64,000 nt of DNA from assembly GCA_000004695.1 (NCBI GenBank), contig CM000154.2, forward strand, positions 4,128,001 through 4,192,000, given 5' to 3'. Under the pieces are notes generated by a model, which was not told the origin of the DNA, did no database searches, and saw nothing but the letters and a program-made list of their open reading frames with translations. This DNA is from Dictyostelium discoideum. Lineage: Eukaryota. The stretch's first letter is position 1; the number at the start of each line of letters is the position of its first letter. This document shows positions 1 to 64,000 of this stretch, piece after piece. The translations under genes and the position numbers were made by a program.

Positions 1-25
1 TTGAATGTTTTTTTTATTTTTATTT

Positions 26-57
<32 letters not shown>

Positions 58-168
58 ATTTTCACTTTTTTTTATTTTTTTTTTTTTTTATTTTTATTTT
101 TGAAATTTTTTTTTTTCGTTTTTTTGATCATTTTCTTTACAATTTTGGAATAATTAAAAATCATAAAA

Positions 169-432
169 ATGAACAGAGGATTTGTAACTGGTGTTAGAAT
201 TGCAACCAAATGTGCAAATAAATCATCCAACTGTGGATTCAAAGCAGCATCATCAAATAATATATATAATAGTTTTAAAGCAACCTGTACATTAAATAAT
301 AATAATAACAATTCTAATATACCATCCTCATCATCATCATCACCATCATTTGCTTCATTTTTTTCTTCTACATCCACATCAGCAACTTTAAATGGTTCAT
401 CAAATAATAAAACAGTAGTTCCAAAAAGGTAA
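169..432 (+). CDS. hypothetical small protein (87 aa single-exon reading; alternative 2-exon form 169..428 + 528..600 giving 111 aa)
   Basis: ATG in an A-rich context (aaaaATGaac). The N-terminus MNRGFVTGVRIATK resembles a mitochondrial presequence; the rest is Ser/Asn-rich low complexity. The stop TAA at 430-432 sits inside aGGTAAAT (GT at 429-430), so it could equally be a donor. If spliced to the AG at 526-527, the frame stays open for 24 more codons to the TAA at 598-600. An antisense ORF (72..377) overlaps and is judged spurious. Confidence 0.3.
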   Translation: MNRGFVTGVRIATKCANKSSNCGFKAASSNNIYNSFKATCTLNNNNNNSNIPSSSSSSPSFASFFSSTSTSATLNGSSNNKTVVPKR

Positions 433-1371
433 ATTCTTCCATTTTTTTTTCATTTTTTGAGAAATTATAATTAAATCACGATTTTTAACACTCCCTTTTT
501 TTTTATTTTTTTTATATTAATTTTTAGTTTAGAAAATATTTCAAGTGCATCCCAATTCAATTTTAGCACTTTCTTTATCATTTCAGATGGTATTTATTAA
601 TAACTACTATAAATATTCATTAACTTTACTTTGAGAATATTTAACTAACTTTTTTTTTTTTTTTATTTTATTTTTAATTTTAAAATAATTTTAATTATAT
701 ATTTTATTTTTATTTTTTAAAAATCAGATGACGATGGTATGTGATTAGGCTTTACAAAATATTTTAATTGTAATAATCAATTTTATTATAATTTGTTTTT
801 TTTTTTAATTTTTATTATTTTTGTTGTAAATAAAAAAAAATAAAAAAAATAAAAATTTTTATCTCTGTGTTTATGTTCTAAAATAATATTTATATTGATA
901 AGGCTCTTAATTAATAAAGTTTGATAATAATAATATAGGATCATAAAAATCAAAAAAAAAAAAAAAGAAATAAACAAAGAAGAAGAAAACAAGTAAGAAA
1001 ATGGAAAACAAAAAAAAAAATAAAAAAAAAAAAATAAAAAAAATATATTTAAACAATTAATTGTTTACCTACAGTTTCAATTATTTATTAAAAAAAAAAA
1101 AAAGTTTAAATTACTGGTTACACTTTTCAATATTGTGCACCAAGGTAAGAAACTGGTTGATTTTTTAAATATTTGTTTAAAAAAAAAAGGTTGGAAATAA
1201 AAAATTAAATTCTTTTTTTTTTTTTGGAAAAAAAAAAAATTAAAATATTAGGATATTAAAAAGTTGGATTATTTATTATTTAATACAGTTTTTTTTTTTT
1301 TTTTTGTTGATTACTTTTTTTTTTTTTTTTGATCGGTTTTATTTTTTATTATTTTTGATTAATTATTAATT

Positions 1372-4300
1372 TTATAAACTTGGACCTGAAGAATCACTAT
1401 TTGAATCTAAATCATCTTGGAATAAAGAAGAAACTGTTCTAGATTCATTTGTCCAAGCACGAGGTAAAACAGGTGAATAGGAAACACGATTAACTCTACT
1501 AAATCTTTTACTTCTTAAAGTTGATTTACCATCACCAATATAAGACATACTTGGTGAATCTGGTGGTGTTGGAATTGGACTTGGATTACTTGAACTTTTA
1601 CCAGATGAAGAATTTGAAGAGTTTGAAGTAGTATTATTATTACTATTGTTGTTGTTTAATTGACCACTTGAAGAATGATTAGATAATGGAATACCAGCAA
1701 AATTTGATAATGATCCACCCATTGATGGTGGTCTTTTAATTGGTGAAGCTGATGGTCTAGATGGCATAGTATTATGATGTGGTGTAACATTATTTGGTAG
1801 TGGTGGAGTATTAGAACTGACACCATTATTATTTGAAATTGGTCTCTTTGAAGTCATTGGACCAACGGTGTGAGCTCTTTCATGATTTGGTGATCTTGAA
1901 ACTTCAACAGTAGTATGTAAAACATTATCAATTGATTTGGTGGGAGTGGTAGATGGTGAAATTGGTGAACTTAGAGAAGTGGCTACTAAATTATTGTTGT
2001 TGGTTGTGCAAGTTGATTGAGTTGAATCGGTATCAGCATCACCACTATTATCACTTGAAATTGGTTTATTCTCTGGGTCAAATATATCGAAATAATTTAC
2101 AATCATAAAGGAATTAATTGGTAATAGTTCAGAGGCGAATGATCTGAAAAAGGTAGGAGCCCAACAAATTGCGATATTCTCTGGTGACATCATATTTACA
2201 TCCTTTTCCAAAGAGATTAAATGTAAGAGATGGAAAAGCTTCTTTATCATTTTACATTCTAAAGGTGAGAGTTGATCTATAATATCTTTGAGTGATTGTA
2301 TTATCTCTTCATTGGATGACTGTCTCATTGCTTGGAAGAAATATTCATGTAGATTTTCAGGGAAAATTGGATTTGGTAATTCACGGAAATAACTCTTTAA
2401 TACACCTGCCACTGTATCGACATCAACATTTTCTGCTTTTAGGTCAATATCTTCACCTGCTTCAAATCTAGTTTTAATTTTCTTCAATGCGGTTGCAGAT
2501 GCACAAGTTCTGAAAATACCAACAGATGAAATACCTTGTTCCATTAATAGATCGATCGAACGAGATACAAGTGGTGGTAACTCAATGGTGGAAGCATTGA
2601 TTTGAGCTTTATCAGTTAGGGTTACAGCACCACCAGTAGCACGACCAGGATATAATGGTCCCCTTGTTGGTCTTTTTGGTAAAGTTTGAAAGCCAGGATT
2701 TGAACTTTTAGTTGGTGTTGATGGTGGTCCAATTGGTGGTTTTTTAATAACACCAGCCAACGAACCGATTGAAGGTTGTTTTGTTGGAGTTAAACCACCA
2801 GAACTTGTATCGATTGGATGAATATTATTTGGATAATTGATTACGATTGAAGTTTGAATATCTTGAATTGTTTTTAAAATCTTTTCATGAGAACTACCAT
2901 TACTATCATTCTTTAAGATGGTTGAAATATCACTTAATGGTAATTGTAAGATGGTGAGTGATTTCTCGTTACGTCTAATTGAGCATTTAATCATTTTCAA
3001 AGCGGTATAAGAGAAATCATTACCATCGCATTTCAATGATTTCAAAGTTTGATTCTTCCAAAGGATTTTCGAGACAGCCAAAGCACCACTATCACCAACA
3101 CCATTTCCAGAGATATCAAGTTTGACCAATGATTGATTCTTTAGCAATGATAATAACAATGGCATTAAATCGCCCTTCAATTGATATTTACCACTACCAC
3201 TTGCCAATGAAAGTGATTCGATGGATGTATTATCATCGATCAAGTTTATCAATGCCTCTATTGCACGTGCTCTAAGTTTTGATTTTGTTTTAAAGTTACC
3301 ATCGATTGAAAGATGATGAAGATTTGAATTTGGATACATAATTTCACAAAGTTTAATGATACCACCATCACCAAGATCATTCTCTGATAAATCTACACTT
3401 GAACATTTCAATAATGATGTTGCAGGACTAAACAATAGTTTCAAATCATCTGGAGTGGTTTGAATTCTTGATAAATTTACAGTTTGTAAGTGTGACATTT
3501 GTTTGAAAAATGATAAGATATCAATTACACTCTCTTTGGTTGTAGTTGATTTATTACCACTAAAATCCAAAGTTTGAATCGATGATGATGATGTCTTTAA
3601 AAAACTATAAACTGGACTTGTATTACTCATTAATAATTGTTGTAATGCCGTTGCTTTCGATAAGAATTTACATAAACCATTTGTACCATAACTTTCTAAT
3701 TTATTGTTTGAAATATTCAAATGAGTCATTGATCCACATACTACATTATTCGCTGTTAAACATCCAAACATTGCCTCTAATCCTTTACCAGAACATGATG
3801 TATTTTCAATATTTAAATATGTTAATCCATTTGAAAATGTTTGAATACTTGATCCTAATGTTAAAATACCTTTATTCTTTTTTCATCATAATCATCATAA
3901 TCATCATTATTTATTATTATATTTTTTTATTATTGAAAGTTAATAAATTTATAAATTATAAAAACAATTTGTTTAATAAACAAAATTAACTTACTTCTAA
4001 TGAATTATTATTTAAATTAATATGTGATAAATGAAGAGCTTTATTTTCAGCAACATTTTGAAGTAAAGTTATTATTGGTTCTTTTGAAGCTTGACTATTT
4101 GTAATTGTTAATTGTTGTAGTGAGGAATTCTCTTTGAATACTTCTGCTAATAGGTTTAGATCTTCGTTTGATAATTTACCATTGGATTGAAATGATTGAA
4201 AGTATGTATTATAGGAGAGTGATAAAAGTATTGCTTTTAGATCTGTGAATGAGTATTGATAGATTTCCGCTAAATTAAATTCTCTAACTTGATTGAATGG

Positions 4301-4916
4301 ATATAGATTTTCGATATCCCAAAGTATTGATGATAATGGTTGTACACCTAAATGATCACAAACTGATCGATATGTAAGATTGAATGATCCACAACCTTGA
4401 ATATCTTTAAATGAGGTGGCTTGAAATATCGATGGTATTCTACTAGCTGGTGTAATGTTAAAAATAATGGTTTTACCAATTTTAATACCAGGAAATGTTG
4501 ACATTAATGTACCATACAATGTCTTCAATACCTCTGATGCATCTAAATTCATCTTCATAACATTTTGATTCTTAAATTTTATTGTAACATCATTCTCTGA
4601 TTGACTTGCTATCTCTGTAATTTCTAAATAATGATGTTCTGCTGATAACTAGTTATATAAATATATAAAAAAAAATAAAATAAAAAAACTATTATTATTA
4701 TCTATTGTTTTGAAAAAGTAAATGAATATGAATAACTGAGTGTACACTTACTTTTCCTTTTGAATCTGTAAATAAAAATATTCTATTACTTGATAAAATT
4801 AACGTTTTAATCTCTAACTTCTTTTTTTTTTCATTTAATATTGTAACTTTTGTAATTAATTTACCCTCTTCTTTTTTATTTGTTAAAATTGATTCAATAG
4901 TTTCTAAAGAAAACAA
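1372..4916 (-). CDS. RhoGAP-domain protein with an N-terminal PH-like module and ribonuclease-inhibitor-type leucine-rich repeats (~1107 aa)
   Basis: Three exons on the minus strand: 4916..4752, 4648..3995 and 3876..1372. Both donors are GTAAGT (plus-strand acttac at 4746-4751 and 3989-3994); the acceptors are AG at 4650/4649 and 3878/3877; introns are 103 and 118 nt. Phases are consistent (exon 1 is 55 codons, exon 2 is 218 codons). RhoGAP signature: GIFRTCASATALKKIKTRFEAGEDIDL...VAGVLKSYFRELPNPIFP...MMSPENIAICWAPTFFRS. LRR units such as LDISGNGVGDSGALAVSKIL. The N-terminal MFSLETIESILTNKKEEGKL...RIFLFTDSKGK is PH-like, as in CARMIL-type proteins. Confidence 0.85.
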
Positions 4917-6019
4917 AAAAAAAAAACAAATTAATAAAAGAAGATAATTTAAAAATTTTTTAAAAAATTTTTAAAAAATAATTGTTCAGAATGTTTTTGT
5001 TTTTTTTTATTATTGTATTTTATTTATTTTTTATAATTACTTTTTTCAACTTGTGATAGGGAAACAGGTGTTGTCATTGTTTTATTTGCACTTTTTTCTT
5101 TTTGTTTTTTTTTTTTGTTTTTGTTTTTTTTTGTAATAATAAATAAATAATAAATAAATAAATAAATAAATAAATAATGAATAAATAAAATACAATATTA
5201 ATAAATACAAGATTAATAAATAAATATTATGTTACAGGTTTTTTTTTTTTTTTTATTTTTTTTTTTTTTTTATTTTTTCAAATGGTTATTGATAATTATT
5301 TGAATTAATTTTTTTTTTTAAAATCAATTTTTTTTTTTTTTATTTTTTTTTAATTTTATTTTTTTTTTTTATTTTATTTTATTTTTTTAAATTAATTTTC
5401 AAAAAAAAAAATTTTTTTTGGGGGAGCGCTTCTTGATTATTATCATAAAAATGGTTTAAAAAATATTTCTTTATTTTGAAAAATGTTTTTTGACCTTATA
5501 TTAATTGTGTTTTTTTTGAAAATTGTGTGAATATTTTTGGTGTTGTGTAAACTTTTTTAATTAATTTTTTATTTTTTATTTTATTTTTATTTTTTTTTTT
5601 TTGTCAAAGCATTTTTATTTTTGGGGGGTTTAAGATTATATCTTTTTTTATATCGAAAAAAAAAAAAAAAAATTGTGATCATAAAATCAATGGTTTGAAA
5701 AAATTTAATTATTTTTTTATTTTTTTTTATTTTTAAATTATAAAGTTGCTTTTACCAATGTTGATTGAAGAAATTATCATTGTAATTATTTTATTTTTTT
5801 TAAATGATGAATATATGAATTTAAATCAGTTAACCAAAAAGGGTATTTTTTTTTTTTATTTTCACGACGAAATTTTAACAAAAAATAAAAATTCAGGTCG
5901 GAAAATTTATTGAATATTTGGGATTTTTTTTTTGTTTTATCGTATTTTTTTTTTATTTTTTTTTATTTTTTTTTTGTTTTTCTACCCAAAATACGAGAAA
6001 TTTTTACCAAAAAAAAAAA

Positions 6020-7372
<1,353 letters not shown>

Positions 7373-7497
7373 TAGTTAAATAAAGTTAAAAAGTTATATA
7401 AAACTAAATTCAAAAATTTCTTTTTTTTATTTAATAAATGTGTGTATTTATTTGAAGCACAACATTTTTTATTAAAGTTTATAAATTTTTTTTTTTT

Positions 7498-10443
7498 TTA
7501 CTCATCATTTCCACCATTTTCTTCTTGGTTAGTGTTTTCATCACCACCTTGATTATTTTCATCACCACCTTGGTCATTTTCATTTCCTTGATTATTTTCA
7601 TCACCACCTTGATTATTTTCATCATTGCCTTGATTATTTTCACCACCATCTTGATCTTGGTTATTTTCATCACCACCTTGATTATTTTCATTATTGCCTT
7701 GATTATTTTCACTACCATCTTGATCTTGGTTATTTTCGCCACCATCTTGATTATTTTCACCACCATCTTGGTTATTTTCATCACCTTGATTATTTTCACC
7801 ATCACCATCTTGGTTATTTTCATCACCCCCTTGGTTATTTTGGTCACCATCTTGGTTATTTTCATCATTACCTTGATTATTTTCATCACCGTCTTGGTTA
7901 TTTTCATCACCGTCTTGGTTATTTTCATCACCATCTTGGTTATTATTTTCATCACCGTCTTGGTTATTATTTTCATCGTCACCTTGGTTATTATTTTCAT
8001 CACCCTCTTGGTTATTTTCATCACCGTCTTGGTTTTGTTCACCATCTTGGTTATTATTTTCATCACCATCTTGATTGTTTTCACCATCTTGATTATTTTC
8101 ACCACCATCTTGATTATTATTTTCATCACCATCTTGATTGTTTTCACCACCATCTTGATTATTTTCACCACCATCTTGATTATTATTTTCATCACCATCT
8201 TGATTATTATTTTCATCACCATCTTGATTGTTTTCACCACCATCTTGGTTATTTTCATCACCGTCTTGGTTTTGTTCACCATCTTGGTTATTATTTTCAT
8301 CACCATCTTGATTGTTTTCACCATCTTGATTATTTTCTCCATCTTGATTGTTTTCATCACCATCTTGGTTATTTTCACCATCTTGATTGTTTTCATCAAC
8401 ATCTTGGTTATTTTCATCACCTTGGTTATTTTCACCACCATCTTGGTTATCTTCACCACCATCTTGGTTATCTTCACCACCATCTTGGTTATCTTCACCA
8501 CCTTCTTGATTATTTTCACCACCATCTTGGTTATCTTCACCACCATCTTGGTTATTTTCACCACCATCTTGGTTATTTTCACCACCATCTTGGTTATTTT
8601 CACCATCTTGATTGTTTTCACCATCTTGATTATTTTCACCACCATCTTGGTTATTTTCGCCATTTTGATTATTTTCACCATCTTGATTGTTTTCACCACC
8701 ATCTTGGTTATTTTCATCACCATCTTGGTTGTTTTCACCACCATCTTGATTATTTTCACCACTATCTTGATTATTTTCACCACTATCTTGGTTGTTTTCA
8801 TCACCATCTTGATTGTTTTCACCACCATCTTGGTTATTTTCACCATCTTGGTTATTTTCACCATCATCTTGATTATTTTCACCACCATCTTGATTATTTT
8901 CACCACCATCTTGTTTATTTTCACCATCATCTTGATTGTTTTCACCACCATCTTGGTTATTTTCGCCATCTTGATTATTTTCACCACCATCTTGATTATT
9001 TTCACCACCATCTTGATTATTTTCACCATCTCGATTGTTTTCNNNNNNNNNNNNNNNNNNNNNNNNNNNNNNNNNNNNNNNNNNNNNNNNNNNNNNNNNN
9101 NNNNNNNNNNNNNNNNNNNNNNNNNNNNNNNNNNNNNNNNNNTCTTGGTTGTTTTCTCCATCTTGGTTGTTTTCTCCATCTTGATTATTTTCACCACCAT
9201 CTTGGTTATTTTCACCACCATCTTGGTTGTTTTCACCACCATCTTGATTATTTTCACCACCATCTTGGTTATTTTCACCACCATCTTGATTATTTTCACC
9301 ACCATCTTGATTATTTTCACCACTATCTTGGTTGTTTTCACCACCATCTTGGTTGTTTTCACCGTCTTGGTTATTTCCATGACCATCTTGGTTGTTTTCA
9401 CCACCATCTTGGTTGTTTTCACCACCATCTTGATTATTTTGATCACCTTGATTATTTTCACCACCTTGATTGTTTTCATCACCTTGATTATTTTCACCAC
9501 CTTGATTGTTTTCATCACCATTTTGATTGTTTTCACCATCTTGGTTATTTTCACCACCTTGATTATTTTCACCACCTTGATTGTTTTCATCCCTATTTTG
9601 ATTTTTGTTTTGGTCATCACCAGCTTGATTATTATTATTATTATTATTACTTTGATTATTATTTTCATCTTTTTTTGGTTCTTGTTTTTTAGGAATAATA
9701 CCAACTGATTGTGCAAAATTACTAATACCTGATCCGACAGCTTCAACACCCTCGTCAGCCAATTTACCACTTCCACCTCCAATTTTTTCCATTGTATCTG
9801 AGAAAATGGCACCTCCTGTAACAATCCTAATAGGGTTAAGAGCATCTGCAACTTTTCCACTTCCACCTCCCACTGTTTCAAAAATACCTGGTTTATCATT
9901 GGTATTGGTTGATGTTTTGGTTGGTGTTGTTGTGGAAGTGGTGGTAGTAGTAGTTGTTGGTTTTGGTGTTGTAGTTGTAGTTGTAGTTGTAGTTGGTGTT
10001 GGTGTTGGTGTTGGTGTTGGTGTTGGTGTTGGTGTTGGTGTTGGTGTTGCTTGAGGATCACCTGGGTTTGAACCAAATTGCTTTCTCTCATCATCAGTTA
10101 CTATAAATTTTTTATAATTATTATTTTTATTATTATTATTAGTAAATCTGATATATTTTGGATTATAATTATTATTTTTTAAAATATATTATAAAAATAC
10201 AAACATTTATAGGTATTATAAAACTTATCATCATTTGAAATTTTATCTTCAGTTTGTTTAATTTCTTTTTGAATATTTTCCAATTCGGCATTTCTCAAAT
10301 TTTCTTTTACACTTGGAACAATAGCGTTAAATACCGAACCAACCAAACCTCCAGAATTACTATGCCCATGATTTTTAACATCATCATATTTTTTCTTTAA
10401 TTCTGCAATTTTTTTATTATCCTCATCATCTAATATTATTAAA

Positions 10444-10510
<67 letters not shown>

Positions 10511-10566
10511 TTATTATTATTTTTTTATTTTTTTATTTTTTATTTTTTTTTAAAAAAAAAAAAAAA

Positions 10567-10601
<35 letters not shown>

Positions 10602-11131
10602 ATATACGTACGATTTGGTGGCAAACCTCCATTTGCAGCAGTTTTAGTAAAACCAAGAACTTCTTTAATATCTTCCATTTTTTTTTTATTCTCTTCTATT
10701 GTGTCTTCATCAACATGTTTAGGATTATGAATTATATCATTTTCCTCGAAGGGTTTCATAACTTCTTTGAATTCTTTAACATTTTTTTCCAAATTTTTAT
10801 TTTCTTCAACAAGTCTTTTATATTCAGAGATATCACCACTTTGTCTTTTTTCAATATCAGTTATTCTTGAATTTGTTTTATCCAATAAATTTTGAAATAT
10901 TTTTTTTTCATTGTCAGTTTTTGCATTTTTGACTGAATTTGAATAAGTTTGTTTTTCATTGGTCAATCCAATCATTTCTTTTCTATCCTTTTGATTTTGA
11001 ACCATTCTATCATTTCTATCTTTAGTTTCTTTTTGTCTTTTTTCTTGTATTTCTCTATTTTTATTATTTTCTTCTATGGCATGTGTAACTGAAGGAACAA
11101 TTGCTTTTGCAACTGCATCAAATATTGTCAT
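7498..11131 (-). CDS. Asn/Gln/Asp/Glu-rich tandem-repeat protein: coiled-coil-like charged N-terminus, Thr/Pro linker, two GGGSGK(V/L)AD motifs, then ~100 GGENNQD heptads
   Basis: Exon 1 is 11131..10612 (MTIFDAVAKAIVPSVTHAIEENNKNREIQEKRQKETKDR...GGLPPN), ending with donor GTACGT. A probable internal exon ~10429..10205 is in frame and paralogous to exon 1 (…SVFNAIVPSVKENLRNAELENIQKEIKQTEDKISNDDKFYNTYK). A large 3' exon starts after the AG at 10102/10101 (…TDDERKQFGSNPGDPQATPTPTPTP…TTTTTT…PGIFETVGGGSGKVADALNPIRIVTGGAIFSDTMEKIGGGSGKLADEG…), then the 21-bp repeat array continues to the stop at 7498. The frame is continuous with ORF 7498..9873, which begins at an alternative (GTG) codon, so the ORF extends further 5'. 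The K-rich overlapping frame 7479..10094 is rejected. Splice phases are consistent with or without the internal exon. Confidence 0.6.
7540..9620. repeat. near-perfect 21-bp tandem repeat array, ~95-100 units of consensus (minus strand) GGTGGTGAAAATAACCAAGAT encoding the GGENNQD heptad
   Basis: Plus-strand unit ttttcaccaccatcttggtta repeated head-to-tail with only point variants (caccatc/caccacc, ggtt/gatt). All three frames on both strands are open across it, which is why the tool reports the 7479..10094, 7498..9873 and 7525..9708 ORFs. Confidence 0.9.
9043..9142. other. assembly gap (100 N) inside the 21-bp repeat array
   Basis: Run of exactly 100 n characters flanked by repeat units; the true number of repeat units is unknown. 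Confidence 0.95.
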
Positions 11132-11229
11132 TTTTTAATAAAATAATAAAATAATAAGAATAGATTATTTATTAAAGTAATACAATTATTAACTTTAAAA
11201 TAACTTTTTTTTTTTTTATTTTATTTTAT

Positions 11230-11266
<37 letters not shown>

Positions 11267-11289
11267 ATAATAATAATAATAATTTAAAA

Positions 11290-11480
11290 TTAAAACTAAA
11301 TAAATTTTATATACTCTTTAATAATTAATATTGGAAGGTTTAATTTAAAAATAAATAAACCTTTCATATCTCCTCAGTTTTTTATAAAAATAACAACAAT
11401 AAAAATTGAGATAGCACAACCCAAAATTTATCTGTTTTGAAACTTTTTTTTAAAAAAAAAAAATAATATCATCATAATTG
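11290..11480. repeat. dispersed duplicated segment, copy 1 (about 80% identical to 12410..12600)
   Basis: aattaatattggaaggtttaatttaaaaataaataaacctttcatatctcctcagttttttataaaaataacaacaataaaaattgag…cccaaaatttatctgttttgaaac matches aattaatatttgaaggtttaaaataataaacctctcaaatcttctcatttctttataaaaataacaacaataaatttgttgg…ccccaaattaatctgttttggaac. Confidence 0.6.
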
Positions 11481-12127
11481 TTATCAAACTGTTTTTTTAT
11501 TTTATAATCTGTTGTTTTTTTTTTATATTAAAAATAAGAAATAAAAAATAAAAATAAAAAAAATATAAAAAAAAAATATATGGTGATATGATATAATTTT
11601 ATATACAAGTATAAACTATAAAAGGAAAAAGTAGAGGCTAAACTATTTAGTTGAAACTATTTAATAAATGCCATACAAATATTTGTGTTTTTTTTTATTT
11701 TTTATTTTTTTTATTTTTTATTTTTTTTATTTTTTATTTTTTTTATTTTTTTTTTCTTTTATCGATGAAAATATGAATTATGAATTTTAATTAGTTTACC
11801 AAAAAGGGAATTTTTTTTTTTTATTTTTTTTATATTTTAATGAAGAAAAAATTGGTATTTGTTTAAATAAACCATTGAATAAATAGGTTGTAGAAAAAAA
11901 TAAAAAAATATGAAAAAAAAAAAATCAACAACCAATAATTATAACCACAACCAATAACAACCAACAAACACAACAGCCGCCAATTGGGAAGAATAGTAAT
12001 GGTAATAGAAGTAATAGAAATAGCGTTAATTAGTAACAACAACTAATAATAACTACATCCAATAACAGCCAACAAACACAATAGCCGCCACTAATTCTAT
12101 TTACAATATAATCAAATCGAACAAACA

Positions 12128-12319
12128 ATGGAAATGTGTTGTTTTCACCACCATCTTGATTGTTCTCATCATCTTGGTTATTGTTTTCACCATCTTGATT
12201 GTTCTCATCATCTTGGTTATTTCTTCATCTTTATTATCTTCTTCATCTTGATTATTTTCATCACCATCTTGATTATCTTCACCACCATCTTGGTTATTTT
12301 CACAAAAAAAAAAAAATAA
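12128..12319 (-). pseudogene. decayed short copy (~8 units) of the GGENNQD 21-bp repeat
   Basis: ttttcaccaccatcttgattgttctcatcatcttggttattgttttcaccatcttgatt… in the same orientation as the main array. It sits next to a ~190-bp copy (12410..12600) of the segment found upstream of the parent gene (11290..11480). Confidence 0.5.
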
Positions 12320-12409
12320 ATAAAAAAAAATTAAAAAAATTAAAAAAAATAATAATAATTATTATAATTAAAGGTTAATAAAAAATGACAACAAATTAAA
12401 CTTTAACAT

Positions 12410-12600
12410 TCTTCAACAATTAATATTTGAAGGTTTAAAATAATAAACCTCTCAAATCTTCTCATTTCTTTATAAAAATAACAACAATAAATTTGTTGGC
12501 ATTAATTTTATAAAACCCCAAATTAATCTGTTTTGGAACTTTATTTTTTTTTTTTTATTTTTTATTTTTTTAATAATAATATAATTGTTATATGTGAAAA
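12410..12600. repeat. dispersed duplicated segment, copy 2
   Basis: See copy 1. It lies 5' (in minus orientation) of the repeat fragment at 12128..12319, reproducing the order promoter-like segment then repeats seen in the parent gene. Confidence 0.6.
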
Positions 12601-12855
12601 GTAAAAAATTGTGTTGAAAAAATAAAAAAACAATGCTACCCATACAAATCCAAAACACCTTTTTTTCAACACAATGTTTTTTGATTATGCCATTATTCCA
12701 ACAAATCTGTTTGTTTTTTTTTTTTTTTTTTTTTTTCTTAAAAATAGAAATAAAAAAAAAAAGAATTAAAGAAAATATAGAAAAATGAAATAATTTAATA
12801 TAAACCAAAGATCACAATTGAAAATTAAAATTTGCACGGCATTTATTTCTAACCG

Positions 12856-12900
<45 letters not shown>

Positions 12901-12983
12901 TTATTTTTTAATTTTTATTTTTTTTTATTTTTTTTTTTATTTTTTTTATTTTTTGGTAATTTTGATTCCTGGGTCAAAAAAAG

Positions 12984-15263
<2,280 letters not shown>

Positions 15264-15281
15264 TAAATAGATTTAGGATTT

Positions 15282-15330
<49 letters not shown>

Positions 15331-15536
15331 GATTAATTTCTTTGTACAGTGTTAAAATATATAAAGAAATAATAGTTTATTGTATGTTTCTTTTTTTTTT
15401 TTTTTTTTTTTTTTTTCCCAAAAGCACCAGTTTTTTTTTTTTTTTTTTTTTTATTTACAAAAGATTATTTCGATGTTTTTTGGAAAAAATAAATAAAAAT
15501 AAAAAAAGAGGATGCAATACAATTGTTGAAAGGATT

Positions 15537-15733
15537 TTATCTCCATAATCCAAATCCTCTCCAACCACCACGACCACCAGATTGTGGAACATCATCAAAT
15601 GTACCACTACCACCAAAATTGGATCCACGTGAGTTCACTAATTCTGATTAAAAAAAAAAAAGAAAATAAGTAAATATAAATTTTTTTTTCTTTTTGTAGA
15701 TTTTATGAAATTACCATTGATTTGACAGTGCAT
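15537..15733 (-). CDS. putative 41-aa Gly/Arg-rich small protein (2 exons)
   Basis: Minus-strand exon 15733..15715 (ATGCACTGTCAAATCAATG), then GTAATT donor, a 71-nt intron and AG at 15645/15644. Exon 15643..15537 gives MHCQINELVNSRGSNFGGSGTFDDVPQSGGRGGWRGFGLWR*. The exon has about 45% GC, well above the surrounding sequence. Confidence 0.4.
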
Positions 15734-15762
15734 AGCTTAATTATTACTATTATTATATTTAC

Positions 15763-15807
<45 letters not shown>

Positions 15808-16191
15808 AAAAATAAAAAAAAATGAAAAAATGAAAAAATGAAAAAAAAATAATGAAAAAGATTTGTGATCAAAAGATATTTATTTTTATTAGTAATTTTT
15901 TTATTTTTTTCACCTAAAATTTTTTTTTTTTTTTTTTTTGACACAAAAAATCACTTTGTTTCGTTGAAATAATTTTTTCAAAATCACAAATAATTCTGCA
16001 AAGATAAACGTTAATTTTTTTAAAATAAAAAAAACAATGGTCACCACAACAAAACAACTCTAAAAAAAGATAATATGGGGTTTTTTTTTTTGGTTTTAAT
16101 TTTTTTTTTAAATTTTAATTGTAAGGTTTTTTAATTTTTTTTTTTAATTTTAATTTTAATTTTAATTTTAATTTTTACCCTTTTGAAACCG

Positions 16192-16230
<39 letters not shown>

Positions 16231-16313
16231 CAATAATAATTACAAAAAGATATAATTAATTTAAATATTTTTTATTTTAATTATTATTATTTTTATTTTT
16301 TTTTTTTTTTAAT

Positions 16314-17798
16314 ATGAAAAATATAATTATTTTTATTTTTTATTTTTATCTTTTATTTTTTAAAAATAAAGAATGTTATGGTCTTGAAATGACAATTTTT
16401 ATTGAATTTGATAGTGTTCAAATATATAACAATTTTGAATGTGGTGGGTCACTTGAAATTGAATTGAAAAATGGTACATTTTGGCAAAATAAAACAGATC
16501 AATATCCACCATGTAAATCATTTTATGATGCATCACAAAGAATTTCGCAGTATAATAATTATTTAAAAAAATATAGAAATGTGAAAACAATAGTTTTATT
16601 AAATTATGATTGGAAAAATGTAATTTTAAAACCATCTGCAGGATTTTATATTCAAAATAATTGTTTCTTTCAAATTAAACTTTTAAATGATACAAATTCA
16701 AATACAATTTCAATTGATGGTCAAAATTTAAATTATTATATTGCGTTTATTACAATTGATTTTAATGTAAATAATGAATTATATTGTGATGATGGTGAAC
16801 AACCACCACAACAAACACAACCACCACAACAAGAACAACAAGAACAAATAATTATACCAGTAAGATTTAAATTAGAAAATTTTAAATTAATAAATTTTGA
16901 TAGTGAATTCATATTGGTTCAAAAAAGTTATAAAGAATTTAAATTTAAAAATAAATATCAGTTTGTTTCATTTCAATTAAATTCAATAATTACAAGTAAA
17001 TCAAGTTTTTTATATGAAAGTACTTTACATGATGATGATTTTCAAATTCAATATTTAATAAATGATTGTCATTTTTCAAATAAATCTAGTGAAAATGGTT
17101 TTATAATATTAGGACATGACCCATTCATTATTAATAATTGTACATTTAATAATATAAAATCAGGATTACCAATTATATATATTGATAATTTATCAATTAC
17201 CAATTGTTCATTCAATAATATAATAGTTATTGGTAATAATAAATCTATCATTGAAGTTGCTAATTTTGGATCATTTAATAATATAAAATTTAATAATTTT
17301 ACAAGCCAAACATTATTATTACAATCATTAGATTCAATTACATATAATGAAAGTTCATTAAAATTATCAAATATTCAAATAAATAATAATAATAATAATA
17401 ATTTATTTAATATTAATTTTAAAAATGATAATAATTATTTTAATAGTTTTGTAGAATTAAACCAAATTTTTATAAATAATTCATTAAATAATTTAATTTT
17501 AATTTTAAATACATCAAAATCATTTATTATTGTTGATAATGATTCATTAAATACCTTTTTATTAAATTCAAAATTATTATTTAATGGTACAAATAATATT
17601 ATACTTTTAAATAATAAAAATTATTCAACTATTAAAGAACAATTAGAATTTATAAATAATTTAAATAACTGTACTAATTGTTTATTTTCAATAAATGGTC
17701 ATAATATTAGTACAACTATAATTAAAAAAGATTCTTCGGAGTTTAAATTAGATGGTGATTCATATAAAGAAAACAAAGGTTTTAATAAGATGTTTTAA
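16314..17798 (+). CDS. hypothetical secreted Asn-rich protein (494 aa) with a signal peptide and repeated NNI(K/I) beta-helix-like units
   Basis: Intronless ORF. The N-terminus MKNIIIFIFYFYLLFFKNKECYG is a typical signal peptide. Repeated CTFNNIKSG / CSFNNIIVIG / GSFNNIKFNNF units and many N-x-S/T sites. Confidence 0.6.
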   Translation: MKNIIIFIFYFYLLFFKNKECYGLEMTIFIEFDSVQIYNNFECGGSLEIELKNGTFWQNKTDQYPPCKSFYDASQRISQYNNYLKKYRNVKTIVLLNYDWKNVILKPSAGFYIQNNCFFQIKLLNDTNSNTISIDGQNLNYYIAFITIDFNVNNELYCDDGEQPPQQTQPPQQEQQEQIIIPVRFKLENFKLINFDSEFILVQKSYKEFKFKNKYQFVSFQLNSIITSKSSFLYESTLHDDDFQIQYLINDCHFSNKSSENGFIILGHDPFIINNCTFNNIKSGLPIIYIDNLSITNCSFNNIIVIGNNKSIIEVANFGSFNNIKFNNFTSQTLLLQSLDSITYNESSLKLSNIQINNNNNNNLFNINFKNDNNYFNSFVELNQIFINNSLNNLILILNTSKSFIIVDNDSLNTFLLNSKLLFNGTNNIILLNNKNYSTIKEQLEFINNLNNCTNCLFSINGHNISTTIIKKDSSEFKLDGDSYKENKGFNKMF

Positions 17799-17867
17799 CA
17801 AAGTTAGGTCTGTTTTGTTTTGTTTTGTTTTTTGTTGATTTTTTTTTTTTTTTTAATTAAAAAAGGC

Positions 17868-17958
17868 AGGAGTGGTGAGGGAAAAAAAAAAAAAAAAAGG
17901 GATGGGGGAGAAGAAGAAGAGGAGGAGGAGAGGTAGAGGTTGGGGTGGAGTGTAAAAA
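17868..17958. other. purine/G-rich island (GGA/GAG-rich) between convergent gene ends
   Basis: ggcaggagtggtgagggaaaaaaaaaaaaaaaaagggatgggggagaagaagaagaggaggaggagaggtagaggttggggtggagtg lies between the stop of the 16314..17798 gene and the stop of atg8. Confidence 0.7.
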
Positions 17959-18072
17959 AAAAAAAAAAATTTTAATTATTTAGTTAAGTTTTTTTTTTTT
18001 TTGTCCTTTGCTTCTGTTGTTTTTTTTTTTTCACCCTTTTTTCTTTTTTTTTTTTTTTCCCAACTTTTGATT

Positions 18073-18271
18073 TTAAATATCGGAACCAAATGTATTTTCA
18101 CCGCTATAGCAAATATATAAAAAGCCATCTTCATCTTTATGAGCGTCATATATTGAGGATAAAAGTTGACTTGATGGTGGTAAGTTATTCTTATTTACAA
18201 ATAAAAAAATTGCCTTTTGTTCATTATGATCGGAATCATCTAAATGTTTTCTAATTTCCATTATAAAATTC

Positions 18272-18317
<46 letters not shown>

Positions 18318-18775
18318 TAATTGGTTAGTATCCTACTTTTTTTTTTTTTTTTTTCCTATTGTACATACAGTTATGACCATATTTGATGGTGCAAGGAATT
18401 TCTTTTTATTAATATCTGGTACATCACTATTTGCAGCTCTTTCGACAATAATCTAAAAAAAAAAAAAAATAATAAAAAAAAAAATAAATAATAAAAAACA
18501 ATTAGACTATTTTGAAATTTAAAATTTAAAAATAATTTATAAATAATAATAATAATACACATACTGGTAATCTATCCTTATATCTATTTCTAATTTTTGA
18601 TGATATTAATTTTCTTTTTTCTGTTACAATAAAAAAAAAAAAAAAAAAAATGTATTAGTGTGTGGGAAATTTTTTTGGGTGGATAATAATAATAATAATA
18701 AAAAAAAAAATAGAAAAAAAAAAAATACATACCAAGAGAGTACTCTTGTTTGAATGATTTTGAAAGTAAGGCCAT
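18073..18775 (-). CDS. atg8: Atg8/GABARAP/LC3-family ubiquitin-like autophagy protein (126 aa, 4 exons)
   Basis: Exons 18775..18733, 18620..18565, 18452..18369 and 18270..18073. Donors are GTATGT x3; acceptors are acAG, tttAG and aatAG. Spliced product: [126 protein letters not shown]. It aligns to the Atg8 consensus (FEKRK…RIPVIVEKAE…KYLVP…KAIFLFVN…LPP…[15 protein letters not shown]) with the scissile Gly followed by 3 residues. It is divergent, possibly the atg8b-type paralog. Confidence 0.9.
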
Positions 18776-19057
18776 ATTTATATAGTTTTTTTTTTTTTTT
18801 TTTATATTTACAAATTTTTTTTTCTTCTCTTTTCTTTCTTTTTTCTTTTTTCTTTTTCCTTTTTTTTAGTTTTTTTTTTTTTTTTTTTTAATTTTTAAAT
18901 TTCAAAAAAAAAAAAAAAATAAAAAAATATATTTATATATCCTAAATTATTGTTTTATTATTGTTGAATTTTTTATTTAATGGTTTCTAAATTTTATTTA
19001 AAATATATATTACTATTATTTTTAATATGACAAGAAGACAATAACAAAAAATATAAG

Positions 19058-19090
<33 letters not shown>

Positions 19091-20103
19091 TTTTAAAAAC
19101 CCCCAAAAAAAAAAAAAATAAAAATAAAAATAAAAATAAAAATAAAAATTAAAAAAAATTAAAATTAAAATTAAAAAAATTAAATTTAAGAAACACCCAA
19201 ATTTTTAAAAAACAAAATATCACCTATTTTTTTGAAATGAGAGGATGTTATCAGATAAATTCAATTTTTTTTTTTTTTTTTAAAATATAAACTAATAATA
19301 ACAATGTGGAATAATACACACTATGACACCAAAATAATAAAACCCAGGGTTAAAAACAACATTTATTAAATATAATAATAATGTTTTTTTTTTTCTTTTT
19401 ATAGTTTTTTTTTTTTTTCTTTTTATAGTTTTTTTTTTTTTTTTCGATCAATCAAAAAAATAACAATAGAAATAAAATTTTTTTTTTTTTTTTGGTAAAA
19501 CGAGGAAATTATTCAAAATTTATTATAATTATTTTATTCAGAGAAAAAAAAGATTTTTTTTTTTTTTTTTGAATCATTTCTAAAACATATAATCTTTTTT
19601 TTTATTTTTTTATTTTCAAATTATTATTATCCTAAAAATAACTAATTTTATTATTATTGTTTTATATTTTATTTGTTTTTTTTATCTGTTTTTGGATTTT
19701 TTTTTTTTTTTTTTTTTTTAAACTGATAAAATTTAAATTGGTTAGATTTTTTTTTTTTATTTTTTTTTTTTAATAGTTATTTTTATTATAATTTTTTATT
19801 TTTATTTTTTTTTTTTTTTATTTGTTATTTTTACTATAATTTTTAATTTCAAAAAAAGTCTTTTTTCAAAAAAAAAAAAAAAAATTTCAAAAAAAAAAAA
19901 AAAAATAAAACTTTTTTAATAAAGATTAACTACCCCCTCCCCACAGCACCACAACAAACGAATAAGAAATTAAAATAGAAACAAACACACAGAAAATAAG
20001 CTAAAAATAAAAATAAAAACAAAAAACAATAAATACATATAAAATAAAATAAAATAAAATAGAGATAAAAAAAGGATACTTTATGTAATTGTAAATTTAC
20101 ATA

Positions 20104-22968
<2,865 letters not shown>

Positions 22969-23098
22969 TAATAATCAATAATAATATATTTTTAATAAAA
23001 TCTTTTTTATTTATTTAACAAATTATTTATTTACTTGGTTTTTAGAATATTCGGACATCTATTATTTTTTTTATTATTTTTTATCTTTTTATAACTTT

Positions 23099-23800
23099 TT
23101 ATAACTTTTTACCTGCTCTTGATAAATAACGAGCTAATAATGGTACAGTGATTAAAGTGAGTGGAGTACGAACTACTGTTGAAATTTTTGTACAAGCAAA
23201 TGCAACAGCAAATGCACCTAAACTTGGGTTAACAGCATTACGTGGAATATGTAAAAAGTCAAGTGCATTGTTGATATCAACACCTGATGAGAATAATACA
23301 TAGAAACTACCCATTGTTGCGAAATAAATACCAAAATGAACTATTAATGCCAATTTACCATATTTGCTAAACATATATTTAATTTTTTCACCTGTACTTA
23401 ATTTTTTTAATTTCTCTTTTTCATCAATACCATCATCATCATCGTCGTTGTCTTTTTTATTCTCTTTTTCATTTTTTTTTTCATTATCTTTTTCATTATC
23501 TTTTTCTTGTTTTGGTGAATTTGGTAAATTTGATGATGATGAGAATTTTCTAATATTTGATACTATTGGTAAAATTGAATTATTTGAAAATAATGATATA
23601 TTATTATTATTTAATTTATTATTTTTATTAATACCAATACTTGTATTAAATAAAGATTTGTTATTATTATTTTCATAGCACAATGGTGTAATAATTTTAT
23701 TACTATTATTATTATTATAATTTAATGGTTTATTTGAAAAATTTCTATATAAATAATTTGTTTTAACAAAAGTGTTAAATGTTCTAATTGATTTTAACAT
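23099..23800 (-). CDS. putative mitochondrial membrane protein with a C-terminal DUF1279/FAM210-like domain (233 aa)
   Basis: Intronless ORF. A presequence-like N-terminus (MLKSIRTFNTFVKTNYLYRNF), an acidic KDNEK repeat linker, and a C-terminus EKIKYMFSKYGKLALIVHFGIYFATMGSFYVLFSSG…PLLARYLSRAGKKL resembling the FAM210/DUF1279 fold. The family assignment is from memory. Confidence 0.55.
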   Translation of the reverse strand: MLKSIRTFNTFVKTNYLYRNFSNKPLNYNNNNSNKIITPLCYENNNNKSLFNTSIGINKNNKLNNNNISLFSNNSILPIVSNIRKFSSSSNLPNSPKQEKDNEKDNEKKNEKENKKDNDDDDDGIDEKEKLKKLSTGEKIKYMFSKYGKLALIVHFGIYFATMGSFYVLFSSGVDINNALDFLHIPRNAVNPSLGAFAVAFACTKISTVVRTPLTLITVPLLARYLSRAGKKL

Positions 23801-24367
23801 TTTTTTTTATTTTTATTTTTTTATTTTTCAAAATGAATAACAACAAACGGGTTAATAATAAAAATAATAAAAAGATATGAAAAAAATGAAAAAAAAAAAA
23901 ATTTTTATTTTAAAAAAAATAAAAAAAAAAAAATTAAAAATAAAAAAAAATTAAAGTAAAATAAAAAATCTCAATTTCGGAATGATTGCGTTTTGAAATT
24001 CAATTAAAAAAAAAAAAAAGAAATTAGGTCATTAAAATTCTCTTAACCAAATTTTAATTATTATTAATATTTTTATTATTATTGTTATAAAAAAATTATG
24101 AATTTTTTCCAAAAATAAAATAAATAAAAAATAAAATACATATCTTTAATTTACAATTATTTAAACATTTTTTATTTTTTTGTTTATTATTTATTTTTTT
24201 ATTTTTATTGTTGTAATTAAAATTATTTTAAAAATAATTCAAATTTGCCCACTTTTTGTAATTTAGTATATTTTTTATTGGAATTCATATAAAATTAATA
24301 TGAACGATTTTTGCAATAATTAAAATATTTAATTTTTTTTTTATTTATTTAAATTTATTTTTATTTA

Positions 24368-26173
24368 TTATTTTTTAAATATATAATATTTTAACTTTAT
24401 ATAGTTATAATAAATTGAAAAATTATTTTTTAAAAAGTAAGGACATAATGTTGTACAATTTGTTTCAATTACAATTTTATAAAGTGAAGGATGATCTTGA
24501 ATGGTTAAAAGTAGGGATTGAATATGATCTTGAGTTATATCATTTGAAGTTAAAAGTGTTAATGTTTTCAAAGTTGTATTTGTTGAAAGGGAATTTAAAA
24601 TTTGAGAAAATTCTTGTTTACCAATTGAAGCCTTTAAATTTTCAATTGAACCATTTCTATCATTTGTTAAGAGTCTAGAGATAAAAGTATTTACAAACAA
24701 TCTATTATCATTCAACAATACCAATTTCTTTAAATTTCTTGATTTACCAGAGATATTATTAATTAAATTGTCGATCTCTAAAAGTTGACAACATTTTAAA
24801 TGAGCTTGATAATCCAAAGTCAATGAGGTTAATCGATTATTTTCACTTATAAAACTTGTGAAAACTGGTGTATTAATTCTCAACTTTTTTAAATTTACTT
24901 TCTCTTGAAATAAAAACTCTATAAACTCCCTATTGAATACCCTTGACATATCATCCGATATGAAATCAATTGACAAAGTTTCCAAGGTTTTCTCTTCTTG
25001 TAAATACTTTTGAAATGAACCAATATTAAATTTCTCTTGATCAACTACATTAAAGAAAACTATTGATAATGATAAATAAAGTGATCTTAATTTTGGTAAC
25101 CTTGATAAACCTGAAAAAAATGCTTCACTTGAAATACTACTAAATAAATTTGAATCATCAAATATAATAATTAAATCCTTTAAATTATTTAATCTATTAT
25201 GATGTAATGAACAAACTAATTCTTGTAACATAAAAATTGATACTGATTCTAAATGTAATGATTTTAAATTTGAAACATTTTTTGATGAAATATATGATCT
25301 AATACATGTTGTAGTTGGAGTTGTTGATGGTGATGGTGATGGTGCTGATGATGGTGTTGTTATTACTCCCGATCCCAATGATGACGATGACGATGAGGAT
25401 GATAATGTACATTTTTGAAATGTTGATGATAATAATTGTGGAATTGTAGTTGTTGACATTACAACAGGTAATTTAATTTGAATTTTATCAGATCTACCAC
25501 CATCTTCTTCTAAAAATAATAAAGAGAATGATTCTAATCTTAAATTATTTAAACATTTATTTAATTGAGATAATGCCTTAAAACAACATTTTCCATTAAA
25601 TTGCACTGAAACATTTTTAATGGTATCAACACTTGAAAATAATAATGCTAAATCATTCTCTTCCATACTGTATCCATTATATTCTAATTCAATTGATTCT
25701 AATGCTGAAAATAAACATCTAATAGCTGATACTATATTAAAAGATGAATTGGTGGATGTAGTAGTAGTACTTGCAACAGCAGTAGTAGTAGTAGAATTAT
25801 TATTATCATATGATTGTTGTGATAATAAAGGTATTCTAAATAATCTTTTAAAATCATTTGTTGAGATTTGAATTTTCTTTGGTGAAAATCTAAACAATGT
25901 GAATTTATTTAATTTATAGTGATAAAATATATTTATATCTTTTTCTAAAGTCATTGTTTCTTCTGATCTTGTTAAATCTAAATTTTCACTACAATACATT
26001 GATATGAAATAATGGAATCTCCAAGACACTAATGATAATGAAATTTTCCATCTTCTACAACTATATGTATCTCTCCAACAAAATCCAACTATTATCTTTT
26101 GTATTAAACAATTGTTTAATATATTTTTTATATTTAAATTATGTAATTCTTTTGATGATAATTGACATTTAAA

Positions 26174-26208
<35 letters not shown>

Positions 26209-26242
26209 TGTTATTATTATTATTTTGTATATTAAAATCCAT
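24368..26242 (-). CDS. hypothetical leucine-rich protein (624 aa), possibly F-box/LRR-like
   Basis: Intronless ORF with an N-terminal poly-N tract. The W-rich segment FCWRDTYSCRRWKISLSLVSWRF is followed by irregular L-rich repeats (LKSLHLESVSIFMLQELV, LRSLYLSLSIVFF). Confidence 0.55.
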
Positions 26243-27255
26243 ACTACTGCTGTCGCCTACATTGTTACAAATATTTAGAGATTGAATTTTTGGTTGATTT
26301 AATTTGATATTTAAAATATATATATATAATTAAAAAAACAATAATAATAATAATAATAAAAAGAATTTATTATTATTTTTTATTGTTTTTTTGTTTTTAT
26401 TTTATTTTATTTTATTTTATTTTGTTTATTATTTATTATTTCTTTTTTTGTAAATTTTTTTTTTTTGACAGAATTATTATTATTATTAATATTATTATTG
26501 TTCTTGAGAAAATGGGAAAATGGGAAATTTTAATTTTTTTTTATTTTTTATTTTTTATTTAATAACTAAAAATATATTAAAAAAAAAAATAATAATAATA
26601 AAATAATAATAATTTATTATTATTATTATAATTATTAAAATATGACAGTATTGTATTACAAATATATGTGAAAATAAGAAAGGAAAAAAAAAAAAAAAAA
26701 AAAAAACAAAAAAAAAAAAAATTTATAAAATAAAAAATTCGAAACCCCTTCTGGAACCTGTTTAAAAACCAATTTTTATTTTTATTTTTTTAAATTTTAA
26801 TTTTTTTTTTTTAAGATTTTTTCGAGACTATAAAAAACCAATTGTTTTTGTTTTAAATCACCAATCCCATTTATTTATGGGAATAATTTTTAATTTTTAT
26901 TTCCAGAATTAAAAATAATAATATTAAATTTACATTTCGTATTTGAAAAATGCAAATTAACTCATTATTATTATTATTTTTCTATTTTATTTTTATTTTT
27001 TTGCAAATTGTTTAAGATCAATTTGGATTTTCTTTCTCGAATATTCATTTTCTCAAATATAAAACAATAAAAAAAAAAAAATAATAAAAATTAAAAAAAA
27101 AAATAAAAAAAAAAATAAAAAATAATGTGATGATTTTAAATCAAACCAGATTTTTTTTTTTTTACTTCAGAAGAAAGTTCTGAATTTAAAACCTAATTTT
27201 AGTATTTTCCCTAAAAAGAAAATTTAATATTATTTTAATTTAACAAACCACCTTC

Positions 27256-27290
<35 letters not shown>

Positions 27291-27505
27291 AAAAAACCTT
27301 CAAATTCTGAATTGTTCTGGCACTGTTTTGGAACCAATTGATTATTTCCTTTTTTTTATTTTATTTATAAATTAAAATCATTTTTATATATTTTAATATT
27401 TCCTTATTATACAACACTACTTTTTATTTTAAATATTTTTTTTTTTTTAATATTTCCCAAATTTTGATAGCCTTTTTTTTTTTTTTTTTTTTTTTGATTG
27501 TTTTG

Positions 27506-27543
<38 letters not shown>

Positions 27544-28072
27544 TTCCCCTTTTATGTGCCTTGTGTTTTTCTTTTAACCTGATTGGGATAACGCCTTTTT
27601 TTTTTTTTTTTTTTTTAATTTAAAATTAAATTAATATTTTTAATTTTTTAATTTTTTTCTAAGTTTTTCTTCCCACACGCAATTACAATTGTGTTTTTTT
27701 TTTTATTTTTTTTTTAATTTTTTTTTAATTTTTTTTTTTTTTTTTTATTTTTTTTTTATTTTTTTTTTATTTTTTTTTTATTTTTTAATTTTTTTTTTTT
27801 TTTTTTGGTTTTTTTTTTTATATTTTTTTTATATTAATAAAAAACTTAAATGTTTATTTAATAAATAAGATATTTCTTTTTATGCATTCAACACTAATAT
27901 CATAGTGCTCAAAATCAAAACCAATAAAACTTAAATAAATATAATTTTAAAAAATAAAATAAAATAAATAAAAAAAATAATCATCACGATACCCTTTTAT
28001 AATATTACGTAAAATTTTCACATATAAAATTACAAATCTTTAAAAATAAAAAATAAAACAAATTAAACAAAA

Positions 28073-29022
<950 letters not shown>

Positions 29023-29354
29023 CCCTTTTTTTTTTTTCTTTAAACCTATTTATAAAATAAAAAAAAAAAAAAAAAAAAAAATATTTAAAAAAAAAAAAAA
29101 AATCAAAAAAAAAAATTATAATTTATTGTTTATTTTATTTTTTATTATTGTTTTTTTTTTTTTTGATCTTCATTTTTACCAAAATCATAAGATTTTTACA
29201 TTATTACTATTACCCACTCCCCCTTTTTTTTTTTTAATTTTAATTTTAATTTTATTTTTATTTTTAATTTTTATTTTTCAATTAATATTTCCAAATTTTT
29301 TTTTTTTATTAATTTTTATTTTTTATATTTTTTGTTTTATTTTTTTTTTTTTTA

Positions 29355-29723
29355 ATGCAAAGAGTTTTAAATAAAATTATTTCAAAAGATACAATTAATA
29401 CTATGGGTAAAGTAGCAATTTCTAAAAAAGTTGAAAAACTTAGAACCTTTATGAAGGATCAATCATTATCAGCCTATATTGTACCAAGTGAAGATGCACA
29501 TCAAAGTGAATATATTTGTGTTAAAGATAAAAGAAGAGAATATATTAGTGGATTCAGTGGTAGTGCTGGTTGTGTTGTAATCACATTAGATAATCAATTA
29601 TTATGGACTGATGGTCGTTATTGGTTACAAGCTGAAAAAGAATTAGAATCAAATTGGAAAATAATGAAAGATCGTGTTGTTGGTGAACCAACAATTCAAG
29701 ATTGGTTATTATCTGTAAATAAT

Positions 29724-29763
<40 letters not shown>

Positions 29764-31334
29764 TTAATAATAATTAATAATAATACTAATATTATAAATT
29801 TTTATTTTAGAATTTAAATAAAGAAAATAAAGTTGGTATTGATAGTAGATTAATTTCAAAAGGTTATTATGATAGTATGAAATTAGTATTAAAAGAGAAA
29901 TCAATTGATATTAAATTTGATGAAGATGGTGAAAATTTAATTGATAAAGTTAGAGAAAGTTTTAAAGATGAAGAGGAAATACCAGAGTATCCAAAGAATT
30001 CAATTTTCTTTTTAGAGGATAAATTCACAGGTAAACAATCCAATGAGAAATTAAAAGAGATTAGAGAAGAGATGAAGAAACAATCAGCTGATTTAATGGT
30101 GGTTTCAGCATTGGATGAAATCGCTTGGTTATTAAATTTAAGAGGTTCAGATATCTCTTTTAATCCAGTGTTTTTATCATATGTTGTAGTTGAACATGAA
30201 AAAGTTACACTTTTCGTTGACGAGAGTAAATTAAATGATAAAACTAAATCACAATTACCAAGTGGTATTGCAATTTCACCATATAGTTCAGTTTTTGAAT
30301 ATTTAAGAAACTCTGATAAACAAGGTAAAAAGATTTGGATTGATCCACGTTCAAGTGTAGCTTTGTATAATTGTGTATCAATTTCAAATTTACTCGAAAA
30401 GATTAACCCAATTCTATTGTCAAAAGCAATTAAAAATGAAACTGAAATTCAAGGTATGAAGAATGCACATATTCGTGATGCCGTTGCATTGATTCAATTC
30501 TTGGCATGGATGGAAGAGGAGATCGTAGAGAAATCTGATGAAACTTCTCATACTGAATATAGTGTATGTGAGAAATTGGAAGGTTTCCGTCGTCAACAAA
30601 CTGATTTCGTTAGTCTTTCATTCGATACAATTTCATCAATAAATGCAAATGGTGCAATCATTCACTATAAACCAGATGAAACTACATCGGCTACAATTGT
30701 GAAAGGAATGTATTTGGTCGATAGTGGTGCACAATATTTGGATGGTACCACTGATGTAACTCGTACACTTCACTATGGTAAACCAACTCAACATGAAATC
30801 GATTGTTATACTCGTGTATTACGTGGTCATGTTGGTTTAAGTCTTTTGAAATTTCCAAATCGTGTAAATGGTCGTGATATCGATTGTGTTGCTAGAACTC
30901 ATCTTTGGTCGGTTGGTTTGGATTATGCTCATGGAACTGGTCATGGTGTTGGTTCCTTCTTAAATGTTCACGAAGGTCCACAAGGTATCTCTTATCGTGC
31001 AATCGCCAACCCAACCAATCTTCAAGCTGGTATGACATTAACCAATGAACCAGGTTATTATGAATCTGGTAATTTTGGTATCCGTATTGAAAATGTTATG
31101 ATTGTTGCACCAGTTACAACTCAATTCAATAATGGTAAATTCATTGGTTTTGATAATATCACTTTAGTACCATATGAACGTAAATTAATTAATTTAGAAA
31201 TGTTAACAAAAGATGAAATTAACTTTATCAATGATTATTATAAAGAAATTGGTGAAAAAATTTTACCATTAATTGAAAAAACAAATAATCAAAAATCAAT
31301 TAATTGGTTAAAGAATCAAATTAAACCATTATAA
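29355..31334 (+). CDS. xpnpep1: Xaa-Pro aminopeptidase P (M24B metallopeptidase, cytosolic XPNPEP1-type; 627 aa, 2 exons)
   Basis: Exon 1 is 29355..29714 (120 codons) with donor GTAAAT. A 96-nt intron, AG at 29809-29810. Exon 2 (29811..31334) is in frame with ORF 29877..31334. M24 catalytic signatures: YLVDSGAQYLDGTTDVTRT, HGTGHGVGSFLNVHEGP, TNEPGYY. The N-terminus YIVPSEDAHQSEYI…GFSGSAGCVVIT is the typical pita-bread N-domain. Confidence 0.9.
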
Positions 31335-31417
31335 AAAAAAAAAAAGTAAAATAATAAATAATAAATAAATAAATTTTCTTATTAATTAATTCTTTATTGT
31401 TTTTTTTATTTATTTAT

Positions 31418-34400
31418 TTATTTTTCTAATTGATTTGAAATCCAAATTGGCCATTCATCAAAATTAATATTTAAAGATTTAATTTCATCAAACATATCAA
31501 AAATTGAACGACTCATTGACCAACCCATTTGAGCACCTTGTAATTTAAGAGAACGAGCAATGGCAAAGAAATATTTCTCTCTAATTGTATCGATTTCCAA
31601 TTGAATTGATTGTAATTTTTCAGAAGATTCATTTGTTTTTTGATTAATATCAATGTGATATTGTTTATTCATTTCTTCAACTTGATATTCTAAATTATCG
31701 ATTTTACCAGATTTATCTTGTAATTCTTTTTCCAATTGTTTAATATTCAATTCTTGATTTGAGATAATATCCAATTGTTGTTGTAACTCTGAAGAGTCTG
31801 GTGATGTATTTAATGATTGAGTCTTTAATCTTTGATTCAATGTATCAATTTCATTCTTCCAACCATCATTCTCTTCTTCCAATTGTTGACATTTCAATTC
31901 ATTCTCTTGTTTATTCTTATTAAATTGTTGACATAAATCTTGTAATTGTTGTTCTAATTGTTGATTCTTTTCTTTTAATTCATTAATAATTTCTTCTTTT
32001 TCTACAATTAATTCATCATTTGAATTTGATAAATCTGGACTAATCATTTGTTGTTGTTGATGTAAAGATGATGAGGATGATCTTTCTTTATAAGATTCTC
32101 TTAATTGTAATTCAAGATCACTAATAATTTGTGATTTTTCTATTAATAAATTATCTTTTTCAGATAATTGATTTGTAATTAAATTTAATTGTGATTGAAT
32201 TTCATTAAAACCTTCTTTTGATAATGAATGAATTTCATTATCTTTTTCATTAATTTTTAAATGAGCATTTGTTAATCTTTCATTTAATGATTTAACTAAA
32301 TCTTTTTGATCATTAATTTCATTTAAACTTTCATCATAATCATTTATCATTTCATTTAATTCTTGTTCTTTTTCTGATAATTTCTCTGAAATTAATTTAA
32401 TCTCTTCTTTTAATTCATTAATATCATCATTTTTTTCATTAACTGTATCTTTTTCTAAATTTAATTCATTTTCTAAATCTTGTAATTTTTCTTTTAATTC
32501 TTCAATTAATTGTATATTTTCTTCATTATTATTATCATTATCATTATTGATATTTATTTCTTTTTCTTTTTCATTTAATTGATTATTAATATCAATTATT
32601 TTATTATTTTGATTTTCAATTTCTTGATCTTTTTCAATTAATTTTAATTGTAATTGATTTAATTCATTTTCTTTTTCACTAAATTGATGATTTACATCAA
32701 TGATTTGTGAATTTAAATCTAATATTTTATTATTTTTTTCTTCTAATTCTTGTTCTAAATTTTCAAATTTACTTTGTTGATCTTTTGATAATGATTCATT
32801 AGTTTGAATTAATTCATTAATTTTATTATCTTTTTCATTAATTTCATTTAGTTTTTCATTTAATTTTGACTGTAATTCATCTAGTGATGATTGATTATTT
32901 TCAATTAATTGATTAATTTCATTTTGTTTTTCATTTAAATTTGATTGTAATTCATCTAATGATGATTGATTATTTTCAGTTATTTGATCGATTTCATTTT
33001 GTTTTTCATTTAATTTTGATTGTAATTGATTAAGTTTTTCATCTCTTTCAATTATTGAAGATTCAAATGATTTTAATTGATTTTCTTTTTCTTGTAATTG
33101 ATCAGATAATTGAATTAATTTTGATTGTAATTCATCAGAAGATGATTCATTATTTTCAACTAATTCATTAATTTTATTTTGTTTTTCATTTAATTTTGAT
33201 TGTAATTCATTAATTTCTTGATGTTTTTCGTTTAATTTTGATTGTAATTCATCAGAGGATGATTGATTATTTTCAATTAATAGATTAATTTCATTTTGTT
33301 TTTCATTTAATTTTGATTGTAATTCATTAGAAGATGATTGATTATTTTCAATTAATTCATTAATTTCATTTTGTTTTTCATTTAATTTTGATTGTAATTC
33401 ATCCAATGAATCTTGATTTGATTTAGTTAATTGAACAAGTTTTTCTTGATTTTCAATGATTATTGAATCTAATGATTTTAATTTTTCATCTTTTTCTTTT
33501 AATTCATCAGATAATTGAATTAATTTTGATTGTAATTCATCAGAAGATGATTCATTATTTTCAATTAATTCATTTAATTTTGATTGTAATTCACTAATTT
33601 CTTGATGTTTTTCATTTAATTTTGATTGTAATTCATCAGATGATGATTGATTATTTTCAATTAATTGATTAATTTCATTTTGTTTTTCATTTAATTTCGA
33701 TTGTAATTCATCTAATGATGATTGATTATTTTCAATTAATTGATTAATATTAATTTCTTTTTCATTTAATTTCGATTGTAATTCATTGACTGTAACTTGA
33801 TTAGATTGAATTAATTGATCAAGTTTATCTTGATTTTCAATGATTGAAGTTTCTAATGATCTTACATTTTCATTTTTATCTTTTAATTCATCAGATAATT
33901 TAATTAATTTTGAATTTAATTCATCAGATGATGATTGATTATTTTCAATTAATTCATTAATTTTATTTTGATTTTCATTTAAATTTGATTGTAATTCATT
34001 GATTATAGATTGATTATTTAAAAGTTTTTCATCTTTTTCTTGTAATTGATCAGATAATTGAATTAATTTTGATTGTAATTCATCAGATGATGATTCATTA
34101 TTTTCAACTAATTCATTAATTTTATCTTGTTTTTCATTTAAATTATCTTGTAATTGATCAATTTTTTCATCTCTTTCAATGATTGAAGATTCTAATGATT
34201 TTAATTTTTCATCTTTTTCTTGTAATTTATCAGATAATTGATTTAATTTTAATTTTAATTCATCAGATGATGATTGATTATTTTCAATTAATTCATTAAT
34301 TTTATTTTGATTTTCATTTAAATTTGATTGTAATTCATTGATTACAGATTGATTATTTAAAAGTTTTTCATCTTTTTCTTGTAATTCATCAGATAATTGA

Positions 34401-36037
34401 TTTAATTTTAATTTTAATTCATCAGATGATGATTCATTATTTTCAATTAATTGATTAAGTTGATTATCCTTTGAAATTAATTGATTTTCTTTTTCATTTA
34501 ATTTATTATTAATTTCTAAAATTTGATTTTCTTTATCTTGTAATTTATTTGATAATTGATTAATATCATTTAATTTTTCAAGTAATTCATTAGAGATATC
34601 ATTTAATTTTAATTGTAATTGGTCAGATGATGAAGTACTATTTTCAATTTCTTTTTGTTTATCAATTGATTGTTTTGATAATTCTTGAATTTTATTATCT
34701 TTTTCATTTAATTGATTAGAAATTTTTGAAATATTATCATTTAATTCTAAAATCATTTGATTGTTTTTATTATTATCAATTTCATGTTGTTGATTTAATT
34801 GAGTTAATTGATTATCTTTTAATTGAATTTCTTTAAGTTTATCATCTACTATTGATTTTAAAGATTGAATTTCATTATTTACCAATTGTAATTTCGTTGA
34901 GAATTGATTTTTATCATTTTCTAAATCCAATTGAGATTGTTGTAATGATTGTTGAAATGATTTAACTTGTGATAAACTTTGTTGATTCATTTCATTTAAT
35001 TCATTTTCTTTATCTTGAATTTCCAATTGATATTGATTAATTCTTTTTTCAAATTGTTGTTTTTGTGTATCGATTAATGATTGTAAATCATTGTTTTCAT
35101 CTTTAATTTCATTTAATGATTCTTGTAATCTTTTGATATTATCCTCTAACAATTGATTAACTTTTGAATCATTTGTTGAATTTAAATTCTCAATCAATTG
35201 AATCTCTTTGATTTTTTCAGTTAATTTTAAAATTTCATTATCTTTTTTAGTTTGTTCAATCTCTGAACGATGTTCAATATCAACCAATTTCTCCACTTGT
35301 TTCTCCAATGATTTCATTGACTCGTCTTTACTTGATAGTTGTAGAGTTAGTGATTTAATTTCTTGTTCTTTTTTAGTGGTTTCTTGAATTTCAATGGTTC
35401 TTTGTTCTTCAAATTTCTTTTCTTTCTCTTGGTATCTTTTTTCAGACTCTTGATGTTTCTCATTCAAATGTTTGATTTTCTCACGAAGTTTTATTATATC
35501 ATTATCTTTGGTTTTAATTAACCCATCCAATACTTGAACTTGACTTGAATTGATTTCATGATACTTAATTGCATCTTTTATACCTTCAATCCAATAGTTT
35601 ATCTCTGTATCATTTTTAGCTCTTAATATATAAACTCTTCCTGGTACTTCAACATGAAATACAAAATTACCATCAACTTTCTTTATTGATGTAACTTGAC
35701 GAATATCTAAATATCCCAATGATAATGCTGTTGAACTTTGTGTTGATGAACTAAAACTTACATCTTTTGGTGGTGGACTTTCAAAATAATGTAAATCAAA
35801 TCCATTTTTTGCTAATGAAAAATATCTATTTTTATATGATTTATAAATTCCTTTTTCCTTTTTTTTTTTTTATTAATTATTTTGTTGGAAAAATAAAATA
35901 AAAAAAATTGGGTGTTGGTGTGGTTGGGAGAAAAAAAAAGTGAAAAAAAAAAAGTAAAAAAAAAAAAAAAGTAAAATAGTATTTTATTTTATACTCACTC
36001 CCTGTTTTTCGAGGTATCCTTCTAAAAGAATTGACAT
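31418..36037 (-). CDS. PH-domain protein with a >1400-aa Ser/Asn/Gln/Glu-rich coiled-coil tandem-repeat rod (~1492 aa, 2 exons)
   Basis: Exon 1 is 36037..35999 (MSILLEGYLEKQG) with donor GTGAGT. A 141-nt intron, AG at 35859/35858. Exon 2 (35857..31418) continues EKGIYKSYKNRYFSLAKNGFDLHYFESPPPKD…VYILRAKNDTEINYWIEGIKDAI, a canonical PH domain. After it come long-period repeats (NQSSSDELQSKLNEKQNEINELIENN…) that are nearly identical at the DNA level. Confidence 0.8.
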
Positions 36038-36138
36038 TTTTTTATAATCAAAAAAAAAAAAAAAAAAAAAGAGTAGGATTACTATTCGAACAGTGAAAAA
36101 AAAAAAAAAAAAATTAAAAATAAAAAAAAAAAAAAAAA

Positions 36139-36180
<42 letters not shown>

Positions 36181-36698
36181 TTTTTCCAACTGACACATCA
36201 TATTAATCAAAAAAAAAAAAAAAAAAAAAATAAAATAAAAAAAATAAAATAAAAAAAAAAATAAAATAAAAAAAAAATAAAATAAAATAAAAATCATTTT
36301 AATTACATTTCAAAATAAAAAAAAAAAAAAATAAAAAAAAAAATAGTAATTATAAAGTTAATGTTTATTTTATTTTAATTTATTATTTTTTTGTTATGGT
36401 ATTTATAGTTTAATGTGTTGTTATTATGCAGTGATTATATTTTAATAGAATTTAATCCCAGAAAATTAAATTTTTAAATTTTTTTTTTTTTTTTTTGTAA
36501 AATTTTAATTGAGACCCAGATCCAAAAAAATTGATTTGATTAAATTAGTTTATTTTTTATTTTTCTATTTATTCAAAGTTTTATAAATTTCTTATTTCAT
36601 TTTTTATTTTATCATCTAAATTTGCTTACAAAGATTCTGCTATTCATCATTTTCTCCTTTTTTTCTTCCTTTTTTTTTTTATTTATTATTAATAATTA

Positions 36699-38145
36699 TT
36701 AATTTAATATTTGTACAGATTTATCTAATTTACAAACATCTAAAGATGATGGTTCAATATTTCTATTTAAAATAATTGTTTGAATTGTTTTTGGTATTGA
36801 TCCTTCAAATAGTTGTGTATTTACACAGCCTAAAATTAATATCCTTATGGAATTTGGAATGATTCCTGGTGTTAGTGCTTGATTAAATCCATTAAAGATA
36901 CACAAGTTGGTTACAGAATTTGGTATTGAATTCACTAATAATGCTTGTTTAATTCCTCCCAAATGTAAATCGCACACTCCATTTGTAATTATACCTGGTG
37001 ATATTATTTGATTGAAACCATCATTGAAATATAATGAATGAATCGATTTAGGAATAGAACCCTCAATCAATAAATCATTAACTTGTTTGAATTCTAATGA
37101 TTTAACACCCTCTGGTATAATACCTGCTGTAAGTAATTGGTTAAAGCCTTTATAAAAGTTTATTTTTGAAACTGTTTTTGGTATTGACCCAATTGCTAAT
37201 GGTTTTGTTATTTCCTGTAATGTTACAATTTCAACACTTTTTGGAATAATACCTGGCGTTAATGTTTGAGAGAATCCATCTTTTAGAATCAATTGTTTTA
37301 CTGACTCTGGAATTGATCCAATGTTTAGTTCACTTTTAATATTATGTAATGTTAAGTATTGCACACCTCCTGTGGGTGTATATGGCAATATATCTTCATT
37401 TTTTACCTGACAGGAAGGAATAATACCAGGTTCTAATGATTGATTAAATCCATCATGAAGTATTAAACTTGAAATAGTTGATGGTATTGATCCAACTACT
37501 AATGGTGTTTTAATATCACATATTTCTAAATATTTAATACCAAGTGGTAATACACCTGGTTCTAAACTTTCTTTAAATCCATCTAATAACATAACACTCT
37601 TTAAATTAGGTTCTGATTTAAATTTTAATAAACTACCACAATCTTCTCCGAATGCAATTGCTTCTTTATCTTTATAGTTTGAAAATTCACATTTCTCTGA
37701 ATGTATATAATATTTCCCATACCTACCTATTTTTATAAAAATTTAATATCTATACCATAATAATTACATTTTTTTAATTTCAATTTAAACACTTACTCCT
37801 TATAAATTTAAAATTATTTTCATCGAATTCAATGTTTAGTTTTTTATTTTTATTGTTCTCTATAATATTATCAAATTTATAAATTAATTTTAAAATATTT
37901 TTAATATCATCTATTTTTTGATTATTGAATAGTATTGATTGATTTTTATATTCTTTTAATTTATTTATATTATCAAAATTATTATTATTATTTACTATTA
38001 TTGATGATTGTTGATATTTTTTAATTAATTGATAAATTTCTTCATTTTCAAGCCAGTTATAAATTTGATTTTCATCATAATTTTGTAAGTCAGGATCATT
38101 GAGATTATCCAATTTATAACTTATTGATTCTATATTAATACCCCA

Positions 38146-38198
<53 letters not shown>

Positions 38199-38676
38199 TA
38201 TTATTGTTATTATCATTATCATTATTATTTTTGATTGATGAATTAATAGTAGTATTAATTGATGTATTTTGATCAAATGTTGTTTTTAATTGCTTTTCAA
38301 TATCTAATTGAATAATTTGAAGTATTTTATGAAATTTATTAAATTCATCTGTTATTAAGTTTTTATTATTTTCATATTGTTGTTTTATTTCATTATAAAT
38401 ATTTTCAGATTCATTGATTATTTGTTTATCATTTTCTATTGTTTCTTTTAATTTTGGAATGATATCATTTTTAAATAAATTCATCATTTTGAGAATATTT
38501 GATGTTTCCATTGAATCTATAGAATTTGTTTTATGACCATAGTGTTCACCATCTTGAGAAATACATTGATTACAACATGGAATTAATTTACAATCCAAAC
38601 ATAAAAGTTTTATTTTTTTATTTGTATGATGTGTACATTTGTTATTGTTACTATCTAATATTATATCATTATTCAT
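36699..38676 (-). CDS. B-box zinc-finger + coiled-coil + FNIP-repeat protein, paralog A (~635 aa, 2 exons)
   Basis: Exon 1 is 38676..37797 (B-box [36 protein letters not shown], then a coiled coil with poly-N). Donor GTAAGT (plus acttac 37791-37796), a 70-nt intron, AG at 37728/37727. Exon 2 (37726..36699) is phase-1 compatible (…[19 protein letters not shown]…[16 protein letters not shown]…) and carries FNIP repeats ([27 protein letters not shown]…). Confidence 0.8.
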
Positions 38677-38869
38677 TTTTAATTTTATTTGTTTTTGAAA
38701 AATAAAAAAAATAAAATAAACTAATGGGAATGTGTGAAAGGAAAGTGTTGTTGAATTTTTTTATTTTTTGTTATGGGATTAATAGTTTAATGTGTTGTTA
38801 TTGCTCAGTGGTAGAGCTTTAATTTTTTATTGAAAAAAAAAAAATGGAAAAGTGTGGGTGTGGGAAATT

Positions 38870-39300
38870 TGTTATTAAAAAAAAAGTTAGAAATTTTACT
38901 GTTTTATGAGAAATTATTCTTCTTGCATTTTAAGAAAAGATATTATAATTTAATAAAATTTCTAACAAACTAATATCAATTATTAAAAAATAATTAATTA
39001 TATTTTATTATTAATTATCATAAAATAATAAAAAAGAATCTGGTCAATTATAAAAATTTAAAATTAATCAAAAATTAATATTATTAAAATTGAATAATTC
39101 ATTTGTCGTTAAATTTTAAAAAATTAATTTATTTACCATATTGTGAGAAATTATACTATTGTAATTTCTCATTTTTTAAAACAAAATACTATAATTTAAT
39201 AAATTACTATACAATTAATAATAAATAAAATATAATACAATTGTAATTTATCATTTTTTAAAACATAAAACTAAAATTTAATATACAATACAATTAATAA
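38870..39300. repeat. three imperfect tandem copies of a ~75-bp AT-rich unit in the spacer between the FNIP paralogs
   Basis: Units such as (t)gtaatttctcattttttaaaacaaaatactataatttaataaatt…caattaataataaataaaata recur at ~38884, ~39160 and ~39236. Confidence 0.55.
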
Positions 39301-39404
39301 TAAATAAAATATCACATATTATTAAAAATTATAATGAAATGATGGTGTATAATAAATATTTTAATAAGAATTTTAATTTTTTTTAAATAATAGTTTTTTA
39401 TTTA

Positions 39405-41617
<2,213 letters not shown>

Positions 41618-41802
41618 TTTTAATTTTATTTGTTTTTGAAAAAAATAATAAAAAATAAAAAAAATAAAAAAATTTTAAAAAATAAAAAAAATTAATTTTT
41701 TTTGTAAAATTTTAAGTGAAAATATGCTATAAAATCTGGATCTTAAAAAACTAAAAAAAATTGATTTGGAATATTTTTTTTTTTTTTTTAATTTCAAACC
41801 AA

Positions 41803-42200
41803 CTAAAATACCAATAACAACAGAAACAAGATCATCAAAATTAAATAAAAATTAAAAATTAAATTACCATATGGTATATTTATATAATCTATCAAAACCA
41901 AATAACTGTGCCTATTCATATGCGGTTTGGTGACATAATTTGGTATTGAACTAACTACTAATGGTTGTTTAATTTCTCCTAAATATAACTCCCTCACTCC
42001 ATTAGTTATTATACCTGGTGATATTTTTTGATTGAAACCGTCACTGAATAAATCGACCTTTTGGGAATTGAACCCCTTTAATGTTTGAGAGAATCCATTT
42101 TTTAGTGTCAATTCGAATACTGACTCTGGAATTGATCAAATGTTTACCTCACTTTTAATATTATGTAATGTTAAGTGCCTTACGCCTCCATAACGAATAA
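41803..42200 (-). pseudogene. decayed third FNIP-repeat copy (fragment with internal deletions, no B-box exon)
   Basis: ORF 41803..42111 (…[38 protein letters not shown]…) and DNA at 42060..42190 match parts of paralog B exon 2 (around 39720 and 39990..40090). They are out of frame and interrupted, and there is no upstream B-box exon. Confidence 0.5.
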
Positions 42201-42861
42201 TAATAAAAAAAACATAAATAAAAAAAAAAAATTAGAAAAAAACTAAAAAAAAAAAATAAAATATTAAAAAAAACATTTTAATCATTTTTTTTGATCTGAA
42301 GTTATGTTACTATTCACAACCAAATTTATTTTTTTTTTTTTTTTGATTTCTCATTAACGTTTTCAAAAAAAAAAAATAAAAAAATAAAAAAATAAAAAAA
42401 AAATAATAAAAATAAAAAAAAATGGTTTGAAGATTTTTACAATCCCATTGATCCGTTTTGCTTTTTTTTTAATTTTTTTTTTTAAAATTTTTGATTTCTT
42501 TTCTGACCCAGTTTGACATTTTATTTTTTTTTTTTTTTCTTTTTTTTTTTTTTTCACATTCTTATTAGTTTGTATAATTATATAAACAAACCCAATAAAC
42601 TAATTTTAATATTGCATCCCTCATTTAAATAAATGTGTGGCAAACTCAAAAAAAAAAAAAATAAAAATAAAAATAATAAATAAATAAAAATAAAAATAAA
42701 AATAAAAATAAAAATAAAAATAAAAAAAAATAAAAATAAAAAAAAATAATCAAATAAAAAAAACATAAAAAAAAAAAATAAATAATTTCATTCTTTTAAT
42801 AGAACACACAAACATTCTTTAGAACAAAAAAAAAAAAAAATTAAAATAATAAAGCCAAAAC

Positions 42862-42904
<43 letters not shown>

Positions 42905-42907
<3 letters not shown>

Positions 42908-43717
42908 AAATTTGGTAAATACCTCGAAAGCCAGGTGGAGGCAAGTATCTGATTTTTTTTTATTTTTTTTATTTTTATTTTTTATATTTTTTTTTTTTCT
43001 ATTTTTCTATTTTTATATTTTTCTATTTTTATAATTTTCTATTTTTATAATTTTCTATTTTTATATTTTTTTTTTTAATAATTTTATCATACCATACTAA
43101 TAAATTAAAAATCATAACAGTCAACATGGTCAGATCGTTATGTTGATTATAAAGGAATTAGAAAATCATTAAAAAGGTTTAAAAGTGAAATTGAATCATT
43201 AAATATACATATAAGTGAATTAAAAGCATATAATTTAAATAATGCAACCTCAAAAATCAATTCAAAACAACCAAGTCCAACAACAGCAACTGCAACAACA
43301 ACAACAATTGGTATTAGTAGTAGTAATGGTGGTAGTAATTTATTAAGAAATAGTATATCAACAAGTAAATTCATGAACTTATCACAAACACCACTTGGAT
43401 CATCAACACCAATGCCAAGTGACCAAATTACAGCAATCAATACAAGTAAATCAATATTAGAATCTATGGAACAACTTAAAGAGATTCAAGATAGGTTAGT
43501 TAAATCTTTAACTGATGAAGTATCAAAAGTAAATGATTTCTATATGGAAAGAGAAAAAGAAGCACAAGAAAGATTTGATAAATTAAAAATTCAAGTACCA
43601 TTATATTTAAAATCAAAAGAGAAACAAAGAAGAGAAAATGAAAAAGAATTAAATGATCATGATGAACTTTTATCATATTCTGAATCTTACCATTATTCAA
43701 AGAAAAAGAATAAATTA

Positions 43718-43767
<50 letters not shown>

Positions 43768-43954
43768 AACTTCACCACCACCATTATCACATGACCAACA
43801 ACACTTACAACAACCAGAAATTAAAAGAATTAATCAACATCATGCTGTATTAAATTTAACACCAATTAAAAGTACACCATTATCACCAAAACAACAAGAT
43901 GGTTCATCAAAGAAAGAAGTTAAAATTAGTTTATTATCATCACCAATTTTAGAG

Positions 43955-43985
<31 letters not shown>

Positions 43986-45877
43986 ATAATATTCATGATC
44001 AAGATCCTGAAGTCATTGAAATGGCAACAGTTTATCATTATGATGAAGATGAATTGGAAGAGGTTTTATCTGATAATTGTAATGATAATGGTGCAAGTGA
44101 TGAATTTAATGGTAGTGTTAATAATAATGGTGCTGGTAGTGGTGGTGGTGGTAATAATAATAGTTCAAGTGAATTAAATTTAACATTTGATATAATTGGT
44201 AGTAAAATTAGTAAAAGTTTAAAAGAAATTAGTACACATGTTGTTAAACCAACAACAACATTTTTTCAACCACTTGGTGATAGAGCAAAGAGATTTATGT
44301 CAATGGGTAAACAAAAGAGTGATGAAGCATTGTTGAAAGAGGCATTTAGAGAGTATTATCATTTTTTAGTGATTTTAAAGAATTATCAAGTTATAAATTA
44401 TACTGGTTTTGTAAAGATTATTAAAAAGTCTGAAAAGAATACAGGTCTTTCAATAGGGTCACAAGTGATGTCATTTATTGAATCTCAACAATTTAGACAG
44501 TCTAAAAAGATTGAACGTTTGACATCATCAATTGAAAAGATTCATTCAGAGTTATTTAATAATGGTAAGATTAGAGATGCAAGAAAACAATTACGTAACT
44601 CTGAACATGTTTCACAACAGTCACCAACTATATCAAACTTTTTCAGTGGTGTTTGTGCAGGTTGGACTAGCGCATTGTTGATGTTGATTTACTACTTTAT
44701 CTACACCAAGGAGTTTGACGATTTCGTCAGGTTCTCTTCGATTTACAATGTTTACAGTGCGTTTGGGTTGGTGCTGCTGTGGGCGTTCATATTCGGTATA
44801 GATTGCTGGGTTTGGACGAAATCGCATGTTCATTACAGTTTTATATTTGAATTGTCAAAAAATAAATTCAACCATGTTAAAATATTTCAAGCGGTGACTC
44901 TATTGTCAGTGATGTGGATTACGAGTATTGGTGTATACATGTGGCAGTCGGTGAGTGGTGATGACTTTCCATTCCCATTCGTGCCACCGGAATATAACCC
45001 ATTGGTATTGTTTGGTGCGTATATGTTGATATTGGTTTGTCCATTCAATATCTTTCAATTGTCTGTTAGAAAATGGTTTTTAAATACAGTGTTTAGGGTA
45101 TTGACTGCACCAATTAAGTCTGTTAAATTCAAGGATTTCTTTATGGGTGACCAGTTGAGTAGTTTAGTATTGATGATTGTCCAATTCGCTCAGTTTGTTT
45201 GTTTTTACACTTATGATGTTTACAGACCTGAGCATAGTGGAGGGTGTATTCGATATGCACGTTATTTCAATCCATTCATATCTGGTTTACCAGCATATTG
45301 CCGTCTAATGCAATGTTTCAGACGTTACTATGACAGTTATGACAGCACCACTGGTAAGGGTGACACTGTACATCTCAGAAATGCCGTTAAATATTCATTA
45401 TCAATTGTAGTGGTGGTTTGCTCAACTTTGGATGGTTTCTTCTCTGGTGACAGTGGTTGGCATTCACCATATAGATTAATTTGGGTAGTTGCAGGTGTAT
45501 CGAATTCAATGTATTCCTATTGGTGGGATTTAATATGTGATTGGAGTATTGTAGTTAGACCAAAAGGTCAACATTGGAACCCATTCAAATGGACTCTTAG
45601 AAAGAGAAGAATGTATCAACCTACCTTTGTTTACTATTTTGCAATCTTTTCAAATCTTGGATTTAGAACAACTTGGACCTTTACAAAATCATTACCACAA
45701 TTAACAAACATTTTACCATCTTATAAATTAGTTGTCGTAATTGGTATTATTGAAATCCTAAGAAGAGGTCAATGGAATATTTTTAGATTAGAAAATGAAC
45801 ATTTAAATAATTGTGGTAAATTTAGAGTAACAAGAGAAATACCATTACCCTATCAAATTAGAGATAATGAAAATTAA
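42905..45877 (+). CDS. SPX-EXS domain protein (XPR1/PHO1/Syg1-like phosphate exporter-like), 2 exons
   Basis: Exon 1 starts at ATG 42905 (MKFGKYLESQ…, SPX N-terminal signature MKF.K.L). An intron of ~175 nt contains tandem ttttctattttta repeats; acceptor acAG at 43119-43120. Exon 2 (43121..45877) is in frame with ORF 43373..45877 (…STWSDRYVDYKGIRKSLKRFK…). The C-terminal EXS domain with multiple TM segments ends …WWDLICDWSIVVRPKGQHWNPFKWTLRKRRMYQ…. The exon-1 donor is ambiguous: GTGGAG at 42935 (phase 0) keeps the conserved Trp, whereas GTATCT at 42945 (phase 1) does not. Confidence 0.8.
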
Positions 45878-45964
45878 ATAAATAAATAAATAAATAACAA
45901 CACATATATTTTTTTATTTTATTTTTTTTATTTTTTTTTTATTTTATTTATTTATTATTATTTT

Positions 45965-47377
45965 TTATTGAAATGAACAATTTGATGGATTTATATTAAA
46001 TTCTTGATTTGAATTATGAATTTGTAATAATTCACTACATTTTTTATTTATAGATAAATTTATTGAATATAATTCTTCTCTTATAAATTTCATCATTGAT
46101 AATAGATCATTTGGATCAGGTGGTGGAGTATTATTATAATTTTCAAGATTATCAAAAATTGAAGATGATTGTCTTTGTTTTAAATTTTTTGGTAAAATTA
46201 TAGTTGAATCAATCATTTTTAATAATTCTTTAATATAAATTAATTCTTGTGAAATTGATTTTATTTCTTTTTTAGCTTGAAATAGAATTGATTGATTATT
46301 ATTATTATTATTTATATTACTATTTTCATTTAAAAGTTGTCTATATTTAAATTCAGTTTCATGAATTTGTAATTTTAAATTTTCATTAATTTGTAAAATT
46401 TGATTAAATTCTTGATCTTTTTGTTTTTGAGTATCTTCAAAATTTTTTATAGTTTGGTCATATTCGTTCAAGATGTTTATAGATTCTGCTAATTTAGTTT
46501 CAGAATTTTGTAATTTTAATTCTAAAAAATCAATTTGTAAAGAGAGTGCATTAATTTCATTCAATTTCTCAGATAGTGTTGTTTGTAGTGTTTGTTCAGA
46601 TTTTGATTTTTGATTTGATTGTTCACGTTGTGTGGCTTGTAATCTTTGATTTTGTTGATGAAGATCTTGCAGTTTTAATTTATAGTCTGATAATTGCTGT
46701 CGAATTTGTTTTTCATTATCAGTGATTGATATTGTACCATCTTCATATTTTGTAATTCTATTCTCAAGTTCTAATATTCTTTCATTTAATTGTGCATTCT
46801 TTATGAGTAAATCACTTGAAAACCGTTTATTCTTATCGGTGGTCTCTAATAATGTTATGATTTGTTGTTCCTGTGATTGGGATTTCTTTAACAGTCTCTC
46901 TACCTCCATAGATTGTTGATAGGATTTTTGAGATTGTTTCTCAATTTCAAAGTATTGATTCTTTATTAATTGATCTTGTGTATTTGAAAATTCCTTTAAA
47001 TTATCATACTGTTTAGTTATTGATTGGATTTCATTCCTTAATTCATTCTCTTTAATTCTCCAATCATTTTCAGTTTCTTGTTTAATAATTTGAATTTCTT
47101 TAATTAATTCTTCAATTTGTTTTTTAAATTTTTCTTTTTCAATTTCATTTATTATTGTTATATTTTCATTTTGAGTTGGTGTTTCTATATCATTATTATT
47201 TACATTTTGTTGTTGTTGTGGTTGTGATTGTTGTTGTGGTTGATGATTTGTAAAGTTATTGTTATTGTTATTATTATTATTATTAGTATTATTTATTTTA
47301 TTTAAGGGGTATTTATCAACTGTTAAAGGTCTTTTAAATTTCGGTGTTTTAAATGGATCATTATTTATATTATTCAT
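45965..47377 (-). CDS. hypothetical coiled-coil protein (470 aa)
   Basis: Intronless ORF. Poly-N/Q N-terminus, then ~300 residues of heptad-like charged sequence (EIEKEKFKKQIEELIKEIQIIKQETEND…LQATQREQSNQKSKSEQTL…) and a C-terminal non-repetitive tail. Confidence 0.65.
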   Translation of the reverse strand: MNNINNDPFKTPKFKRPLTVDKYPLNKINNTNNNNNNNNNNFTNHQPQQQSQPQQQQNVNNNDIETPTQNENITIINEIEKEKFKKQIEELIKEIQIIKQETENDWRIKENELRNEIQSITKQYDNLKEFSNTQDQLIKNQYFEIEKQSQKSYQQSMEVERLLKKSQSQEQQIITLLETTDKNKRFSSDLLIKNAQLNERILELENRITKYEDGTISITDNEKQIRQQLSDYKLKLQDLHQQNQRLQATQREQSNQKSKSEQTLQTTLSEKLNEINALSLQIDFLELKLQNSETKLAESINILNEYDQTIKNFEDTQKQKDQEFNQILQINENLKLQIHETEFKYRQLLNENSNINNNNNNQSILFQAKKEIKSISQELIYIKELLKMIDSTIILPKNLKQRQSSSIFDNLENYNNTPPPDPNDLLSMMKFIREELYSINLSINKKCSELLQIHNSNQEFNINPSNCSFQ

Positions 47378-47908
47378 TCTTTTTTTTTTTTTTTTTTTTT
47401 AATTTGAAAAAATGTTATTTTTAAAAAAAAAAAAAAAATTTAAAAATAATTAAAAAAAAAAAAATTTGGCGAAGCGCACATTTTCAATTTTTTTTTTTAT
47501 TTTTTTTTTTTATTTGAAATGAAAATTACTTTTTAATAATGGACGCTCGATAAAAACATTGATCAAAAATTAATTTAAAAGAGAAATAAAAGTAGAAAAA
47601 AGGATCTTTTTTTTTTTTTTTAAATTTTTAATTTAATTTGTTTTAATTTTTTTTATTTTTAATAATCTTTTTATTTTTTTTACCTTTTCATTATTATAAT
47701 AAAATTAAAAAAAAAAAAAAAAAAAAAAAGATCCGAGATATTTTTTTATTTTAAAATAATTTTTTTTTAAAAAAAAACTTTTTTTTTTTTTATTTTTATT
47801 TTTTTTATTTTTTTTTTTTTTGGTCATTTTTTTTTTTTGATCATTTTTTTTTTTTTTATTTTTAAATTCTTACCTTCAGACAAAAAAAAAAAATAAAAAA
47901 AAAACACA

Positions 47909-48760
47909 ATGGAAAGCAATGAAATTATAATTGATAAAATTAATATTCTCTTTTGGAAAGTATGGAGAAATAAATATGCAATTTCAAATATTTTGAAATT
48001 TTGTAGTACTGATGGTAAAAGTAAAAGAGAATTTACATATAAAAATAGTGAAATTTTTAATGTTTGTTGGTTAATTGAAAATAATCATTTAGGATTATTA
48101 TTTAATAAAGTTAGAAATGGAGAACCATTAACATTTGGACCATCAACATCAACATCAACAACATTATCAACATCATCAACTAAAAATAATAATGAAAATA
48201 ATAATGAAAATTATTATGAAGATTTACCTTATTTTTATTTTAAATTTCCAAATTTTCAAAATTCATGGGTTTCAAAAAGTACAGAATTTTATTCAAACCT
48301 TTTTAAAAATTATTCAAATTATTTTACATTTAATAAAAAATGTAAAGATACAACTGCATTAATTTTCGTAAAATTGGATATAGTAATTGGCTTAGAAGTT
48401 TTAGTTAAAGAATATTTTGATTGTAATAATAATAATGATATAATTCAAAAATATAATGAATTATTACCAAAATCTATTTACAGTGGTTCATTAAATGTCG
48501 CAAACTTTTTATATAATCAAATTAATGGATTTGGTAAATTAGTTAGAGTTAGTAGTAGAAGTAGTATAATGTTATCAAAACCATTAATTAATGGTTTGGG
48601 TAATAGTTTAAATAATCTTAGTAATGTAATGAAATCATCATCATTAAAGCCATTGAATCCAAATAAAGTTTGGAAAAGGGTTATGGAATTATTTAAACAA
48701 CAACAAAAAACAACAACAACATCATCAACAATACCATTTGATATGGTTGATTTTGTTTAA
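47909..48760 (+). CDS. hypothetical protein (283 aa)
   Basis: ORF with a reasonable ATG context; no recognisable domain. It may belong to the same gene as the ORF starting 62 bp downstream (see findings). Confidence 0.45.
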   Translation: MESNEIIIDKINILFWKVWRNKYAISNILKFCSTDGKSKREFTYKNSEIFNVCWLIENNHLGLLFNKVRNGEPLTFGPSTSTSTTLSTSSTKNNNENNNENYYEDLPYFYFKFPNFQNSWVSKSTEFYSNLFKNYSNYFTFNKKCKDTTALIFVKLDIVIGLEVLVKEYFDCNNNNDIIQKYNELLPKSIYSGSLNVANFLYNQINGFGKLVRVSSRSSIMLSKPLINGLGNSLNNLSNVMKSSSLKPLNPNKVWKRVMELFKQQQKTTTTSSTIPFDMVDFV

Positions 48761-48822
48761 ATAAATTATTAATTACACCACCATCATCATCATCATCATC
48801 ATCAACATCATCAACACTAACT

Positions 48823-50547
48823 ATGAATGAGTTTAAAATGCCAAATCATTTCATTCATAGTTTTATATATAATGAAAAAGTTTCACAACTTTTAGAAATT
48901 AGTAAATGTTTAATATCATTATCGAGTTATTATCAAGATTATTATCAACAATTAATTAATAAATCTTATAAATTAAACTCATCAACTTTAAAATCATATG
49001 AAAATGTTATTAAAATTTTAATTAATGATAAACCGGAGAAATTATTAACAATTGAAGAATTTGAAATTATTAAAGAGAAATTTAAAAATCAAAATATTTT
49101 AGAATTAAAAGTTTATGAAATTTGTTGTACAGATTCAAATGTACAATATTTATTTAAAATGATTTTACCATTCATATCATTATCAAAGCTATTAAATAAT
49201 CTATCATTCTATAAAATGAAATATAATGCAAATTATCATCGTGATCCAATTCATGATATTGTAAATTACCATAACCCAATTTCATTTGGCGATTATTTAG
49301 TTTTACAAAATTCAAATAATTCTAAAACAATAATTGAACAATTTTCAACAAATACATTATTTAAATATTGTAAATCTGATAAAGAAAAACAATTACAATT
49401 CATTTCAAATGTAATTAATGATATTATTAAATTTGAAAAATATGAAAATTTTAAAAATCAAAATCAAGAATTGGGTGAAAAAGTAGATGATGATGAACAA
49501 CAAATTAATCAATCATCATCATCAAGTGATTTAATTAATAGTTTTTTATCAACATTAATTGTATTAAATCAATATGAATTTATTAAATTAGTATTTGAAG
49601 AATTATCAAAAAGATTAATTAATCCAATAATATCAATACCATATTATTATTTCCTTTTATTAGATTCAATTGAAATTTTTGATTATTTATTTTTAAAAGT
49701 TAAACAACAACAACAAAAAGATCAAAAATTAAATAATGAATTAGATTTAAAACAATTTTTATTAATTAAAAATGAAATAATTATAAATCATTTTAAAGAG
49801 AAATATCCAGATAGTTATCATTTAATGGTTGAATTAATAATTAAAGAATTAAAATTAAATGCAAAAAGAAATTCAATTGATTTTAAATGTGTAAAGTATG
49901 CTTGGGATTTACATTTATTAGAATCAAAAGATGATTTTAAAATCATTTGGTATTCAATTATTATTGATGAATTAACATTTGATCAATACATTTGGTTAAT
50001 TCAAAGAACACCAAAATCAATTCCATATAGAATTGGTAATCTTAATAATAGTGATACCTATTTTAAAAATAATAATAATGATGATGAAGATGATAAAAAT
50101 TATTTTTCAAATTGTGGTAGTAATCCAAATAAAAATTTAATTCAAGTTTTTAAATGGATTGATGAAAATAAGAGAGACCATTTAGTTTCATCTGATCATC
50201 ATTTATATTGTTATTTTGATAATCAAGTATTTTATTTATTTAATTACTTTAATAAATCTTTAAATTTTTATATTGGATTATGTATTTCTCAATATTTCTT
50301 TAAATTTATGAATCCAGTTTGGAATCAAATTGCATTACGTGGTGATACTGAAACTTTAGGTAGAATAATGTCAACTTTCTTTTACAATGAACAACAATCA
50401 GTTAATGAAAAACATTATCTTTATAATTTCATTAAAAAGTCAACAATTTATGGAAACTTAAAAATTATTCAATTTTTAAATCAAAATTATCCTTTTGTTT
50501 TTCAAACATTTAAAGATTCTTCACAATCATTCTCATTTTCTTCTTCA

Positions 50548-50615
<68 letters not shown>

Positions 50616-50715
50616 TAATAATAATATTGATAATATTGATAATAATAAAAATAATAATAATACACCAACAAAAAAAAATAGATTCTCGGTAGCAATAACA
50701 AGTTTAATTAAAAAC

Positions 50716-50804
<89 letters not shown>

Positions 50805-51072
50805 TTTTAATAATAATAATAATTCAAATAATTTGAATAATAATCCATTAAAGAAATTATTAAAAACTGATTTGGATAGTATAATAGAGTTATGTATAAA
50901 TAATGGTCATGTTGAATTATTTTTATACTTTAAAAATTCAATTTTACATTCATCTTTTTCAATTCCAACTTGTATTATTCAATCTAAAAACAATGTTTCC
51001 TTATTAAATCATTTAAATATAAAATTGAATTCTGAAATTTTAAATGGAAAGAAAATAAAGAATATGTTTTAA
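48823..51072 (+). CDS. hypothetical protein (749 aa) with two poly-Asn tracts near the C-terminus
   Basis: Long ORF. (AAT)n at ~50540..50610 and ~50712..50800. No recognisable domain. Confidence 0.5.
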
Positions 51073-51787
51073 GTTAAAAAAAAAAAAAAAAAACTAGAAA
51101 AGTTTGTTTTGGTCATCGGTTTATTTTTTTAAGTGTTTTTTTTTTTAAGTTTTTTAAAGTTTAAAAAAATAAAAAAATTTCTTATTTTAATTTGTGTTTA
51201 ATTTCATTTTGAAAAAAAATAAAAAAATTGATAATTTCTTTAAATGAAATATATTCACTACTAGTTGTTCTTCAAAATTAAATTCCATAATTATTTTTTG
51301 AAAATTAAAAAAAATTACAAACTAATATCAAATAATCCAAGAATCCTAATTTTATTCCAAATTTAAAATAAAATAAAATAAAACAAAATAAAATAAAATA
51401 AATTAAAAAAGAAAACCACATAAAATTATTACATCCCAAACTTAAAATATTTTTTTTATTTTTTTTTTTTTTTTATTTTTTTTTATTTTTTTTTATTTTT
51501 TTTAAATTTTTATTAAATTTTTTTTTTTTTTTTTTTAATTTAAATTTTTTTTTTTTTTTTTCTTTTAAAAATTTTGAAAATCAAATTTGGAAAGGGGGGG
51601 TTGACCTCTTCATTGATTTTCTTTGAAATTTAAATAAAAAATAAAATATAAAAAAAAAAATAAAAAATAAAAAAATAAATATTTATTTATATCGTTCAAC
51701 AATTCAAAAAAAAAAAAAACAAAAAACATAAAACATATAAAATATAAAATATAAAATATAAAATATAAAATATAAAATATAAACAAA

Positions 51788-64000
<12,213 letters not shown>

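Follow-up and report, generated by a model that had tools for sequence, protein, structure and literature searches.

The question raised by this locus is what a tandem array of about one hundred 21-bp units, broken by a run of Ns in the reference assembly, represents in chromosome 5 of Dictyostelium discoideum AX4: whether it is translated, and if so in which frame, how long it really is, how old it is and what its product might do. The window referred to below is the whole stretch of 64,000 nucleotides that was analysed, and all coordinates are positions within it. Taken as a whole, the evidence makes it very probable that this is a minus-strand protein-coding gene of three exons in which the array is a coding minisatellite. 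Its parts, in the direction of transcription, are the following:

10612..11131, minus strand: exon 1, 173 codons plus 1 nt, ATG at 11131..11129 (ORF and translation)
10430..10611, minus strand: intron 1, 182 bp, AT-rich, GTACGT...TAG (splice-site scan)
10205..10429, minus strand: exon 2, 75 codons, with the second copy of the motif F-x-A-IVPSV...E-N-x-x-N-x-E-x-E-N/K-x-QKE
10101..10204, minus strand: intron 2, 104 bp, GTTTGT...TAG (splice-site scan)
7498..10100, minus strand: exon 3, comprising linker, Gly-rich module and array, with the TAA stop at 7498-7500
9901..10055, minus strand: (Thr-Pro)n / poly-Thr linker, including (TGTTGG)16 at 9955-10049 (TRF and translation)
9676..9900, minus strand: Gly-rich module, 75 aa long, carrying a pair of half-sites GGGSGK[VL]AD, the best conserved part outside the repeats
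9143..9591, minus strand: 5' part of the array, coding 21-bp units, 23 of them visible
9043..9142, no strand: assembly gap of 100 N, corresponding to 460 bp or ~22 units in a long-read assembly
7501..9042, minus strand: 3' part of the array, coding, 72 units visible, with the degenerate end ...NQEENGGNDE

The splice-site scan places the exon 1 donor, GTACGT, at 10611, and translation of the spliced three-exon CDS preserves the reading frame. The N-terminal motif of exon 1, FDAVAKAIVPSV, reappears within exon 2, the pair forming an internal duplication (E 1e-5). An earlier note on this DNA had described a minus-strand ORF at 7498..9873, joined in the ENNQDGG frame to a non-repeat N-terminal part; this ORF is indeed present and in frame as part of a larger gene running from the ATG at 11131 to the stop at 7498-7500, and the outer limits given in the note, 7498..11131, are exactly the stop and start codons of the spliced gene. 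With the gap filled, the spliced CDS comes to 3708 nt and encodes 1235 aa (133 kDa), precisely as long as the independent gene call at the same locus (L006) of a long-read assembly. Homologous splice sites in the second gene copy at the syntenic locus of a diverged isolate (L001, described below) give 1332 aa, again in agreement with the length called independently there.

The sequence filling the gap was taken from that independent Nanopore plus Illumina assembly, probably of AX2. Positions 6020-9042 and 9143-12500 of the window align to it with 0 mismatches, and 460 bp stand there in place of the Ns; its exon 3 is 2963 nt long with zero N and keeps the frame. Exact repeats of 64-89 bp cluster around the gap, in the array section richest in long exact higher-order repeats, and the gap is an assembly failure within the most internally repetitive stretch, where 460 bp were concealed. 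The note was right that real units lay hidden at 9043..9142; its view that the copy number was unresolved is superseded by the long-read assembly with its identical flanks. The ungapped array there contains 118 units. With these 460 bp, or 22 units, the AX4 reference gene model can now be completed, the true product being 1235 aa.

TRF finds the period-21 array at 7535-9028 and 9143-9589, with 80-85% matches and 5-8% indels. Of the units, which the note had put at about 100, 95 are visible in the window and 118 in the ungapped locus (TRF 118.0), spanning 2.45 kb. There are 65 occurrences of the consensus 21-mer at no more than 3 mismatches, always on the minus strand, as against 0 expected from 100 shuffles; only 14 copies are exact, and the description of the array as near-perfect went too far. 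Nominally 21 bp, the units measure 15-27 bp in practice: most visible ones are 21 bp long (n=53), together with 18 bp (n=25), 24 bp (n=11) and other lengths, and in the complete array each of the 112 units has a length divisible by 3, from 15 to 42 bp. The canonical DGGENNQ unit accounts for 27 of the 95 window units and is encoded by 5 DNA variants. Compared in pairs, the 21-bp units have an average identity of 0.884, and the longest exact repeat inside the array is 95 bp. The centre is more homogeneous, identity to the next unit being 0.79-0.84 there vs 0.63-0.67 at the edges. Near-identity at third codon positions had also been suggested; the reverse is seen, since the most variable unit columns are the third positions of both Asn codons (AAT/AAC 39:14 and 26:27). 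The array codons are mostly GGT, GAA, GAT, CAA and AAT/AAC, which are those preferred by D. discoideum.

The evolutionary comparison covers two lineages, AX and the diverged isolate, at dS ~0.1. The syntenic locus of the latter, with the same three-exon architecture, carries at least 3 tandem gene copies, of which one is intact; copies 1 and 3 are frameshifted, which indicates that paralogues decay readily and that array-bearing copies may survive for a while without selection. Exon 1 is 74-76% identical to that of two of these copies, with dN/dS ~1, and exon 2 is 78-88% identical, while the Gly-rich module shares 91-92% with copies 2 and 3 at a dN/dS of 0.34. The C-terminal end of the array is also kept (...EENGGNEE and ...EENGGDNEE). 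A further relative lies within the window:

12138..12304, minus strand: array stub of ~170 bp with a 1-nt deletion, its flanks resembling the promoter and 3'-flank of the paralogues in the diverged isolate

This stub is read as what is left of a second tandem copy that has died. An exhaustive phmmer search of 1.84 billion representatives, with exon 1 as query, gave one real relative. A word-indexed search with the 390-aa N-terminus returned 3 junk matches driven by the Thr/Pro linker, and none once the linker was left out; the same kind of search with the Gly-rich module alone found no relative among 26 candidates.

The coding frame is the ENNQDGG frame. Read as DGGENNQ, 56% of between-unit variants are synonymous vs 17% expected, and pN/pS is 0.17, compared with 3.1 (K-rich), 3.0, 1.8 (reverse LIIFTTI), 0.5 and 0.9 in the other five frames, values that are indicative and do not amount to a formal test because the units share ancestry. 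The earlier note had itself named the K-rich frame, 7479..10094, as a competitor. Both this Lys/Ile/Val/Met-rich ORF and a plus-strand Ile/Phe/Thr-rich one at 7525..9708 do exist, but no conserved coding region precedes either of them in its own frame; the K-rich ORF begins within exon 3, in a different frame from the conserved TP linker and Gly-rich module, the sequence conserved upstream of the array in the diverged isolate is read in the ENNQDGG frame, and with unit pN/pS of 3.1 and 1.8 the chance that either is the translated one is negligible. The array is open in 3 of 6 frames, so that openness by itself is no proof of coding, and the frameshifted paralogues and the dead stub would suit a non-coding or pseudogene array, open merely because its unit contains no stop codon. 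This is nevertheless extremely improbable: the synonymous excess is confined to one frame, every indel is a multiple of 3 over 2.45 kb, and likewise over the 2.74 kb of copy 2 in the diverged isolate, the frame runs on from conserved exons across two canonical introns and terminates at a conserved C-terminus and stop, and the probable protein (Q54G14, by the identification proposed below) has been detected by mass spectrometry. Nor can much be made of the reference gap falling exactly inside the array, as it might if a shorter locus had been collapsed or falsely expanded in assembly; the long-read assembly matches both flanks base for base and has a longer array, not a shorter one, and arrays of comparable length are present in a third assembly, made from another isolate, leaving practically no room for an artefact. 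The note's proposal of very recent expansion, or of ongoing concerted evolution keeping units near-identical, with hypervariable copy number, finds some encouragement in local exact higher-order duplications of 50-95 bp, chiefly around the gap, in the greater homogeneity of the centre, and in variants private to one array (EGDENNQ in copy 3 of the diverged isolate; DSGENNQ or ENNP in AX). It is quite unlikely all the same, given that overall unit identity is just 0.884 with 7-8% indels, that within-array identity is not above the 0.856-0.882 found between arrays, that arrays of the same composition measure 2.45 kb in AX and 2.55 and 2.74 kb in the other lineage, and that TRF copy numbers in the two are nearly equal (118.0 and 119.1).

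The similar lengths in the diverged isolate thus point to a coding array that is old and constrained, with no recent expansion. Replication slippage or unequal exchange would alter it, and selection would preserve its frame and limit its amino-acid composition. As a long coding minisatellite it offers a clean case of one that is old and held by selection, in a tandem family represented at several stages of decay.

The protein begins with a helical region of neutral charge. In the AlphaFold2 (AF2) model of exon 1, helices span residues 3-69, 73-130 and 142-159 with a mean pLDDT of 79, and the exon 1 product is predicted to be a long alpha-helical hairpin. An ESCRT-III/PspA or BAR-type hairpin was considered for this region and rejected: Foldseek against PDB gave no match to the exon 1 model with E <=0.001, the best being the Snf7 core (0.77), the PACSIN F-BAR (0.87) and Vipp1 (0.93), at TM 0.3-0.5. 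An N-terminal signal peptide was also rejected, the would-be h-region being charged, the motif recurring internally and the segment being modelled as helix; with no signal peptide apparent, a secreted matrix protein is argued against. The Gly-rich module contains an internal duplication (E 2e-5). Its GGGSGK is not a Walker-A motif, as the first Gly of GxxxxGK is absent and V or L, rather than S or T, comes after the Lys. Pfam searches with all parts, the Gly-rich module included, found no family even at E up to 10, and in a PDB sequence search the best matches, 6dlm (E 0.73) and 3ult (E 0.12), were not significant. The tail comprises 817 residues, with N+Q 44.7%, D+E 31.7%, G 21.7% and a net charge of -257; 1 residue is hydrophobic and 0 are aromatic. 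A 200-aa segment of it modelled with AF2 has a mean pLDDT of 41.6 and no secondary structure, and the most likely description of the tail is an intrinsically disordered, strongly hydrated polyanion. The extremely acidic, Asn/Gln-rich polymer that the note had envisaged agrees with this composition and with a model that leaves the array unfolded.

Several neighbours in the window have known identifiers (DDB_G0290495/Q54G09, atg8b/Q54G11, DDB_G0290489/Q54G12, CP55/Q54G01 and DDB_G0290511/Q54G00), and accessions Q54G09, G10, G11 and G12 succeed one another as the genes do, from 23.8 kb down to 16.3 kb in the window. With one accession per gene, and the present gene lying two genes beyond Q54G12, it is probably Swiss-Prot Q54G14 / DDB_G0290685, titled there an uncharacterized protein under that identifier, an assignment by accession order, with which the character of that entry would agree. 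Extrapolation of DDB_G numbers in steps of 2 had suggested DDB_G0290485 or DDB_G0290487, which was discarded, 0290485 being dlrA and 0290483 abcE1. No exact match was obtained for the AX4 models, whether full, N-terminal, C-terminal or X-containing. The 100-N gap must have had its effect on the reference model, and the Q54G14 database sequence probably lacks ~153 residues or is otherwise altered. In the literature the name DDB_G0290685, usually with "-like" added, is borne by unrelated beetle, ant and plant genes, a borrowing characteristic of proteins with an extreme composition. A literature search for the repeat peptide found no paper containing it, DDB_G0290685 is not mentioned in the main text of any Dictyostelium paper found, and it is absent from the Rosengarten 2015 supplements. 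Both biological duplicates gave a quantified Q54G14.2 at culmination and in the fruiting body, and at no other stage (PMC12821622 supplements).

One possibility, of fairly low probability, is that the gene encodes a giant, fruiting-body-specific, hydrophilin-like polyanion, tethered by its helices and Gly-rich module, whose tail holds water or divalent cations, or spaces macromolecules, as cells enter dormancy, and that it belongs to a young, fast-turnover tandem family of the D. discoideum clade; the exon 1 dN/dS of ~1, the decaying paralogues and the 170-bp stub are the grounds for calling the family young and fast-turnover. On the reading of the gene favoured above, the helical N-terminus would anchor or oligomerise the protein, and the tail, judging from its composition, would act as an electrostatic brush holding water and cations in terminal differentiation. 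Two other roles for the tail have to be weighed against this. Prion-like domains follow composition rules in which charged residues are strongly disfavoured and aromatics favoured. A prion-like (Q/N-rich) aggregation or phase-separation domain, to which the earlier note had also likened the product, would accord with the abundance of N+Q in the array and with the known Q/N-rich proteome of D. discoideum (PMC9234386), but with about 32% D+E, so large a negative charge, no aromatics, a lone hydrophobic residue and no structure from AF2, the fit is poor and the idea very unlikely. The repeats might instead bind metal, as ~118 low-affinity Ca2+/Mg2+ sites or through a cation-induced beta-roll or solenoid (RTX, or the ice-binding 7-residue type). 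The very high acidic charge density speaks for this, as do 74 matches in the array to the relaxed motif [DE]-x-[DN]-x-[DN]-G and the fact that its sole PDB sequence match, 3ult_A, is the Lolium ice-recrystallisation-inhibition beta-roll. That match, however, is composition-driven, strict DxDxDG motifs number 0, the unit offers no hydrophobic core position, AF2 predicts zero strands at a pLDDT of 42 and Pfam is silent, all of which makes metal-binding repeats unlikely. A beta-solenoid, prompted by the 3ult match, found no support in the AF2 model of the array segment, and canonical Ca-binding repeats (the EF-hand loop; RTX GGxGxDxUx, of period 9) were set aside for an array of period 7 without DxDxDG.

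Should the hydrophilin-like polyanion prove correct, it would be a lineage-specific, independently evolved answer to desiccation or dormancy protection. If the late expression and hydrated tail reflect a role in spore or stalk maturation, the gene would provide a tractable entry point, knock-outs being possible in AX2, and could show Dictyostelium using, beyond tolerating, its extreme low-complexity proteome. An uncharacterised Swiss-Prot protein standing behind many unrelated "-like" names also gains an architecture, a frame and an evolutionary context.

Coding repeats of poly-Asn and poly-Gln are well documented in D. discoideum (Eichinger et al., 2005, via PMC9234386; Scala et al., 2012, PMC3460934), and their variation is mostly synonymous, indicating selection on the encoded residue (PMC9234386). 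The present array resembles them in being in-frame, N/Q-rich and largely synonymous in its variation; it differs from the triplet homopolymers in being a 21-bp minisatellite whose encoded heptapeptide includes two or three acidic residues, and from the other coding repeats of this organism in that its 2.45 kb make up two thirds of the protein. With the coding minisatellites of the fungal FLO/ALS genes it shares long in-frame terminal-exon repeats evolving by unequal recombination, and a tandem gene family with pseudogenised members. The FLO/ALS cell-wall proteins are secreted, Ser/Thr-rich, glycosylated adhesins, whereas here there is no apparent signal peptide and the repeat is acidic. Polyacidic disordered tracts are also found in nuclear chaperone-type proteins such as prothymosin-alpha, nucleoplasmin and nucleolin, which are similar in combining a long D/E-rich disordered polyanion with a small folded or oligomerising part; in the present protein N, Q and G separate the acidic residues at regular intervals within a heptad, and there is no homology. 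Hydrophilins are reportedly defined, by Garay-Arroyo et al. in 2000, by a Gly content >6% and high hydrophilicity, and the corresponding values here are 16.5% Gly and a GRAVY of -2.24 for the whole protein and 21.7% and -2.78 for the array. High Gly, extreme hydrophilicity and predicted disorder are common ground with hydrophilins and LEA-type proteins such as yeast Hsp12 (PMC6054528), and accumulation while dormant desiccation-resistant structures form would probably be so too if the gene is Q54G14; at 133 kDa the present protein is far larger, it is purely polyanionic rather than of mixed charge, and it has no LEA or other Pfam motif. All in all, the coding repeat is fairly ordinary, though interesting.

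The target gene lies on the minus strand of a window (chromosome 5 of Dictyostelium discoideum AX4) with about 20% G+C and AAT and poly-A/T runs; the gene begins with an ATG at 11131 and ends with a TAA at 7498-7500. It is interrupted by two introns:

10611..10430, minus strand, intron 1, short and AT-rich, with GT...AG ends
10204..10101, minus strand, intron 2, short and AT-rich, with GT...AG ends

Once spliced, the three exons form one in-frame coding sequence, whose start and stop coincide exactly with the outer coordinates, 7498..11131, given in the earlier note from the sequence alone; the ORF listed there, 7498..9873, is the portion of exon 3 visible to a prokaryote-style ORF finder. The stop codon lies only 125 bp from that of a convergent gene, at 6020..7372, for a 450-aa multi-pass membrane protein, in which an (AAT)44 tract of 98% purity (7190-7322, plus strand) yields about 44 consecutive Asn close to the C-terminus.

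The array in exon 3 is real and far beyond chance. Tandem Repeats Finder reports a period of 21 at 7535-9028 (71.4 copies, 80% matches, 7% indels) and, at 9143-9589, two overlapping rows with about 20-23 copies and 83-85% matches; 100 Ns at 9043-9142 separate the two blocks. Allowing up to 3 mismatches, there are 65 occurrences of the consensus GATGGTGGTGAAAATAATCAA, every one on the minus strand, and none in 100 shuffles. To call the array near-perfect was nonetheless an overstatement, given these match levels and only 14 exact copies of the consensus. Splitting the translation of the visible array yields 95 units, mostly of 21 bp (53), 18 bp (25) or 24 bp (11), with a few others; 27 of the 95 are the canonical DGGENNQ, encoded by five DNA variants. 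The claim that units are nearly identical at third codon positions is the opposite of what is seen: variation peaks in two columns, the third positions of the two Asn codons, with AAT/AAC ratios of 39:14 and 26:27.

Three of the six frames are open across the whole array, because the unit cannot form stops in them. Of the differences from consensus, 56% are synonymous in the DGGENNQ frame, versus 17% expected, and pN/pS among units there is 0.17, as against 3.1 in the Lys-rich frame and 1.8 in the plus-strand Ile/Phe/Thr frame; since the units share ancestry, these values are indicative rather than a formal test, though their direction is unambiguous. This frame, already favored in the earlier note, runs on from the conserved upstream exons, every unit length is a multiple of three, and the codons are mostly GGT, GAA, GAT, CAA and AAT/AAC, which are those that D. 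discoideum prefers.

The gap in the AX4 reference is now closed. The adjoining 450-aa gene is matched exactly on CM142511.1 of the long-read assembly GCA_054883475.1, and the syntenic locus there (L006) shows 0 mismatches to the window over 6020-9042 and 9143-12500. Because the flanks are identical, L006 likely comes from AX2; the lab strain AX2-214, with an N50 of 5.3 Mb, is among the ten Dictyostelium genomes of PRJNA1300491 sequenced by Nanopore plus Illumina (PMC12745789, PNAS 2025). In place of the 100 Ns, L006 has 460 bp, in frame, which complete a coding sequence of 3708 nt; its product, at 1235 aa, is exactly as long as that of an independent gene call on CM142511.1, where the target occupies 4250561-4254554. 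The copy number, which the gap had seemed to put out of reach, is 118.0 in the ungapped locus (Tandem Repeats Finder; 81% matches, 8% indels). The original assembly failed at this point because the long exact repeats of the array (64-89 bp, at offsets of 63-246 bp) are densest there. The sequence hidden by the gap (window 9043-9142, L006 13024-13483) contains three copies of a unit pair, DGGENNP-DGENNQ (CAA to CCA), that is absent from the rest of the array; this triplication marks a local higher-order duplication.

Word-indexed searches with the non-array parts of the target gave nothing usable. An exhaustive, profile-free search of 1.84 billion representatives with exon 1 recovered a single true relative, P0004 ([quoted passage not shown]; 75% identity), encoded at the syntenic position in GCA_054859355.1, within a contig of 2.5 Mb (locus L001). 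The flanking proteins there are 97.6% (RhoGAP) and 92.9% (the 450-aa membrane protein) identical to those of the window, with synonymous divergence of about 0.05 to 0.19 over the segments compared, and because of this divergence L001 probably represents one of the diverged tropical isolates of the same genome set (PMC12745789). At least three copies of the target stand in tandem at L001, one of them with an intact ORF:

L001 1-2551, copy 1, partial, with frame changes
L001 4916-9142, copy 2, intact; spliced at the homologous sites it encodes 1332 aa, exactly as long as its gene call
L001 10001-14146, copy 3, with +1 frameshifts in exon 1 (an A7-to-A8 run) and inside the array

The frameshifts of copies 1 and 3 may reflect real pseudogenes or Nanopore homopolymer errors. 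Copies 2 and 3 share the exon architecture of the target and have conserved ends, ...EENGGDNEE* and ...EENGGNEE*.

These copies bear directly on the age of the array, which had been attributed to very recent expansion or ongoing concerted evolution. Every L001 copy has an array of 2.5-2.7 kb, and that of copy 2 has the composition of the ungapped AX array. Because the mean identity of 21-bp units within the AX array (0.884) is about that between the AX and L001 arrays (0.856-0.882), the array must predate the split of the two lineages and is not strongly homogenised; only the local higher-order duplications suggest ongoing unequal exchange. The window also holds a 170-bp stub of ENNQDGG-type array with a one-base deletion (12138-12304, minus strand), whose flanks (12069-12127 and 12317-12556) resemble the promoter region of L001 copies 2/3 (76-80%) and, at 90%, the 3' flank of copy 1; the stub seems to be what is left of a second tandem paralogue that the AX4/AX2 lineage has lost. 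Between window 10612-11131 and L001 4916-5443, the dN/dS of exon 1 is close to 1 (1.23 over the whole exon, 0.95 over residues 1-116; a small sample), and residues 117-145 are hypervariable; the flanking genes, exon 2 and the Gly-rich module have values of 0.16-0.34, also from a small sample.

The complete protein, of 132.8 kDa, carries a net charge of -260. For exon 1 (residues 1-173), AlphaFold2 predicts a long helical hairpin and a third helix (pLDDT 88-98 at 21-90, average 79); Foldseek with this model returned Snf7, F-BAR and Vipp1/PspA, none of them significant (E >= 0.77). The N-terminal motif, FDAVAKAIVPSV...E-N-x-x-N-x-E, is present again in exon 2 (E 1e-5), and this recurrence, with the charged residues in the motif, makes a signal peptide unlikely; nor is any transmembrane segment apparent. 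A (Thr-Pro)n/poly-Thr linker follows the helical region, and then a Gly-rich module of 75 aa, in which the half-site GGGSGK[VL]AD occurs twice (E 2e-5), the best conserved non-repeat part (91-92% identity, dN/dS 0.34). No part of the protein matches a Pfam family, or significantly matches a PDB sequence. The array product is 817 residues long (N 30%, Q 15%, D 17%, E 15%, G 22%), with 259 acidic, 2 basic and 1 hydrophobic residues, and a 200-residue segment, modelled by AlphaFold2 with other segments as a pseudo-alignment, has a pLDDT of 41.6 and no secondary structure, in keeping with the extremely acidic, Asn/Gln-rich disordered polymer originally proposed.

The database entry was located by position, using atg8b, which maps to 18085-18650 (minus strand; four short exons) and is DDB_G0290491 (PMC8204557). 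Exact look-up matched neighboring ORFs to DDB_G0290495 (Q54G09, at 23.1 kb), CP55 (Q54G01) and DDB_G0290511 (Q54G00). Down the window from Q54G09, successive genes have successive UniProt accessions, through DDB_G0290493 (Q54G10), atg8b (Q54G11) and DDB_G0290489 (Q54G12); therefore the gene at 12984-15263 should be Q54G13 and the target Q54G14, "Uncharacterized protein DDB_G0290685", an assignment we hold with good confidence, by accession order rather than sequence match. We take Q54G14 to be a compositionally extreme protein. The DDB_G0290685 name has also been given, mostly as "-like", to unrelated beetle, ant and plant genes. DDB_G numbers step by 2 per gene along the window, from 0290489 to 0290511; the probable ID of the target, 0290685, does not fit this series, and its Swiss-Prot sequence has reached version 2, both of which suggest re-curation of the gapped model after first annotation. 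In a life-cycle proteome, Q54G14.2 lacks values for the vegetative, aggregation and mound stages; those for culmination and fruiting body are 2.2e7 and 8.9e6, and 2.4e7 and 2.1e7, in the two biological duplicates (PMC12821622, supplementary tables S1, S4, S5). Since the array contains no tryptic sites, peptides of the target would be expected from residues 1-420 only. Provided that the target is Q54G14, its protein is indeed produced, and only in terminal differentiation.

Elsewhere in the window, 36699-38676 and 39405-41617 (minus strand) hold the two clearly diverged copies of a tandemly duplicated gene pair, or two-exon gene, one part with a B-box-like Cys/His N-terminal region and a long poly-Asn tract, the other with an FNIP-type repeat region (IPxxVxxLxFxxGFNQxL). 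A 1433-aa ORF at 31418-35719 (minus strand) has a PH-like N-terminal segment and then many coiled-coil repeats of about 45 residues (...NELIENNQSSSDELQSKLNEKQNEI...), a further long coding tandem repeat.

The array is a selected in-frame minisatellite, and the tail that it encodes is huge, polyanionic, glycine-rich and hydrophobic-free; this tail follows a predicted helical N-terminus, which probably oligomerises, and the conserved Gly-rich module. The tail would be a disordered, strongly hydrated polyelectrolyte, useful for its bulk -- charge, binding of water and counter-ions, steric exclusion -- and a specific fold is probably of little importance; this view would account for the conserved composition and length of an array whose single units drift. 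Non-specific cation binding by such a polyanion is almost unavoidable, though neither motif counts nor modelling lend support to a cation-induced beta-roll or to specific Ca2+ sites, and the prion-like behavior once suggested is unlikely given the charge. The late timing suggests, by analogy with the hydrophilins, a plausible role in spore or stalk maturation.

The array first noticed is real but was over-described; it is neither an artefact nor a recent expansion. The protein satisfies the compositional criteria of the hydrophilins, though it shows no motif of theirs. Lineage-restricted and uncharacterised, it belongs with the coding tandem repeats of Dictyostelium, which are well known as a kind.

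Follow-up and report, generated by a model that had tools for sequence, protein, structure and literature searches.

A probable three-exon gene for a species-restricted acidic repeat protein in Dictyostelium discoideum AX4

Results

The stretch of AX4 chromosome 5 singled out in a preliminary description of this DNA is probably the ordinary 5′ end of a three-exon gene on the minus strand (11131..7498), in which the middle exon is used constitutively and whose product, 1235 aa once an assembly gap is filled, would reside in the cytosol or nucleus. Its product is an acidic repeat protein, mostly disordered and restricted to the species. Positions are those of the window, by which we mean the whole 64 kb of DNA analyzed, and the features of the gene are listed here.

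11131..11129, minus strand: start codon ATG; a TAA in the same frame lies two codons before it
10612..11131, minus strand: exon 1, 520 nt (173 codons plus 1 nt), ending in phase 1; start codon and charged helical region
11087..11104, minus strand: first AIVPSV motif (residues 10–15), near the start of the first long helix
10430..10611, minus strand: intron 1, 182 nt, GTACGT...TTAG, GC 2%, rich in (AAT)n, stops in all frames
10205..10429, minus strand: exon 2, 225 nt (75 codons), phase 1/1; helix, Gly-rich loop, and long helix from the second motif
10308..10325, minus strand: second AIVPSV motif, which starts the long helix of exon 2
10101..10204, minus strand: intron 2, 104 nt, GTTTGT...ATAG, GC 8%
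7498..10100, minus strand: exon 3; Thr/Pro tract, two GGGSGK repeats, and long ENNQDGG-type acidic repeat; stop codon at 7500..7498
9898..10047, minus strand: (TP)n and poly-Thr tract, 49 residues, 88% Thr plus Pro
9691..9870, minus strand: two 30-residue Gly-rich repeats starting GGGSGK(V/L)AD, a direct-repeat family
9043..9142, no strand: assembly gap of 100 N, inside the repeat

We verified splice sites and phases manually and by script, and all coordinates in the preliminary description proved correct. Intron 1 has its donor (GTACGT) at 10611 and its acceptor (ttAG) at 10431/10430; the donor of intron 2 (GTTTGT) lies at 10204 and its acceptor (atAG) at 10102/10101, with stops in all frames between them. 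Two introns of the GT-AG class, short (182 and 104 nt) and extremely rich in AT, are spliced out, and GC content is 26% in the exons and 2–8% in the introns. As had been proposed, the frame is kept with or without exon 2, yielding 1115 aa (as read from the window, including X residues from the N gap) or 1040 aa, respectively. As exon 2 lacks an in-frame Met and exon 3 has none before residue 347, the start is supplied by exon 1. Splice phases, a continuous coding frame, and the gene predicted at this locus in GCA_054883475.1, a D. discoideum assembly free of gaps, bear out the earlier proposal that exon 1, the open segment at 10429..10205, and the repeat ORF are one gene. In that assembly the 5′ part of the locus is identical, exon 1 included, and the single gene called there spans 3994 nt with a product of 1235 aa. 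This call is a prediction, compared with our model by length only, and it corresponds to exons of 520, 225, and 2963 nt after removal of introns 1 and 2 at their AX4 lengths (182 and 104 nt). Other ORFs of the window were exact matches to AX4 XP_635616.1 (CP55), DDB_G0290495, and DDB_G0290497, and a literature search on the AIVPSV motif, the assembly accession, and the neighboring DDB_G identifiers located only atg8b.

In a diverged isolate (GCA_054859355.1), which differs here by about 11% at the nucleotide level, the gene occurs as three tandem copies; AX4 has one gene copy and a relic. The closest relative of the AX4 gene is copy g2; copy g3 is probably decaying, and its two A-run frameshifts may reflect a pseudogene or an assembly error. 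Intron 1 is indel-rich between copies, and intron 2 is 97% identical to the g2 intron. In exon 1, codons 1–114 have a dN/dS of about 0.9, and part of the N-terminal region is therefore under weak constraint. We see next to no chance that exon 1 is a separate small gene, namely the 193-aa read-through ORF 11131..10550, with the repeat ORF independent of it. Such an ORF does exist, and g3 is called as two genes of 120 aa and 1135 aa; however, the split in g3 stems from a 1-nt deletion in an A run that breaks the frame, not from a different architecture, and the tail of the read-through ORF, RTYIYLFIYLFIYLFIFFFF, is translated intron repeat. Moreover, ∼100 clearly coding codons of the repeat ORF lie upstream of Met347 without an in-frame ATG, and the calls for g2 and for the locus in the gap-free assembly are single genes of a length consistent with three exons.

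The preliminary description had treated the internal segment at 10429..10205 as coding, and this is upheld by a codon usage like that of exon 1, a GC content of 26%, and conservation of its length, frame, and splice sites. Codon-usage log-odds, trained on 11 other ORFs of the window, were positive in one continuous frame throughout the three exons: +0.67 bits/codon in exon 1, +0.72 in the second, and between +0.8 and +1.4 in the third. The predicted frame of exon 2 contains no stops in 75 codons, and the other two frames scored −0.7 and −1.75 bits/codon. Within exon 3, the ENNQDGG frame scored +1.2 to +1.4 bits/codon and the alternative open frame about −1.0; an alternative ORF at 10094..7479 (MMRESNLV...) was considered as the true frame and discarded on its negative codon usage. 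The g2 and g3 versions of exon 2 both measure exactly 225 nt, lack indels, stay in frame, and share the AG acceptor and the GTTTGT donor; the dN/dS of the AX4 exon is 0.26 against g2 (7 synonymous and 9 non-synonymous differences) and 0.43 against g3. All this identifies the 225-nt segment as a normal coding exon. It is scarcely credible that 10429..10205 is instead purely intronic, part of a single 511-nt intron (10611..10101) with an open frame that is a chance occurrence or a decaying relic. A 10612^10100 splice would indeed stay in frame, but that reading leaves unexplained a GC content well above the 2–8% of the flanking introns, 75 open codons at +0.72 bits/codon in AT-rich DNA, an indel-free length of exactly 225 nt in all three gene copies beside an indel-rich intron 1, the dN/dS of 0.26, and the conservation of both internal splice sites. 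An intron of 511 nt would also be long for this genome, in which the mean intron length is reportedly about 146 nt.

Whether this coding exon is optional is a different matter. It had been suggested to be alternatively spliced, in which case it would be a cassette giving isoforms of 1235 and 1160 aa with two or one AIVPSV module(s), respectively. Its 225 nt are flanked by phase 1 on both sides, so that the frame survives skipping, and a motif of exon 1 recurs within it. The usual D. discoideum donor consensus is GTAAGT; the donors of exon 2 (GTTTGT, matching at 4 of 6 positions) and exon 1 (GTACGT) both depart from it. Given the symmetric phase and the off-consensus GTTTGT donor, some skipping of exon 2 is mechanically possible. 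However, about one third of internal exons are phase-symmetric by chance, so symmetry is necessary for a cassette exon but not diagnostic of one. Exon 2 bears the full signatures of coding sequence, with length, frame, and splice sites kept in two other gene copies, and it is more conserved than its neighbor (88% protein identity to g2, as compared to 75–76% for exon 1) at a dN/dS of 0.26. The length of the public gene call in the gap-free assembly, 1235 aa, is that of the exon-2-included form. Amoebozoans are reported to skip exons comparatively little (PMC6142364), and the SR proteins of D. discoideum number only two (PMC3173450). We consider a cassette exon quite unlikely and infer that exon 2 is used constitutively.

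The motif that had suggested a duplication is indeed repeated, AIVPSV having exactly two matches in a six-frame translation of the 64 kb window. The two copies are encoded differently (gca att gtt cct tca gtt in copy 1 and gct att gtt cca agt gta in copy 2). By BLASTP, exons 1 and 2 share 18 identities in 43 positions, and their Smith-Waterman score of 61, against 37.5±6.2 for composition-preserving shuffles, was reached by 15 of 5000 shuffles; alignments span 34–43 residues, with two gaps. An exact shared 6-mer or longer appeared in 51 of 20000 shuffles, and profile-profile alignment (hhalign) gave P = 0.007 at a probability of only 5%. Any homology of the whole modules beyond the motif, as judged from these alignments (P about 0.003–0.007), would thus be marginal. 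Of the two helical modules originally described, the shared motif and the predicted helices stand, and the “duplicated exon module” is not supported: only ∼10–12 residues are convincingly shared, and outside these both modules are charged low-complexity helix.

The motif reads AIVPGV in both modules of g2, and VISPGT (copy 1) and AFAPKL (copy 2) in g3. Its fifth position is therefore Ser twice in AX4 (TCA, AGT) and Gly twice in g2 (GGA, GGT), a parallel change that is not gene conversion because the codons differ. One could imagine that the AIVP(S/G)V motifs at the helix starts form a coupled pair, through mutual packing or a common partner, and that occasional skipping of exon 2 alters their copy number, but we regard this as unlikely. 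As a low-confidence reading, the two copies probably trace back to a short internal duplication of some age that selection has maintained, and not to an exon duplicated recently. A wider motif, V[AF]xA[IL]xP, covering both AIVPSV copies and the first GGGSGK repeat, has three matches in the window, all in this gene; it was rejected because it was defined post hoc and is lost in g2, which has VADVFNP.

The Thr/Pro tract reported downstream of the exon 1 and exon 2 modules is present (10047..9898), and its length differs between gene copies (21 gap columns). Its description as a probable O-glycosylated stalk found no support, as a hydropathy scan revealed no signal-peptide-like or transmembrane-like segment. 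In this 19-residue Kyte-Doolittle scan, which is not a dedicated signal predictor, the maximum mean was 1.24, at an N-terminus containing Asp5 and Lys9, and elsewhere values were at most 0.95; entry into the secretory pathway is therefore not expected. That the protein is secreted or on the surface, with the tract forming an O-glycosylated stalk of the mucin type like those of PsA and the spore-germination cellulases, is in our view very unlikely. In its favor are the 49 residues that are 88% Thr plus Pro, and several proteins secreted by Dictyostelium carry O-glycans on comparable tracts. On the other hand, D. discoideum proteins in general often carry simple-sequence runs of Thr and Pro, the N-terminus MTIFDAVAKAIVPSV averages only 1.24 and is broken by Asp and Lys, and exon 1 has no room for a longer N-terminus, since a stop codon in frame closely precedes the ATG. 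The N-terminus of g3, MNVLKVISPGT, is still less hydrophobic, and the remaining protein is charged helix and acidic Cys-free repeat. The tract is most likely a plain spacer rather than a mucin stalk, and it would act as a flexible, low-complexity one; the protein itself would be cytosolic or nuclear.

Both GGGSGK repeats are where they had been placed, starting at 9870 and 9780, 30 codons apart, and the pair was also detected as a 46-nt direct repeat of 74% identity (repeat family D12). The Gly-rich repeats have 92% protein identity to g2 and g3 and a dN/dS of 0.33. They are followed by a tail that, when the gap is filled, comprises 843 aa with 263 Asp plus Glu and 4 Lys plus Arg; the repeat of the gene contains 94 ENNQ units. 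In the gap-free assembly, the gap at 9043..9142 corresponds to 460 nt of further ENNQDGG repeats and holds no extra gene copy. A scan of 1.8 billion proteins with exon 1 found no homologue outside the D. discoideum group. A first homologue search was swamped by the Thr/Pro tract, and searches omitting the tract or using a three-sequence alignment returned no relatives but missed proteins known to be in the collection, and so are uninformative.

Single-sequence AlphaFold2 predicted helices at residues 3–69, 73–130, and 142–159 of exon 1 (pLDDT 81) and at residues 2–19 and 29–73 of exon 2 (pLDDT 80). No domain was matched in Pfam, and a profile search against the PDB gave nothing at E≤1. Foldseek against the PDB returned only generic helical hairpins, none below E = 0.46, and the top matches were hairpins of the ESCRT-III Snf7/CHMP, PspA/Vipp1, and F-BAR type. 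Membrane-seeking amphipathic helices at the motifs were considered and rejected, as the hydrophobic moments (0.37 and 0.50) are outside the surface-seeking range.

Discussion

These findings matter little beyond annotation quality: they confirm a three-exon model for an uncharacterized D. discoideum gene, correct two over-readings, one of a duplicated exon as optional and one of the Thr/Pro tract as a mucin stalk, and show that the gap in the AX4 assembly conceals 460 nt of repeat only, without an extra gene copy. The gene illustrates, in a small way, an orphan that evolves fast and amplifies in tandem. Were the twin motifs to form a co-evolving, interacting pair, they would be of modest interest for research on disordered and repeat proteins in social amoebae.

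In this model, the first part of the protein consists of ∼250 residues of charged helices whose sole hydrophobic patches are the two xAIVP(S/G)V segments near the starts of the long helices, and the protein ends, beyond the spacer and the Gly-rich pair, in a ∼840-residue polyanionic, disordered tail, acidic and rich in Asn, Gln, and Gly, built of ENNQDGG-like units. We suggest, with low confidence, that the N-terminal helical hairpin or coiled coil is a part that serves folding, self-association, or partner binding, with the motif patches as contact surfaces.

Several known systems invite comparison. Like ESCRT-III Snf7/CHMP, PspA/Vipp1, and F-BAR proteins, this protein is predicted to have two long antiparallel helices and has a short hydrophobic N-terminal stretch. 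Unlike a true member of these families, it shows no significant structural match (best E 0.46, TM 0.3–0.4, rmsd 9–30 Å) and no sequence or profile match to them, and the resemblance is that expected of any long helical hairpin. The Thr/Pro tract matches the PsA spacer and the TETP repeats of CelA/CelB in composition and length; those proteins, however, have signal peptides or GPI anchors, and the present one is without a detectable signal or membrane segment.

Exon 2 resembles the duplication-derived cassette exons of animals in being phase-symmetric, in having a length divisible by 3, and in sharing a motif with the neighboring exon. It differs from them in that the similarity covers ∼10–12 residues and is not exon-wide, in that the exons compared are of 520 and 225 nt, and in that it occurs in a group with little exon skipping (PMC6142364). 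The motif codons also differ at 6 of 18 positions, including Ser as TCA and AGT, and the event was therefore neither recent nor a clean copy of an exon.

There is also a likeness to the lineage-restricted simple-sequence proteins with Asn, Gln, Thr, and Gly tracts that are said to be abundant in D. discoideum. With these the gene shares an extremely AT-rich coding sequence, long tandem amino-acid repeats, a Thr/Pro tract, copy number and repeat length that vary between isolates, and the lack of a Pfam domain. It departs from purely low-complexity proteins in possessing a structured-looking helical N-terminus with a twice-repeated, conserved hydrophobic motif, and a pair of Gly-rich repeats conserved at a dN/dS of 0.33.

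Gene structure and coding status

With the minus strand read and the exons assembled by script, all coordinates of the preliminary description proved correct; the interpretation built on them is supported only in part. The features of the gene are as follows.

Features of the gene in the window
11131, minus strand: start ATG, with an A-run and an in-frame TAA two codons upstream as its 5' neighbours
11131..10612, minus strand: exon 1, 520 nt, ending in phase 1; donor GTACGT
between exons 1 and 2: intron 1, 182 nt
10429..10205, minus strand: exon 2, 225 nt; AG acceptor at 10431/10430, GTTTGT directly after
10101-10204: intron 2, 104 nt
10100 to the stop at 7498, minus strand: exon 3; AG acceptor at 10102/10101
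10047..9898, minus strand: Thr/Pro tract, 88% T+P, its length differing between gene copies
9870 and 9780, minus strand: starts of the GGGSGK repeats

The exons have a GC content of 26%, as against 2% in intron 1 and 8% in intron 2. By a codon-usage log-odds score, with 11 further long ORFs from the window as training set, all three pieces scored positively in their predicted frames with 0 stops (+0.67 bits/codon for exon 1, +0.72 for the 225-nt segment and +0.8 to +1.4 for exon 3); the remaining frames of the 225-nt segment scored -0.7 and -1.75, and both introns had stops in every frame. Because neither exon 2 nor exon 3 contains an in-frame Met before residue 347, the start must come from exon 1, which makes the three pieces one gene. 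Two other ORFs were rejected by codon usage: one running from 10094 (MMRESNLV...; minus strand, 7479-10094, 871 aa), whose score of about -1.0 identifies it as an artefact of the stop-free repeat, and a plus-strand ORF through the repeat (7525-9708, 727 aa). In sum, the locus is an ordinary orphan gene of three exons, called before, and its middle exon looks constitutive.

A gap-free D. discoideum assembly, GCA_054883475.1, which was found via the neighbouring 450-aa protein, is identical to the window in the 5' part of the locus, and in place of the 100-N gap at 9043..9142, inside the ENNQDGG repeat, it carries 460 nt of extra in-frame repeat units. Because this filling is in frame, the real protein is 1235 aa rather than 1115 aa, the length that the window gives. 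The predicted gene call in that assembly (3994 nt span, 1235 aa) matches, by length only, exons 1, 2 and 3 minus introns of 182 and 104 nt.

Elsewhere in the window, ORFs exactly match the AX4 proteins CP55 (XP_635616.1; 45965-47377), DDB_G0290495 and DDB_G0290497, and a four-exon ATG8 homologue at 18085-18775 (minus strand) matches the published atg8b (DDB_G0290491, PMC8204557). CP55 and atg8b together place the window on chromosome 5 of AX4.

Tandem copies and mosaicism

When exon 1 was scanned against 1.84 billion representative proteins, the matches were one true relative (P0008, 75% identity) and three unrelated repeat proteins; no homologue of exon 1 outside the D. discoideum group was detectable in this library. 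P0008 comes from GCA_054859355.1, an isolate syntenic with the window at ∼11% nucleotide divergence here, in which the gene is present as three tandem copies, as against a single copy and a relic in AX4.

Tandem copies in locus L001 of the diverged isolate (JBTAPG010000020.1, 1-14146)
up to 2551: g1, only partly covered, as it runs off the end of the locus
4916-9142: g2, predicted as a gene of 1332 aa, a length that also fits three exons
10001-14146: g3, called as two genes

Two A-runs of g3 (near 10332 and 11387 of L001) carry 1-nt changes that break the frame, so this is either a decaying copy or pseudogene, or the product of homopolymer assembly errors. GCA_054859355.1 bears the label Dictyostelium discoideum (KAM9975145.1, locus tag ACTFIW_008623); at ∼89% nucleotide identity to AX4 over 8 kb (L001 against window 1289-12800), it seems, on this locus, too diverged to be the same species as AX4. 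A separate 'Dictyostelium cf. discoideum' assembly exists (locus tags ACTFIY).

In a site-pattern test, AX4 grouped with g2 across the upstream region, exon 1, intron 1, exon 2 and intron 2, with the exception of exon 1 codons 115-144 (10700-10789, 90 nt), where it agreed with g3 at 25 sites versus 4. This suggests that the gene is a mosaic produced by gene conversion or recombination among tandem copies. Between AX4 and g2, intron 2 shows 3 differences in 101 nt (97% identity), and the adjacent synonymous sites of exon 2 differ by ∼17%; the high intron identity could stem from a recent conversion tract, from small numbers or from a sequence space confined to A and T.

A frameshifted ENNQDGG fragment without an ATG lies some 1 kb upstream of the gene (12138-12308, minus strand; associated sequence at 12317-12556 and 12069-12127). 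Before it stands a copy of the upstream element of the gene itself (11349-11403 versus 12437-12491, 87% identical), and after it comes sequence that matches the 3' flank of g1. The fragment appears to be what remains of a second tandem copy, mostly deleted in AX4.

The AIVPSV motif

In the six-frame translation of the window, AIVPSV has just two occurrences, at 11104..11087 and 10325..10308. BLASTP aligned 43 residues of exons 1 and 2 at 42% identity with two gaps; the local alignment score of 61 (37.5 ± 6.2 when shuffled) was reached in 15 of 5000 composition-preserving shuffles, and an exact common hexapeptide or longer arose in 51 of 20000. With profiles built from the three gene copies, hhalign gave P = 0.007 at a probability of only 5%. 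We read the short motif and its immediate flanks as a real repeat. Duplication of a whole exon module, as had been proposed, is not demonstrated, the exons being 520 and 225 nt long and the rest of what they share being charged, low-complexity helix. Since 6 of 18 nt differ between the two copies of the motif (Ser, for instance, is TCA in one and AGT in the other), any duplication would be old.

Residue 5 of the motif is Ser in both AX4 copies and Gly in both g2 copies (L001 4946-4963 and about 5676-5693), giving AIVPSV twice versus AIVPGV twice. As the codons involved differ (TCA/GGA and AGT/GGT), gene conversion is not the cause. The g3 motifs have both drifted and read VISPGT and AFAPKL. 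The pattern hints at a functional coupling of the two copies, a reading that rests on three sequences, too few to call co-evolution, and that is weakened by the patchy exchange among tandem copies.

Predicted protein

Single-sequence AlphaFold2 predicted helices at 3-69, 73-130 and 142-159 of exon 1 (pLDDT 81), and a helix at 2-19, a Gly-rich loop and a helix at 29-73 of exon 2 (pLDDT 80). In both, a long helix begins close to the motif, and by hydropathy the motif sites are the sole hydrophobic patches. Searches of Pfam, PDB profiles and, by Foldseek, the PDB (best E 0.46) returned only generic helical hairpins. In a tentative model, the N-terminal helical module would serve assembly or binding, with the two motif patches as contact surfaces; after it would come a spacer, two conserved Gly-rich repeats and a long polyanionic disordered tail (843 residues, 263 D+E versus 4 K+R).

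The Thr/Pro tract is present as described, but its interpretation as a probable O-glycosylated stalk is not favoured, because such a stalk would need secretory entry and none is indicated: a 19-residue Kyte-Doolittle scan showed no signal peptide or membrane anchor (highest window mean, 1.24). A flexible low-complexity spacer, within a protein that is cytosolic or nuclear, is the most plausible reading of the tract.

Constraint on exon 2 and exon skipping

The preliminary description suggested that exon 2 is alternatively spliced, and the reading frame is indeed unbroken whether the 225-nt segment is included or skipped. This phase symmetry and the non-consensus donors are the sole points in favour of a cassette exon under regulated skipping, and symmetric phase occurs by chance in about one third of internal exons. 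Exon 2 keeps its length of exactly 225 nt in both g2 and g3, free of indels and with unchanged splice sites, unlike intron 1, which is indel-rich between copies. Between AX4 and g2, dN/dS (Nei-Gojobori) is 0.26 for exon 2 (7 synonymous and 9 non-synonymous differences), 0.33 for the GGGSGK region and about 0.9 for exon 1 codons 1-114; protein identity is 88% for exon 2 and 75-76% for exon 1. If anything, exon 2 thus appears better constrained than exon 1. This conservation argues against regulated skipping, as do the lengths of the predicted gene calls, which fit inclusion of exon 2, and we regard such skipping as quite improbable. What is reported for the wider group and the species points the same way: amoebozoans were comparatively low in exon skipping in a 65-species survey (PMC6142364), and the SR proteins of D. 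discoideum number only two (PMC3173450).

Follow-up and report, generated by a model that had tools for sequence, protein, structure and literature searches.

Does a short GC-rich island in the intergenic DNA of Dictyostelium discoideum encode a protein that genome annotation has overlooked? The island lies within the window, the 64,000-nucleotide stretch of D. discoideum DNA that we analysed (21.8% GC overall), and an initial annotation had read it as a two-exon gene for a 41-residue peptide. Comparison with the genomes of related species suggests, with good confidence on our part, that the minus strand of this intergenic region carries a genuine micro-gene, spliced and protein-coding. Most probably it is a real gene that annotation has missed, an orphan which, as far as we have seen, is restricted to one clade.

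Anatomy of the locus and what one genome can say

The proposed gene structure could be reproduced to the base. Exon 1 (15733..15715, minus strand; 19 nt, ATGCACTGTCAAATCAATG) consists of the ATG at 15733..15731 and 16 further nucleotides. It codes for MHCQIN and the first base of Glu7 and, because it is 19 nt long, places the intron in phase 1. The intron (15714..15644, minus; 71 nt, 12.7% GC) runs from a GTAATT donor through a polypyrimidine tract to an AATCAG acceptor, and exon 2 (15643..15537, minus; 107 nt) adds 35 codons (ELVNSRGSNFGGSGTFDDVPQSGGRGGWRGFGLWR) and a TAA stop at 15539..15537. The spliced coding sequence of 126 nt yields 41 amino acids and the stop, with the product MHCQINELVNSRGSNFGGSGTFDDVPQSGGRGGWRGFGLWR. 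Exon 2 is GC-rich, as had been claimed, but its GC content is 42% and not about 45%. The description of the locus as a GC-rich island in AT-rich intergenic DNA is borne out by a GC content of 31%, compared to 9–14% in 200-nt windows on either side. A second AG lies 6 nt 3' of the acceptor (15638..15649, minus: cAG AATTAG/TG), in frame and kept in all four species in which we find the gene. It could be an alternative acceptor, whose use would remove Glu-Leu.

The micro-gene, on the minus strand, is flanked by two genes on the plus strand: it lies tail-to-tail with the first, which ends at 15263, and head-to-head with the second, whose long ORF begins at 16314 (annotated start 16389). An in-frame TAA is found 6 nt 5' of the ATG in the window sequence, and a purine occupies position -3. 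The immediate 5' flank (15805..15734, minus), which from its position and conservation may be a core promoter or 5' UTR, contains a 37-nt run of T (15805..15769, minus) and a conserved box, TAAATATAATAATAGTAA, just 5' of the ATG (15761..15744, minus). On the other side, a putative 3' UTR (15536..15450, minus) begins straight after the stop with the block AATCCTTTCAACAATTGTAT, conserved in the four-way alignment, and ends in an AATAAA (15455..15450, minus) that the sequence suggests is the poly(A) signal. In the scheme that we envisage, transcription would start in the ~580-nt region common to the micro-gene and its head-to-head neighbour, the 71-nt intron would be removed, and polyadenylation ~85 nt after the stop, near 15455..15450, would give an mRNA of ~250 nt. 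Translation of this mRNA would produce a soluble, probably disordered peptide of 4.4 kDa.

Taken on its own, the D. discoideum sequence makes a weaker case than had been thought. The phase-correct splice had been considered hard to explain by chance; this argument failed, because an in-phase ATG...GTA exon is present 50–300 nt upstream of 44% of the AG dinucleotides in the AT-rich non-ORF DNA of the window (16% under stricter rules), and the phase by itself is thus no evidence. The codon usage of the proposed frame, which is built of GGT, CGT, AGA, TTA and CCA codons, gives a log-likelihood ratio of +18.6 bits against intergenic trinucleotides, and the island falls in the top 1.9% of 102-nt stretches outside long ORFs for coding-like codon usage. 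However, the antisense frame scores +19.1 bits, since the third codon positions of the two frames coincide, and codon usage does not tell the two strands apart. The GC island is not a strong argument against chance when used alone. The single-genome evidence for the micro-gene is only suggestive, and it is the cross-species sequence conservation that lifts it above chance.

Conservation of the frame in related species

Our comparison used a second D. discoideum assembly (GCA_054883475.1), in which a 22.9-kb stretch of chromosome (L001) is 99.6% identical to the window, and loci from other species that were located by way of the genes on either side of the island. The upstream neighbour's orthologues brought in D. 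cf. discoideum (L002) and D. firmibasis (L003), and those of the downstream neighbour brought in D. citrinum (L004) and D. dimigraforme (L005). The related assemblies belong to the comparative set of PMC12745789, according to which the protein distance between D. firmibasis and D. discoideum is about that between mouse and human. Judged by the C-terminal portion of the upstream neighbour, D. cf. discoideum is 94% identical to D. discoideum, D. citrinum 91%, D. dimigraforme 90% and D. firmibasis 84%, which makes D. firmibasis the most distant of the five. The four species with the micro-gene are close, with a dS of only ~0.4 in the neighbouring gene and much of the non-coding flank conserved as well. 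The two D. discoideum sequences also differ by clustered G<->T and A<->T changes and a 7-nt indel (window 16078..16200, L001 6003..6119); as all of these lie in low-complexity DNA, one of the sequences seems to contain an error of sequencing or assembly here.

Conservation in related species had been set beforehand as a test of the two-exon gene, and we find the gene intact in three further species. In D. cf. discoideum, D. citrinum and D. dimigraforme the orthologues are syntenic, with the same two neighbours, position and strand, and exon 2 lies at L002 12512..12406, L004 9356..9226 and L005 9331..9192, respectively. All the spliced ORFs are intact and encode peptides of 41/41/49/52 amino acids (here and below in the order D. 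discoideum / D. cf. discoideum / D. citrinum / D. dimigraforme); the three other products are MHCQINELVNSRGSNYGGTFDDVPQTGGRGGGGWRGFGLWR in D. cf. discoideum, MHCHINELVNSRGSNFNCDSGGSGGSFDDPPQSSGRGGGGWRGFGGLWR in D. citrinum and MHCHIDELVNSRGSNFNCDSGGGNGGSFDDTPSGGGARGGSFGWRGFGGFWR in D. dimigraforme. Exon 1 is 19 nt long in every species and follows the pattern ATGCACTGTCA[A/T]AT[C/T][A/G]ATG, then GTA, with 16 of its 19 columns invariant (84%) and a mean pairwise identity of 0.91. The introns measure 71/77/94/71 nt at 7–14% GC, and in all four the GT donor, the AG acceptor and the phase are kept. Exon 2 opens with AATTAGTGAACTC and closes with TGGAGATAA in each species, keeping the TGG AGA TAA end, and it retains a GC content of 41–46% against a background of 7–14%. 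Invariant columns make up 84% of exon 1 and 58% of exon 2, compared to 31% of the middle of the intron, where the gap blocks do not come in multiples of 3.

The pattern of insertions and deletions points to a reading frame. Exon 2 is 107/107/131/140 nt long, so that the lengths differ by 0, 24 and 33 nt, all multiples of 3, and in a codon-blind MAFFT alignment of the four species each of its six gap blocks (24, 18, 3, 6, 6 and 3 nt) is a multiple of 3 as well. In the intron and flanks this is true of only 7 of 37 gap blocks (19%; hypergeometric P ~3e-4 for the difference from exon 2), a contrast to be read with the caveat that several of the exon 2 indels fall in GGT-type triplet repeats, where slippage by three is expected whether or not the DNA is coding. 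Among the six frames only that of the micro-gene is open in all four species, and reading through the unspliced intron meets stops in every one of them; the antisense frame is broken in D. cf. discoideum and D. citrinum, and the remaining frames contain stops throughout. The two-exon model is thus the sole reading that survives comparison with the three other species.

In D. firmibasis we found no micro-gene, either at the syntenic locus L003 or at a further locus, L006, which together cover 44 kb of the genome. Synteny breaks at L003 12139..12461: after the upstream neighbour's orthologue come an unrelated 378-aa gene and a polyketide synthase, and neither the micro-gene nor the 469-aa head-to-head neighbour is present in the interval. 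L006 holds a paralogue of the head-to-head neighbour (30% identical), with no copy of the micro-gene beside it. We regard gain of the gene in the discoideum/citrinum/dimigraforme clade, and its loss or relocation in D. firmibasis, as equally plausible.

The suggestion that the product is too short for standard ORF callers fits the state of the annotation: at this site the annotated assemblies from which L001, L002, L004 and L005 come all lack a gene call. The head-to-head neighbour, for its part, is annotated in four assemblies from an internal ATG (window 16389), and has an in-frame ATG further upstream (window 16314..16388, plus strand; L002 13199..13270; just upstream of 10001 in L004 and L005). 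The extension adds 24–25 codons that resemble a hydrophobic signal peptide (MKNIIIFIFYFYLLFFKNKECYGLE) and are kept in all four species, and from this sequence the annotated starts of the neighbour are probably too short.

Coding and non-coding constraint

The alternative that fares best holds that what is conserved here is a non-coding element, either a pair of exons from a small non-coding RNA that is spliced, or a cis-regulatory block of high GC content that acts on the flanking genes, with an ORF that is incidental and untranslated. We regard this as unlikely, and substitution rates speak for both sides. Between D. discoideum and D. citrinum the dN of the micro-gene is 0.08, compared to 0.15 for the neighbouring gene. 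Its dN/dS is 0.30–0.40 in four of six species pairs, a ratio drawn from only ~40 codons with a Gly-rich middle that aligns ambiguously; the neighbouring gene shows 0.40–0.52. When D. dimigraforme is compared to D. cf. discoideum and to D. discoideum the ratio rises to 0.93 and 1.47, respectively, again over ~40 codons and the same ambiguous Gly-rich alignment, and these values of about 1 count in favour of the non-coding reading. Furthermore, dS in the micro-gene is 0.08–0.32 as against 0.38–0.42 in the neighbour, and because synonymous positions have thus changed less in the micro-gene than in the neighbour, constraint at the nucleotide level must act in addition to that on coding. The first 29 nt of exon 2, which hold the palindromes CACGTG and GGATCC, show one change across the four species, and the invariant AATTAGTGAACTCACGTGGATCCAATTTT is an example of possible non-coding constraint. 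Conservation also reaches beyond the ORF into the TAAATATAATAATAGTAA box, ~30 nt after the stop in the four-way alignment, and a block further upstream.

A purely non-coding element does not, however, readily account for the way in which the frame is preserved. The exon 2 indels come in threes, unlike those of the surrounding non-coding DNA; start codon, stop and reading frame survive in each of the four species, whereas every one of the other five frames is broken in at least one; the fast-evolving spacer is bounded exactly by GT and AG, with the phase kept despite its change in length; and the GC content of exon 2 is held far above its background. Nor did we find the structure of an RNA. The folds have z-scores of -0.29 (sense) and -1.45 (antisense), revealing no stable structure, and folding of the alignment gave a covariation term of -0.31 kcal/mol with nearly all pairs invariant. 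When scored at the gathering threshold, Rfam yielded nothing in the window, and permissive settings over 15250..16330 gave only chance-level matches with E from 0.37 to 6, while a tRNA scan found no tRNA. The absence of a protein homologue from everything that we searched, described below, is the remaining point in favour of a non-coding element.

The upstream block itself (16005..15940, minus; TCTTTGCAGAAT.ATTTGTGAT ... TT.ATTCAACGAAAC) lies ~210–270 nt 5' of the ATG, and its cores are invariant in all four species. It contains no ATG on either strand in the window and has no Rfam match. The block could be a promoter element shared by the head-to-head pair, or it could be a non-coding first exon joined to an AG at ~15747, since the T run and the conserved ...AATAATAG/TAA before the ATG resemble a polypyrimidine tract and an acceptor.

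Another explanation sees exon 2 as a relic in decay, either what is left of a once larger gene (its last exon) or a fragment of a pseudogene, in which the GC content and the ORF are still uneroded and an ATG and a GT lie upstream by chance. An in-phase ATG..GTA exon before an AG is indeed common, an open frame of 35 codons is not rare in DNA of 42% GC, and the syntenic site in D. firmibasis has no copy. Against this, a relic must have stayed intact in four lineages at a dS of ~0.4, with exon 1, the splice sites and the stop all kept and with only frame-preserving indels, and we detected no paralogue or parent gene in the window (tblastn, blastn), the other loci or the protein libraries. These points make the relic very unlikely in our judgement.

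We rejected, as barely credible, the proposal that the plus strand is the coding one, in the form of a Pro-rich terminal exon (...YLHNPNPLQPPRPPDCGTSSNVPLPPKLDPREFTNSD*) such as an alternative 3' exon of the gene ending at 15263: its frame is open over 15520..15651 in the window and matches the minus strand in codon usage, but it has no ATG, is interrupted by stops in D. cf. discoideum (…NVPP*LDP…) and D. citrinum (…PRPLD*GG…), and would extend an upstream gene that is never annotated past its stop in four assemblies.

The predicted peptide and its possible roles

The peptide of the proposed micro-gene has two conserved ends joined by a variable middle. The N-terminal 16-mer, MHC[QH]I[ND]ELVNSRGSN[FY], is followed by a Gly/Ser linker that gains and loses whole codons and by an acidic FDD.P motif, and the conserved C-terminus, GWRGFG(G)[LF]WR, is aromatic and arginine-containing. 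Across the four orthologues glycine makes up 24–29% and arginine 8–10% of the residues, lysine does not occur, and the pI ranges from 6.0 to 8.0. None of the four has a signal peptide or a hydrophobic segment (the maximum 9-residue Kyte-Doolittle average is 0.36–0.39), indicating that the peptide is neither a membrane protein nor classically secreted. The expected tryptic peptides of the product include MHCQINELVNSR, GSNFGGSGTFDDVPQSGGR and GFGLWR.

Searches for relatives were uniformly negative. The 41-aa peptide had no homologue in a word-indexed protein collection, and an exhaustive phmmer search with the exon 2 peptide against 1.84 billion representative proteins found no true homologue; its sole match, a bacterial repeat protein, was rejected because only the low-complexity FCGSATVADLPQGNG repeats are matched. 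No Pfam family reached E<=10 for the three orthologues searched, and the best match in a profile search of the PDB (E=0.9) is no relative. A metagenome scan with a conserved 27-mer gave 0 matches, no transcript-derived contig was on record for a 57-aa bacterial-style ORF overlapping exon 2 and the 3' UTR, and literature queries with the peptide strings across 8 million papers, and on smORFs of Dictyostelium, returned nothing relevant. An exact-sequence look-up of the peptide and an orthologue also gave no match. Because control proteins from the window are likewise missing from that collection, this last result says nothing about the annotation of AX4.

In several respects the micro-gene resembles those of eukaryotic smORF microproteins (PMC10730196, PMC4359375): its ORF is far under the 100-codon (or 50-aa) cut-off and is missed by automatic annotation, it is recognised by conservation of its frame across species, and it is predicted to form a short dedicated transcript unit in intergenic DNA. 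It differs from this class in that the ORF is split by an intron after 19 coding nt, and in that it is seen only in the discoideum/citrinum/dimigraforme clade and known here from sequence alone. Many characterised microproteins are single-pass membrane peptides, whereas the product of the micro-gene has no transmembrane helix.

The C-terminal third (SGGRGGWRGFGLWR), rich in Gly, Arg and aromatic residues, recalls the RGG/RG regions of RNA-binding proteins such as fibrillarin and GAR1. Bona fide RGG boxes carry several RGG units, and di-RG or di-RGG motifs are defined by at least two units spaced 0–4 residues apart. D. discoideum has RGGWRG and both D. cf. discoideum and D. citrinum have RGGGGWRG, so that in these three species an RG follows the RGG at a distance of no more than 4 residues. 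The likeness is limited, however, to one RGG and one RG; in D. dimigraforme (RGGSFGWRG) the spacing is 5 and is not kept, and unlike fibrillarin or GAR1 the peptide has no attached RNA-binding or other domain and no sequence homology to them. A different comparison is with the Trp/Arg-rich antimicrobial peptides indolicidin and tritrpticin, given that Dictyostelium preys on bacteria. The micro-gene product is similarly short and has a W-R-G-F-G-L-W-R cluster, but it has no signal peptide or pro-region, its net charge is near neutral (in keeping with the pI range above), and the rest of it is rich in Gly, Ser and Asp. Finally, the HssA/2C/7E family of Dictyostelium consists of small Gly/Ser-rich proteins with Cys-Gly repeats. 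The micro-gene product is likewise small, glycine-rich and lineage-restricted, yet it is half their size, lacks Cys-Gly repeats and has no detectable similarity to them by Pfam or phmmer.

With two conserved motifs joined by an indel-tolerant linker, together with the acidic FDD.P, the peptide suggests a protein that binds a partner through short linear motifs. On the basis of composition and motif conservation, we tentatively propose a disordered microprotein whose RG/aromatic C-terminus might bind RNA or else a protein surface of acidic or aromatic character; this is a possibility in which we place little confidence. A role as an enzyme or as a membrane protein is not expected. A more doubtful idea concerns origin as well as function, namely that the micro-gene is a young clade-restricted orphan under dual protein and nucleotide constraint, which arose after the split from D. 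firmibasis, perhaps at the same time as its head-to-head neighbour and possibly de novo out of AT-rich DNA between genes. Its peptide, with a conserved R-x-S site (SRGS) and a Trp/Arg tail, could then serve in signalling or against bacteria after release by an unconventional route. Genes for small factors of this type have been hard to find in Dictyostelium.

If confirmed, the micro-gene would add one more protein-coding gene to one of the best-curated genomes of any model organism, and it would mean that intron-split ORFs of ~40 codons escape current annotation pipelines. The close Dictyostelium genomes now available (PMC12745789) are sufficient to recover such genes by frame conservation alone, and a genome-wide scan for GC islands in AT-rich intergenic DNA with conserved GT-AG boundaries and indels in multiples of three is therefore worthwhile. 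An orphan peptide with two sharply conserved short motifs is, furthermore, tractable for tagging and knockout. As a landmark for placing the locus in the reference genome, there is an Atg8 (PF02991) gene on the minus strand at ~18047..18736 of the window, some 2.3 kb away from the micro-gene.
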